NCBI GenBank assembly: GCA_951406725.2
Contig: OX597823.1
Coordinates: forward strand, 37,324,001 to 37,388,000
DNA length: 64,000 nt
Direction of reading: 5' to 3'
Source: Octopus vulgaris
Lineage: Eukaryota
In this document: one piece after another, positions 1 through 64,000 of the stretch
How positions within the stretch are numbered: the first letter of the stretch is position 1
Layout: the number at the start of each line of letters is the position of its first letter
Made by a program: the position numbers and the translations under genes
Notes under the pieces: model-generated
What the model was told of the DNA's origin: nothing
The model's input: the letters and a program-made list of their open reading frames with translations, nothing else
The model's database searches: none

Positions 1-106
1 GTACCAGATGTAGGAGCAGTATTGCAAAAAGTTAGTAACTAAACAGAACCGAAGTATTTTCTAGATTTTAGTGATAATTCTGGCTTTTGGAAAAACTATA
101 CTTCCT

Positions 107-180
107 ATTAACATCCTTTTATTTAAGATCCTGTTCTATTAACATCCTTTTGTAACAAGATCTTGCTATTAACATCCTTT
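107..180. repeat. Short tandem repeat, about 3 copies of a ~30-bp unit
   Basis: 'ctattaacatccttt' recurs three times at ~30-bp spacing. Confidence 0.7.
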
Positions 181-619
181 CATATCCCTCTTCTAACTAT
201 GTCGATTCTCTTCAGCCACATTCAATAATACATGATTCATACTTCTGTTTTTTGTTACGAAACCTGTGTTTACCTATGGAGCTGGCTTCTATTAAATTTT
301 ACTTTTACTTTTTTTATAAGTTTTAGATTTTGTCATTTCTCTGGTAAATTCTCTGCTATCTAGAACAGTTTTACAGCTACACCTATTTAACTAAATTTGG
401 TAATACCTTTGAAAAGGAATAAATGCCACAATTTCAATTTTTCCATATCTTTCATTTACTGGAGATAACCAAGCCTCAGTATACTTCTCAACACTTTCCA
501 GAAAGTGCAACCTCAGTATATGGTTATAAATTTTATTCCCGACTGAATTTTACCCATGTAAAAAATATATACGTGGAAATATAAATATAAATATAAATAT
601 TAATATAAATCTGTTTCGC

Positions 620-1170
620 CTCATGCTTGTCAGTTTTGATGTTGTAATGTTGGAATATTGTCCAGTGGATATAACTACTTACTTTATCGTGTCTGTATAC
701 ATATTCAGACATGGCAAGGACTGGGCAGCCCGAGATAATTTGGTCAATTGTTTCATTGTGCTGGTTGAACATTCTGTATTTGGTGTTGAGGCCCGTTTTC
801 ATTATTTTGTTTTTATAATTGCTTGTAGTCTGGCATTGGTCTTGTGCAGCGAGAATCAGTCCTTCCGTTTCGGATTTTAATCCAGAGCTTTTGAGCCATC
901 TTTGGTTTTTACTCTCTATGAAGCCTCGCAGAGTACTGGCCATGAAGTGATTTTTCTCTCCATTTCTTCTTCAGTATCTTTTGTAATTCACTTTTGATGT
1001 TGTTGATTTTTTGTTTTTTTTTTGTTTTTCTGATCATTCCTGCTATGTTGTCAACTGAAGTCAACATTTCAGTGTAGTTTGCTTCTGTTTTGTATTTTGT
1101 CGCCTCCTTGTCTATATAGAAAAGCGTTTTCTTTTTCGCATGTTGCTTTACTACATACAATAGTCTTCCC
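620..1170 (-). mobile_element. R4/Dong-like REL non-LTR retrotransposon fragment (post-RT region and degenerate zinc knuckle)
   Basis: ORFs 909-1160 and 533-943 read KWREKSLHGQY...WLKSSGLKSETEGLILAAQDQ...ETIDQIISGCPVLA.SEY..RHDKV, typical of the R4/Dong C-terminal region. Frameshifted. Confidence 0.8.
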
Positions 1171-1189
1171 TATAATTATTATTATTGTT

Positions 1190-1209
1190 GTTGTTGTTGT
1201 TGCTGCTGC

Positions 1210-1253
<44 letters not shown>

Positions 1254-2620
1254 TTATTGTTGTTGTTATTATCATTATATGTTTGACTTTTGCTTTGTAC
1301 TTGTACAAGTTGATTCAAGAGACAAGTTAGAAGTTCGAGTTGGTGTTATGCCTTGTGTATCATATATTTGGTTTTACACAAAGTATTGTTCTAGAGAATG
1401 TTTAAGAAAACAAGAAATTACGAGTTTGTTTTAAAAGTTGAGATTACATAGTACGTTATGTAGTATATGGGCAGTTCCCATGAGCACTATCTTATGAAAG
1501 TCTGCCATTTTGGGGGTTCCTCGTATCTGAGCTAGGGAGGAATCAGCACCTTTTGCTATCATTCCTATGGCACCTATGACAACAGATATTTCTTTAGTTT
1601 TGAGGTTCCACATTTTGACAATGTCTATTTCAAGATCTTTATACTTGCTCAAATATTGGTAGGTCGTGACAGATACATTTATGCCGATTGGTTCAGTCAT
1701 ATAAATGAGGAGGCATGATTTTTGTCTGAAGACCTTCAATATAATGTCTGGCCTATTTACATCTACCTTTCTCTCAGTTTGAACGGTGAAGGTCCAGAGG
1801 AGTGAGATGTGATCATTTTCAAGCATTGGAGGTGGTTTATGTTCCCATCAGTTTTTATCATGGGACAATTCCAAGATTTTGCAAATTATCCAATGAATAT
1901 ATTGTGCTGCTTGTTGAGACTGCACATGGAGACAACATGATCAATGGCTTCCTTTTGTTGTTTACATTCACATGTTGGGCTACTGCTGTTCTTTAATATG
2001 TTGGCCTGGCAAGTTTCTTGTAGGTAGGCATTGAGCTTGGGCTGTTATGATAAACCCTTTTGTTTCTGATTTTAAGCCAGAAGACACTAACCATTGATGA
2101 GTAAGGGCTTTGTCAACATCGGCGCTATTAGCTCTCTTCGGGTATTTGCCATCGAGACGTTTTTCTTGCCATTTATCATTAAGAATATCTAAGGCAGCAG
2201 TTTTAGCAAGGGTTTTCATACGCTTAGCTTTTTCTGTGCTTGTTTCCAGTACGTCTAATTCTGGGATTTGTCGTATTTGGAATTCACTTCGATATTAGAT
2301 ATTCCTCTGCCTGTTTTGTTACTGAGTATGATGTTTTCTTGTTTTCGTGCTTTGAGACAAGTTTTAACATCCAGTCATCAGAGTTTTTCAGGTAGGTGTC
2401 TAGGCCAATTGTGGCAATCTACATTGTCAATTCCAGTTGTAAAAGTCCACCCTCTCTTGGTAGGTAAAGTCGTTCTATATCTGCCTTAGGGTAGTGCAGT
2501 CTATGCATTGTCAACAATTTTCATATTTTCTGTCAAGATTACATATTTTTGTTATTGACCAGTTAATTATATTGAAACAGTAAGTCACGACTGGTATGGC
2601 TAAAGTATTGATCGCTTGAA
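1190..2620 (-). mobile_element. R4/Dong-like non-LTR retrotransposon, 5'-truncated, with REL endonuclease, 3' UTR and (ACA/TAA)n tail
   Basis: ORF 1980-2219 (HQWLVSSGLKSETKGFII) and ORF 1431-1826 (NRPDIIL...SKYKDLEIDIVKMWNLKTKEISVVIGAIG...KIVLMGTAHIL) carry the REL motif set. The 3' UTR runs into the (GTT)n/(ATT)n tract. Confidence 0.85.
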
Positions 2621-2809
2621 GATATTTGGCCTTATAGCCCCTGTTGAGATATAAACTACTATTCACGTCCAGGACCACCCCGCTACCATCCGAGTCCAGG
2701 AAGATAGCTTGTACTTTGTACTTGGAGATCTAAGAATTTCTGGAGTAGCACTGCTATACAGCTACCTGCTCCCGATAAGGAATCAGGAAACATTTCAAAG
2801 TTGGAAAAT

Positions 2810-3452
2810 ATTATTGCTAGCGAATGTGATTATGTTTTGAATGAATAAACATATTTACGGTATGTTTTATGCAGATCTGAACTCATTACGTGAAATGGGA
2901 CATTAATTTGGGGTACCCCTAATATGTGCATATGTATGGTTTTCTTTGAGTTTTACTTAAGTTCTTGAAATAGTTCAAGCCGGTTGCTAACAAAGCGACA
3001 AGACTTTTGAGTTAAGAGAGCTCCCGGTGTTTGTAAATATGTGGTTTAGTTGGTGTGTTGGTTGAACTGTCGATGGATATACGCAAGTGTATGCATCTAT
3101 TCACATAAGAATCTCTGATGGAGAACTTTGGGTATGTGTTGGAAATTTTCACTATGCCATGAATAGATTGGATTTGGAGAATCTATGTAAATTTCTTTCG
3201 CTCTTTCTCCGTGAAACCGAGTATCTCTAGGTTTTTGTGCAATTTTTTTGGTACATAACTTAATGCACCTATGACGATAGGTACAAATGAGAATCCATGG
3301 TCCGAGTACAAGAGGTGTACGTTCGACATTAATTCGCCATAACTGGTCCCTTTTTTGGTGGACTTTTGATGGTACATTCACATCCGCTGATCAGCTGACC
3401 TCTACAGCAGTGCATTACTTTTGTTCCCTGCTCCACAGAAAAATATTAGGTC
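2810..3452 (-). mobile_element. REL-endonuclease LINE 3' fragment (CATA-associated family)
   Basis: Reads CTAVEVS.SADVNV...SYGELMSNVHLLYSDHGFSFVPIVIGALSYVPKKLHKNLEILGF, homologous to 38932-39222. Confidence 0.75.
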
Positions 3453-3519
3453 TGTTATGTATACATGCATGTATGTATGTATTCATGTACGCATGCATGT
3501 ACCTATGTACGTATGTATT

Positions 3520-3570
<51 letters not shown>

Positions 3571-3616
3571 AAACAAGTAAAAAATAGAAAATGCTAAAAT
3601 AATTTTATAGTGAACA

Positions 3617-3660
3617 TTTCAGTACCGGTTTCGGTCATTTTGAGACCTTTTCAACTGTAA
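3617..3660 (-). ncRNA. Minimal type I hammerhead-like ribozyme (variant core), left-arm copy
   Basis: Exact reverse complement of 7425-7468. Confidence 0.6.
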
Positions 3661-3989
3661 CGATTAAATAATTAAATTTAGAAAAATTAGAAGAAAAGTT
3701 TTTTTAAAAGAATATTTCTATAGTAGTGTTCAGATTTAAGTGGCATTCTGCCTTTCTCTGACTCCCTTGTTTGCACTTGTGTGTTCGAGGTAGTTGTGAG
3801 TTCTTGGTAGGGTAGTAGAGGGAAGGCTGGTGAGGAAAGGGGGTGGGAGAATCTGGGAGTGCCCTGATGGTCGTATTTTGAATGGTCAGTGGCGGCTGGC
3901 AGTCTCAGTTCAATTCAGGATTGTTTATAGAATTAGCGTAGGTGTTATACTAAAAAACATTAGTGACAAACTTAAGGGGTAGGGGGTGG

Positions 3990-4262
3990 AGAAGAAGAAG
4001 AAGAAGAAGAAGAAGAAGAAGAAGAAGAAGAAGGAGAAGGAGAAGATGATGGTGATGGTGGTGATGATTATGACGACGATGATGATGATAACGATGATGA
4101 TGAAGAAGAAGAAGAAGAAGAAGAAGAAGAAGAAGAAGAAGAAGAAGAAGAAGAAGAAGAAGAAGAAGAAGGAGGAGAAGGAGAAGATGGTGGTGATGAT
4201 GGTGGTGATGATGATGACGCCGATGATGATGATAACGATGATGATGAAGAAGAAGAAGAAGA
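3990..4262. repeat. Compound (GAA)n/(GAT)n/(GGT)n microsatellite inside the PLE 3' region, mirrored at 6815-7092
   Basis: Directly visible. The unit is internally duplicated and the (GAA)n length differs slightly between arms. Confidence 0.9.
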
Positions 4263-5545
4263 AAAAACAGAGAAGGGAGAATATGAATGGGTGTAAATAT
4301 AGCTATGAAGGGGCTGATTAGTAATGGATTCTATGGAGTGTAGTATTTGTGTGTGTATATATATATTTTTCTTTTATTCTAAAGTTGAGGTATATTAATT
4401 GTTTGTCGTAGACCCGTTAAGAAGTGGCTTGTATTTTGTAATAAAGAGATTTTCTTTACTTATTCTTTGTCTCGAGGTTGTATCGTCCCTAAATTGGTAG
4501 AGGGGGAAAATTCTGAAGTTTGTGTTTTTTTGTTGGCGCAAGTATCTATGTGTTGGCTAAAAGCTATTTTTCTGTTTTGGGGAATTTTTATCTGGGATCT
4601 GTGCAGGGCCATTCGTTTACGCAAACCATTTTTTGTTTGGCCTATGTACTGCTCTTGACACCCGGAGCAGGTTAGTGAGTATATTAGGTTCTCCGAAGCA
4701 CATGTGAAGTTGCTTTTCACTGTAAACCGTTGTCCCTGTTTGAAGGAGAACTCAGAACCCTCGATTAGATAGTCGCATATCCCGCAATTGGGTCTTCCAC
4801 ATTTTTTTACTGTCGGCTTCTGTGTTGAAGAGTGAATTCGGGCTTGTGTAAGGAGACTTTTCATGGATCTAGGCTGTCTTTTGCTTTTTATGATCGTGTA
4901 TGTTTGGAGGATTGTGTTCATTCTGTGGTCTTTTTTTAGGAGGGGTATGTTGTGGAGGATGGTGTCGAAGGCTTCGTTATTGAGAGGGTTGTGTGTGGAG
5001 ATGTATGGTAAGGCTTTTGGTTGTAAGTTTTTCTTTGATTTGGGATGTCTCAGTTCCTTGATGTTAAGTTGAAGGGCACGTTGAATGCACTTGTCAATAA
5101 GTGAAGGTGGATAGTTCCTGGTGATTAGGGTATCTTTTAGTTCTTGTAGTCGTGTGTCTCTGGTGTTTGCGTTAGAGACTATAGTGCATATCCTTTTTGC
5201 TAGATTGAAGGGGATATTCATCCTGGTGTGTCTGGGGTGGCATGAATTGAATGGAAGATATTGCTTAGAGTCTGTAGGCTTATAGTATATGTCTGTTTCT
5301 ATTATATTATTAGCTTTCTTAATGAGGATATCGAGGAAGGGGAGTTGTTGTTGGCTATATTCCATCGTGAATTGGATGTTTACGTCCAGTCCGTTTAAAA
5401 TTTTCTGGAATTCTATGAGTTTTTCTATATTTTTATGCCAAAGGATGAAACAGTCATCTAGATATCTCTTCCAGTTGTTTTCTATGTAGATGGAGAAAGG
5501 GCTGCCATATCTTTCTAGAACCTTACGATACAGACTGATCTCTAG

Positions 5546-7518
5546 GTATCGTAAGGTTCTAGAAAGATATGGCAGCCCTTTCTCCATCTACATAGAAAAC
5601 AACTGGAAGAGATATCTAGATGACTGTTTCATCCTTTGGCATAAAAATATAGAAAAACTCATAGAATTCCAGAAAATTTTAAACGGACTGGACGTAAACA
5701 TCCAATTCACGATGGAATATAGCCAACAACAACTCCCCTTCCTCGATATCCTCATTAAGAAAGCTAATAATATAATAGAAACAGACATATACTATAAGCC
5801 TACAGACTCTAAGCAATATCTTCCATTCAATTCATGCCACCCCAGACACACCAGGATGAATATCCCCTTCAATCTAGCAAAAAGGATATGCACTATAGTC
5901 TCTAACGCAAACACCAGAGACACACGACTACAAGAACTAAAAGATACCCTAATCACCAGGAACTATCCACCTTCACTTATTGACAAGTGCATTCAACGTG
6001 CCCTTCAACTTAACATCAAGGAACTGAGACATCCCAAATCAAAGAAAACTTACAACCAAAAGCCTTACCATACATCTCCACACACAACCCTCTCAATAAC
6101 GAAGCCTTCGACACCATCCTCCACAACATACCCCTCTAAAAAAAGACCACAGAATGAACACAATCCTCCAAACATACACGATCATAAAAAGCAAAAGACA
6201 GCCTAGATCCATGAAAAGTCTCCTTACACAAGCCCGAATTCACTCTTCAACACAGAAGCCGACAGTAAAAAAATGTGGAAGACCCAATTGCAGGATATGC
6301 GACTATCTAATCGAGGGTTCTGAGTTCTCCTTCAAACAGGGACAACGGTTTACAGTGAAAAGCAACTTCACATGTGCTTCGGAGAACCTAATATACTCAC
6401 TAACCTGCTCCGGGTGTCAAGAGCAGTACATAGGCCAAACAAAAAATGGTTTGCGTAAACGAATGGCCCTGCACAGATCCCAGATAAAAATTCCCCAAAA
6501 CAGAAAAATAGCTTTTAGCCAACACATAGATACTTGCGCCAACAAAAAAACACCAAACTTCAGAATTTTCCCCCTCTACCAATTTAGGGACGATACAACC
6601 TCGAGACAAAGAATAAGTAAAGAAAATCTCTTTATTACAAAATACAAGCCACTTCTTAACGGGTCTACGACAAACAATTAATATACCTCAACTTTAGAAT
6701 AAAAGAAAAATATATATATACACACACAAATACTACACTCCATAGAATCCATTACTAATCAGCCCCTTCATAGCTATATTTACACCCATTCATATTCTCC
6801 CTTCTCTGTTTTTTCTTCTTCTTCTTCTTCATCATCATCGTTATCATCATCATCGGCGTCATCATCATCACCACCATCATCACCACCATCTTCTCCTTCT
6901 CCTCCTTCTTCTTCTTCTTCTTCTTCTTCTTCTTCTTCTTCTTCTTCTTCTTCTTCTTCTTCTTCTTCTTCTTCTTCTTCTTCATCATCATCGTTATCAT
7001 CATCATCGTCGTCATAATCATCACCACCATCACCATCATCTTCTCCTTCTCCTTCTTCTTCTTCTTCTTCTTCTTCTTCTTCTTCTTCTTCTTTCTCCAC
7101 CCCTACCCCTTAAGTTTGTCACTAATGTTTTTTAGTATAACACCTACGCTAATTCTATAAACAATCCTGAATTGAACTGAGACTGCCAGCCGCCACTGAC
7201 CATTCAAAATACGACCATCAGGGCACTCCCAGATTCTCCCACCCCCTTTCCTCACCAGCCTTCCCTCTACTACCCTACCAAGAACTCACAACTACCTCGA
7301 ACACACAAGTGCAAACAAGGGAGTCAGAGAAAGGCAGAATGCCACTTAAATCTGAACACTACTATAGAAATATTCTTTTAAAAAAACTTTTCTTCTAATT
7401 TTTCTAAATTTAATTATTTAATCGTTACAGTTGAAAAGGTCTCAAAATGACCGAAACCGGTACTGAAATGTTCACTATAAAATTATTTTAGCATTTTCTA
7501 TTTTTTACTTGTTTTTTC
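5546..7518 (+). mobile_element. Penelope-like element, inverted near-identical copy; right arm of palindrome
   Basis: ORFs 5490-6206 and 6154-6681 encode the same RT/EN peptide ending ENLFITKYKPLLN. The sequence is the reverse complement of 3567-5531. Confidence 0.95.
7425..7468 (+). ncRNA. Minimal type I hammerhead-like ribozyme (variant core) in PLE 3' repeat
   Basis: cag-UUGAAAA-GGUC(ucaaaau)GACC-GAAA-CCGG-UA-cug: stem I cag/ctg, 4-bp stem II, palindromic ACCGGU stem III, GUA site. Core differs from CUGANGA at positions 3 and 8. Confidence 0.6.
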
Positions 7519-7552
7519 ATATATATCAACTCGTGTGTTCCTTTTCACCCTT

Positions 7553-7583
<31 letters not shown>

Positions 7584-8131
7584 CTGTATATATATATATA
7601 TATATACATAAATGTATGTGTGCATGTAGGCATGTATGTATGTATGTATGTATCTATGTATGTATGTATGTATGTATGTATGTATGTATGTATGTATGTA
7701 TGTATGTATGTATATACGTATGTCTATACACATATACGCAGGTTTACATGCTCACCACTAGCACACATGTATACACACTCACGTTCACACGCCGCTTGGT
7801 GATCTGAAGAATTTATCATCGTAATTTGACATTTTACTCAACGCCAAAGTTAAACTCGTTTTTTTTTTCATGTTGACTACAAGATATGCTATGTATATTT
7901 GAAAATTAACAGCCGCATATTTAACTATATATATGTATATTACTATAATGATTACAACTACGCACAGAATACTATATAGATTACATTTGCAGATTCTGCA
8001 GAAGACAACTATTTTACATCGACATAGAAACGGAAACATAAGATGAATACATACATGTGTATGTATAAATGTATACGTATATACACATGAATGTATACAT
8101 ATATGCATGAATATATACATGTGTTTATATA

Positions 8132-8200
<69 letters not shown>

Positions 8201-9454
8201 ATATCTATATATATATATATATGTATACACATGTATATCTATATGCATATATGTATTCCTATATACATATATATGTCTATGCATGCATGTGTGTGCATGC
8301 ACCCATATTCCCACACGCACGCACTTGTCATTCAACAAAAGTGTTAATTTTCAAAGAAATTTAACATGAGAAAAGCCATTTTCAAAACTCAAACTTAATA
8401 AGCAACATCCATCAACAATAGAGAGGAAAAGGGAGTGAGTGAGTGAGTGAGTGAGTGAGTGAGTGAGTGAGTCAGTGAGTAAGTGAGTGAGGGTGGGATG
8501 GAGAGAGAGGAGGACAGAGAGGCATGCATTCACTGATGTACAGTTATGGTGGTGCTATGTACAATACTGCAATTATAACAAATGTTTAATGTGAATGTGG
8601 CTATGATGATGATCATGATGACGAGGAGGAGGAGGATGTTGTTGTAGGTGGTGGTTGTAGTGGCGGTGGTAGTGGCGTTGGTGGTGGTGGTGATGGTGGT
8701 GATAGTGGTGCAGGCAATGGCAGCTGCGGCGGCACTGCAACATACAGCAGAAAAGTTGCCCAGTTTTGTGAGCCAGAGAGTTTAGTAGAGCTTCTAAGTA
8801 AAGTTGTGAACAAGAGGGGCAACACCGAAAATTTAAGGCCTACAAAATGAATTCACATCTCACCGGACAGGAGCTTCTTGTGGAAGGGACGTATTTTGCT
8901 AGTCAGGCCGCTCATCTGATGCCAACGCCCCGCGACAGGCTGAAAATGAGGAAGGCTTACCTGAGATTGTGACATCTACAGACGATGAGCAGGTGTGATT
9001 CTCGTTTTTCTAGCAAGTTTCTCCACCGTTCGCTCTTTGACAAAACTAGAATTCTGAGTCAAGGAAAAACAGAGATTAGGGTTTGGTATTAGAATGTTGT
9101 AAGGTGCTCACAGTTCGGTGCAAGCCGGACAGTGTGATCAATGTTATGTAAACTATTCTATATAGGGAAGTCCCTCTTTAATATGGGAATCATTCTCTAG
9201 AGTACGGAATCATCCCTTTGACTGGTAAGCATGAATGATGTCATTCTGGGACATACTCTAAACAGTGCACAAAATCCACAGAACATTGCAAGAGACATTC
9301 AGCCCAGGAAACTATGAATAACTTCCAAAAACTGTTGCTCGGACAGTACCATAGAGTTACCACAGTGGAACTACGGTGGCACTATAGTGATACTATCGTA
9401 GTAAAACAGTGATACCTCTGTCATCTGGCCGATTCACAAATTCAACACAAAAGG

Positions 9455-9885
9455 CGTATAGGCGGAGGTGTTAAAGTATCGAATATGCTCAACCATATTT
9501 GTTTCGATACTCTACACTCTGAGTTCAAATCCTACTTACGTCAGCTTTGATTTGCACTTTTCTGAAGGTTGATAATGGAAAATTCTGGGGTCGATGGCAT
9601 CGACTAACCACCGCCTCACAATATTACTTACGTTGTGACTAGATCAGAAACCCTTATTATTATCGTCATCAAAGACGGTGAGGAGGCAGAATCGTTAGCA
9701 TACCGGACAAAATGCTTATTGGCATTTATTCCAGCTGTATATTTTGAGTTCAAATTCCACCGAGGTCAACTTTGTCTTTCCACCTTTCAAGATTGATGAA
9801 ATAAGTAATGGTTGAGCATTTGAGTCGATAACATCGACTAATCCCTTCCCTCAAAATTACGAGCCTTGTGACTTAAACAGAAGCC
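9455..9885 (+). mobile_element. Two tandem copies of tRNA-derived SINE family B
   Basis: A-box-like ggcagaatcgttagc and B-box gagttcaaattcc/gagttcaaatcc, followed by 'gaggtcaactttg...tcgat..atcgacta'. Matches 35545-35873 and 61500-61760 in reverse. Confidence 0.75.
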
Positions 9886-10234
9886 ATCATTATCATCGTC
9901 ATCCCCATCATCATTATCATCATCATCATCATAATCACCACCTCCACCATTATTATCATCATTATTGTTCTTGTTATTCTACATTATCTTATTTCCATTC
10001 TTATTTATTATTATTGTTATTGCTATTGTTGCTGTTGTTTTTGTTGTTCTAGATGTATGCGTGACAAGCGAAATGTTTCGTTTGTTTTTGCTCTTAAGAT
10101 TTTTTTGTTTTTATTGTGGTAATTTTTCTTAGCTTTTTTGCGTTCTCTTATTTTCTCTTTTTTTTCTTGCTTCATAGTTTAGAAGTTCCATATTCTCTTT
10201 CTCCTTTCCCCCTCTCACTCTTTCTCTCTTCATA

Positions 10235-10279
<45 letters not shown>

Positions 10280-10307
10280 GTATGTATGTACGTACGTACG
10301 TATGTAC

Positions 10308-10338
<31 letters not shown>

Positions 10339-11009
10339 TGTATGTATGAATGTATGTATGTATGTATGTATGTATGTATGTATGTATGTATGTATGTATG
10401 TATGTAGATGCGCGCGGGCATCTCCTTAACCAGATTAACGAAACAATTTTGAGTGGCTTTACAAATGTTTACTGCTTGAGACGTCATGTCAAGGGTACAC
10501 AGATTTTCATAATTAACTAACTGCAAAGCAAGATACCAAAGCTTCTTCTCTCCACGTAAAGGCGGAATCACTTGGCAGGTAAAGTTACATGGGAAACTTG
10601 TTTCATTACGATGTTACATCTACAGTGATAATGTTTGCCAGCCTCACGGCTCCCATTTCATTGTTTCAAAGTGACAGCTTGTTGATTTTCACGTATTGTT
10701 AACCGCCCTTTCTCTACGTACCTTTTTGCAAATGAAGACAGCAACTAGTTTTATCGCCCTTGTGGCAATAAACGACATCATTATTATGGTTGCTGTTAGT
10801 TATTTGCGGCGGAAGTAGTACTAGCAGCGAATAGCAATCTTTGTATCCAACTTAACGTAGCTGTACTTTAAGAACGCGATAATACGACAGTACGTCTCTT
10901 ATGAAAGCAATTAGTGTAGATTTACTGTGTTGAAAGTCTCAGAAGTATCAGTAGCGGATGAAAGATGTCCAGGAATGACCATGAAACTGCTAGATCACGC
11001 ATTTTCAGC

Positions 11010-11560
11010 ATATGCTCGTTATCAGCAGCGGTATCCATCATCACCGTCAAAATTCGTCACTCCTGATATATAGAAAAGCAATAGCTAATCCGTCACTGGT
11101 GTCGAAAAGAACTGGCGAGTCGCCACACACTGTGGATCCATATTCTCAAGGAAACAATTTAAATGAACGTTTTTCCTTCTACTCCTACACCTCCTCTTAA
11201 TACTTTAAACCTTTTCTTATCCTTCAACTACTCTCACTCTTCATCTTTTACCTTCATCTCAATCGCGACTTTGCCTGCTTCTCCTCATTCCGTTACTCTT
11301 TCCTTCTTGCACTGTGTTTCTCCTACCACTTCTTGTTCACGTATGAAGCTCGTGTGGTTCTACGTCCCTTGTCTTTTGCAGCCAGTTTTTTTTTTTTCTT
11401 TTTTAAACTAAGATGATGTAAAAGTCTACTGTCGATCATTAACTTCTCTCCTTTCGACTTTTCTCCTGAAGAAAGTATGTGTCTGAAACGTTAGTTTCCA
11501 CTCCTCACAGCAAGATCACTCTACTCTTTTTATACAAGCCTTATCAGAGTCTGTTTCATC
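11010..11560 (+). mobile_element. Decayed PLE 3' end (EN C-terminus plus 3' repeat)
   Basis: ORF 11012-11200 ends GNNLNERFSFY, like the 'G.NERFSF' tail of PLE GIY-YIG domains. A CT-rich UTR and hammerhead-like motif follow. Confidence 0.5.
11463..11494 (+). ncRNA. Degenerate minimal hammerhead motif
   Basis: CUGAAGA-a-AG(uaugugu)CU-GAAACGUU. Stem I is decayed. Same layout as 49548-49586. Confidence 0.4.
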
Positions 11561-11590
11561 ACAGATACACATACATCCATGCATCCATGC

Positions 11591-11649
<59 letters not shown>

Positions 11650-12069
11650 TATATGTATGTATGTATGTATATGCATATATATGTGTATGTATATATATAT
11701 ATATGTATATATATATGTGTGTCTGTGTGTGTGCTGACATGCGCGCCCATAGACAGATGCGCACGCTCGCATCAATACACACATGCACGCAAAACTATAT
11801 GAGCGCGTCTGCACGCCCATTTATAGAGCTATATACTTGCACATGCCACCCCTTCCTGTTTCTCCCCCAACAACCTGACCGATTTCCTCTCCGCCACGTG
11901 GTCTATTTCCTGTCTTCCACGTGGTCAATTTCCTGTTCACCATGCGGTATTTTCCAACTAACTGTTACCCATATACCAGCATCAAGCCACGACACCGCGT
12001 GACCGTCCCCGACCAATTGAAGCCCACCTTATGTTAATAACTATCAACTTCTGTCATTCAAATTTAAAA

Positions 12070-12110
12070 TGGCTGACGACTAGCATCACGCTTGAAACTC
12101 AAGAGTACCA
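12070..12110 (+). ncRNA. Type I hammerhead ribozyme
   Basis: ugg-CUGACGA-cu-AGC(aucac)GCU-u-GAAA-CUC(aa)GAG-UA-cca: both conserved core boxes intact, stem I tgg/cca, GUA site. Confidence 0.7.
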
Positions 12111-12197
12111 ATACATTTTAATCAAACTGTTTTGATCCATACATGTAACTCCCATAAATTTGTTGAGTGCCCTAGTTTCGTTTGTCCACTCACTCGC

Positions 12198-12252
<55 letters not shown>

Positions 12253-12255
12253 TGT

Positions 12256-12300
<45 letters not shown>

Positions 12301-12373
12301 AGAAACTAAAGAAGGAAAATGCACACACTTTTCATAGTTTTGATATATTTTTAAGTATATTTTATATTGTGTT

Positions 12374-12406
12374 TGCCCACCGGTTTCGCTTTCGCTAATC
12401 ATGACA
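12374..12406 (-). ncRNA. Degenerate minimal hammerhead in PLE 3' repeat
   Basis: uguc-AUGAUUA-GC(gaaa)GC-GAAA-CCGG-UG-ggca: architecture intact, core mutated, probably dead. Confidence 0.5.
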
Positions 12407-13549
12407 TTAAAATTATTTACGTATTTTCTTAAGAAAATTTTTTGTCCATGTTGCGTGTGGAGTTTATGAATGAATGATTCAACAAGTAGAAAAATCTAAG
12501 GGGAGGTAATCGGTGATCGTTATTATTATGGACAGAGGGGATAATTTTTCATCTTTCAGTGGAGTGGAAAATGTACACAAAAATTCAAAAGCTAGAGTAG
12601 TGGGGAGAAATATGTACAATGATGGGTGTGTAATCGTGAATTAAAATATTATAGAGATCAAAGTTGGTTATGCGTGCATATTTACACGTGTTCTGTATTT
12701 TTCAATGAATAAATTTTCTTTATTTAAATTTTCTTGTATAGAAATTGTATCGTTTCACGGGTAGAAGGGGAAAACTATGAAATTTGGTTTGATGTTACCT
12801 GAACATCTGTCTATGCATTCACTTAAAGGAATCTGTCTGTATTGCAGGACCGAATCTGCTCTTTATGTAGAGTGGTTCTCCGTCTCAATGTCATACTCGT
12901 CTATCCTATATAGTGATGTCCTCAACTCTAGTAGGTTATTACATAAATTAGATTCTCAGAGGCACAAGTGAAGTTGGCTTAAATTGTGAACCTCTCTCCT
13001 TGTTTGAAGAGGAAATCCGAGCCTTCAATTAGGTTGGGACATATTCCACAGTTTGGACGTCCACATTTTTTAACCGTTGTTTTCGTGGTCGTGTAAGGCT
13101 TCGCATTTGTTAGATTAGTGTTGGTGGCTGCACTGGTATTGGAAAGAAAAGATTTTTTCCACAGGTCAAGATCCTTCCCAAATGAGGACTGCAGATTACT
13201 TTTTGTGGGGGCTCTGATTGGTGCTTGCAGGAATACCTGCAAGCCGCAAAAGAGTTAATTGGGGAGTAATGTAAGAGATTTATCGCTTCCATATGTATGT
13301 GTATAAATTTTGTTTCCTTTGTGATGGACTTCTAGTCCAATTTTTTGTATATATTTGTAAGAGGTTTAATACCTCTATATATGTTGTTTTTTAACGAATA
13401 ATGTTTTAGAAAAGCAAAGGGTCGGCGGCGCTTTCTGTCTTCTCCCATCTTTATCATCTTGTATAATTATCATTCGCTTCATTAATGTCTTGACCAACCC
13501 GCAGATCTACATATCCGTATACTGCTTTCATGGCAAATGATATAAAATA

Positions 13550-13933
13550 AAGTAGCTTGCTTACCAGCCACATGGTTCCGGGTTCAGTCCCACTGCGTGG
13601 CATCTTGGGCAAGTGCCTTCTACTATAGCCTCGGGCCGACCAAAGCCTTGTGAATGGATTTGGTAGACGGAAACTGAAAGGAGCCCGTCGTATATATGTA
13701 TATATATGTGTATGTGTATGTTTGTGTGTCTGTGTTTGTCCCTCCTAGCATTGCTTGACAACTAATGCTGGTATGTTTATGTCTCCGTAACTTAGCGTTT
13801 CGGCAAAAGAGAACGATAGAATAAGTACTAGGCTTACAAAGAATAAGTCTCGGGGTCAATTTGGTCGACTAAAGGCGGTGCTCCAGCATGGCCGCAGTCA
13901 AATGACTGAAACAAGTAAATGAGTAAAAGAGTA
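13550..13933 (+). mobile_element. tRNA-derived SINE family A with internal microsatellite
   Basis: B-box-like ggttcagtcc, 'ttgggcaagtg' core, central (TA)/(TG) tract, 3' 'gcggtgctccagcatggccgcagtcaaatgactgaaac'. Several copies in the window. Confidence 0.9.
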
Positions 13934-15037
13934 TATTGATTTTTGTTGCAGAGAGAGTTTTATTTGATAAATTTATTACTTTGGGTTTTTCACTCAGGTT
14001 TTGTTCCAACGTGTGTCCCTGTTTCTTTCCACTCGGTCTAAAAAATGTTTATTGTAATTTGGTTGGTAGAAGTTATTAGTATTATTATTGTTGTTAATTA
14101 TATCAGTTTTATTATTGTTATTATTTATTATATTGGCATTGCTGGGAGGTTGGTGTTGCTGTCTGGGTGGAATAAATTGTTGGAGTGCTTAATTATGTTT
14201 AGGATGTTGAGGAGTTGGTTGTGCTGTCTGGGTAAATATGGTAAGAATCCGTAGGTTGAGCTTCTTCGTTGAGGAGTGGAGGAAATCCTTTGAACGTTTC
14301 TAGTTACTAGGAAGAAAAAATTACTTCTAACCCTAGGTTGGTTTCTTTTTGTATTTCTTATTAGTGAGTTGTCCCTATTACTAGACTAAGAATGGTTTAC
14401 TTCCAGGTGAGAAGTCAGTTTTGTGTGTCTGTGTCCTTTTAGATGTTTATAGTTTGACCTAGGTGGACATGTATTTATTTCTGTAGATGTACTTGTTCCA
14501 GGATTTTTCAGGAATGGGGTTATCTGAGATTTAGTCTCTTTTAAATTGGGTTTTGTAACTAAGGAAAAAATTAACAATGTTTTCCCATCGGCGCAGGGAA
14601 TTTATTTTCTCCGACTCTCAGCTATCTTTCCATAGTTTTATAATACTTTCCAAAAGTTGTTCATCAGCATGTTTAGTGAGTTTGGTGAGCATTTCTTCAT
14701 CGATCGTTTAATATTTTTGTTCGTTGTTCGATACTCTAAATTTAAGTAACTCAATCTCTATCTTCATTTTCTCTAGTGCTAATTTCTCCCTAAGCTTTCT
14801 TTGTTGTTTGGGTTCTTCTGGGATAGGTTTGTTTTTGTGCGGCAGAATTAATGGTGTTTAATTAATCCAGTTTTCAGATAGTTCTGTCTTATTACTATTT
14901 TTTATCATGTTCCAAAAATATATTTAAAATATATTAAAACGATGTAAAGTGTGTGCATTTTCCTTCTTTAATTTCTTTTATATATATTACAACTCAGCAC
15001 GTGGGGATAATCGAAATTCCTCCCTTTCTGTTATATA

Positions 15038-15089
<52 letters not shown>

Positions 15090-15097
<8 letters not shown>

Positions 15098-17300
15098 TAT
15101 ATAGGAGAATTTGTTTTTGAAAATGCACCTGAATTTTTAAAATTTGTAATTATTTTTAAATAAATTTATTTACATACATACCAAACTAGTTTCAAAATTT
15201 TTTTTTTATCAATGGTATAAACGTATAAGATTTCAAATATTTAAAATTGCGAAGTAGAAAACATGTTTAAATGTTCACAAAATTCAATTATGTCAAAAAT
15301 GATAGGCGAAGGATATAAAAAATATGCATCACCAAAAGTTCGGACATACTGAGTTAAGAGAGAGAAAAATAAGAAAATATGAGAGTAAAGAGATGGTTTT
15401 GCTACAGTTTCTGTCATCTTGCGTGTGATTCTGTTTTCCGTCGCGTACTGGGATTTTTGCTTGTAACGGTTTGTTTGGAATCAGTGTATTTACAATTTTT
15501 TTCCGTGAACGGATCTGATTTTTGATTCATTATAGTTCTGATATCTAATTCTTTCTAGTGGTCAAGTTTAGCATTCTGCCTGGTTGACTTCCCTGTGGAG
15601 ATAGTCATTGAACGTTCCAGCTGGTTGATTCTCTTAAAGGGTTTATTTGTTTTGTTTTGTTTTTTCCTGAGGGTTCGGTGCTGATCGGAGGCAAAATTTC
15701 ATTGGTCTAGAGATGGGTGACGTCAGCAACTGGTGTTTGTATTGTGCTATTGTATGGTGATTTGGAGTTGCGGTTTCGAAACATGAGTGGAAAGTTTTTG
15801 AATTATGTCTGTTGTATCTGGCTATCGTTTTTTTTTTTTTTAGAAATTTTGTTTTTTCTTCATTTTAGTGTTTTTCCCTCTTCCTAAAGGATATTTAGCT
15901 GTGGTTTACATTTTTATTGAGTATGCTTTCCTTATTCAATCAGAATTAGGCTGAAGTGTTTCCAGTGCATTGATAGAGAGGGAAGATTTGGTATTTCGGG
16001 ATTATGTTTGCAGGGTATTGGTCTAGGTGTTTGCTTACGGGAATTTTCCTCGTCATAGGGTCCTGGATTTTTTGCCTGTGTACTGTCAGTCTGTCCCTCA
16101 AGGTCAAACACCCACCACATTTCAGGACATAGATTAAGTTCTTCGATGCACAGGTGAAGTGATTGTTTTATGGTAAAAGTTTGACCTGATTTAAATTTAT
16201 ATGTTGAGCCCTCCAAGGTAGATGCAAGTCCCGCAATTTCAGCGGTTGCATGGCGTTGTATTTTTGATGGGTAATTTGGTGCTGATGAGTAGCCTTTTTA
16301 GGGATTGTGGTTCTTTTTTCATTCGCAGGTCATTCATAAGGAGGGGTATGTTTTGGTGGATGATGTATGCTTCCATGTTTATCGGACTGTGTGTTCATGC
16401 GTAAGATAAAGTTTTAAGTGTGTCATGGGATTTTCTTGTTTGCCGTAACTCTTGGATGTCTATCGTTTTTGCAAATTCTATTCCGTTTTTGATTTAACTA
16501 GCCAGATATTTTCTTGCTAGTAATATGTTTTTAAGTTCTTGAAGTTGTTTATCTCAGGTTTCGGGATTTGATGCAATCGCGCAAATTCTTCTTGCTAAGT
16601 TGAACGGTATATTTATTTTAGTGCGTTTTGAGCGGCAGGAAAAGAATAAAAGATATTATTATGAGTCCGTTGGTTTGAAGAAAATGTCAGTTTCAATTTC
16701 AGTATCAAAGATGTCCAGGAAGGGTAACTATTTGTGGCTGTATTCCATTGTAAGTTGGATACTGTCGTTAATACTGTTGATTATGTTTTTAAATTTTAAG
16801 TGTTGCTCAAGGCTATGCGACCACAGAATGAAACAATCATCCAGGTAGCGTTTCCATTTGGTAAGTATTTTTAGAAGTTGTCTCCAAATATCAGTCTAGC
16901 ATGTTCGTATATTTGGACTTCCAAGTATACCATGACAAAGTTAGCAAACGAAGGAGCTCCCCTTCACAGTGCCCGATTTTTGTCGATAGGTGTCCTCATT
17001 GAAGTTGAAGAACTTCTGTAGGATGAACTTTATTCCTTCAGTGATGAATCCTTTTCTGATTCCGTCAGAAATGTCGTCTAGGATTTTTCCATCCGGAATT
17101 GTATGGCTTTTATTCTGTATTCATGAAGAATCGAGGTGTAGGGATTTATTACCTCGAATGAAACCAGAAGGTAATCATTGCTAGTTTTGTTCAGAAGATG
17201 GTTTAAAAAGTCCAGATCATCCCTTATAAAGTTCGATATATGTTGGAAAATAGGTTTTAGGAGGACGTCAATAAAGTTACTTTAAAAGATGGAGTATCCC
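15090..17300 (-). mobile_element. Decayed Penelope-like element (RT plus GIY-YIG)
   Basis: Reverse strand ~16860-16640 reads KWKRYLDDCFILWSHS...IQLTMEYSHK*LPFLDIF. ~16250-16140 reads NCGTCIY..GSTYKFKSGQTFTIKQ. Many stops and frameshifts. Confidence 0.85.
15179..15217 (-). ncRNA. Degenerate minimal hammerhead in PLE 3' repeat
   Basis: uacca-UUGAUAA-aaaa..uuuu-GAAA-CUAG-UU-uggua: 5-bp stem I and palindromic ACUAGU stem III. Confidence 0.45.
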
Positions 17301-17451
17301 ATGCCCTGCACACTTGTAATTTTCATCAACTAAAATATGGTGCAGATATATGCATGTGACTATTTATATTTGCATCTATCTATATATGCATATGTATACA
17401 TATATGTATACATATGTATATGCACACATACACACCCACCCACACACCCAC

Positions 17452-17482
<31 letters not shown>

Positions 17483-17520
17483 TATATGAATATATACATA
17501 TGCATATGTATATATATATA

Positions 17521-17586
<66 letters not shown>

Positions 17587-17732
17587 CATAAATGAGGGCA
17601 AAGGAAAAAATTTCTAACGCCAAATATGCCGAAAAATTGGACATATTGTCCATTAACCATATAATTTTTTCACAAAACGCACGCTACTCGAAAAAAGGTC
17701 GACAGAAATTTCTAAAAAATTCCATTATTACC

Positions 17733-17788
17733 ATATCGGACCGATTTCAGAGTTAGCTACTAAGAGCCCTCTCTTCGTCAGTGATACA
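17733..17788 (-). ncRNA. Type I hammerhead ribozyme in a ~330-bp non-coding insert (17583-17912) flanked by (TA)n
   Basis: guauca-CUGACGA-AGAG(18 nt)CUCU-GAAA-UCGG-UC-cgauau: canonical core, GUC site, one stem I mismatch. Confidence 0.7.
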
Positions 17789-17911
17789 TGTGGCAGAGGA
17801 AATAAACGAGATACTTACTCGCACCCATGGAAGAAGCAAACACTAAGTCATGAGCACAACTAAAATTTTTTTCGAAAGAAATATTTTTTCGAAAGAAATT
17901 TTATCCTCATT

Positions 17912-17955
<44 letters not shown>

Positions 17956-18199
17956 TATATATATATATATATATATTTACACACACATACATACATACAT
18001 ACATACATACATACATACATACATACATACATACATGGAAACTTAGCGCATTTAAACCCTTACTTAACATATATATATATATATTTATATATAGTTATGC
18101 TTGGGGATGGTCATATTTTACCAATTAAACAAATATGTGTGTATATATATAAATATGAATTAGGGCTCTAGGACCTGCATCCAATCTTCTAAACTTAAT

Positions 18200-19500
18200 G
18201 TCTAAACTAGAATTCAGTGCGTATATAAATAGCATCCAAGCTTAACTTAAATCTGACAGCAAGCGAATCAACCCCACGACACCACCTCCTTACAAAGTTC
18301 CGTTTTGTCTGACAGCACTAAAAACCTATGTGGAATAGATAATAGCTTACACAAGAATCTTACAGAAAATTACATGTAAACAAGTAACCAAACATAATAA
18401 TTTTAAGTGGTTGGCGAAATATCTAGTGAAACTCAAAATCTAGATAACAGACTAGAAGTCGTAGTTAAACACCCTACGTATGTTGTTGTTAATGACTACG
18501 AGGATAATTTTGCCTCTAACATTAGATCCTGGTTAATTAACCCGGTTAAATCTGAAATTAGATTAGTTGGTAAGAAAGTTTTAAGGAGATGCAAAAGGAT
18601 TTTTTTTTTGTAAAGAGTACTAGGGCGTTACTCAACTTTTAAGCCATTTTATCAATCTCGACTGGATGGAGGATAAAGTTGACTTCTGCGCGGTTTGAAC
18701 AACACAGAATTTTAACCAAAACGTTAACGATACTGCTGATCCACCTTCCTAAGTAACAGTTGGAAAGCTGCTATCGTACAACAAAGGAGAAATTCCCAAA
18801 CTGTCATTTTTTTAGCTTAACAATATCGAAAATAAGTATAACAGGAGATTTACCCAGTTTGACATTGTCAAATTTACCACTTTGACTGTCAAATTCTGAC
18901 CAGTTTCATATTGTCGAATTTTGCCATTCTAGCTCAAGACACTAAATGATATCGACATTATAATGCATGACACAAAAATCCTATTTCTGTCTAAGATTCT
19001 GTTCAAAATTCTGAAGAATTTGATTCAGTTGATCTTTTAATGTAAATATAAGGTCAAACAGTAATGAAAGAATAAATGATCTTGCAAAATTATATATTTT
19101 ACAGGCACTTAACAGGAACTTTCATTCTCTACATCAAGGCGATGGATTATCTACATCCATAAATCGCCAGCGTAACACATTAAAGAAGGATATTATTCAT
19201 ATAATAAATAGTTCCGGTCTAAAATGAAGGTAAGACCTAACTTTACTACAATTAAATTCTGTGATGTTACCATTGCATTAAACCATCTATAAAACCCAAT
19301 AAAATACCCATTTATAGTGCAAGAGTATGATACCAATCACAATCCTTTTAAAAAAACTTAATCAATTATATAACACGAAGGATTTCTAATATGTTCTAAA
19401 ATAAAATAAAAAATTGATAAGCCAGCTTTCTACTACAATAGTACATTTCAAACGAGCGAATTCAATAATAAAATCCCCTTTTTATTTCATCTTTCGCTCC
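18200..19500 (+). mobile_element. Highly decayed PLE RT remnant
   Basis: ORF 18407-18613 has WLINPVKSEIRLVGKKVL. Downstream 'RFTQFDIVKF' resembles PLE RT motif 3 (F.QFDI..FY). Confidence 0.55.
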
Positions 19501-19759
19501 TAAAACTAAGAAGAGGCATAAGACCAGAACACGGTCAATAACATTGACTGGACTGCGCTATTAGACCGCAGATATGGTGTTTTTATTCATTTTATCATAA
19601 GAGAGATTTTTCTTACGGTAACTGCAGTGAGTCTGCCTTTAGAAATTGAAATATATCACAAACATATTTTAACTATCCTAACGTTCTATTACGCTTAAGC
19701 ACTGATTGGCGCTGATACTGGCGAATATATATATAGAGAGAGAGGGGGAGGGGAGAGAG

Positions 19760-20830
19760 ATAATAAAGTAGAATTCACCTTACAAAGTCGGCAATTGCTT
19801 CTATGCTTAGATATAGAAAATATGATCGAAATTCATCCAAAGTTAATTAAATTTAAAGAGAACTAAGGAATTATTTCCCGTACACAATCTCATACAAAAA
19901 AAAAAAACAAACGTAAGAAGCAATATAATTTGAGAAAAGCTATTTTGTATTTAGCAATAGGTGACGTCAGTGGATAACAAAAGAATAAAAAATAAAGGTA
20001 AGAATTCTACGTTATGTCAATTAAAAACATAGAGATTTTACGTCACAACAATTAGTTATCTATTTATGAAATATAGTAAAATTTTAACATATGAAAAGCA
20101 ATTATAATTAAAAATTGAAATATTCAAACGCCTTCCGAAATTTGTGGCAAATTTCATTGTAAAATTCCAATTAAAATTCCAATTAAAACTTAATTTAGAA
20201 TTATATAATATATTTCTTCAAAACAAATTCAAAATTTATAAACAAGAGTAAGTCGAAAATGTGTATTGTGAAATAAGCTCTAATCCTGAACTACTTTTTT
20301 ATTCTTTAAATAAAAGTAATTCCGATTCTGATTGTACGATTAAGTTAACACCTAGTTTTGATATTAATTATAATAATAATATTCTTATCTTAACACCTAA
20401 TTTTGAAAGGAGCACTAGCAGGAAGTCTTTTAACCATGGCTACTACATACAAGTGAATAAATACCTATGTAAGTGTAAAAACGAAATTGTCCTTTAGAAA
20501 ATCAGTGTTTAAGAAAAAATATAGTCTATTGGTGTAAGGTAATAACAGGGAATTTTGAGTATTATTACATAGGTTCATCTGCTACAATTTGATAATCTCG
20601 ATTTCATAATCATTCACGTTCATTTAAGTATAGTAGAAAAAGTAATTCTACAAATCTCAGTAAATGCATTTGGGGGTTAAAAGTTAGGAACATTAGATAT
20701 GATGTAAAGTGGTCCATTATTAGCTATGCTCCATCGTACAATATTAGAAATTATACTTGTGAACTTGCCTTGAAGAAATGTATTATATAACTACTTCTAG
20801 ATTAATTTTACTAAATTTTAATAGGAATTT
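19760..20830 (+). mobile_element. PLE remnant with C-terminal GIY-YIG domain
   Basis: 20465-20790 reads CKC..NCPLENQCLRKNIVYWCKVITGNFEYYYIGSSAT..SRFHNHSRSFKY...STNLSKCIWGL...APSYNIRNYTCEL. Confidence 0.75.
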
Positions 20831-20907
20831 TACATACGCATATGCATATACGTATACATATGTGACTATATATATATATATATAATATAAATAAATATAT
20901 ATATATA

Positions 20908-21070
20908 GTCGCAGGAGTGGCTGTGTGGTAAGTAGCTTGCTAACCAACCACATGGTTCCGGGTTCAGTCCCACTGCGTGGCATCTTGGGCAAGTGTCTTC
21001 TGCTATAGCCCCGGGCCGACCAATGCCTTGTAAGTGGATTCGGTAGACAGAAACTGAAAGAAGCCCATCG

Positions 21071-21111
<41 letters not shown>

Positions 21112-21314
21112 CTGTGTTTGTCCCCCTAGCATTGCTTGACAACCGATGCTGGTGTGTTTACGTCCCCGTTACTTAGCGGTTCGGCAAAAAAAGAGACCGA
21201 TAGAATAAGTACTGGGCTTTCAAAGAATAAGTCCCGGGGTTGATTTGCTCGACTAAAGGCGGTGCTCCAGCATGGCCGCAGTCAAATGACTGAAACAAGT
21301 AAAAGAGTAAAAAG
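20908..21314 (+). mobile_element. SINE family A, full length
   Basis: Starts gtcgcaggagtggctgtgtggtaag (A box) and ends gaaacaagtaaaagag. Internal (TA)(TG) tract. Confidence 0.9.
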
Positions 21315-21371
21315 ATTAAAAAAATACATATAATATAAATAATTATATATATAATATAAATAATTATATAT

Positions 21372-21519
21372 ATAAAGCGACGAAAATATTTTGACAAATT
21401 AGATTTAAATGTTGAAATGAATCTAACGGTTTTTTGTGTGTTTCTTAAATGGCTTATAAACACCTTCCACGCTGCAATTGTTTTCGTTCCAGAACACGAT
21501 CTACGCAAGTACATCTCCG

Positions 21520-21522
<3 letters not shown>
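21372..21522 (+). mobile_element. Short non-autonomous element 3' part (same family as 48315-48597), in (TA)n
   Basis: Clear similarity to 48430-48597, ending acatctccgtaa. Confidence 0.8.
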
Positions 21523-21594
<72 letters not shown>

Positions 21595-21944
21595 AGATAA
21601 GAAAATGGAGAAATACATCTAAATCAAATATCAATTACCAGATAATACTCAATCACATACTTTATTAAACCACCACATAAGAGACTGTAGGGTTAAATAT
21701 AAAAAACAGAACAAATCAGTGTACATAAAGGAATGTACATAAAAAAGTGTACATAAAAGAGTAATGTTGTATAATAATTAGAATATATATAAAAAAGAAT
21801 ATAAATACAAGTAAATATAAATATAAGTATAAATTAGATCTTACAGCTGTTTCGGCCATGTCGATAATTATGTCTCATTTTATACGTTATCCCATAGAGG
21901 GTTGCATTTACAACCCCTATATCAATTTGTATATATATATATAT

Positions 21945-22376
<432 letters not shown>

Positions 22377-23679
22377 AGGAAGGAAAAAAGGGCATATATA
22401 TATAAGCTACATAAATGCAGTCTTGGCAATGGTGGTGCTGCGATCAAATCTATCAACCTCATCAGACTCCCATCACAACTGACTTGAGTTAAGGATGTTA
22501 CAGTTTCCAATTGGCTGGATTGAAAAAGTACAGTCGTGATATCTCACAAGTGTTTGATGAAATTTTCGTCAGCACATTTTGGGCAATATAACGCCTTCAG
22601 TAATTAATTTAGTTTCTATCTAAGAAGACAAGAAAGTTGTCTTGCATAAAGATTTATCTTGAAAAACTGGGACAAGCTTCAATCATAAATGCTAACCTGG
22701 TTCAGATTTTAATTGTATATTAAATAAGGCTGATATTATCAATGACTGAAGGGGCCGAAAGTCTGTTGTGTGCAATTTATTGTAGGTAGAACTTTTTAGA
22801 GTGAAAACGGATAATTTTATTTTGAAAACGGATAATTTTATTTTGAATATTCAAAATTTTGGTTTTTAATAAAAAGAATGTTTTTCAATGAATTGGTACT
22901 CTAAGGGTAAAAAAATGAAAGTCAAAATTGATTCTGACAATATTTGAACACATATGTAAGAGGTATTAAACCATATATCATGATGTTGGGCACTTTGCCA
23001 ACTGCATCAACATATCTTCAATCCGTCTTCCTATTACCGATCTACTTATATAATAATAATCTCACTTGCAGCTGTTCAACTGCAGTCCTATTAACTAAGC
23101 AACTAATGAATGTCAAATGTGAAAATATGTGCAGATAAAAAACGCTTTAAGTAAAAATAAGTGCCATTTTAGATTACTCAACCTCTTCAGATTATTCCCC
23201 TACTTTTGCTATACAACAATTTACAATGAGAGATAGAAAGAGAATATGATGAGCAGTAAAAATGGAGTACTATAGAACATGCGTGTAATAGATATTGAAT
23301 TACATTTTGAGAATTTTCTCTCGATTGCAGCTAAAACGAACGCCTCACCAACATAAGCACTATGTCACAGAAAAATGTTAACCTAATAATTACAAATACA
23401 GGACATACTAGAAAATAGAGAGGTAAAGCATAAGATTACGTATTGAAACAGACTCCATTAAACACTGATAAAAAATTATGGACAATGAGTTTTATCAAGT
23501 GGCTTCGATAAAGAGACTGCTAAGGTTTGATTTACGATGGTGAAGTAAATTTATATCTAAAAAAATGCAAATACGCTAAATTACGAAAGATCTTTATACA
23601 AGATGTTTGTTAATTATTATTATCATCGTCATCATCACTACAATAGTTATTATTATCATTATTATTATTTTTTTTTTTT

Positions 23680-24165
23680 TATATGGTTGTCTTTTACTTT
23701 ATATTTGTACACGTTGACGCCAAGTCTCACCCAGGGACCTCAAGGGACAAGTTAGAAGTTCAAGTTGGTGTTAGGACTAGGGTGCCATATTTTTGGTTTT
23801 GCATAGAGTATTGTTCTAGAGAACGTCTGTCAAAACATAATAAAATAAGAAGTTTCTTTTAAAAGTAATTTGACGATAAGATGATAATGCGATGTTAAGA
23901 TGATGCTAAAAGGTGTTTGCTATTATGTACATTTAAAAGTACTTTTAACAATGCTTACAGATTAAAATGTTTTGGGGACTACATAGACAATATTTTTCGT
24001 AGGATATGAGCAGTTCCCATGAGCACTATTTTTAAAATGTCTTCCATTTTGGATTTCTTAGTATCTGAGATAACTAGCAATCAGCCATTTTTGCTATCAT
24101 TCCTAGGGAACCTATGACAATAGGTATTGTTTTAGTCTTTTTGCCAATTTCTATTTCCAGATATT
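23680..24165 (-). mobile_element. R4/Dong-like 3' end fragment
   Basis: Shares 'gacaagttagaagttc.agttggtgtta' and 'gcagttcccatgagcactat' with 1320-1600. Flanked by (ATT)/(ATC) repeats. Confidence 0.8.
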
Positions 24166-24201
24166 ATTATCATTCTTCTTCTTCTTATTATTATTATTAT
24201 T

Positions 24202-24251
<50 letters not shown>

Positions 24252-24369
24252 TATTATTATTATTATCATTATTATTTTTTTTATCACGTGCTTTCACTGC
24301 AATACTCTAATTTCTGCTGTATTGAAAGTGTTTTACATAGGATGTGTGCGATGCCTAATATATTATATA

Positions 24370-27300
24370 TAAACTTAGATAAACTTAGATATGTTTCGAC
24401 CAAAGATTGGTCCAGGCCATGTCTAACTTAATAGCACCGCCTGATAGGATTATTTGAATCCTGTTTAAGTCAAGTTTTGTTTATGGACCATTCAAGTAGT
24501 AAGTTTTTGTTGCAATGTACATGTATGCTGTGATCTTGAATTGGGCAGAGGACGTATGGCCCGTGGTCCCAGTCTTGGATGAACCTTGAAGCTAATGTTC
24601 AGGTCGTTTGGACAAAGTTGGCGGTACATTCTGCACATCGTACAAATGATGTACCGCTCACGGCGACGCTGGAGAGAGTAGAGTTTCAAGGCTTTAAGGT
24701 GATCCCAATAATCGTGAGCAGCCATGCCTTCAATTCGTTTAGTGAGTGCCCTCTGAGGTGATTCAATCCTCGAGATGTTTTGTCTTATATGGGGAGACCA
24801 CAGTGGGCAGCAGTATTCGAGGTGTGGCCGTACAAAGGAGGAGAAAAGTGGTATGATGATACCTTGTTCTCTGGACCGGAAAGTTCTTAAGATCCGGGAA
24901 CTCATCCTACGAGCTATATCGACCTTCTTGTTGATGTGTGCACTCCAACTGAGATCGTCATCAACAATTACACCCAGGTCTCTGATATTGTTAGAGGCTG
25001 TGAGCGGTTCCCCTGAAGGAAGAGAGTATGACTGTTTTAGTGAGGAATTTCTTCCAAAATGCATCAGCTCAAATTTTCCCTCGTTCAGTTGCATTTTGTT
25101 TCTGTCTGCCCATTGACTCACAGCATATAGATCAGACTGGAGTTCGGTCTGCTTCTTCATTGACGATTTGCTGGAGCTTAGTGTCATCAGCAAATATTTT
25201 CACTTTGCAGTAATGTACGACACTGGAAAGGTCGTTTATGTAAATTATGAAGAGTAGCGGACCAAAGACAGTCCCCTGGGGGACACCGCTGGTGATTTTT
25301 ACTGGGCTTGAGTGGACTCTATCAACTACAACATATTCGCCAGGAAATACTTAATCCAGTGTAGAACTTTTCCACGGATTCCAACATTTGCCAATTTTGA
25401 GAGTAGGATATTATGGTCTACCCTGTCGAACGCTTTACTGAAGTCAAGATATATGACATCAGAGTTCGAACCTGTTCCCAAGGCTTTCAGTACATCTTCA
25501 ATGTGGTGTAAGAGCTGTGTTTGACAGTCCCTCCCACAGCGAAAGCCACGCTGATTTGTATTTAGGAGTTTGTGGGTCTCCAGGAAGTCAGCTATCCTTG
25601 ATCTTAACACTCTTTCAAACACTTTAATGATGTGGGAGGTGAGTGAGATTGGGCGATAGTTGAGTGCGAGGGATCAGTTTCCCTGTTTGAAAACCGGGAT
25701 GACTGACTGGGATAGAAACTGTTTCGGTATATAACCTGCGTCTAACGAATTTCTCCAGAGGTTGGTCAGAGGGACTGCAAGTTGGTGTCTACATTCCTCC
25801 AGGAGACTAGCGGGGAATCTATCAGGGCCTACAGCAGAGTACTATTTGACCTCATTTATTGCTGCTATGATGTCAGTGGCAGTGAAGGTTATGTCTGAGA
25901 TTTTATGTTGGGAGTCAACTTCGTTCGCTTCTCTTACGTCAATATCAGTGGGAACACTAAAGACAGAGCAGTATTGTTTCTGCAGTATTTCTGCCATTTC
26001 TTTAGTATCGTGTTGGGGAATGTCATCAATCAATGGCCCAATGGGTGAGACAGTGGTTCTATGCTTATTTGCATAAGAATAGAACACTTTTGGGTTCTGT
26101 TTGATGTTTTTGATTACCCACTGTTCCTCCACAGCTCTTTGATTTTCAATGGAGGTTTTCATGTCGGTCTGCAGATGAAGTTTTTCCAGCTCTAGCCTTT
26201 TCATTGTTGTTGAATGTGGATGTTGTATGTGGGAATATTTTAATTGGTTGATTTTTTTGTTGAGTCTTTTGATGCGCCTGATGAGTGTTTTTTTTTCTTT
26301 TTAGGGAACCGGTTTCTGTTTGTGTTAGTAGATTTCGTGAGAGCGTGTTTAGAGCATGTACAAGTGACAATGTTTTCAAAGTGCTGCCATGCGGTCTCAA
26401 TATGGGTGGAATTGAGAGTAAAAGACCAGTCGATGTAAGACAGATCCTTTCTGATTGCTCCCCAGTTCGCTTTGTGGAAGTTTATGTTGTCAAATGAGTG
26501 CCATGGAGTGGGATTGGCTGGTTTGGTTTTTATATGTCGGGAATTAAAATTGCAGAGTACCATGTCGTGGTCTGAGAGGAGAGTTTTTTCAACTGAAATA
26601 CTGTGAACGAAGCTAGAGTGATTGGTCAATACCAGATCCAAGATCGTTTTATTCTGTCTCGTTGGTTCGAGCACTAGCTGAGTCAGGAAGTATTCATCCA
26701 TTAGATTAAAGAGCAGTTCTGCTGCTGCTCTATCTGATGTAGAGCATTTGCCTAACTTCAGAGTATTTGTGGGCCAGTTCACATGAGGGAGGTTAAAATC
26801 ACCCATCACGAGTATGTTTCCGGAGTTGAACTTCCGAAGGAAGGACTTGACTTTGCTAAGGCACTCTTCAAAGTACTTTAGAGGTGCTTGGGGAGGCCTG
26901 TAAAGACCAACAATGATTATGTCCTTGGCCTTGCTGAATAGTGATACAGATTCACAATAGCCATTGGAAAATATGTCCTTGGCATCAAGTGAAAAGGAGT
27001 CATGGATAAAGATGGCTATAAAGATCCCTTATTTCAGTCTGTGCGATCCGCACGAACGATGGTGAAATCTTTTATTTTCACCTCGGCGTCCATATGGGTG
27101 TTGTTCAGGTGAGTCTCGGTAAGGATAAAGAAAGGGTAGCAATGTGCCGTTTCGGCAAGCCAACTCTCTATGTATGGGATCTTCCATTTTTGGGCAATAA
27201 TTGATGGGTTGATGCAACGCACATTTAACAGGAATGTCGAGGTAAGAGAAGTTTGATGTTTGCATTGTTCTAAGTTATGTTTTATGTTGTTCAGTGGTAA

Positions 27301-27660
27301 CAATGTGGGTAGTTCTTGTATGAAGCTGTGTGTGTATGATTTTCTTGTTGGTAGTGGGTGTGTGGTCCTTGTGATTTGCATAGGTGGTTGCTGATAGCTC
27401 GTTGGATCTCCTAACTTAGGTCGGCCTTCATATTTTCTAGGTAAGTCAGTAAAAAGAGTTACCTCTTTGGTTTGCCACTTGGTCAGAGGATACATATTTC
27501 ATGTTTATGTTATTTGGTGTTATGGTTTTTTCATGGTTCTGTCTTCGTTGTTTGATTGTAGGAGGGGAAACGTGGTTGTATTTTGTTTTTGTTGTTGTCG
27601 TAGATCTCCTCTGTTGCTATTTATATTTATTTTGCGATCGTTTTGTTCAGTGTCAACGGA
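24370..27660 (-). mobile_element. CR1-group LINE, near-complete decayed ORF2 (APE endonuclease plus RT)
   Basis: EN motifs LTETHL, MGDFNLP, LDLVLT, SDH. RT motifs YLDFSKAFDRV, GVPQGTVFGPLLF, IFADDTK. C-terminal VRPHLEYC...LYSLQRRRERY. Tandem 10-mer (tctaagttta) 3' tail. Confidence 0.92.
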
Positions 27661-28181
27661 CTCAGAATATTCTAATTATTAACATTACTATCTTCTTCAT
27701 CACTACCATTAATATAAGTGCTATTGTTGTTGTTGTTGTTGTCGCCGCCGTCGTCGTCGTCGTCGTTGTTGTTGTTGTTGTTGAGTATCAACGGTTTCGT
27801 TTTCCTAGAGCACAACAAAAGTTTTCTAAGGGGATTATTTTTAATGCCTAAGGACTTCGGGACGTATAGAGGTGTACCCGGCTTAAAGAAACGGTTTCAC
27901 TTTAAGAAGTTTGTTTAAATATTGCGATAAGAAAATGTATACAAAACTTACTTCTATTGCAAAACAGCCGCTTCAAAATTGTCAAGGTCTAAGACACAGA
28001 AACAGTAGCACTCCAAATTAGTAATCTAGCATAGAAACCTTCCAGCTTAGGTACACAAACACACATACATATATACATATATACATACGTACATATATAT
28101 ACAAACATATACACATATATATACCTATATGCATACAGACGTATATATGCATATATACATACATGCATACACACGTATATA

Positions 28182-29149
<968 letters not shown>

Positions 29150-29150
<1 letters not shown>

Positions 29151-30300
29151 TTCTGGTGTAAACTTATTTCAGAATATAAGGCACTGTAACAGATTTTTAA
29201 ATAAACTATGAAGAGTTATAGTAGGTTGGACCATGTATATTCGTGATTTTTTCTACACATTATACTATTCTTGTTTTGAAAAGAATGGAAGAAGGTATAC
29301 TTAGTGTTATTAATATAGTGTTTAATAAAGGCAATAAGTATATTTCCATTAAAACGATGAATTTTTTTTATCTAATTGTAGATATAATGGTTATATGTGT
29401 TTTAGTAAAAGTAGACTAAAGGAGATAGTCGGCTTTATCCTTACTAATGCATATAATGGTTGGTGATTGTAGCCTTTTGTTAGCAGATATATAATTGTCT
29501 TCAAACCGAAAGAAAAGATAGGTTTGGTCAAACTACAATTATTTTGAATATTTGCTTGGAAAATATATATCCAGGGAATCTTGAAGCGACTATAAATAGT
29601 GACTCGGTAGATGATGTTAACTACTTAAATGTTAAGATAGTGTAGACAAAAAATGTGAGTAGTATTTATAATAAAACTAATAACTTAAGTTTCCGCATTG
29701 CATCGTTACCATGGACTCAACTAGAATTCCTTTTACGACAGACAATAATGTGTTTTCCAGTCAAGTTATTAGATACGGTAGATTAATAAATAAGGCTGGA
29801 GTGTTATTGGATAGAATTAAACAGTTAATGCAACATGAAAAAACAAGGTTACATAAAGAAAAGGTTAGTTAAATGTTTTAACTGTTGTTTGAGGAAAGAG
29901 GATGAAATTTTCAAGAAATATGGAATGATCTCGAATTTGTACAGTTTTAAGGAGTGATTAGTTTTAATTAAAGGTAAAGGTTAAATCGTTATTTAGCAGC
30001 TTGTAAATTGATTGTCATTTATTATTGTGTACTAAGTCACTTCCGTTGGATAGTTGATATGGACTTCGGTCTTTTGAATGATAACGATATTTCGGTTTCT
30101 GGCAACGATTGTATTAAAATGTAAGTGGCTTTCGTTAATTTTTTTTCTTTTTGCTGCACGTGGAGTTTCGGTATCTTATACAAAGAATATTTTCGTTGGT
30201 ATGTTTGTTTTAATAATTTTTTTAATGTTTATAGGTTGTTAGTTTAAATTCCGTATGTATTTGTTTATTTTATTGCCTTCACACTAGACAGACACTAAAC
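29150..30300 (+). mobile_element. Decayed PLE RT C-terminus with no downstream EN (Naiad/Chlamys-like)
   Basis: 29565-29930 reads IYPGNLEATINSDSVDDVNYLNVKI...IYNKTNNLSF...NVFSSQVIRYGR...QGYIKKRLVKCF...FKKYG, the 'IYP.EL/YDKRDDF/SQLIRY' thumb type. Confidence 0.6.
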
Positions 30301-31923
30301 AGGACAGAACAGAGAACACAAGTAGCAAGCATTTTCTTCTGTTTAACTAAGTTATTCAGTTTGATGCAGTTATGTCGTTTATGTTATAAATTTGTTTTAA
30401 TTCGGAAGTTTTGTCATATCTCTATTTATTTTATATTATTTATTTATTGTATTATAATTTTTAAAGTTTTTAAAAATTTTTAATAAGCAGTTTATTCGGT
30501 CAATTTATTTTCTGTAATTAAACATATAATCAAATTGGTTTTGATCTATGCTTGCCCTTTTCCCTTGTTCATGATTCAAGGACGCTGTTTATATACGCTT
30601 CCTTTTTTCTTTTCTTTTTTTTGCGTTGTTTCATATTTGGAGTATATTATAGAATGAGAAATAGTATATCTATTAGTCTACGTTCATTAATTAATCTATA
30701 TGTTTGAAGTTCTAAGTTTGTTGTTCTTTGTGTTCTTATTATCAGTGGTTCAGCAGATTTTGTTCAACGCATTTAATTCGCTAGTTATGTATAGAACTAT
30801 AGTTTTTGGGATCGCAATGTCCTTTGTAGAAGAAATTTCTTTGCTTTATAGATAGTTTTGTTTTGTTTCTGTCAATTTCTATCTTTTGTAGCTATAAGTT
30901 AATATTATTTTCTTTGTATTCGATGTTGTTATTTATAATAATAAGCAGGTGTTATCCTAATGAGTATATTTCGCTGTTTCACTCCTTCTGTTTATCTGTT
31001 GGTTGCCAGGCAGCGTTTATGTTTTAATGCTAATGGCACCACTGGGTTGAATGGCACTGCCCAAGTGTCGAAACTGTAGTGATACTGTTTCTTTAAAATG
31101 TTGTTCTTGCACATTATCTAAGAGGAATCGATGTTATCAGGTCATCATCAGGAAATGTTATGACCGATTTAAGATGACAACCATAACTTCTCAATACTCA
31201 GCTCTCTCCACAAAACTGTTATACCTTTCCTGTATTTCAGATAAGATATAGATATTAGGTGGAACACACCTATAAAGATCGAGAAGGTTGGCTTAATTTT
31301 CTTTTCTTTACTCATTTTTAACCGATTTGATTTTCTTTTTAGTGTTTAAGTATTTTGCGAATGTGTCTATAAATGAGTGACTGAAATAGCCGTTAGTTGT
31401 TGAACGGAAGAGTTGTCCTGTTACAATTAATATCCACTTCAATGCCAACTATAGCAATAACTATATGAGCACACCTAGTTTTATTATTAATGGTTCAACC
31501 TTCTGCCACTATTAACTACACCCATGAAGTAGTTTTTTGTTTTTAGGTTTGAACTGAAAATTTCGATAACACTATCGTCACATCTGGAGCGAACTAATCA
31601 TGTAGACATCAGACATTTTTTAAAACGCTATCATTTAAGGTGGTATGCAATAAAGTTGCGAATAGATATCGGTAAAACAAAGGAGTCTTTATTGTCTACA
31701 CCAGTAAGTTAATTCCGTTATTATTTCACAAATAAATATGTTATGAGACTTTACTCCTTCGCTTATGTTATACTTCTTTATACTCTCTCTCTCTCTCTCT
31801 CCCTCTCTTTCACTCTCTCTCTCTCACTCCTTCTATCTCTCTCCTTTCTCTCTTTCTCACTTCTCTCTCTCTTCTTTCTTTCTCTTCACTCTCTATGTAT
31901 GTATATATATATATATATATATT

Positions 31924-32129
31924 CCTTTTTTGATTTGTTTCAGTGATGTGACTGCGGACATACTGGAGCACTGCCTTTAGTCGAACAAATCGACCCCAGG
32001 ACTATTCTTTGAAAGCCTAGTATTTATTCTGTCGTTCTCTTTTGCCGAACCGCTATGTCACGGCGATGTAAACACACATTCATCGGTTGTCAAGCGATGG
32101 TGGGGGGACAAACACAGACACACAAACAT

Positions 32130-32130
<1 letters not shown>
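31924..32130 (-). mobile_element. SINE family A, 3' half
   Basis: Matches the 3' half of 20908-21314 and is broken at the internal microsatellite. Confidence 0.85.
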
Positions 32131-32178
<48 letters not shown>

Positions 32179-32259
32179 TGTATATGTATGTATGCATATA
32201 CATATATATGTGTGTGTGTGTGTGTGTGCATGACATAACAAATAGGTGTCGTGACAAAT

Positions 32260-32363
32260 CTCACGGCCGTTTCCGCATCCGTTGCCAAACGCTGTCTATA
32301 AATGATTGCGAAAATATAATTCTTCATAGGATATTCGAATTAAGGCACGCAGCTTCATCAGAG
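32260..32363 (-). ncRNA. Degenerate hammerhead with long stem II
   Basis: cu-CUGAUGA-agcugcgugcc(~55 nt)ggcaacggaugcg-GAAA-CGGCCG-UG-ag. Palindromic stem III, but a GUG triplet should not cleave. Confidence 0.5.
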
Positions 32364-32474
32364 CAAAAGACAAGACCATCCAATATAAACAAAGGGAAGA
32401 AGGAATAGGAAAGAAAACATGGCCTAGAAAAGAAGTCTATAAGCCCAATATATTAAAAGCAGCTAATCTACCAT

Positions 32475-33150
32475 TCTTACTTCTTCTCTGAAGCGTTTTC
32501 CGGTTTGTCAGTTTTTTCTTTCACTTCCTTCGTAGCTTTTTGGGGAGGAGCCTCATTCTCTTTTTTATTTTTGGTACACTTGGAGAGAACATGGCCCCTC
32601 TCTCCACACTTGAAGCATCGGGGCCTACGTCCCTCCACGGCCACTCGCATTAATAGCCCTCTCTCCTACAAATACCCTATCGGGTAAATTTTCTAGGGTT
32701 TCATTCGAAGCTTGGACCACCATTTTTAATGTCTGGCCATTCCAGTTTATTGCGTTTTTCTTTTTCATCTGTAAAATGGACATCTCTTCCTCTACGTCGT
32801 AAATTATTGCCGCTGCTACCCACATAACTTTATATCCTGCTGGGATTTCTTCGACCGTAATTTTTGCAGTTCTGCGTCCCAAGTATGTGGGTAGCAGCAT
32901 TATATCCTTCTTTAGTGTCCTTGTTGACACTAAACAAGCCTCTTTGACTACGTTAGCCGTTTGGAACTGCGCTTCGTCAGTCGTGCTTCGTGTTCCACTG
33001 CTAGCGTAGCATACCTGATTCCATATTGGTGCCATGCACCTCTCCACCACTTCGTTCTTGGCTTCCATTATTCGCTTTTCCTACAGCCTGTAAATCTTAT
33101 ATACCACGGTTCTAGCATTAATTGCTTGTACCGTTTCAGGAAGCGGAAAC
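32475..33150 (-). pseudogene. gag-like/LINE ORF1-like protein with CCHC zinc knuckle (frameshifted)
   Basis: ORF 32625-33068 (LLPTYLGRRTAKITVEEIP) continues after a frameshift as RPRCFKCGERGHVLSKC (32630-32577). Confidence 0.7.
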
Positions 33151-33419
33151 AGTTTAGTGTCGCTGCTACTTTTTTAAATTAAATTTTGGAACTTGAACAG
33201 TTGTTCCGTTTCTATTTCTAACTCACTTAGATTTCCGCCCACTGCAGCCGAGAAACTTGGTTTTCCTGTGTTTCCTCATTATTACTTGTTAATCCTTTTC
33301 CCATCGCAGGAAAATCCTTTCGGCATGCAATATTAAATTCCATCACAAAAACTTTTTTTTTAAACTTTGTCACAAATAAAAAATTCACAAAAAATTAACC
33401 CAGTAACAAGTATAACAAA

Positions 33420-34750
33420 CACATGAATCATAAGGAAAAATAAGAGAATAGAGAGCACAATGAAGGAGGAGGTGGAGGAGTGTTTAAAGGAATTGAAAGA
33501 TGTGTCATTTTTCAAAAGAGGAAAGACATACGCGTCTGTAGAGATCACATTTGTATCGGAGGAGGCAGCACGGAAATACACCAGTAAGACGTTAACTGGA
33601 GGAAATTGGATACTCTTTCCCAATCAGCTGGATAGACGTCCAACGAGGATTAGGGTGGGTAGGATCCCGCCGGAAATAGAGCCGGTATGGGTAATGGTAG
33701 TAATTTTTTCTGGAACAGAAGTAAGGGCAGTTATGATAACCAGACCTCCAAAGTGCTATGAATGTGGCAATAGAGGTCACATTAGAAGAAGGTGTCCAGA
33801 AATAATAGAAAACATAGAAATCGAAACGCAAGAAGGCGTGATAGAGGAGAGGAAACAGACACAGGAAGAGGAACAGAGAGCTGATTTTGAGGAAGCTAAG
33901 TCAAGGAAGAGAGAATAGATGAGCTCATCGCCGAAAGTTGAACAAGGAAAGAAATATAAATTACAGGATCAAGTGGGATCACCGAGGAAAGAAGATAAAA
34001 GCAGAACATCAAGTGAACATACAGGCTCATAATTGCACAAACAGACAATTATTCACAGACGCATAAACACAAACATACATACACACGGAGGCATAGAAGA
34101 TAACACAGAGTTTCAGAAAACTAAAAGTACAGAACCTGAAAGTACAGACACACAGACACAACATGCAGACTTACAGTCACAAAAGCATGCAGACCCGCAG
34201 ACAAATAAACACACAGCCATACAGTCACAAAGAAATATAGAACAGACGCATGATAGTACAGGGTCAGAAAAACAAAAAAGAACAGACATACAGACGCAAG
34301 AGGTACACAGGAACGAACAGAATATATTTGATAACATATCGGTCGACACAAAAAATAGAAAGGTAAGTAACTAAAATGAAAGACATTGTTAAAGCGGACC
34401 TCTCGGAGGGTTACGACAAGGAGACAAGATGAGTTTTAATGGAAAAAGATAAGTATAGAAAGTTAAAAAGTTATATCCAATCAGAAAGTTATATCCTATC
34501 AGATATAAACCCACTGGGGCCCAAGCTGAATTTCGAACCCAACGCTCCAGTGGTGAACTATGAGGAAATTAAGAACTATATAAAATGGTAAGTAGAGTTT
34601 TATTTTGAAAAGAACTGTTGAAGACTATTGAAAAAATTGAAATAACGTAACCACCCCGGAGCGGGGATGAGGTGGCCGTTCCATCTTCATTGCATAATTT
34701 CACTATTCCATTCTTTCATGTGTTGATTGTCCCCGCATGAGTGTATTGTC
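33420..34750 (+). mobile_element. ORF1-only (gag-like, CCHC) retroelement remnant without RT
   Basis: ORF 33460-33918 has ILFPNQLDRRPTRIRVGRIP and KCYECGNRGHIRRRCP. A low-complexity tail with stops runs to ~34590, then a short UTR into (TATG)n. Confidence 0.65.
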
Positions 34751-34755
34751 CCATC

Positions 34756-35017
34756 TATGTATGTATGTACGTACGTACGTATGTATGTATGTATGTATGT
34801 ATGTATGTATGTATGTATGTATGTATGTATGTATGTATGTATCCTTTAGGATTTAGCGTTAGTTTTACTTTTTCCTGTGCATAATTCAAGCCAGTCCCTA
34901 ACAAAATGACATGGATCTTTTCAAGACAGGTCATGGGGATTGTGGTTATTTGAACTGTTTGATATATGCATATTTGTATGTACGCGCGCGTGTGCGTGTG
35001 TGTATTTGTGTGTGTGT
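34756..35017. repeat. Inverted duplication, left copy (partner 38463-38716)
   Basis: About 180 bp of non-simple sequence plus (TATG)n is the reverse complement of 38463-38716. One mismatch seen (ccctaac vs ccctgac). Confidence 0.9.
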
Positions 35018-35249
35018 TCCTTGTGGGTAATAAAAAAAATCAGTTACAGGATTTACTTATTTTCCATTTTTTTAAACAAAAAGTGTAACCAAATGCTTTT
35101 CTCAGTCTTCCACAATCTATAAATAAATCCGAACGTGCTTTTGCTTCGCCGCGTTTTTTTTTTTTTTTTGGTTGTTTTGTGCTGCTTTGCAGCAGTTTTT
35201 TAACAGTGTGGATGCGCGCGCACGTGTGTGTGTGAATTAACACATATAC

Positions 35250-37700
35250 CTAATCTTCATAGCATTAATTTAGAGGTATGAAATATTGTTATTAGCCCAA
35301 ATTCACTTACAATATCTCACATAAACCTAAAAAGATCACAAGCCAAGTAATCGACCGCATTATCCCAGAACTTTAAAGGAAAATAGAACTCAGCTTCCGG
35401 TCAAACTCTTCCGAAGTAATCGATTGGCTTAGAAAGTTAAACAATGAAGTGCTTACTAAATTCTTACAAATAGATATCTCCGACGGTTACTCTTCTTGTT
35501 TTTTTTTTACTCTAGATACAAGGCTCGAAATTTTGGGGAAGGTACGAAACTGGTTCTTAATCTATCGACCACGAAAGGATGAAAGGCAAAGCTGACCTCG
35601 GCGGAATTTGAACTCAGGACGTAAAGACAGACGAAATACCTATTTCTATTTCTTTACTACCCACAAGGGGCTAAATACAGAGGAGACAAACAAGGACAGA
35701 CAAACGGATTAAGTCGATTATATCGACCTCAGTGCTTAACTGGTACTTAATTTATCGACCCCGAAAAGATGAAAGGCAAAGTCGACCTCGGCGGAATTTG
35801 AACTCAGAACGTAAAGACAGACGAAATATCGCTAAGCATTTCACTCGGCGTGCTAACGTTTCTTCCAGCTCAGCAAAGCTCTTATTCTAGCAATGAAAAA
35901 TCCTCACTATCTTGACAAGGCATCGATAAAATATTAGTGGTTAAGAAAATGATTATTGAATTTAAGGATAATACTGAGCTATAAAAGATAGGCTTAAAAA
36001 GTTTGATATAACCATAGGATCGATTGACTCAGCACAAGTCACTGATCGAATTGGTTTTTTACATTTTACACCGTATCGAAAAGGAGTTTTCGGAAATGGA
36101 GGTCTTTATAAATCGATGCTCTGTTCACTTTCTATAAACATAGTAATGTAGTACTAGAGAGAAATAAGGAAAAAAAACTTGGAAATTTTTTTAAGTTTGA
36201 GAACTTACTATTTCTTTAGAGCAGAACGGTTAAATAACGAGCTTTCTGGAAATAACATTGGAGCTTGGTAATGGACTTTATCGTCCTTTCCACAATCCCA
36301 ATAAAAACTTACAATACGTAAATAAAATCTCCAGCCATCCCAGAGCTGTGATCAAAACTATTATTAGTAAAGTTTCATTTGGAATATCTAAGCTATCAGC
36401 TAATGAGATTTTCTTATGGAATAGGGAATATTATAATACCGCTTCAGCTCGGGCAAGATATATGAGAATATCTTATATATTTCCGAAGGAGATATAGAGA
36501 AAATACCTAAAGGCAGTGGAATACATTCACAAAAGATATATATGATAAACATCATAATAATATGAACTAATATTATCATATTTAACATGGCAATAGGATT
36601 GCTTATAACATTGATAATGGCAGAAGTAATAAGAAAAAAACTGTTTTCATAACAAGTTGCAGCAATTACCTCCTAATTAAAACAATGAATTGTTTAAATA
36701 ATTGTATTGTTTCTCGTGAACTCCCTGGTAAATATCTGGATAATTCGGAGATTGGACCCTAATTAGGCATACACAGAAAAGGACTAAGCATAGTAATAAA
36801 TATTTTAACTCTGAGAAGAACCGTAATACTTCATACTACCGTGAAGGAATTAATATACATACGAACAACTATGTCAATACAAATTATGGAAACAAAATCT
36901 ATAGAGCTAAATTACGTAATATTTCTGTATTACATATGATGCTTCTTACCGAATTCAGGTCGCCACGGGCATCCCAGGAGTCTCTTTTAAAGTATTAGAC
37001 AAATATTTTCCCCTCTGGCAGATATAGCAAGATATTCAATAGACATACATGAAGTTTACATATTCCACTACACCTAATTTAGCAGATACTATAACAGTTA
37101 TTAACAGTAAGAAACTGAATAATATTAAAAATAGCGAACGTATATGTATTTATTTAGTCTGTATAAAGCATTTTGTTACAAATAATACACATCTGTCATG
37201 TACAAAAAAATGATGATGACAATAATAATATCGTCTTAGAAAGAGCATTGAAGCTAATGGAATATATAAGGCTTCTTATGATTACATACGTAATAGAATG
37301 TGCAACTTCAGAGACCGTGATAAATACTCTTAAAATAACCAATGTCTTAAGAATAATTTGATATATAAGCGCTTTGCTAAAATGCCTGATAATTTTCTTT
37401 CTTACACAGGAACCACAGCTTCCACATTTAAAATGGAATACATAACCATGTTCAATTTTTAGATTCAAAATGAAATAAAATCTACTTCGCTAACTAATTT
37501 CATCTGGGAACTCAACGAGAGACACATACACCACCTTATTTCGCAGTCTATTATAGGTAGAGCTCTTCCATACAGAGTAGCTGTAATTTGTGCTCTGCAG
37601 AGACGTTAGAAAACCGCAATTCAAAATCTAATCCAATTAATAAACGTAATGAATTATTAATCTACCTTTCACTTTTTTTAAATTTTCCACATAAAAATTC
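35250..37700 (+). mobile_element. Decayed PLE (RT plus C-terminal GIY-YIG), interrupted by SINE B
   Basis: SSEVIDWLRKL...KFLQIDIS. ORF 36258-36497 YRPFHNPNKNLQYVNKISSHP. 37485-37660 TSLTNFIWELNE...GRALPY...INKRNELL. Confidence 0.75.
35545..35873 (-). mobile_element. SINE family B, tandem/dimeric copy
   Basis: Two repeats of 'tatcgacc.cgaaa.gatgaaaggcaaag..gacctcggcggaatttgaactcag.acgtaaagacagacgaaata'. Confidence 0.85.
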
Positions 37701-37769
37701 TACATAACTTATTTATATCCAATTAAGATTAACGTTTGTGTTCTCATCTTATGAATTCTTTCACTACCA

Positions 37770-38050
37770 CTCCACCACATAACATGCTCCTGTACTTTCA
37801 AGATGTTGCAGCAATGGTGGCAAATTGCAACAAGCCTGACCTTTTTCTAACGTACATATTTTATTCCGAATAATCGAAAATTGTAAACAATTTTCAAAGA
37901 AATAGAGCGGTGGAAAACCGTCCATGCTTAAAAGTATATAACTGAAATACTGAAGAATTAAAGAAGTAGCATATCTTTGGTCCTTTTAATTTTATGACGT
38001 CTACATAATAAAATTTCAGAAGCATGTTTTTTTTTCCATATGCATAAGCT
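37770..38050 (+). mobile_element. Helitron Rep (HUH) domain remnant
   Basis: Reads YFQDVAAMVANCNKPDLFLTY...ENRP...HIFG...YIIKFQKH, matching Helitron Rep 'YQDAMA..GKPDLFIT...DRPD...IFG...YVIEFQKRG'. Confidence 0.65.
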
Positions 38051-38462
38051 AGTTCTGGAGATCATCTTCCCGGCGAATGTAAATGCCTCTTCAAAAATTG
38101 GGAAGAGGGTAACATCTATCGAGAACTGTTAAGAAAACAACAGCTCTTATATTAAGGCTGTAGATTTTCATTTGTTTCTATTATCATCGGTATTCTGGGT
38201 TACGTAATAACTTTGCTTCTCCAAAAAGGAACAGAGACTGATTCGCATTCTCCAGATACAGTGAAACGATGAACATTTGTAAAACAGCTCAGAGATTTTC
38301 CATTTGAGGTTCCTGGAGGAGCAAATATACACAATCGCAAATATATATGAAACATATATGCACATATAAACATAATAATGAAACACACGCATGTATTCTA
38401 TCATGACACAACCGCGAGAGCAAGTTTACCCACACGTACATACATATGCACAACACATACGC

Positions 38463-38716
38463 ACACACACACAAATACACACACGCACACGCGCGCGTAC
38501 ATACAAATATGCATATATCAAACAGTTCAAATAACCACAATCCCCATGACCTGTCTTGAAAAGATCCATGTCATTTTGTCAGGGACTGGCTTGAATTATG
38601 CACAGGAAAAAGTAAAACTAACGCTAAATCCTAAAGGATACATACATACATACATACATACATACATACATACATACATACATACATACATACGTACGTA
38701 CGTACATACATACATA
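38463..38716. repeat. Inverted duplication, right copy (partner 34756-35017)
   Basis: See the left copy. ORFs 34940+ and 38540- share MWLFELFDICIFVCTRACACVYLCVC. Confidence 0.9.
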
Positions 38717-38885
38717 CATACATACATACGTACATACATACATACATACATACATAGGTACGTACGTACGTACATACATACATACATACATACATACATA
38801 CATACATACATACATACATACATACATACATACATACATACATACATACATACATACATACATACGTACGTACATACATACATAT

Positions 38886-39427
38886 ACCTGACATAATAAC
38901 TTGGGAGCGAGAAGAGAAACTGTGTACAGTTGTGGAAATCAGCTGCCCAGCAGATGTTAATGTAAAGCTAAAGATCAGCGAAAAAGAAAACACCTATGCT
39001 GAACTTTTGAGGAATCTACAGCTACTTTATCCAGATTACAAGTTCAGGTTTATACCTTTAATTATTGGGGCATTGGGATATGTAACGCACTGCCTAAATA
39101 CCAATCTTGAGAAATTAGTCTCCTCAAAGCCAGAAAAGAGAAAGCTCATTCGAAGACTACAGATCCCAGTCATCACTGGAACTGTAAAAATCTGCAAAAC
39201 TTTCCAGAAGTTTATCATTTAAGTAAACATGAATATGTCTAGACATGCAACTATATGCATGAGAATATATACATAAAAGAAAACATATAAATCTGCACAT
39301 GTACATACATACAAAAATACCCTGTTGATGTTGAAATTCCAATGAAAGCACTTTGGATCTAGGTTAGAAACGGCTTTTTCTCTATTGACAAGAAATCTTG
39401 AAATAAAAGTGAATAATGACATACATA
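38886..39427 (+). mobile_element. REL-endonuclease LINE 3' end inserted in (CATA)n
   Basis: PDIITWEREEKLCTVVEISCPADVNVKLKISEKENTYAELLRNLQLLYPDYKFRFIPLIIGALG...GTVKICKTF. The UTR ends aataaaa...catacata. Confidence 0.85.
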
Positions 39428-39598
39428 AAAATATTTGTCAAACATCAAAACATCAGATTGGATATCGTTGAATAGGACAGACAAGAAAAAGTACGTACTG
39501 TCATAGATGTCAGTTGTCCTGCTGATGTGAATATCTCTTTGAAAATCAAAGAGAAAAAAGATAACTATGAACAACTGCTTCGAAACCTCCAGCTTCTA

Positions 39599-40864
39599 TC
39601 AGGTCATCCCATAAGTTCTGTCCGATTTTATCTTTTTTAAAATTGAATGAAATTTGATAGTATTTTAGAATATCTAATGGAATTTAAAATAATTTTTATG
39701 CATTTGTGTACATTTAAACTAATTAGATATTATTTTACAGAATAATAGAATTAAAATTTCTTTCGTTAAAACCCTTTCTAACATGGAAGTATCTAAAGAG
39801 CATTTGAGGCACATAATGCTTTATGAGTACAAAAAAGGGAACTCTGCAGCCTAAGCGACTCGAAACATACACTCAGTTTATGTGAAAGAATGCTCGAATG
39901 AAAGAACTTGCAGAAGATGGTTTGCAAAATTCAGAAGTGGAGATTTCAGTCTTGAAGATGAAGATCGAACAGGACATCCAGTTGAGGCATTACTTGAAGA
40001 AAATCCTGCATTATCAGTTGAAGAATTGGCAATAAAGCTTAGTTAAAACCATACAACTGTTCATCGTCATCTTCAACAACATGGAAAGGTTCCTAAACTT
40101 GGAAAATGGATGCCTCATGAATTGTCCGAAAGCAACCGCAAATCCCGAGTTGACATCTGCTCTTCTCTCCATTCTTGCGAACTTATTTCACCCTTTTTGG
40201 ATAGACTTGTGACTGGTGACGAAAAATGGATCTTCTACCGAAATGTTAGACGTCGTAAACAGTGGCTTGGTAAAAGGGAAAAAGCTCAACCACAACCCAG
40301 AAGGGAACTTCATGGGAAAAAGACTCTTCTCCCTATTTGATGGGATTGCAAAGGAGTAATTCACTTTGAATTGTTACCACCTAATGCAGCAATCAATGCT
40401 CAAGTCTACTGTCAGCAATTAGAGCGTTTGAACCAAGCTTTGAAGAAAAAAAGACCCTTTTTAGTGAATCGAAAAGGAGTGATGTTGCATCAGGACAATG
40501 CGCGACCCCACACTGCACAAATCACATCACAGAAGATCGAAGAGCTTTGTCAGGAAAAATTTCTCATCTACCTTATTCTCCCGACCTTGCTCCTTCAGAC
40601 TACCATTTGTTTCGTAGTTTACAGAATCATTTGGGGGACATAACTTTTGCAAGCCAGGAGGAGGTCGAAACTGACATTTCAGAGTTCTTTACTTTGAAAC
40701 CAATAGAGTCTTACATTGATGGGATTAAAAAGCTTGTAAATAGATGGAAGGAAGTCATAGATAATCAGAGAAAGTACATTGATAACTAAATTTCAATTGA
40801 ATATAGCATTTGATCACTTGTTTTCTTTATTCAAAATTCGGACAGAAATTATGGGATGACCTGA
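39599..40864 (+). mobile_element. Full-length mariner (DD34D) transposon, transposase pseudogene 39783-40789
   Basis: TIRs tcaggtcatcccataa.ttctgtccga.ttt / aaattcggacagaaattatgggatgacctga with TA TSD. Motifs WMPHEL, TGDEKW, HQDNARPH, YSPDLAPSDYHLF. Stops and frameshifts. Confidence 0.95.
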
Positions 40865-41086
40865 TATATCCAGATTATAAATTTACATTTATACCAATAA
40901 TGATTGGTGTACATGGTTTTGTGAGTAAATGCCTAAGTGACAATCTGGATAATCTAGAGTTTACAGAAAAAGAAATCAACCAACTCGCGTATTACAAATA
41001 CAGTCTGAGAATGTAACAGTAAAAATATGCAAGACTTTACCCAGTTTAAAATGTGACATCGTTTTTGTCATCTATATTTTAATGAT

Positions 41087-41145
41087 GGAATTTTGTATCT
41101 TTGTTAGAAACCAGGAGCTGGTTTCTAACAAAGATACAAAATTCC
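41087..41145. repeat. Perfect 28-bp-arm hairpin with 3-nt loop
   Basis: ggaattttgtatctttgttagaaaccag-gag-ctggtttctaacaaagatacaaaattcc. Confidence 0.9.
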
Positions 41146-41772
41146 TCAGAGAAAGAATTTAGATAATTAAAAACAAAAGAGAACATGCATACATACATAC
41201 ATACATACATACATACATACATACATACATACATACATACATACATACATACATACGTTTTTTAGATTGACAGACAGACAGATAGAGAAACGGCGAAGAA
41301 AAGGGATAAAATACAATAGTGACAAAGAAGGAGGCGTAGAAGGCTAAGACGTGGAAAAAGAATGCAAAGTCACTACACTAAGAAACAAATTCCGAAATAA
41401 CAGAGACAAGGAATTGTTTAAAATGACTGAGAAGTTATGAAAGCGAAATATATTTTCCGTTTTGTGACTTATCTCGTCTAATTTTGCAGTCGTTTGTTTT
41501 CTTCCTTTTGTTGTGTTTTATTTTCAACAAGCAGTAATACTCATCGTTAATGGGATAATTACTTTTACTCTTTCTCGGGAGCCACATTCAAAGTGAATAT
41601 ATAGAGAGATTTACTTACGCCACCTGTATGTGTGTATTTTATAAGAAAAACAAACTTAATAATTGAAGTAGAAAAATGAACAATTATATACACCAACATC
41701 TCTTTGTTTATGATACGACAATAATAAGTGAGATGTATGTGTTATTTTATATATCAATACAGTAATGGTAAT

Positions 41773-41897
41773 TCACAAGGCTTTGGTCAGCACGGAGCTG
41801 TAATGAAAGAGAATTGCCCAACGTGCCGCACAGTGGGACTAAACTCAATGCGACATGGTTGGAACGCAAAGCTTCTCAACCACACAACCACGCCTAT
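41773..41897 (-). mobile_element. SINE family A head fragment (old)
   Basis: Diverged match to the SINE A 5' region. Confidence 0.7.
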
Positions 41898-42025
41898 AAA
41901 GGAGAGATACATTTTGGATAATATACTCCTTGATACAATATGCTTAACAAAAATATGGGATGTTTATGGCGATAAGACCTTTGATTTTAATATTTACTCG
42001 AGCAACGCAACAGCACTACACCATA

Positions 42026-42260
42026 CAGGGTGTTCCAGAATTAACTATCTGTTTCAATGAAATTGACAGAATTGTATATTACCAAAACGAATAGATTTAT
42101 AAATCTTACGTCAAACTTTTATTGAAAATTTTGAATATGTCTGTATCCCTGCATACTTCAAATCTCTTCTTAGCGTTGTGAAACACCTTTTGAAGCATTT
42201 CAGGAGTTAGTTCCTGCACTGCTAACTGAATGTGTTCTTTAAGTTCAGCTAAACGATCGC
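42026..42260 (-). mobile_element. Tc1/mariner-type transposon 3' end fragment
   Basis: TA+CAGGGTG terminus. Reverse strand reads AELKEHIQLAVQELTPEMLQKVFHNAKRRFEVC, like a transposase C-terminus. Confidence 0.6.
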
Positions 42261-43204
42261 TCCATCTTGAGGATGGAGGTAAAGAAAAGGATTGCTACCA
42301 AATTGAAAAAAAGCTGTCATGGACAAATAAGAGGGGTCCAACAGGAATGACAACAATATTATAAACAAAATTCAAAATTTATACATCCGGTTTCACTCAA
42401 ACCATCATTAATTCTGAGGGAGGAACGCAAGTGGGGTACTAATTGCAGGTGGTGAACGTAGCTTCCGGAAGTGGTCACGTGGTAAACTCAAATGACAGTG
42501 AATCACAACAGTAGTTTGTTTTTTGTATGAACATTTTGCATTATATAGTTAAGACATGGATGACATAGAAAGCAGACATGCTTCCAGGCTATGCTGCGTT
42601 GCGCAGGATTGGAAACGTGAAACATCAATGGGGCACTTCTGGAGAATGGATGAATGGATTTTTGTGCCTTTACCCAGCCGTACACACACACGCACATGGC
42701 CCGGTGGTGCGCAGGAAGGTAACATTTTAATGCTCTCCTCATTTCCTCAGTCAAATTGAACAAAAAGGTTTTCATGAAATATTATACGCTACTTATAATG
42801 CATAAGTAATGTCAATATTTTATCGTCGGAAAATGGCCTAAAACAAAGATAACAGCCAGTGCAATATACTCAAATCTGATTAATCTGCATTTGGGGTGGG
42901 GGGCCATAGTCGGCGTTGGAAATTTCTTTGGTCAACAGCAATTCAAGGAGCCTGGTTAATGTTTGTTGCAAATTTGGAGGAAAGTGACTCTTCAAGTTAT
43001 GGACCTTAACACTTCAAAACTGCTTTTAAATGCAGTTTATCTGCCTCTGGGCCTGCATTAGGCAAGGAGTTGAACATTTTCTTGTTTTTGGCCCATGATA
43101 CCCCATGGACCCTATGTAATGCATGAGTAAAATTCCATAAAAATCGGTTGGGTGAATCTCGAGTTTTAACGACATGACATACATACAGACAGACACACAT
43201 CCTG

Positions 43205-43235
<31 letters not shown>

Positions 43236-44309
43236 CAGAGAGAGAGAGATTTTGATGGTGAGGAGATGTAGATGTTTTGTGACTGATTAACTCGCTGGAA
43301 GAAATCATCTTACTATACTATATACTTCATACTAATAATAAAAGCGAATTTTTGTGCTTCTGAATGCATAGCTTCCTGGCTTATAGGCTCATCCTTCTAC
43401 AGAATCGATCCCTACAAATGGCGCAAGTTTCGGGTCATGGAAACCCTGGAAATGTTTCCATACTACTTTGGTCCACCTACTCATGGCGCAAATTCGGATC
43501 ACCCTGTATCTCCTTTAGTCCTAATGAACATCAAAATGTAAACTAAGACGTAAAACAAAGTAGAAGTGTAAAGAACAAACAAATTGGATATTGGTAGGAG
43601 AATTTAATCTATTCAGAAATTAAATGAAAAGCAGTCAGAATAATCAACATAATTGGAACCCCTTTAATTTCTATGTTTCGGCAGTCAAACACTCTTCATG
43701 TTGATTTGATATAAGATGTCTCTTTATCGCAATTTTGTTGTTGATCAAATCCTTTCCTCTCCAGACGAAATCCAGAGAACAAGAAGTGATCGTCAGTTTC
43801 TTCATATTAAGTCCTTTCTCCAACAAGAAAAACTGTATTAAATGTATAGATGTCCGTTGGGGGGATTATACCGGTAATTCAAATGTTAATACAGCCTTGT
43901 TACACATTGTGTCATAATGATTCTACCCGAGGATTATGTTATGGGTACATGTGTGTCTGAGGAGTACGCAACCACTTACATGTTAATTCAGGTGCAGGTA
44001 ATTCAGTTGATTGAACAATTGGAATTCTCATCGTCGAAAGGCGGAGATCCACTGCCACCCACCACCCACCACCACCATCATTAATATCGTGTTTCTTCAT
44101 GACTTAAGTCCTTTCTAAACTAAGAAAAAACTGTATTAAATGTATTAGGATGGATATTAGTTCAATGGTAATACAGCCTTGTTACACATTGTGTCAAAGA
44201 ACACAAATGATGGGTACATGTGTGTCTGAGGAGTACGCAACCACTTACATGTTAATTCAGGTGCAGGTAATTCAGTTGATTGAACAAGTATTGGTGGTTG
44301 AAGATACAG

Positions 44310-44360
<51 letters not shown>

Positions 44361-45013
44361 GTATTCAATGTCTACTGACTTGTTTCTAAACTAAGTACTG
44401 TAAAATATTAGGATGGATATTAGTTCAATGGCTGAAACAAACCACAGAATTAAAGAACACAAATGATGATATTTCTAGAAGTCTACTTTTATTGTTTCTT
44501 TGAATTTATACAACACAAATTGTACAGTAAAATAAGCTTCTTTTAGATCTTGCAATGATATATTCTATCGTATTAACTGCCTTCTGCTTATGTTACTATT
44601 GGGAAGAAGAAACATTTATTTAAAGAATTTTCACGGTTCCTAATTTATGGATTTATTAACTTTAACAAGACGCAAACTTGGCAAACCTGCAAACTGTTAA
44701 CTCGGGGAAACTCTCAAAATTAGTGTCGAATTTTATCATCGGCTCCAAGAAATGAAGAATTCTGAATTCCCTATCATTCGGTCTTCATATTTTATACACC
44801 TCATGGGGATTGCTATGTTATTACTGCTAATGTTACTGCTGTCTTCGGTTTGGTTTGTTTTTATGTTGTTTATGTGTAAAACGGGAAATAAAGCTGCATT
44901 TATCAGAGATTAGATTTTTGTGAGAACATATACATACACACATATACAAACACATAAACATACAAGCATATACATATATATCTATACATACACAGATATG
45001 TATTTTGTATACA

Positions 45014-45066
<53 letters not shown>

Positions 45067-45294
45067 CTTAGGCTTTATCTTTATGGTTTTTGACGTTTGA
45101 AATGGCACCCGTTCTAAAAGATAGTCGGCTTCTTTGAATTTAATTGATATCGTAAGAAGATAGGAACAGCTTGTTTTAAAAGAACATGGTTTCGCTACGT
45201 CACGGATGAGTAACCGGTTCGACTTCATTGATGGAACACGTCCATTTTGGAAAATACAGAAATAAATTTGAAAAACATATTTCCTCAAATAGTT

Positions 45295-45357
<63 letters not shown>

Positions 45358-45458
45358 AAGAAGAAGAAGGAGGAGGAGGAGGAGGAGGAGGAGGAGGAGG
45401 TGAAGAAGAAGGAGGAGGGGAGGGGGAGGTGAAGAAGAAGAAGAAGAAGAAGAAGAAG

Positions 45459-45489
<31 letters not shown>

Positions 45490-47034
45490 CTTTGTAACAC
45501 TTGTAAATCACGGTCTGTCAGTTTGAACCTACTTGTTATGTTATTTACTGGTCTCTTACTACTACTGCTACTGCTATTACTACTACTACAACTACTACGA
45601 TGACGACGAATACAACGACGACTATTACTACTACTACAACTGATTTAAATTTGATGCGTAGTTGTTTAGCCTCAGGTCATTCTAATTACGGCCATCCTGT
45701 TTTTTTTTTTTCTTGGACATAGTATATTTAGAACAACATATTGTTTCTTTTTTAAAACAGTAGATTATAGTTTCGCAGACTGAGCTACCGCCTTGTGGCT
45801 CATCCATTTATTCGTTAAAAAAAAAGGAGTTTTGGAGAAAAGAAATAAAAATGAAGGAAATATTTTTGGAAATAAAATGTCGACGAGTATCTCCCGCCCT
45901 ATGAGTGATGTGGCGTCATATCAAAAGACGGCGGGGGCTGCATATAAAACGCCATAAGTTGATATATTAAGAACATCATAAAATATATTCTTGTTTTACT
46001 ATAATGTTATGCCATGCTATTATGATAAGTGAGCGCCGTTAAGCGGGGGCAAAGCTACTGTAAGAAGAGTCTGCATTGCAAACCAAAACAGAACATTCTC
46101 TTTTAGAGAATTAGACAGAGAGCTTTGTTTGAAACGTCAATATTCCCATCTACGCCTGGTTTACAAAAATTATTTCAAGAATTTTTGACAACGCAGCCCC
46201 TGGCTTTTTCCTATCTCCGATGCAAGATCGACTCCCATCTGAATCAGTTCACTTGAATATGGGTTCCGGATGTTGTCATTAACCTGAAGAAGAATGGCCT
46301 CTGTCAGATTAACTTACTTTCCACGCTCAACAGTAAAACAGGAAGACTTTCAAGAGCAACGATTCATTAAGATTTACGGAATGTTTTCAGTTTTTCGTAA
46401 TTTTATACATGCCGGAGAAATGATAGCCGATAAATTAATGAGGTAAAGATCACACCAGAATAACCTCTCGCATTCTCTCCCTTTCTCTATCTCACTCTCT
46501 CTCTTCTCTCTCCCTCTCTCTCTCCCTCTCTCTCTCTCTATCTATCTATCTATCTCTCACTCTCTCTTCATCACTCTTACTACATTTCTTCACTTCCTTT
46601 CTTCACTCTGTATTACGATATCATACTAAGTAAGCTGGTGTAAGAGTGAGCTTGTTTACAACCGGGTGATAAAATATAGGCTATAATATTCCCTCACTTT
46701 GGTCTCCTGCCATGATACTGGATGCATTAAGAAAACAAGAATTCTGGAGAGCTAAGAACACAAAACAATATTCTGGTGTTTACATAACTGTGTCTGTAGT
46801 GGATATATAAACTGGATTCTATAGAATACTAAAGGTTCATCACCTTAGTCTTTCACATTGTGGTAACACTATTGCACGAGAAATAGTTAATACTGTCATT
46901 TGATAGACATATTTTAATACTAGGCATGCAATGGAAATGACAATTCTGAAAGTTACTGGAGAGTGAATACAAGCAATATTCTCATTCTTTTGGCTAATAC
47001 TATTGAACCAACGATTGGACACATACATTTATTA

Positions 47035-47089
<55 letters not shown>

Positions 47090-47090
<1 letters not shown>

Positions 47091-47521
47091 GAGTGAAAGA
47101 GCAGTGCATACCACCAAACTGACACTGGGATAAAATATACGAAGCCCAATATATCCATCATGACTATTCGTCTGATAAGAGTAAGCCAGATATATGGATC
47201 ACAACAATATGTGCACGATATGGTGATCTTATGTCAAGATAAACAGCGCATGACCTTGCAGGTGGGGTTCAGTTAATTATATTCAGGTTGAGTAGCCCAT
47301 CCCGCTCAAAAAGTCACTCAACAAGGCTTGTTTAAGGAGGTAGATTATTCAAATCCCAAAGAATTCCTCTCAACACATGGCTATGATGCTCCTCCAATAC
47401 TTCTACTCGTGATCAGCAATACACATATCGTCATCCATTAAGGAACATGCTCAACTGGTTGAGGTCAAATAACTGACAAGCAAATCTGTGGTATTGAGCA
47501 GAATATTTGCTGTAGCCCATC

Positions 47522-47525
<4 letters not shown>
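47090..47525. repeat. Probable interspersed non-coding repeat inserted in (ATT)n
   Basis: ~435-bp unit bounded on both sides by long (ATT)n tracts. No ORF. Confidence 0.55.
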
Positions 47526-47588
<63 letters not shown>

Positions 47589-47589
47589 T

Positions 47590-47770
47590 CGTATACGCAC
47601 AACAGATTAGATTGGAGAAAATTCCTACCAGCAAGTTTCAACAATTAACTTTGCATGCCAAGAACCTTCCTCAGTATCCTAGCAGTCCCTTATAACACTG
47701 TTTTCTGGAGCTGCACTAAACTAGGCTTCATACATATTTATTCTTTCCATTTGTTCAAAAGTATAACCAA
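47590..47770 (-). mobile_element. R4/Dong-like extreme 3' fragment
   Basis: Reverse strand VQLQKTVL*GTARILRKVLG, then a short UTR and (TAA)n. Confidence 0.6.
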
Positions 47771-48054
47771 TCATCCTTTGGTTTATTAAAACGTGTAAAC
47801 TTTACACCGTTTGAACACTTTGATAACCAGCTTCCTACATGATATGCCACAGAGTTGGTTGCCTGAATTTTAATTATCCCATCAATTATTGTGTGTGTGT
47901 GTGTGCCCGCGCGTATGTATGTATATATATGTATATTTGTGCATATGAGTGTGTATATATATATATTAATAATAGTAGGGAATATAAAATTCCAAACTTA
48001 CAGGGAAAAATTCAATTTAGCAATTCTAAATCAAATTTCACAATATATAATATA

Positions 48055-48699
48055 TATATATAATTAAGAGAAATAACCTCTATTAAATAATTCAGTTAAT
48101 AGTGAAAGATATCTATGTTAAATGAAATAGAAAAAAATTTAAATATATAATAAATATTATTTTAAAATTAAATAAATATTAAATTGACTACGCGCGTTTC
48201 GTGAACTAATTTTAATAGCATCGATTTTATTATTATCGATTTAAGGATATAGTCGCGAAACGCGCGTAGTCGATTTAATGTTTATTTAATTTAGTGATTT
48301 TTAGAATAATATTTGCAGCGTGGAAGGTGTTTGTAAGCCATTTAAGAAACACACAAAAGCCGTTCGATTCACTTCAACATTTAAGTTTAATTTGTCAAAA
48401 TATTTTCGTCGCTTTAAGACCGCGACCTGTTAAAGCGACGAAAATATTTTGACAAATTAAACTTAAACGTTGAAGTGAATCGTACGGCTTTTGTGTGTTT
48501 CTTAAATGGCTTACAAACACCTTCCACGCTGCAATTGTTTTCGTTTCAGCACACGATCTCAGATCAAATCACTTGCTATGCAAGTACATCTCCGTAAAGA
48601 ATAATATTTATTATAATATATTTAAATTTTTCTATATGATTTAATATAGATAATATCTTTCACTATCAATTGAATTACTTAATAGAGGTTATTTCTCTT

Positions 48700-48710
<11 letters not shown>
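48055..48710. mobile_element. Older fold-back element in (TA)n (host of nested insertion)
   Basis: 48060-48208 is the diverged reverse complement of 48250-48314 plus 48598-48705. Both arms carry GAAACGCGCGTA next to the turn. Confidence 0.8.
48315..48597. mobile_element. Young 283-bp fold-back element with 12-bp TSD
   Basis: Arms 48315-48417 and 48430-48532, 12-nt loop, flanked by direct repeat agaataatattt (48303-48314, 48598-48609). Confidence 0.9.
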
Positions 48711-48736
<26 letters not shown>

Positions 48737-48742
48737 CATACA

Positions 48743-48774
<32 letters not shown>

Positions 48775-48808
48775 CATACACACACACGCGTGCACATATA
48801 TATATATA

Positions 48809-48840
<32 letters not shown>

Positions 48841-48951
48841 CATACACACACACGCGTGCACATATATATATATATATATATGAGTGAGTGGAGAAACGAA
48901 AGAAAGATGCACTCAACAGATGTGGTAGGAGTTAATATATCATTATTGTTA

Positions 48952-49000
<49 letters not shown>

Positions 49001-49357
49001 CGTTATTATTATTATTATTATTATTATTAAAAACTGTATAATTTGGCCCTTTGCAATTTAAAGTTTCGAAGGCTTCTTACAGAAACAGCTCGTCGGGCAC
49101 AACTACCCGAATAAACATGTGCAACAAATCCAAGATAACTATCGGAAACTCGGTTGCTATTGTTCAAGGCGGGTCACGTGGTGTTATTAGAAGTGGAGTC
49201 CAGTTAGAATAAGAACAATAATAAACGAGTGAAGAACGAATATATAGTAAGTGTGTTTATTTGGCAAAAAAAAAATACTCTCCCGAAATACATCAATATC
49301 TGTTTCAACATATGACTTCACATGAGGAATCGTGCAACACTAATTCTTGAACGTGTC

Positions 49358-49407
<50 letters not shown>

Positions 49408-49478
49408 CGCAGTGGGACTGAACTCGGAACCATGTGGTTGGGAAGCAAGCTTCTTACCACACAGCCACGCCTGTGCCT
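49408..49478 (-). mobile_element. SINE family A head fragment
   Basis: tRNA-like head only. Confidence 0.75.
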
Positions 49479-49547
49479 ATGTGTAGACATGTAACCACAC
49501 ACATGATCTTCCTGGATTATTTTCCTTCTCTGAGCTTTTCCTTTCTC

Positions 49548-49586
49548 CTCTTTCTGACGAAAGGCTACACTTGAAACGTAGAAAAG
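49548..49586 (+). ncRNA. Minimal type I hammerhead ribozyme
   Basis: cucuuu-CUGACGA-AAG(gcuaca)CUU-GAAA-CG-UA-gaaaag. Stem III is the palindrome ACGU, which can form only in a dimer. Confidence 0.6.
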
Positions 49587-49713
49587 CCCACTCTTTTCCC
49601 ACCTTTGTTGAGTACCAAGCTAATGCATTCCATACATAAGTCCTTTTGGTGTTATGTTATTTGTTGCTGTTAATGTTCGATTTTCAAAGTTCAGTTTTTA
49701 ATGTTCAATTTGG

Positions 49714-49755
<42 letters not shown>

Positions 49756-50284
49756 CATGTAAAGAAGCATTGGTTAGAGAACAAACATTAAATTTGGGTC
49801 AACGACTTTACATACAACCCCACCCCTCAAACATTTAATCATATATAAAAATCACCATGGTTCCCAAACACAAAAAAAATAATACATATACATAAAATCA
49901 CAGAAGGTAAAAGTATATATTCGAATAAAATACAAATAGAACGGCCTATCAAAAATGTTAAATATAAACAGATAAAGATTCAAAAACTACCAAAAACCTA
50001 ATAGACAAATATAAAATAAGTAAAGGTAAGAATAAAATAAATATCCACTGACTAAAAAAAGTTTTATTAGACGATTAAAATATTTCTTTTGAATTAAAAT
50101 TTTTTTTTTTAATATTTGAAAAATTATTTGAAAAAAGTCTTTTACTTCCCTCATACAAGTACTCCAAAGTTCATAAGTAAACAGACTACCACAGGTCAAA
50201 TTCACATGCATTTTGAAAAAAGTCTTTTGCTCCCTCCACATAAGTACGTCCAAAAGTTCACAGGTCAAATTCAACATTCACATA

Positions 50285-50366
50285 TATCTATGGCCATTTC
50301 GGGAGCTCACCACCGCAGTTTATTTACACTAAAGTGCAACACGGCGATGACTCTCTCATCAGGATA
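50285..50366 (-). ncRNA. Type I hammerhead ribozyme with extended stem II
   Basis: uauc-CUGAUGA-gagagucaucgccgu(..)gcgguggugagcuccc-GAAA-UGGCCA-UA-gaua: full canonical core, 4-bp stem I, ~14-bp stem II, palindromic stem III. Confidence 0.8.
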
Positions 50367-50399
50367 AACAGGAAACAGGAGACACGCACAGATCAAAAT

Positions 50400-51490
50400 T
50401 TTTTAAGAAGCTTTTCTGACCTCGTCTACAGAATTCAAATTTTTTCTGTCCAAATGATTTCGAAGACTGAAGAATAAAAGATCATCAGATGGGACAATGT
50501 GCGGCGAATATGGTGGATGGGGCATCGTTTCCCATTTAAACTGCTCCAGTCTTTGGAATGTCATCCTCGCTGTATGTGCCGAGCATTATCCTGAAGTTAG
50601 AACACCTTTCGTCTTGAAACCAAAGATGGTCGTTTTACACATATTGCTGACTTAAGTCGCTCAAGCTGCTCGCAGTAGATCTCCTTTATTGTCGTTTGGT
50701 TTGGGTTTAAAAGTTCAAAGTGGACTAAGCCTTTCATATCCCACCAAACAGATAACAACATCTTACGTGGGTGAAGACTTTCTTTAGCCTGGGGTGCCGG
50801 TGTTTCTCCTTTCCCTATCCATTGTCTCCGGCGCTTGACATTTTTATAGAGAACCTATTTCTCGTCACCAGTCGCTATTCGGCCAAAAAAAGGATCGTGC
50901 GTGAGACTTGAAGACAAAGAAGAGCACACATTCACTCTCTGTGCACCATTAAACTCAGAAAGTTTGTGAGAAACCTATTGACCCAATTTTCAAACTTTTC
51001 CGATGGCACGCAGTTGTCAATGAATGGTTGAATGACCAAATCCAAGTTTCTCTGCTAGTTCCTCGGCAGTTACGATGGGATTTTGTTCCACCAGAGTTTG
51101 CAGGACGTCCTCATCGAGCTCTACAGATCTTCCAGGACAAGACTCATCTTCTAGGCTGTAGTTTCCGTCTCGGAATTTTTGGAACGACCGTTGACACTGG
51201 CTTACGTTTATTGTCCGATCCCCATAAAATGCATTAATATTCCTCCCACTTTCTGTTGTGTTGTTGCTTTTATTGAATTCATAAAGCAAAATTATATCGA
51301 GTATGCTCCTTTGTAACTTCCATTACAGCTTTAACAAAATAACTGTTAAAATCAAACTTCACTCTTCAAAACTTGCATTAAGGATAAGGACAAGGTAACA
51401 TTACTACCTGCTTCTATAGCAAGTTGATGCAGGTAGTTTATCCCGTCCAACTCGGATTTTTAGTTCATGCAATTGAAAAAACAGCATTAT
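50400..51490 (-). mobile_element. Mariner transposon, decayed and terminally truncated
   Basis: MEVTKEH..LYEFNKSNN...YSLEDE...GRSVELDED (ORF 51017-51289), then ATGDEK*, QDNAR and HPPYSPHIVPSDD on the reverse strand. Confidence 0.9.
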
Positions 51491-52412
51491 ATATATAATG
51501 GTATTTTTTATATAAGCTTAAAGCTTATGGCGATCACCGTGCAATGTCTATAAAAAATAGTCTAATAAAGGGGCATATAATCCCTCGACAGAAAAAAGAA
51601 GGCATGCGGATGGGAAAGCCTTCTTTTTTTCTGTCGAAGGCTTATAGTTAATAAAGAGATAAATGAATTAGAAATAAATTACAAACCTTACAATCCTATG
51701 ACTCCACTATGCTCCATACGATTCTTAGAAGTTGTAGTCTATTCTTAGCTACAATAGCGACAACATATACTATTTTATATAGAGATTGTTAACATTATCA
51801 ATACTCAGAAACAGGCTAGAATCGAAGTGCTCAAATTGAGCTAAGTTCCAATTTATGATTTGAATGGAGGCAATGCGAACGGAAAACTAGAGGAACATGA
51901 CCTATTATTCAATAGAATATTCAGTGTATATGTGTACTTTCTTCGACATTAATAAATCAATATAAAGTTCGAAATAATATTAGTATTAAAAACATACAAA
52001 CATATAAACATATAAATATTAAATATTTAAAACCACGTAAATATTTAAAAATATATAGGCTTTTTCAAAATATATAAACGCATAAATAGATACATAAATA
52101 GATATAAACAAACGTCGATATGATATAAAATATAGTGAATTATAAATTCACACTATATGATATAAGATGTTTAAAGACTCGTATGTATTTAAAAATATTT
52201 AAAAAGCATTTATAAATATAAATAATTACGCAGGCAAAATAGAAAACATCAATATGATATAAGACATAGTGAATTATTAATTCACACGATAAGATACAGA
52301 GGAATAAAAATTTACAAGTTACAACACGGAGTCCAGTGGAAAGTTTGAAATTATAAAACATTAAAAGGACATACCAATATACGAAGATAATGTTCAATGG
52401 ATCCAAAAGTTT

Positions 52413-52499
52413 CATCGACGGGCCGTTTCGGAGGCGTGTCAGATAATATGATATAAATTTCATATTTTAAAGGAAACAGACACACCCTTCATCAGGATG
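52413..52499 (-). ncRNA. Type I hammerhead ribozyme with long stem II loop
   Basis: cauc-CUGAUGA-a-GGGUGUGUC(~40 nt)GACACGCCU-cc-GAAA-CGGCCCG-UC-gaug: GUC site, 4-bp stem I, 9-bp stem II. Confidence 0.75.
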
Positions 52500-52882
52500 C
52501 TCCTCAACACGAAAGACACAATGAAAACAACATAGAAAAGGACAGAGAAAAGGACAACTTAAATCATTACATCATTGGCTTGAGCCAATTCGAAAAAATC
52601 CTATATATGTAACAGAGTTAATTAGTGAGGGATTATCCATCTGGGCAAAATATTTTAGTAGGTTTTTGTTCGTACATCAGGCTAATAATAAGTATAGAAC
52701 TCCGCTTATACTTGTGGCAGGGTCCGAGGTTAAAGTTCATCATCATTCTATATTGTAATCCTTGGTTGTGTTCCACTTATACTAGGTGTCACACAGAGTG
52801 ATATACAAGACAAGGTATAAATAATGCTCATCAATATTTTTCTTTATTGCAATAAAGAAATTCATACCTTGTCTGATATATG

Positions 52883-52940
<58 letters not shown>

Positions 52941-53129
52941 ATTTTGGGCTAATGGTATATGTCAATTAGTGTGTAAGTACGTTTACAGTTTGAGCTACCT
53001 CGTGTCATTACCCGTTGGGATATAGATTTGCCGAATCTACGTCAAGAATTCCGAAGTGTGAGTTGACATGATAATAATAATCGATGTCCCACTAGATATA
53101 TCTAGCAGGACATCCCCTTCTTTATGCAT

Positions 53130-53234
53130 GTACCTGATGTGACACAAACTGCACAGATTTAGGCAACACTATTAGATGCACAAAACCCTACCCATCACAA
53201 ACAGTTGCAGGATGGGCCGAAACGATCGTCGTAC
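53130..53234 (+). ncRNA. Type I hammerhead-like ribozyme with ~80-nt stem II domain
   Basis: guac-CUGAUGU-g(..cugca..cccauc..ugcag-gauggg..)cc-GAAA-CGAUCG-UC-guac: stem I gtac/gtac, palindromic ACGAUCGU, GUC site, A9U change. Confidence 0.65.
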
Positions 53235-53714
53235 TGAATAACGACTACAGCTAAATCTACCGTTTCTTTCGCCAATTATCATTATTGTGTATGCGTGAGT
53301 GTAAGTAGGTAGCTTTATATTTATAATATGTACCTATGCATGTGCCTGTGTATATTCCCAACACAAACATACACACATACACTCACATATATATTCAATT
53401 AGACACCTACACGTGTCCGTACAGTTTTTTTTTTGTTTTTTTTTTAACGTTCTGGGATATTTATTCCAAGAAGATTCCAAACACCGGCAAAAGTCTAGAG
53501 TAGTTTGGTTAGCAAGAAGTGTAAAGACGTAGCCTGTGCCAGGCTGCAAAAAGCTGAGCCGAAGTGAAGAGTTTCTTTCTCCCCGAATGTGTTAAAGACG
53601 GGCAGAGAGCCAAGAGAAGCTTAAATGGAAACATCAGAGATTAATTAATTGGTTCTTGTGTTTGTTTGATTTACACTCAGACACACACACACACACATAT
53701 TTAAACACTCAGAA

Positions 53715-53908
<194 letters not shown>

Positions 53909-54202
53909 ATGCATGTATGTATGAATGTATGTATGTATGTATGTATGTATGCTTGTATGTACATACACATACATATACATACATATACATACATGTATAT
54001 GCACGTACCCACATATACACATACACACACATACACTTGCACACACGCACGCGCAGACGCACATACACCTACAAACATATACAGTAAGATGCACACGCGC
54101 GTGTATACACTTCGAGGACTTGACCCACCATTAAACAGAAATGTATAAGTAAAGTTATGTACTTTAGTGGTTATACACGTATATATAGGAATATTTATTA
54201 TA

Positions 54203-54359
54203 GGCGTAGGAATGGCTGTGTGGTAAGAAACTTGCTTCCCAACCACATGGTTCCGGGTTCAGTCCCACTGTGTGGCACCTTGGGCAAGTGTCATCTACTA
54301 TAGCCTCGGACCGAGGATTTGGCGGACAGAAACTGAAAGAAACCCGTTTGTATGTGTGT

Positions 54360-54434
<75 letters not shown>

Positions 54435-54604
54435 TGTCCCCGCACCATCGCTTGACAACCGGTGTCGGTGTATTTAAGTCCCCGTGACCTTAGCGGTTCG
54501 GCAAAAGAGAATAAGTATTAGACTTACGAAGAATAAGTCCTGGAGTCGATTTGTTCAACTAAAGGCGGTGCACCAGCATGGCCGCAATTAAATGACTGAA
54601 AAGA
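54203..54604 (+). mobile_element. SINE family A, full length
   Basis: Same head, core and tail. Internal (TG)n. Confidence 0.9.
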
Positions 54605-54639
54605 ATATGTAAATATATGACACACACGCACATCCCCAG

Positions 54640-54684
<45 letters not shown>

Positions 54685-54735
54685 TACATATATGCATATA
54701 GAGTATGCTTATACATGAGTATGTATGTGTATATA

Positions 54736-54787
<52 letters not shown>

Positions 54788-55523
54788 TATATATGTATAT
54801 TTATATATTTATATATATATGTGTGTGTGTGTTTTTATAAATATATATATACATTTACATCATATATATATATATTTACATTATATATATATATATATAT
54901 ATACACATACTTACATTACATAATTACATATACGGGGTGTGCCGGTGCGTGTATCTAAATACATACAGAAACACATACACACAAACACACACACATACAT
55001 AAGATACATAAACTTATACATACCAATGGTAATTACCATTTTATTTTTACTTTCAATTTCTCGGGGAATCTATCCGTCCGTCCAGAGACTCGAGTGAAGA
55101 TTAAATCTTAGCGAAACACATGAAAATCACTGCCAAAAATAACGATTCTCTAATTAGAAATGAGGTCGCCAAAGTTGGAATCGAAACCGGACTGAAGCAT
55201 TCCTTTCTCAAAAAAATTACCACCTACCATTCAAAAAGTTGGCCCGACGATATTTTGGCAATAACACCTTAATTAGGACAAAAATTCTTCGGGAATTATG
55301 AAACAAGTGAAATTAGAATCCTCGAAGTTATTTGTGGACTACATGAAGTAATTTTAACTTGGAATCGAACTCTGCGCAGTATCCTTCACTTGTAACTAGG
55401 AGCGGTACCACCCGCTAGGTAAACTGAGCAATGGCCAGGGTGGGGACATAGCACAGATTCTGAACAACCTAAAAATTTTTTATCTAGCCAAAGAACACGA
55501 AATTTCAGTAATAAAGAGAGCGT

Positions 55524-55601
<78 letters not shown>

Positions 55602-55741
55602 GAAAATTGTCTAGAATAATCCTTAAGTTTATCCAGTGGTGTGAAAACTCCAAGAATTTTGATAAAATATTCTGGATGAATTAATAGACCGTGCGAATGT
55701 TTGATATATGTAAGTGTATATTTATGTATCTAATTACATAT

Positions 55742-56115
55742 TCTTTTATTCTTTTACTTGTTTCAGTCATTTGACTGCAGCCATGAAGGGTTTTAGTCGA
55801 AAAAATCGACCAAGGACTTATTTCTTAAGCCTAGTACTTAATCTATCTGCTCCTTTTACCGAACCGCTAAGTTACGGAGACGTAAGTACACCAACACCAG
55901 TTGTCAAGCGGTGATGGAGGGACAAACACACACACACATGTTAACATATATTCGGTGGGCTTCTCTCAGTTTCCGTCTACCAAATCCACTCACAAGCATT
56001 TGGTCGGCCCGAGGCTACAGAACAAAACACTTGTCCTAGGTGCCACGCAGTAAAACTGAACCCAGAACCATGTGGTTGGGAAGCAAGCTTCTTACCAAAC
56101 AGTCACGCCTGCACC

Positions 56116-56116
<1 letters not shown>
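55742..56116 (-). mobile_element. SINE family A, full length
   Basis: Reverse complement of the family consensus with a short internal tract. A further head fragment lies at ~56146-56212 (+). Confidence 0.88.
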
Positions 56117-56151
<35 letters not shown>

Positions 56152-56950
56152 GTTAAGAAGCTCGCTTAGCAATCACGTAGTTTCAAGTTCAGTCCCACTG
56201 CATGGTACCTTGAACTTCGGAGGATGATGGGAAAGAAGGAGAAAGGTTTCTTCAAACCAGAGACCTTGTTCGAATACATGGAACGGAGTAGAGCTCTCCA
56301 CTAAAGATGCCAAAGTGTTAGGGGTTGGCCCTGAGACGGGCGATGGGCTCAGTTTTCTGTTGGTTTTGCTTACCAGAATTGGATATTTCAAATTGGCTAT
56401 GCTACACAGGAATGACTGCTTTCTTTTTTCAAAAGATCACTAAACCAAGCATGTGGCTGTATTGTTTATGGATGACATCTATGGCAGTAGTATTAAGTAT
56501 AAAAGCAAAAGTAATGTTGTCGTTGGGGGCGGGGTATTGCTATTATTGTTGTTAATGTTGCAGTTCTTACAGTTGTGGTATTGTTTAGCCAACCCTGATG
56601 AACACACAGTCAAAGATGTTCCATTTATAACCAGCTTAGCAATTCTTTTCTGGCATAGGCTATCTTGGACTTCATATTATAATATGTTCTTGTTTGTTAT
56701 GATAGATTTTATGATTCGGCTGCTATTTCTAGTAGGTCAAACGACCATGTTAACTCTTGTAGGCCCCAGTACATGCTATAGAATGTTCTAGAAATGTTCT
56801 AAATAGAAAAATTTATGTTGGTATGCTGAGAGTTGTGCTGCAAGAATATGTGTATAAATATTTACTAAACTAAACAGGATGTACAGAAATGACTGCGTGA
56901 AGGTCAATCAGTAACAAAGAGAATAAGGTATATATTTTATGAATATATAT

Positions 56951-57102
<152 letters not shown>

Positions 57103-57111
57103 TATACATAT

Positions 57112-57162
<51 letters not shown>

Positions 57163-57177
57163 CATACATACATACAT

Positions 57178-57208
<31 letters not shown>

Positions 57209-58266
57209 TACATACATACATACATACATACATACAGACAGACAGACAGACAGACAGACATACATACATACATACATACATACATACATACATACATACA
57301 TACATACATACATACATACACACATTCAAACACGTACACACACACATAAGAGTTTGGCAGAGCTAATCAGGAGGGAGATGATGGAAATTAAACTAATATA
57401 GTATCAAGGTAACAGAACACTATTAAAGTTGTTAGATCGACAGGGTTTCTTCAGGTGAAGATGGGTCCCTTAACACAAGCAACACCAGAAGGAAATTAAA
57501 TGCCATAGTTTCAATCTTCCTCCTCTTCTCTCTTCTTTTCTCTCCTTCGCCCCCAATGTTTACTGTCTTGTTTATTTTCTTTCATTTTTATCTTTTTTTT
57601 CTTCAAACGAAAACAAATCCATTTACACGGAATTTCTCAAACTTAAAAGTTGCAAGTTGATAAGTGTCGGTCAAATGATGAAGCTTACTTACCTCAACGA
57701 GTAAAGGTGTATATTTTGTAGTTTCAGAAATTCCTCACTCAAAATTTAGTCCATTTAAGGATACTTAAAATGATAAATTTCTAAGGAATATGTATTTTGA
57801 AGTGGGGTTTTTTTTTGTTTTTTGTTTTTTGTTTTTTTTTACTTTTTTGACACATGGAATGCTGTCAGGAAAGGTGATAAGTTTTGATGTGTATGTCTTC
57901 TCCAGAAAGTATTAGGAACTTAAGTGAGCCGCCGTCAAGAAGAGATCGAAATCAGCTTCCAGATTATTTTTTGTGCTCTCCTATTAAACAGATTTCGTTT
58001 CGTCCCACAACCAATATTGGCTTCAACTTACGGCAATATTAGGGTTTCTTTTGGTGAGACACAAAGTGTATGTGAAGCTGACTTAAATAGAAAAAGTGAC
58101 TTCGGGCGCGAATCGAAAATGGGTTGTGGGCTTCGCTTTCAGGGACTTACTTCTTGCTCTATTTTTCTAATTATTGTATTAAATATAATAATTATCTCAT
58201 ATGTGGACAGCATATGCAAAAACATATGGCAACACACTACACACAGTGAGGAGAGAAGGGGCGGGA

Positions 58267-58318
<52 letters not shown>

Positions 58319-59184
58319 AACGCAAGTTTGTAGCTAGGTTTCGTTCAGATTAAACCTACATCACTCAGATTCCCAGTTTATAACCACAGCCTAATTATGT
58401 TTCCATAAAAGGCATGACCAGCTCATTAGACCTAATGATATCGCCATAAAAGACACGAACGTTCAGGTAAATGATTGTCAGCCACTAAGTATCGGCTGGT
58501 AGGTAGAAATTAAGGGCAACAGACTTTAAAGAAAAGATGTAAAAATTCACGGCAAATTGCATTTCTGAAGGTTTTAGAAGCTTTACTCGAGTTTCTAAAA
58601 AGCCAGAGTATCGAACTGTAATATTATAGTATCTTTTGATTAGACACAAAGCAAATATGAATTTGACTTTAAAAAAGAGCCACCTTAGATACCATCACGG
58701 AACTCTGATTTCCAGTCCCATGAAAGATGTTCTCACTTTCTACTTGCTTCGCATAACACTCTTTGTTTATCATGATTGACAGTGTAATCAACCTTACACT
58801 GTAATGCCAACATCCATATCTATACACACACAAACATCTTTCCGCATAATTACCTGCTTTATTTTCTTTATAACTGTATACATATACCTCGTAACAGTGT
58901 TAACTAAAACATTATTTCTATCTTACGCATTGTAAAGTTTTAAATACCACGTACATGCTAACAATATTTTTTAATATTATTCACTTGTACATGTGTAAAA
59001 TATAACTGATATGTAATGATAGATATATGGAAACACATAAGTTATTGTTAGATCATTCATATCAAACAACACAGCCTCTTGCGTCTACTTCTTACCTCTT
59101 GCCTTCTACCTCATTACCATGAACCCAATAAGATGTATGCATACCTCTACAAATGTACATACATCCATTCATACTTTTAAATAT

Positions 59185-59227
<43 letters not shown>

Positions 59228-60136
59228 CGCACCGACATCCAACACAGGTTACACACCATCAGTACACTTCCAGACTCCTGTACTAGGAGTGCACATGCGT
59301 GCGCCCACACGCACTCACAGAAAGGAAACTGCATCCATGCAGATAAACCAGAGCACATATTCATCTAGACAGAGAAAATGTATATCACACGCATTTACAT
59401 AGAGGAAACGCGCTAAACAATATTACATACAATACGTAAGACCCTTTTAATCCTAAACTTAGCCCTTACAGAAGCGCGCATACATAGAAACACGCACACA
59501 AAGGCACAAATGCGTTCAAACACAGACATATTCACAAACATTTTTCTGTAGAGAGACAAAATTCTCTCCTTGTAGATTTATTACAAGTCTGTTGGTTCGT
59601 AAATTATAGTGAGACAGAAACTGAGGAGAATCAAAAAGAAAATACAGGCGGCCATCTTGACACACGTCATAGACGGTAGAAAAATTGGGAAAATGAAAAA
59701 TAAAAAGGAAGGAAAGAAACAAACAAACAAACAGTAGTGTGTAATCATGGGGGAATTTGAAGGAAAGTTGTTTGTTTTGAGATGCTAAGTTTTTATTGTT
59801 TGTTGGTTTGTTTGTTGTTATTGTTGTTTATTATTATTTTACTCGAAGACCACATATACACACATACCCATTCACACAAAGATAAGACATACATACGCAT
59901 GCACACACACACATACACACACACACATCCACTCACAAATCCCACAATTCATTTACTGATTATTATCAAACTATATCATCGACTCGCGTTCTTTTCATCA
60001 ACCACCCCACTCTCTACCATCATCTTCGTTCAACCTGCGTTCCAAACATGTATACGAGATAATTCGCTCAGTAAGTTACTCTAACTTAGTAATAGATAGG
60101 TACATACGCACATAAATACATACATACATACATACA

Positions 60137-60168
<32 letters not shown>

Positions 60169-60754
60169 ATGCTTTTGTACATGTGCACGCACGCACATTC
60201 ATACACATCCACGAACACATACGTACACAAACACGCATTTAAAGCTAATGATACGTGCTTGTGTCCGTGTGCATGATAAATTGTTAGCCGAGGCCAAAAA
60301 ACGTATACATAATATTAATATATATATGTAAATTATATGAATGTGAAAGCAAGCACAGTATATCCACCAACATCCGCATCTATACACTTACACAACATAC
60401 ACATAGATGTGGTATTCAGTTTTAGTTATTTTCTTGCAGTTTCGTTCGTTGTGGTAGGAGGAATCCTAACAAAAACACGTCATTTTTATGTCCTTTTGTT
60501 TTGTTTTTTGAGGGGTTTTTTTCCGATTTCATTTGTTTATTTCTTTTGCATGGGATGTAAAAGTGTACCCAGGTATTCTTGCCTTGTCTTTACCCTTCAC
60601 TCATTCGTTGTTTTATTTATATTTTTGTTTTGTGGGAGTTGTTTAAGGGGATGGCCTTCGTTTATTTATCTTCTTTTGGTGGGATTCTGGTTTCTTTTCA
60701 GCGTATATATGGGAGTATATAATTGTGTATGTATCTGTATGCGTCTATGAGTCC

Positions 60755-60786
<32 letters not shown>

Positions 60787-60859
60787 TGTGGAAGGAAGAG
60801 AGAGTGAGAGTCTATATATAATTGTTTAAGTACCTGTATTTGTCTGAGTCCTGTGTGTG

Positions 60860-60986
<127 letters not shown>

Positions 60987-61241
60987 GAGAGATGGAGAGA
61001 GTCTGTATATGCGCGCGTGTGTATGTGTGAATCTGTATGTATGTGTGAGTTTTCACGCCCAAAAACCTTAAGAGCAAGGAAATCTAGATCTGCACCAATC
61101 GCTGAAGGAACTTCAGCCGAAATTTGGATTAAAGGGGAAAAAATAGTGTGGGGCTTTTTGGAGGATACTAAGATAAATGGGTTTGTATCATTAACCGTGA
61201 TGTGTGCGTGTGTGTTTGTGTGCATGTCCATGTATATACAT

Positions 61242-61309
<68 letters not shown>

Positions 61310-61499
61310 CTATACGAAACTACAATCAAGGATATGTGTGTGTGAGAGAGAGAGGGAATGTGTGTATGTGTGTGCGTGTGTGTGCGTGTGTATATCATAT
61401 TCTGTTCGTTATATATATTCGTCCCTTTCTAAGCTTTGTTAAAAACATTAATATTTGTTACTCACAAGGCAGCAATTTTAGGGAGAGGAATCTGCCGAT

Positions 61500-61760
61500 A
61501 CTCTCTACCCCCAGTACATGACTGGTATTTTATTTTATCGGCCAGGAAGAATGAAAGGTAAAACTGAATTTTGGCAGGATTTTAAATGAGAACACATACC
61601 ACAAGATATTTTTTTCGACGCACTAATGATTCTGCCAATGCTGTGCCGATATTAGTAACTTCAGTTTTTGACGAGTATCATATCTTATCGATCCCGGGGA
61701 GATGAAAGGAAAAGTTGCCCTCGGCGAGTTTGGACTCGGAAGGTGAAGAACCAAAACCAG
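61500..61760 (-). mobile_element. Two old SINE family B fragments
   Basis: 'ttatcg..c..g.aga.tgaaagg.aaa' blocks and 'aatgattctgcca' head. Confidence 0.65.
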
Positions 61761-61990
61761 AATCATAAAACACACTTTTTGAGATGCTCTGAAAAAACTA
61801 TTGAAGATCCAGCAGTGCTCTCGAACCCACTCACATAAGGATGTGCAGGCACACAGCTATAGTTGGATCCTATCAATGCAATATTGTGTAATAGTAGGTG
61901 AAACGCTCAACAATTACAAGTTGATACTAATGCGCAGAAACAATTGTAATGATTTGGATAAAAGCATATTCAGTTCATCTTCTTGTATTA

Positions 61991-62386
61991 TCTTTATATA
62001 TAAAAGTAAGGTTGTGTGCTGTCTGTCTCCTACGATTTAGATTCCTAACTACTCCCACATTTTGCGGTGCAGTTTAACCAAAACCGGGTATCTTATAGTC
62101 GTGATTCCTATCGAGCCCTTCTGGGTATTAGCACGCGTCTACGATGAGTCTACGATTTAAAAAAAAATTACCATCAATTTTTCCCATTTTTAATGCATTT
62201 TTGGCATATATAAGGGAAGTAACTCTCTAAAAATTTATTATTAAATCTCAGAACGTAAAAAGCTACAGTAACACCCCCCCCTTTGTGGTTAGCCATATTG
62301 AGATGGCTATTATACTTTACATCTCTAAAAATGCTTATATAGTTATTGCCCTTACAAACCCGAACAACGCCGGGCGATACTGCTAG
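61991..62386 (+). mobile_element. Non-autonomous Helitron, complete
   Basis: 5' TC (A|TCTTTATATATAAAAG), 3' CTAG|T, GC hairpin cccg-aacaacgc-cggg about 8 nt before CTAG, inserted at an AT dinucleotide with no TSD. Confidence 0.85.
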
Positions 62387-62391
62387 TAATT

Positions 62392-62429
<38 letters not shown>

Positions 62430-62489
62430 TAGAAAGAGAGAGAGGGAGGGAGAGAGAGAGAAAGAGAGAGAGAGAGGCAATTACAAGGA

Positions 62490-62820
62490 AAAATAAATTA
62501 GATATATTAAATATAAGAGTTTTGGTATGAAATCCAAAATACTTATAAAGGTATAAATGCAAAACGAGAGGAAGCAAAGAGTGGAGACGTTCAGATTATG
62601 AATATTTCAGTATAAATATATAGATATTTATATCAATATATCCAACTTACACATAGTGCAAACGACAGAGAAAATTAAATATGAAAATATATACTTATAC
62701 TTAAATAGTCATCGTTTGGAAGTCTCCGCTTTTTGCTTTCTCTCGTTTTGCATTAATTCATATATGCATATTTTGGATTTCGTACCGAAACAGTTATATC
62801 TAATATATCTAATTTGTTTA
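62490..62820. repeat. Diverged fold-back (~130-bp arms, ~65-nt spacer)
   Basis: aaattagatatatt...gaaatccaaaata...aatgcaaaacgagag.aagcaaa.ag.ggagac on the left is mirrored at 62690-62820. Confidence 0.8.
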
Positions 62821-62945
62821 TCCGTATAATTGCTCCCATATCCGTTCAACTTGATCCCCTGTAAACACATCGAAGTCTAAGTTTGAATGATATGCGCACT
62901 ACCAAGTGTCTTCTATACTGAGAATCCCTGGATCTCATCTGTTGA

Positions 62946-62979
<34 letters not shown>

Positions 62980-63128
62980 ATAATAAAAGGGTAAAATTAA
63001 TTAATTGTTAATTAATTTTACCAAGTAGTGTTCAGTATGTAAAAAGACCATTTACGGTATATTAAACATTACGTTATATAATTAGGGCGGTAAAGTAAAT
63101 TATTTTACTGAACCCTAATTATATAACG

Positions 63129-63188
<60 letters not shown>

Positions 63189-63312
63189 AAAGGGTAAAAT
63201 TAATAATTGTTAATTAATATACCAAGTAGTGTTCAGTATGTAAAAAGACCATTTACGGTATATTAAAATTAGTTATATAATTAGGGCGGTAAGTGAACCT
63301 AATTATATAACG

Positions 63313-63316
<4 letters not shown>
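62980..63316. repeat. Direct duplication of a ~140-bp hairpin-ended unit separated by (TA)n
   Basis: 62980-63131 and 63185-63316 share taataaaagggtaaaatt...ccaagtagtgttcagtatgtaaaaagaccatttacgg...ctaattatataacgtaat. Confidence 0.85.
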
Positions 63317-63354
<38 letters not shown>

Positions 63355-63358
<4 letters not shown>

Positions 63359-64000
63359 GTAATAATGACCAATAGTTTCGCATCCACGAAGGCTGTAGCC
63401 TCGCAGACGACTCATCAGACTCAAGCCCGAACACAAATCTGACCCCACACCTCTGGGAGGCAGAAATCTGTTACGGTCATTGGGCGACTGGTAATCAGAG
63501 AAATAGTCCGGCATTAATGAGAACGGGCTATTTCCCTTCGACCAACAATTTATGGACCTGGAGATGAGAATAAGGGATTTATCCCTTGGGCTGCCATTGG
63601 ATCGTTAGGACTCTTCCATGCTTAGTCAGCGAACGGGGAATTCCATGCTTGCAGCGGGTAGCGCTTGAAATGGATGCACGGCGAGTATTCAGCGACCCAG
63701 GTCTCAAGAAGTCTTTAAGCATCTTAGCTCGCTCAGCTATACAGAGCTTGCAATGTACGCTCCCGTTAATGGAGGATGCAGGCCGTTCTAAGCTCCTCCA
63801 CTCGATATCGTATGGGGTCTCTTCATCTTCGAGGCATCAGCCATGGCTGGCCGGGGATATGATGAATCGTCTTTCTGGGATCTTGAAGGAGGACCTGTAG
63901 TTGTACAAGCGTTGCGTGAATGCTGTACCAGCTGATCCAATGTATTTCCAGGCTTGGGTGTTGGTTGTGTTCGCATTACTGGTGCATCTCCGGCCGGCTT
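63355..64000 (-). mobile_element. PLE 3' end (GIY-YIG C-half plus 3' repeat), continues beyond the window
   Basis: Reverse strand KYIGSAGTAFTQRLYNYRSSFK...PYDIEWRSLERPASSINGSVHCKLCIAE...LNTR. Ends at (TA)n. Confidence 0.8.
63363..63424 (-). ncRNA. Type I hammerhead ribozyme at PLE 3' terminus
   Basis: gagu-CUGAUGA-gucgucugcgaggcu(ac)agccuucguggaugc-GAAA-CU(auu)GG-UC-auu: canonical core, long stem II, GUC site, short stem I. Confidence 0.7.

What the first reader, a model, noticed from the sequence alone, without database searches (positions are those of the whole stretch)
3567..7518. Near-perfect 3.95-kb palindrome made of one Penelope-like retroelement folded back on itself
Seen: two ~1.97-kb arms are reverse complements around a 14-nt loop (5532-5545). 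The differences I found are homopolymer and (GAA)n length changes plus one substitution (CGI vs CRI). Both arms stop at the element 3' end and abut TA repeats, and the outer flanks are unrelated. Known: PLEs often carry short inverted partial LTRs at their 5' end. Inference: the whole 5'-truncated cDNA was copied back to the 3' end, giving a tail-out palindrome. A fold-back read artefact would be expected to continue into flanking DNA. Any read-through transcript would form a ~2-kb dsRNA, a potential siRNA/piRNA source or ADAR substrate, with a hammerhead motif near its 3' end in either direction.
Basis: partly seen in the sequence, partly recalled or inferred. Interest (0 to 1): 0.85.

Follow-up and report, generated by a model that had tools for sequence, protein, structure and literature searches.

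The report
Penelope retroelement inserted as head-to-head palindrome
A 4-kb DNA palindrome made of two head-to-head truncated copies of a young Penelope-like retroelement, a known habit of these elements that is common in this genome; only one arm carries the element's 35-base tail, which suggests that both ends of the cut target likely primed copying of one RNA.

Summary
Palindrome confirmed: arms 3559-5531 and 5546-7526, 14-nt loop, 1 substitution and 6 indels. The centre is a native 5-bp inverted repeat of the element. One correction matters: the arms do not end alike. Only the right arm carries the 35-nt PLE 'tail', and the tail-less left arm owns the loop, so fold-back of one cDNA or one read cannot make it. 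The element is a young Neptune-type PLE with 1,285 exact copies of its 3' motif. In a 78-locus sample, 34 are head-to-head inverted. All 52 same-family inverted loci scorable at both ends have the tail on exactly one arm. Arms share one haplotype (20 of 2,057 discordant sites against about 490 expected), and either arm can be longer. A second 4-kb near-perfect palindrome lies at C10:30.03 Mb. Best reading (inferred): both ends of a cut (TA)n target prime reverse transcription at the element's two start sites on one template, and the cDNAs join by microhomology. The architecture, one-sided tail and siRNA consequence are already described for PLEs; the strict counts were not found in print. No read support for this junction was obtained.

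The parts
3461..3566 (.). left target flank: (TATG)n/(TA)n microsatellite; the element end is ambiguous inside the TA run
3559..5550 (-). left arm: 5'-truncated PLE copy, tail-less end (start site A), includes the loop and both halves of the native 5-bp inverted repeat
3614..3663 (-). minimal hammerhead-like motif, U3-A8 core variant, left copy
   Evidence: mirror of the right copy in the arm alignment
4398..5550 (-). truncated ORF: RT from just upstream of YLDD, CX4CxxC linker, GIY-YIG endonuclease with CCHH; 1-nt frameshift near 4532
5527..5550 (+). centre: GATAC (5527-5531), 14-nt loop (5532-5545), GTATC (5546-5550); native micro inverted repeat, 5-nt junction overlap; the junction 20-mer is unique in G000
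5546..7525 (+). right arm: 5'-truncated copy of the same haplotype; 1-nt deletions near 6044 and 6135 against all laid contigs
6175..6175 (+). rare T shared by both arms (mirror at 4900): 3 exact hits in G000 against 564 for C
6292..6292 (+). only substitution between the arms (G>A at a CpG, right arm only; mirror at 4783)
6814..7094 (+). (TTC)/(TCA) tract in the 3' non-coding part; mirror at about 3991-4262; differs by 9 nt between the arms
7422..7471 (+). minimal hammerhead-like motif (TTGAAAA core, stem II GGTC/GACC, GAAAC-CG-GTA); cleavage not tested
   Evidence: variant described in PMC4209133
7526..7560 (+). 35-nt PLE tail (start site B), on the right arm only
7561..7720 (.). right target flank: (TA)n/(TATG)n microsatellite

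Best explanation
This is one very recent insertion of a Neptune-type Penelope-like element into a (TA)n tract, in which both ends of the cut target likely primed reverse transcription of the same template RNA, one at the tail-less start site and one at the site 35 nt downstream, and the two truncated cDNAs likely joined head-to-head through a native 5-bp inverted repeat. SHOWN: inverted structure, TA target, tail on one arm only, one haplotype in both arms, 5-nt overlap at a native GATAC/GTATC, and the same grammar in 52 of 52 scorable same-family loci with either arm the longer. INFERRED: double-strand cutting by a dimer, one start site per target end, one RNA molecule rather than two from one source, the second RT trailing and displacing the first cDNA (which would explain near-equal ends), and fill-in by host repair. 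The core claim (both ends primed, one template haplotype) I put at about 0.8; the full version, with two long cDNAs, at 0.5. The product is 5'-truncated within RT and cannot encode the full protein. Read-through from either flank would fold into about 2 kb of dsRNA (not tested).
For: Tail on exactly one outer end in 33 of 33 scorable inverted loci of the C1 sample (32 independent; L103/L104 look duplicated) and 19 of 19 further loci including the window; for 32 of 32 the chance is at most 2e-10 if ends were independent. Orientation: 20 minus/plus neighbours against 1 plus/minus among the first 100 motif hits. Tail-less arm longer in 19, tailed arm longer in 8, within 25 nt in 9 of 36 hand-curated loci, so neither arm is always a copy of the other's end. 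Discordance at family-polymorphic sites: 12 of 1,159 in 30 loci against 282 expected, 8 of 898 in 9 further loci against 208; window 0 of 147 against 27. Overlap of 4 nt or more at 4 of 20 clean junctions (window excluded) against 1.6% for random ends, p=2e-4. Both start sites end in TA runs that match the target. In vitro, the anole PLE protein cuts and extends both target strands, starts RT at two sites that bracket the tail, and is predicted to be a dimer (PMC11167929). In four loci (L048, L091, L113, C8:67.12 Mb) copy-back after a hairpin ran only 13-78 nt before jumping to the other arm, which argues against a 1.9-kb copy-back.
Against: No read or contig was seen across the centre or across both flanks. 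Same haplotype does not prove one RNA molecule: one dominant source locus per cell gives the same result. Frangieh et al. found no difference in start site between top and bottom strand and no homology between start site and target, so the one-site-per-end rule is not shown in vitro, and their element is of another clade. Those same four hairpin loci show that cDNA snap-back does occur, and in near-symmetric loci the tail-less arm reaches further in 7 of 8 with unequal ends, as snap-back also predicts. One locus (L059) has two tail-less ends, though its partner arm is a 79%-identical relative. Post-insertion conversion between arms could add to the haplotype match.
Confidence: 0.5

Rival explanations
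1. Hybrid: both target ends were primed, but the tail-less cDNA snapped back at GATAC/GTATC and was copied along itself for most of the 2 kb, then closed onto a short tail-bearing cDNA at the right end.
For: The strand joined to the left flank has exact snap-back geometry. Its 3' end is paired in the predicted DNA fold, and only 39 of 2,900 positions offer a 5-bp stem with a 3-20 nt loop. Both arms share a rare T. Hairpin junctions in L048, L091, L113 and C8:67.12 Mb. Snap-back of cDNA 3' ends is documented for R2 insertions (PMC11371274), and self-priming was proposed for PLE junction palindromes (PMC3846280).
Against: Observed copy-backs that can be delimited are short (13-78 nt). The bare 5-bp stem is weak (-0.3 kcal/mol). 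Rare variants shared by both arms also occur in strongly asymmetric loci, and one tested variant was shared with a second locus, so it came from the template.
Confidence: 0.3
2. Two separate insertions, or two RNAs from different sources, landed back to back at one site.
For: Double insertion makes tandem and inverted dimers of other TEs (PMC5932611). L059 pairs a young copy with a diverged relative, and L053 abuts an older copy at the same TA tract.
Against: No target sequence between the arms in the window; a TA run at the junction was seen only in L045 among the junctions printed. Same haplotype in both arms; strict orientation; one-tail rule although only 8 of 42 scorable simple insertions carry the tail.
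Confidence: 0.07
3. One reading: one cDNA folded back and was copied to the end; the left arm lost its tail later by slippage between TA runs.
For: The tail lies between two TA-rich runs, so a deletion is possible. Snap-back geometry fits.
Against: Tail-less ends are the normal primary end (34 of 42 scorable simple insertions). No tail/tail inverted locus was found among 52. The locus is very young (1 substitution in 1,622 columns).
Confidence: 0.05
4. Artefact: a fold-back read or amplification chimera, joined by the assembler to another copy of a high-copy repeat.
For: The junction is unique and was not seen in the listed contigs of 4 runs. Fold-back chimeras use short inverted repeats (recalled). 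The 1-nt indels look like long-read consensus errors.
Against: A fold-back would run into the mirrored flank and could not add a tail. The locus obeys the same grammar as 51 others, including old, diverged ones. It lies inside a 118-Mb contig.
Confidence: 0.05
5. A pre-existing inverted source locus was transcribed and retrotransposed as a whole.
For: PLEs can carry neighbouring sequence between pLTRs (PMC3846280).
Against: It predicts repeated junctions. The window's junction occurs once in 2.8 Gb, and all junctions printed differ (L103/L104 aside).
Confidence: 0.03

Closest known systems
Endonuclease-positive Penelope-like elements with an inverted 5'-truncated copy and one-sided tail (Craig et al. 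2021, PMC8557442 Fig. 2; Arkhipova et al. 2013, PMC3846280)
   Same: Head-to-head inverted truncated copy, 30-40 nt tail often at one end only, palindromes at the inverted junction, microsatellite targets, partial tandems.
   Different: Here both arms are about 2 kb and end within 19 nt of each other. The one-tail rule is counted (52 of 52) and either arm may be the longer. Published explanations in the passages read were self-priming or endonuclease resolution, not priming from both target ends.
Neptune/Nematis clades of PLEs
   Same: [quoted passage not shown]
   Different: No phylogeny against named references was built, so Neptune versus Nematis is not settled. Three full-length copies show an extra 446-codon frame overlapping the RT frame.
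Poseidon of the green anole, in vitro (Frangieh et al. 2024, PMC11167929)
   Same: Two internal RT start sites that bracket the tail, both strands cut and extended, AT-rich targets, hammerhead upstream of the start sites.
   Different: Different clade. Its start sites are not homologous to the target, whereas here both end in TA runs that match it. Inverted products were not reported in the two parts read.
Rearranged Penelope copies with long inverted repeats in transgenic Drosophila melanogaster (PMC3681739)
   Same: Long inverted repeats arise during active transposition, and siRNAs map to the inverted regions.
   Different: Small RNAs were not examined here.
L1 twin priming (recalled, Ostertag and Kazazian 2001; not read)
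   Same: The second target end primes on the same RNA; products are joined by microhomology.
   Different: In L1 the second primer anneals far upstream and gives an inversion without duplication. Here the second site is 35 nt away, so the same stretch is copied twice.

Membership tests
EN+ Penelope-like element | RT followed by C-terminal GIY-YIG endonuclease | tested here: met
   RVT_1 E 3.5e-8 and GIY-YIG E 3.8e-4 (21.1 bits, under the 22.6 cut-off) in a 784-aa copy; GIY-YIG 23.8 bits in the window's right arm; homologues carry both domains
EN+ Penelope-like element | CCHH motif with two cysteines between GIY and YIG | tested here: met
   LIYSLTCSGCQEQYIG with two downstream histidines, read from the translation; definition in PMC8557442
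EN+ Penelope-like element | Partial tandems forming pseudo-LTRs | tested here: met
   4,386-nt unit repeated in tandem at C2:45.34 Mb, C4:45.97 Mb and C8:52.21 Mb
EN+ Penelope-like element | Optional 30-40 nt tail | tested here: met
   35-nt tail at 7526-7560, present or absent across loci
EN+ Penelope-like element | Minimal hammerhead in the pLTR | tested here: inconclusive
   Motif fits the U3-A8 minimal variant by inspection (PMC4209133); fold z -0.81; Rfam HH9 below gathering score; cleavage not testable
EN+ Penelope-like element | RT groups with PLE/telomerase RTs in a tree | not tested
Neptune/Nematis clade | CX2-5CxxC linker between RT and endonuclease | tested here: met
   CGRPNCGIC in the translation; definition
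Canonical PLE inverted insertion | Inverted 5'-truncated copy directly adjacent at the 5' end, tail on one side | tested here: met
Canonical PLE inverted insertion | Target-site duplication | tested here: inconclusive
   Both ends lie in (TA)n, so a duplication cannot be delimited; no empty site was found
Single-molecule fold-back (cDNA or read) | The copied arm holds nothing that the template arm lacks | tested here: not met
   The loop-owning arm lacks the 35-nt tail of the other arm
Fold-back read artefact | Mirror continues into the flank; junction confined to one read | not testable with these tools
   Flanks are not mirrored; raw long reads were not available

The most novel reading that the evidence does not exclude
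Penelope-like elements routinely insert by two-ended reverse transcription: a dimer primes one RNA from both ends of the cut target, one end at each of the two start sites that bracket the tail. This would explain the long-known inverted copies and one-sided tail in one step, and would mean that about 40% of this family's insertions seed their own hairpin RNA, with long arms lost over time.
Probability: 0.5. Interest if true: 0.65.

Novelty: new member of a known kind. Interest (0 to 1): 0.45.

Why it matters
The locus itself is an extreme but ordinary product of a known habit. Its value is as a pointer to a young, high-copy family whose hundreds of near-identical insertions put numbers on an open question that Craig et al. 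name: how PLEs form tandem and inverted structures and the tail. The one-tail rule, the shared haplotype and the either-arm-longer pattern give sharp predictions for the existing in vitro system. About 400 inverted loci (extrapolated from 34 per 100 motif hits to 1,285 hits) would also be a large built-in source of hairpin RNA, and a hazard for assemblies.

Tried and rejected
Read support: 24 runs listed, all kept as contigs; 4 laid on 5490-6700. Listed contigs at the centre follow the native upstream sequence; none listed spans the junction, but 2,373 pieces were not shown, about 80% of X11 was read, hairpins amplify poorly and a young insertion may be absent from other individuals. Inconclusive both ways. 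In X11 the rare T and A letters are left with depth of about 100 out of 462,000 and 69,000; which locus they come from cannot be told. Empty site: the right flank is unique and the old repeat in the left flank does not run on into it in 5 copies checked. Rare shared T as proof of copy-back: rejected, since shared private variants run at about 1.2-1.4 per kb in all inverted loci and 1 of 2 further variants tested genome-wide was shared with a second locus; the third T hit is in an 85%-diverged copy. Arm-to-arm gene conversion: not needed. Shared private variants are equally frequent in short and long arms (6 in 4,176 against 27 in 22,030 columns, p=0.64), while one-arm variants are 6-fold rarer in long arms (29 against 25, p=2e-10), so long-armed loci are simply younger; L136 (9 shared, 1 one-arm) is an unexplained outlier. 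A-to-I signature in shared variants: mixed changes by eye, not pursued. Bacterial promoter scan: not applicable. Earlier scan notes: none. Rows dropped from the one-tail count: L092 and C2:45.34 Mb (far end broken off), L143 (arms not contiguous), L059 (partner is a diverged relative; both ends tail-less). Complex loci were left out of the arm-length table (36 of 52 used). Host gene context and transcription across the locus were not tested. Literature searches found no paper that counts tail asymmetry or proposes two-ended priming for PLEs; Arkhipova 2006, Evgen'ev and Arkhipova 2005 and Pyatkov 2002 were not read, and the supplements of PMC11167929 (Fig. S2 on genomic tails) were not seen and may bear on novelty.
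Full report
OBSERVATION. The window holds one long inverted match, 3559-7526, 99.05% identical, with a perfect 503-nt inner pair around 14 nt at 5532-5545. The arms differ by five 1-nt indels, one 9-nt (GAA)3 indel and one substitution (4783/6292). The window is G000:C10:37,324,001-37,388,000 in a 2.8-Gb assembly of 227 contigs; the host species was not determined. The right flank is single-copy, the left flank is part of an old repeat, and they are not mirrored.

THE ELEMENT. The arms encode the end of an RT (YLDD), a CX4CxxC linker and a GIY-YIG endonuclease with CCHH. A longer natural copy gives a 784-aa frame with RVT_1 and GIY-YIG matches and 494 homologues. By the definitions in PMC8557442 (passages) this is a C-terminal-endonuclease PLE of Neptune/Nematis type; no tree was built. 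The unit is 4,386 nt and occurs in partial tandems. A 33-nt 3' motif has 1,285 exact copies. The motif lies in a minimal hammerhead with the U3-A8 core variant described in PMC4209133 (part 1 of 4 read); Rfam support is below threshold and activity is untested.

THE CENTRE. In all 26 other loci the element reads GATAC, 14 nt, GTATC at this place, so the palindrome's centre is a native 5-bp inverted repeat, and the loop is element sequence in the left arm's orientation. The junction 20-mer occurs once in the genome.

THE ENDS ARE NOT ALIKE. The left arm ends at CATATATA and runs into (TA)n. The right arm carries 35 nt more element sequence (7526-7560) before (TA)n. This is the PLE tail. The strand with snap-back geometry is the one joined to the left flank, and it has no tail to be copied. 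A tail-primed cDNA, on the other hand, would carry the loop in the other orientation. So neither a single cDNA nor a single read folding back can give this structure.

THE FAMILY DOES THIS ROUTINELY. The first 100 motif hits on C1 form 78 loci. Twenty are minus/plus pairs within 6 kb, against one plus/minus neighbour and two same-strand tandems. Fetching all 78 showed 14 more inverted loci, 34 of 78 in all, plus L059, whose partner arm is a 79% relative. Only 5.5 kb upstream of single hits was read, so this is a lower bound. The tail is on exactly one outer end in 33 of 33 scorable loci (L092 not scorable; L103/L104 look duplicated). It is also so in 19 of 19 further inverted loci met in other searches, the window among them. 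L059 has two tail-less ends; L143 and C2:45.34 Mb were dropped. Of 43 simple insertions, 34 are tail-less, 8 tailed and 1 interrupted. In 36 loci with simple arms, the tail-less arm reaches further 5' in 19, the tailed arm in 8, and 9 end within 25 nt (hand-curated table). A second near-perfect 4-kb palindrome lies at C10:30,034,681-30,038,705, with a different junction about 20 nt further 5' and a 4-nt overlap; a third, with a 107-nt spacer, at C8:67.12 Mb.

ONE TEMPLATE. At family-polymorphic sites the two arms of a locus disagree at 12 of 1,159 comparisons in 30 loci (282 expected between loci) and 8 of 898 in 9 more (208 expected). The window shows 0 of 147. Both window arms share a T found in only one other, 85%-diverged copy, against 564 hits for C. 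Such shared private variants occur at about 1.2-1.4 per kb in short and long arms alike, so they look template-borne and need no gene conversion; long-armed loci carry about 6-fold fewer one-arm changes and are younger. One substitution in 1,622 columns makes this insertion very recent.

JUNCTIONS. Most are blunt or overlap by 1-2 nt; 4 of 20 clean junctions other than the window's overlap by 4 nt or more, against 1.6% at random. Four loci show a hairpin, a copy-back of 13-78 nt and a jump to the other arm (L048, L091, L113, C8:67.12 Mb). This shows that cDNA ends do snap back, as seen for R2 (PMC11371274, passages), and that such copy-backs are short where they can be measured.

MECHANISM. 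For the anole PLE, purified protein cuts and extends both target strands, starts RT at two internal sites that bracket the tail, and is predicted to dimerise (PMC11167929, parts 1-2 of 4 read). The genomic pattern here fits if each end of a cut (TA)n target takes one of the two sites on one RNA. Both sites end in TA runs that match the target. One RNA has one site of each kind, which gives the one-tail rule and the shared haplotype. Independent truncation gives either arm longer. A trailing second RT, or a common RNA break, gives near-equal ends as here. The ends then join at microhomology and are filled in. The steps from dimer cutting to fill-in are inferred. For this locus I put two long cDNAs at 0.5 and snap-back of the tail-less cDNA closed onto a short tailed cDNA at 0.3; sequence alone cannot separate them. 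Double insertion (0.07), pure snap-back with later tail loss (0.05), artefact (0.05) and copying of an inverted source (0.03) fit poorly.

WHAT WAS NOT SHOWN. No read spans the junction or the flanks: only contigs were on offer, and the result is inconclusive. No empty site, target duplication, transcript, small RNA or editing was tested or found.

COMPARISON AND NOVELTY. The architecture is known: an inverted 5'-truncated copy adjacent to the 5' end with a 30-40 nt tail often at one end (PMC8557442); head-to-head repeats with junction palindromes read as self-priming (PMC3846280, passages); paired hammerheads on opposite strands (PMC4209133); and long inverted Penelope copies that yield siRNAs (PMC3681739, passages). 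PMC5932611 (passages) covers double insertion in other TEs; bioRxiv 10.64898/2026.07.22.740005 (term search only) had nothing on this. L1 twin priming and fold-back chimeras are recalled, not read. Nine searches found no count of tail asymmetry and no two-ended priming model for PLEs, but several older PLE papers and the Frangieh supplements were not seen.

VERDICT. Interest 0.45; 0.65 if two-ended priming on one RNA is confirmed.

Noticed in passing
L184 (G000:C10:30034681-30038705): Second near-perfect 4-kb palindrome of the same family, 98.3% self-inverted, tail-less arm owns the loop, 4-nt overlap.
   Followed up: partly
window 5527-5550, L184, L031, L118: Four long arms end within about 25 nt of the same place in the RT gene (1,955-1,978 nt from the 3' end): a possible stall or RNA break hotspot, with ascertainment bias from the queries used.
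   Followed up: no
L071, L083, L093, L094, L096-L098, L101, L114, L115: Ten simple insertions have 5' ends 223-242 nt upstream of the tail-less end, probably the 5' end of the transcript in the pseudo-LTR.
   Followed up: no
L032:4918-6256 and 6195-8547; same in L034/L035 and L036/L037: Full-length units show a 446-codon frame with no Pfam match overlapping the RT frame by about 60 nt in three loci: a second ORF, a frameshift or an intron.
   Followed up: partly
L136 (C2:126.515-126.520 Mb): Both arms share 9 private substitutions and a 16-nt deletion but differ at 1 site; a lost source lineage or arm-to-arm conversion.
   Followed up: partly
L045: Perfect pseudo-LTR palindrome with a (TA)8 run at its centre.
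   Followed up: no
L183 and L135: Two inverted loci share two otherwise unseen variants, a small source lineage.
   Followed up: yes
window 15919-17281 and 12680-13065 (-): Two older, diverged PLE relics (35-62% protein identity to the young element).
   Followed up: no
window 24495-27498 (-): Broken LINE with AP-endonuclease domain (PF14529) and RT-like frames.
   Followed up: partly
window 32628-33915: Gag-like or ORF1-like frames on opposite strands, one with a zinc knuckle (PF00098).
   Followed up: no
window 34737-35017 and 38463-38743: 281-nt inverted repeat, 95-98% alike, 3.4 kb apart, each ending in (TATG)n; the right copy adjoins an endonuclease-like frame at 38890-39219 with no Pfam match. 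Possibly an inverted insertion of another retroelement family.
   Followed up: no
window 28570-28926 (+): Transposase-like helix-turn-helix remnant after an (ATA)n tract; weak Pfam matches only.
   Followed up: no
runs X1-X19: About 75-84% of the element's sampled words occur in runs under eight organism labels: close relatives, mislabelled runs or recent transfer.
   Followed up: no

Follow-up and report, generated by a model that had tools for sequence, protein, structure and literature searches.

How did one fold-back come to lie inside another in the Octopus vulgaris genome, and did the hammerhead ribozyme pieces near their centres decide where each one turned? We examined these questions in a stretch of 64,000 nucleotides, referred to here as the window, which is AT-rich, animal-type and full of microsatellites. 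An earlier note, made from the letters alone, had read the locus as reverse transcription stalling at the ribozyme structure and snapping back. Besides the window itself, we used four of 24 listed public runs, which were compared with positions 48200-48435. These comprised three contig sets (5132, 362 and 7352 records) and the raw-read run X22, which placed 1 of 12.9 million reads and was uninformative.

Architecture of the two fold-backs

The inner unit (48315-48597) measures 283 bp and lies between identical 12-nt direct repeats at 48303-48314 and 48598-48609 (Table 1). With base composition considered, the probability of such a flanking repeat arising by chance is about 3 × 10−6 in fixed register and 1.3 × 10−3 with ±10 nt of slack. 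In 19 contigs of public run X3, the sequence passes from 48314 straight into outer-family sequence matching 48610 onward. This uninserted site supports the 12-bp repeat as a target duplication, whose length is that of a single case, the inner unit (n = 1). The inner arms (48315-48417 and 48430-48532) are identical at 101 of 103 positions and are separated by a 12-nt spacer, 48418-48429. The unit is asymmetric, its right arm running about 63 bases further at the 3' side, to 48597. A solo copy at 21373-21522 starts within 1-2 nt of the point at which the inner arm is cut, its edge being blurred by a TA-rich flank. These results bear out the earlier description of a 283-bp element with a 12-bp duplication, of a copy at 21372 truncated at the same point, and of a genuine insertion instead of an assembly error.

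With the inner insert left out, the outer palindrome extends over approximately 48063-48703, and its arms align with 130 matches, 10 mismatches and 18 gap columns. As the inner unit sits in one arm of this palindrome, the proposed nesting of one fold-back in another was confirmed. Given the lower identity between its arms, the outer unit is probably older than the inner one. No one-sided 3' extension was evident in it. Its arms converge on GAAA-CGCGCG-UA, found at 48257-48268 (+) and 48200-48189 (-). The earlier note had placed this convergence on hammerhead halves within stem II. The halves are there, but an upstream catalytic box is absent from 48200-48256, and the loose contig ends listed include none from upstream of the outer family, so the outer stem II remains putative. 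The outer centre at 48205-48252 is predicted to fold into a long, interrupted hairpin that closes immediately 5' of GAAA (−9.9 kcal/mol, z −0.99). This centre is present in other family contigs, with 35 and 42 counted at 48245. Going by contigs and depth, outer-family homology seems to end near 48203-48208.

Artefacts of assembly or of library fold-back are a very improbable source of the palindromes. None of the listed contigs covers the entire compared stretch, and the raw reads could not help, yet the arms differ (at 2 of 103 positions in the inner unit, and by 10 mismatches plus gaps in the outer), the inner unit lies within a target duplication, and opposite-strand joints of a related kind were seen repeatedly across independent runs.

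Table 1. Coordinates of the nested fold-backs, their hammerhead pieces and related insertions in the window.
Feature	Positions	Strand	Basis
Outer left arm: hammerhead 3' half and AT-rich 3' end, abuts (TA)n; RNA sense on minus	48063..48204	-	
Outer left hammerhead 3' half: C11.1, GAAA, palindrome CGCGCG, UA	48189..48201	-	
Outer centre: family sequence continuous with right arm; possible helix II	48205..48252	+	Contigs and folding
Inner portion of outer right arm, with hammerhead 3' half (48256-48268)	48253..48314	+	
Target-site duplication, left copy	48303..48314	.	12-bp direct repeat and uninserted site in X3
Inner left arm, without the ~63-nt 3' extension; loop donor	48315..48417	-	Arm alignment
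Truncated minimal type I hammerhead motif	48389..48431	-	Positions, helix II folding, family contigs for the 5' part
Inner fold-back loop, 12 nt; 2-nt microhomology at 48430-48431	48418..48429	-	Arm alignment and contigs
Inner right arm, cut in loop II	48430..48534	+	Arm alignment
One-sided 3' extension, tail-like, ~63 nt; last base is that of the copy at 21522	48535..48597	+	Alignment
Target-site duplication, right copy	48598..48609	.	12-bp direct repeat
Outer right arm, outer part, abuts (TA)n	48610..48703	+	
Solo inner-family copy, 5' end in loop II, TA-rich flanks	21373..21522	+	138 matches, 11 mismatches, 19 gap columns
Young head-to-head fold-back of a Penelope-like element (PLE), with RT C-terminal part and GIY-YIG	3567..7550	.	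Arms 1959/1960 identical

The hammerhead motif of the inner family

We next located the hammerhead positions of the inner unit, all on the minus strand. They run from A6 (48431) through C8 (48429), A9 (48428), an extra G (48427) and G10.1 (48426) to C11.1 (48408), followed by GAAA (48407-48404), AUAU, U16.1 (48399), U17 (48398) and the 3' strand of helix I (48397-48391). Helix II, GUCGC/GCGAC, has 5 bp and a folding energy of −7.9 kcal/mol with a z-score of only −1.6, and GAAA, AUAU and UU follow it; the z-scores of the ribozyme pieces (−1.6 to 0.2) are not significant. Contigs of three public runs (240, 14 and 319) reach past 48431 and share a consensus there, with an agreement of 0.63-0.66 over 30 letters. 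They supply G3-U4-G5 and a 7-bp helix I, the latter recognised by inspection. In RNA sense the completed core box reads G3-U4-G5-A6-A7-C8-A9, followed by the extra G and a helix II closed by G10.1-C11.1. Among the loose contig ends listed, 9 of 18, from three runs and two organism labels, carry a complete helix I and core box.

Taking the loose-end consensus and the window together, the inner family has the NUGANNA core with a G3:C8 pair at positions 3 and 8, GAAA, a UH site in which H is U, the palindrome AUAU as helix III, helix I, and helix II with its G10.1-C11.1 closing pair. On these features the inner family carries a complete minimal type I hammerhead motif with a G3:C8 core, a predicted ribozyme. 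Its U17 would be a weak cleavage site. The longer inner arm had been described as stem II, GAAA and a palindromic stem III cut just inside the first core box, and the folded helix II, AUAU and the sequence added beyond 48431 agree with this. The upstream NUGANNA box, whose absence the earlier note had named as counting against its reading, is found in the family contigs. Contrary to the earlier claim, the inner turn does not lie within stem II: the arms stop at 48417, in loop II, and at 48429-48431, in the core box, and helix II is intact. Rfam covariance models returned no hammerhead among the 150 matches listed of 245. These did not include the complete motif at 7431 either, which shows the search to be insensitive.

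Minimal hammerheads of PLEs are marked by an extra base between positions 9 and 10.1, a G10.1-C11.1 pair and a palindromic helix III; they include a U3-A8 variant, and motif pairs occur 100-700 bp apart on opposite strands (PMC4209133). The inner family shares the extra base, the closing pair, the palindrome and the opposite-strand pairing with these metazoan type I motifs, but it has G3:C8 in place of C3:G8 or the reported U3:A8, it has U17, and both copies are cut inside the motif. In the accessible part of PMC3088659, U3-A8 is the only natural core variant reported. An engineered C3G/G8C pair partly restores cleavage, and cleavage is not needed for insertion (PMC11167929). We found no report of a natural G3-C8 hammerhead in the literature searched; Lunse et al. 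2017, a study of variant PLE hammerheads, may already list one, and the figures and supplements of PMC4209133 and PMC3088659 may bear on the question. A natural G3:C8 core would add to the hammerhead variants already known. The locus as a class is ordinary PLE debris, and its unusual detail is this core in a very abundant family, of which we found no description in the cephalopod literature searched.

Several other motifs in the window resemble hammerheads. The one at 15212 (-) has a U3:A8 core, a 7-bp helix I, a CTAG palindrome and a UU site, and lies about 0.7 kb from a minus-strand frame, 15932-16297, that by eye is PLE endonuclease-like. CUGA-N-GA boxes followed by GAAA occur at 49554 (+), 11466 (+), 63418 (-) and 17781 (-), and only that at 49554 passed a loose minimal-hammerhead scan. 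At 53218 (+), 21854 (-) and 50301 (-) we observed CGAAA, a six-base palindrome and UH with no core box visible upstream; these halves are possibly PLE ends cut inside the ribozyme.

Exact-pattern scans gave no match in metagenome contigs, viral contigs or prokaryote genomes. A gapped helix II pattern hit 81 metagenome loci, which we attribute to chance: none match the element beyond the pattern (best E-value 1.7), and their GC content is 0.46-0.76. The inner family also occurs, over 48313-48431, in run X11, guessed to be RNA, where the listed T>C and A>G differences outnumber those of the DNA runs. The excess may reflect editing of hairpin RNA or other copies.

Probable insertion of PLE 3' ends

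The 5'-truncated head-to-head architecture is already described for PLEs (PMC3846280, PMC4209133, PMC8557442). Inverted 5'-truncated copies lie beside the element with a 30-40 bp tail often at one end only and a bias towards microsatellites, and the way in which PLEs make these inverted repeats and tails is described as open (PMC8557442). Inverted pLTRs with 8-10 bp target-site duplications, junction palindromes and Penelope inside Penelope are described elsewhere, and self-priming on an antisense template is proposed (PMC3846280). The inner unit resembles these insertion units in being a head-to-head pair that contains an inverted 5'-truncated copy (its orientation set by the hammerhead motif), in its short loop, in a 3' extension at one end only, in an AT-rich or microsatellite target with a duplication (of variable length in PLEs), and in being nested in a PLE. 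It differs in its arms of only about 170 nt, in the lack of coding sequence, and in a tail of about 63 nt and a duplication of 12 bp, as against the 30-40 nt and 8-10 bp described.

No parent ORF with reverse transcriptase (RT) or endonuclease, such as the RT and GIY-YIG of a PLE, was linked to the inner or the outer family, though a different family in the window, at 3567-7550, has one. A 55-codon open frame in the inner right arm (48430-48597, +) stops exactly at the last base of the element. We rejected it as coding evidence, since a protein search gave no relative and such a frame appeared in 2126 of 20000 shuffles (~11%).

We consider it probable that the nested pair consists of two dead-end, 5'-truncated head-to-head insertions of PLE 3' ends, one inside the other. 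The insertion at 3567-7550 offers a coding comparator. It encodes an RT end and a GIY-YIG domain (Pfam E-value 5.6 × 10−5), and RT and GIY-YIG domains are found in many of its 164 longer relatives. In the left arm the ORF stays open over 375 codons, which makes a recent insertion probable. Each arm holds a complete U3:A8 hammerhead motif, at 7431 (+) and 3654 (-), and these two matches compare with none in 20 shuffles. The loop of 14 nt (5532-5545) immediately precedes the RT catalytic motif, some 1.9 kb away from the hammerhead, and it belongs to the left arm, which relatives match better in 5/5 comparisons. A tail of 30 nt is present on the right arm only. Thus, in both cases at hand (2/2), the inner unit and 3567-7550, the loop comes from the tail-less arm and the tail lies on the other.

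A fold-back, or snap-back, is likely at the centre of the palindromes, and here the earlier proposal of a reverse-transcription product snapping back is probably right. Two arms of about 2 kb that end 14 nt apart favour one strand folding back over independent stops. Snap-back alone could not, however, supply the roughly 63 extra bases of the right arm, as a copy is no longer than its template. The tail calls for a further priming step, from the opposite nick in the target and with a start lying more 3' on the RNA. We envisage that a PLE RT/GIY-YIG protein would cut both strands of AT-rich DNA 12 nt apart, and that one nick would prime a cDNA from an internal start site that stops early. The 3' end of this cDNA could then pair back through a few bases 12 nt upstream and be extended into an inverted copy. 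The other nick would prime a second cDNA from a far 3' start site, which would give the one-sided tail and anneal to the folded-back strand. The turn may fall wherever the RT stops, which in the inner unit is within the ribozyme, whose helices may offer self-priming sites.

This two-nick, two-start second priming fits the in vitro behaviour of a PLE protein that cuts and extends both strands and has two internal RNA start sites (PMC11167929). Two independently stopped cDNAs annealed through the same microhomology could possibly give the same product, and Arkhipova's antisense self-priming is another possible route. In L1 twin-priming inversions, two nicks prime two cDNAs that are joined by microhomology inside the target-site duplication, and the 3' end is not known to be duplicated. 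Here, unlike in L1, both arms carry the same sequence.

The inner family may alternatively be a non-autonomous hammerhead retroposon (a retrozyme, or a SINE-like derivative of a PLE) that depends on a PLE enzyme for copying in trans, and not the pLTR of a coding element. Such a parent would agree with the very high abundance of the family, whose summed depth is about 300-1500 times that of the outer family (a depth ratio, not a copy number), with its presence in the run guessed to be RNA, and with its lack of a protein match. Animal retrozymes have been reported as PLE derivatives, and non-LTR retrozymes share with the inner family a non-coding sequence, a type I hammerhead and a high copy number (10.64898/2026.07.22.740005). 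They are defined, however, by tandem units with complete ribozymes, whereas the 64-kb window holds an inverted pair and a solo copy and no tandem head-to-tail array or tandem units with complete hammerheads. One contig also carries about 500 bases upstream of 48431. We therefore regard a retroposon parent as somewhat unlikely; it would alter the parent element only and leaves the insertion mechanism unchanged.

Small, AT-rich and palindromic, the units also resemble MITEs, which would be palindromes amplified by a DNA transposase. The outer centre is common to other family contigs, and the outer ends, which border on (TA)n, are almost symmetric. Against this, the inner ends are not mutual inverted repeats, given the 63-nt overhang, so the unit has no fixed or symmetric termini; it has no fixed centre, it includes a ribozyme motif, the copy at 21373 has a single arm, and beyond the turn most contigs run into non-palindromic sequence. 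Outer-family depth in the first bin is 0.08-0.09 of the plateau, compared with 0.23 for a pure edge effect, and most outer copies thus appear without continuation into the left arm. That one or both units are MITEs is improbable, and the earlier claim of retrotransposition products that merely look like MITEs is supported by the asymmetric ends, the solo arm and the read-through contigs. In genomes of this kind, small palindromes risk being annotated wrongly as MITEs or microRNA hairpins; the inner centre scored 53 bits against MIR6297, under the cut-off of 114.

Turn points and the ribozyme

We then asked whether the hammerhead fold is a preferred site of RT stalling and snap-back, in which case the ribozyme would set the size of the palindrome. 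Within the window, all three inner-family 5' ends, two of them from one event, lie at 48416-48431, and outer homology appears to end at the foot of the hairpin that closes before GAAA. GAAA-palindrome halves without a visible core at 53218 and 21854 point the same way, the six-base-palindrome halves outside the outer unit numbering three in all (shuffle mean 0.72, maximum 3). Motif searches are blind, however, to copies cut 3' of GAAA, which biases the window tally. Summed contig depth at the ribozyme edge relative to the opposite edge was 0.54, 0.69 and 0.80, although the drop may reflect CpG decay in helix II together with contig edge effects.

Other inner-family inversions, seen as opposite-strand joints in the contigs, have one side at 48345, 48348, 48382, 48384 or 48393. 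We did not treat joints with a side at 48428 or 48431 as a hot spot, since the compared stretch ceases to match the family there and extra letters are possible. The joint 48393/48431 (X1 and X11) may represent a turn through helix I, but four of the five have one side 3' of the ribozyme. Hundreds of contigs also continue beyond the inner turn, and in the 4-kb PLE the turn falls within the RT gene, about 1.9 kb off its hammerhead.

The claim that the ribozyme structure causes the turn was therefore not upheld: the 4-kb PLE turns in its RT, 240, 319 and 14 contigs read on, and the joints are scattered over 48345-48393. No paper linking turn points with the ribozyme was found in the literature searched. 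As a weaker claim, a bias of truncation toward the ribozyme is no more than suggested by the data. That the RT stalls preferentially at the fold seems doubtful to us, and the hot-spot claim is likewise tentative, with each supporting item small, biased or CpG-confounded. The combined reading, of an abundant PLE-derived family with a natural G3:C8 hammerhead whose helices are RT stop or self-priming hot spots, we hold as a possibility with less than even weight. If this combined reading were true, the hammerhead would shape insertions as a fold, whether or not it is catalytic, and the order of the two priming steps could be read from thousands of copies, the loop always coming from the tail-less arm. 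Because the family is abundant and its arms are short, counts of its turn points and of the sides that give the loop and bear the tail would be a direct test of fold-back and second priming.

Other palindromes and repeats were observed in the window. An older one at 62477-62833 has 75% identity between its arms and a GAAA motif about 130 nt outward of its centre; if it is a PLE fold-back, its turn is far upstream of that motif. Short hairpins, perfect or nearly so and with neither a CGAAA nor a TGAAA motif, occur at 41087-41145, 51576-51646 and 63058-63143, the last within a tandem duplication (62947-63354) that has (TA)n tracts on both sides. A repeat of about 400 bp with an internal microsatellite, presumably SINE-like, is present in at least six copies, at 13550-13934, 20895-21352, 21918-22252, 31896-32209, 54181-54607 and 55704-56128. 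Finally, broken frames that by eye are LINE-like RT and endonuclease lie at 24492-27498 (-).
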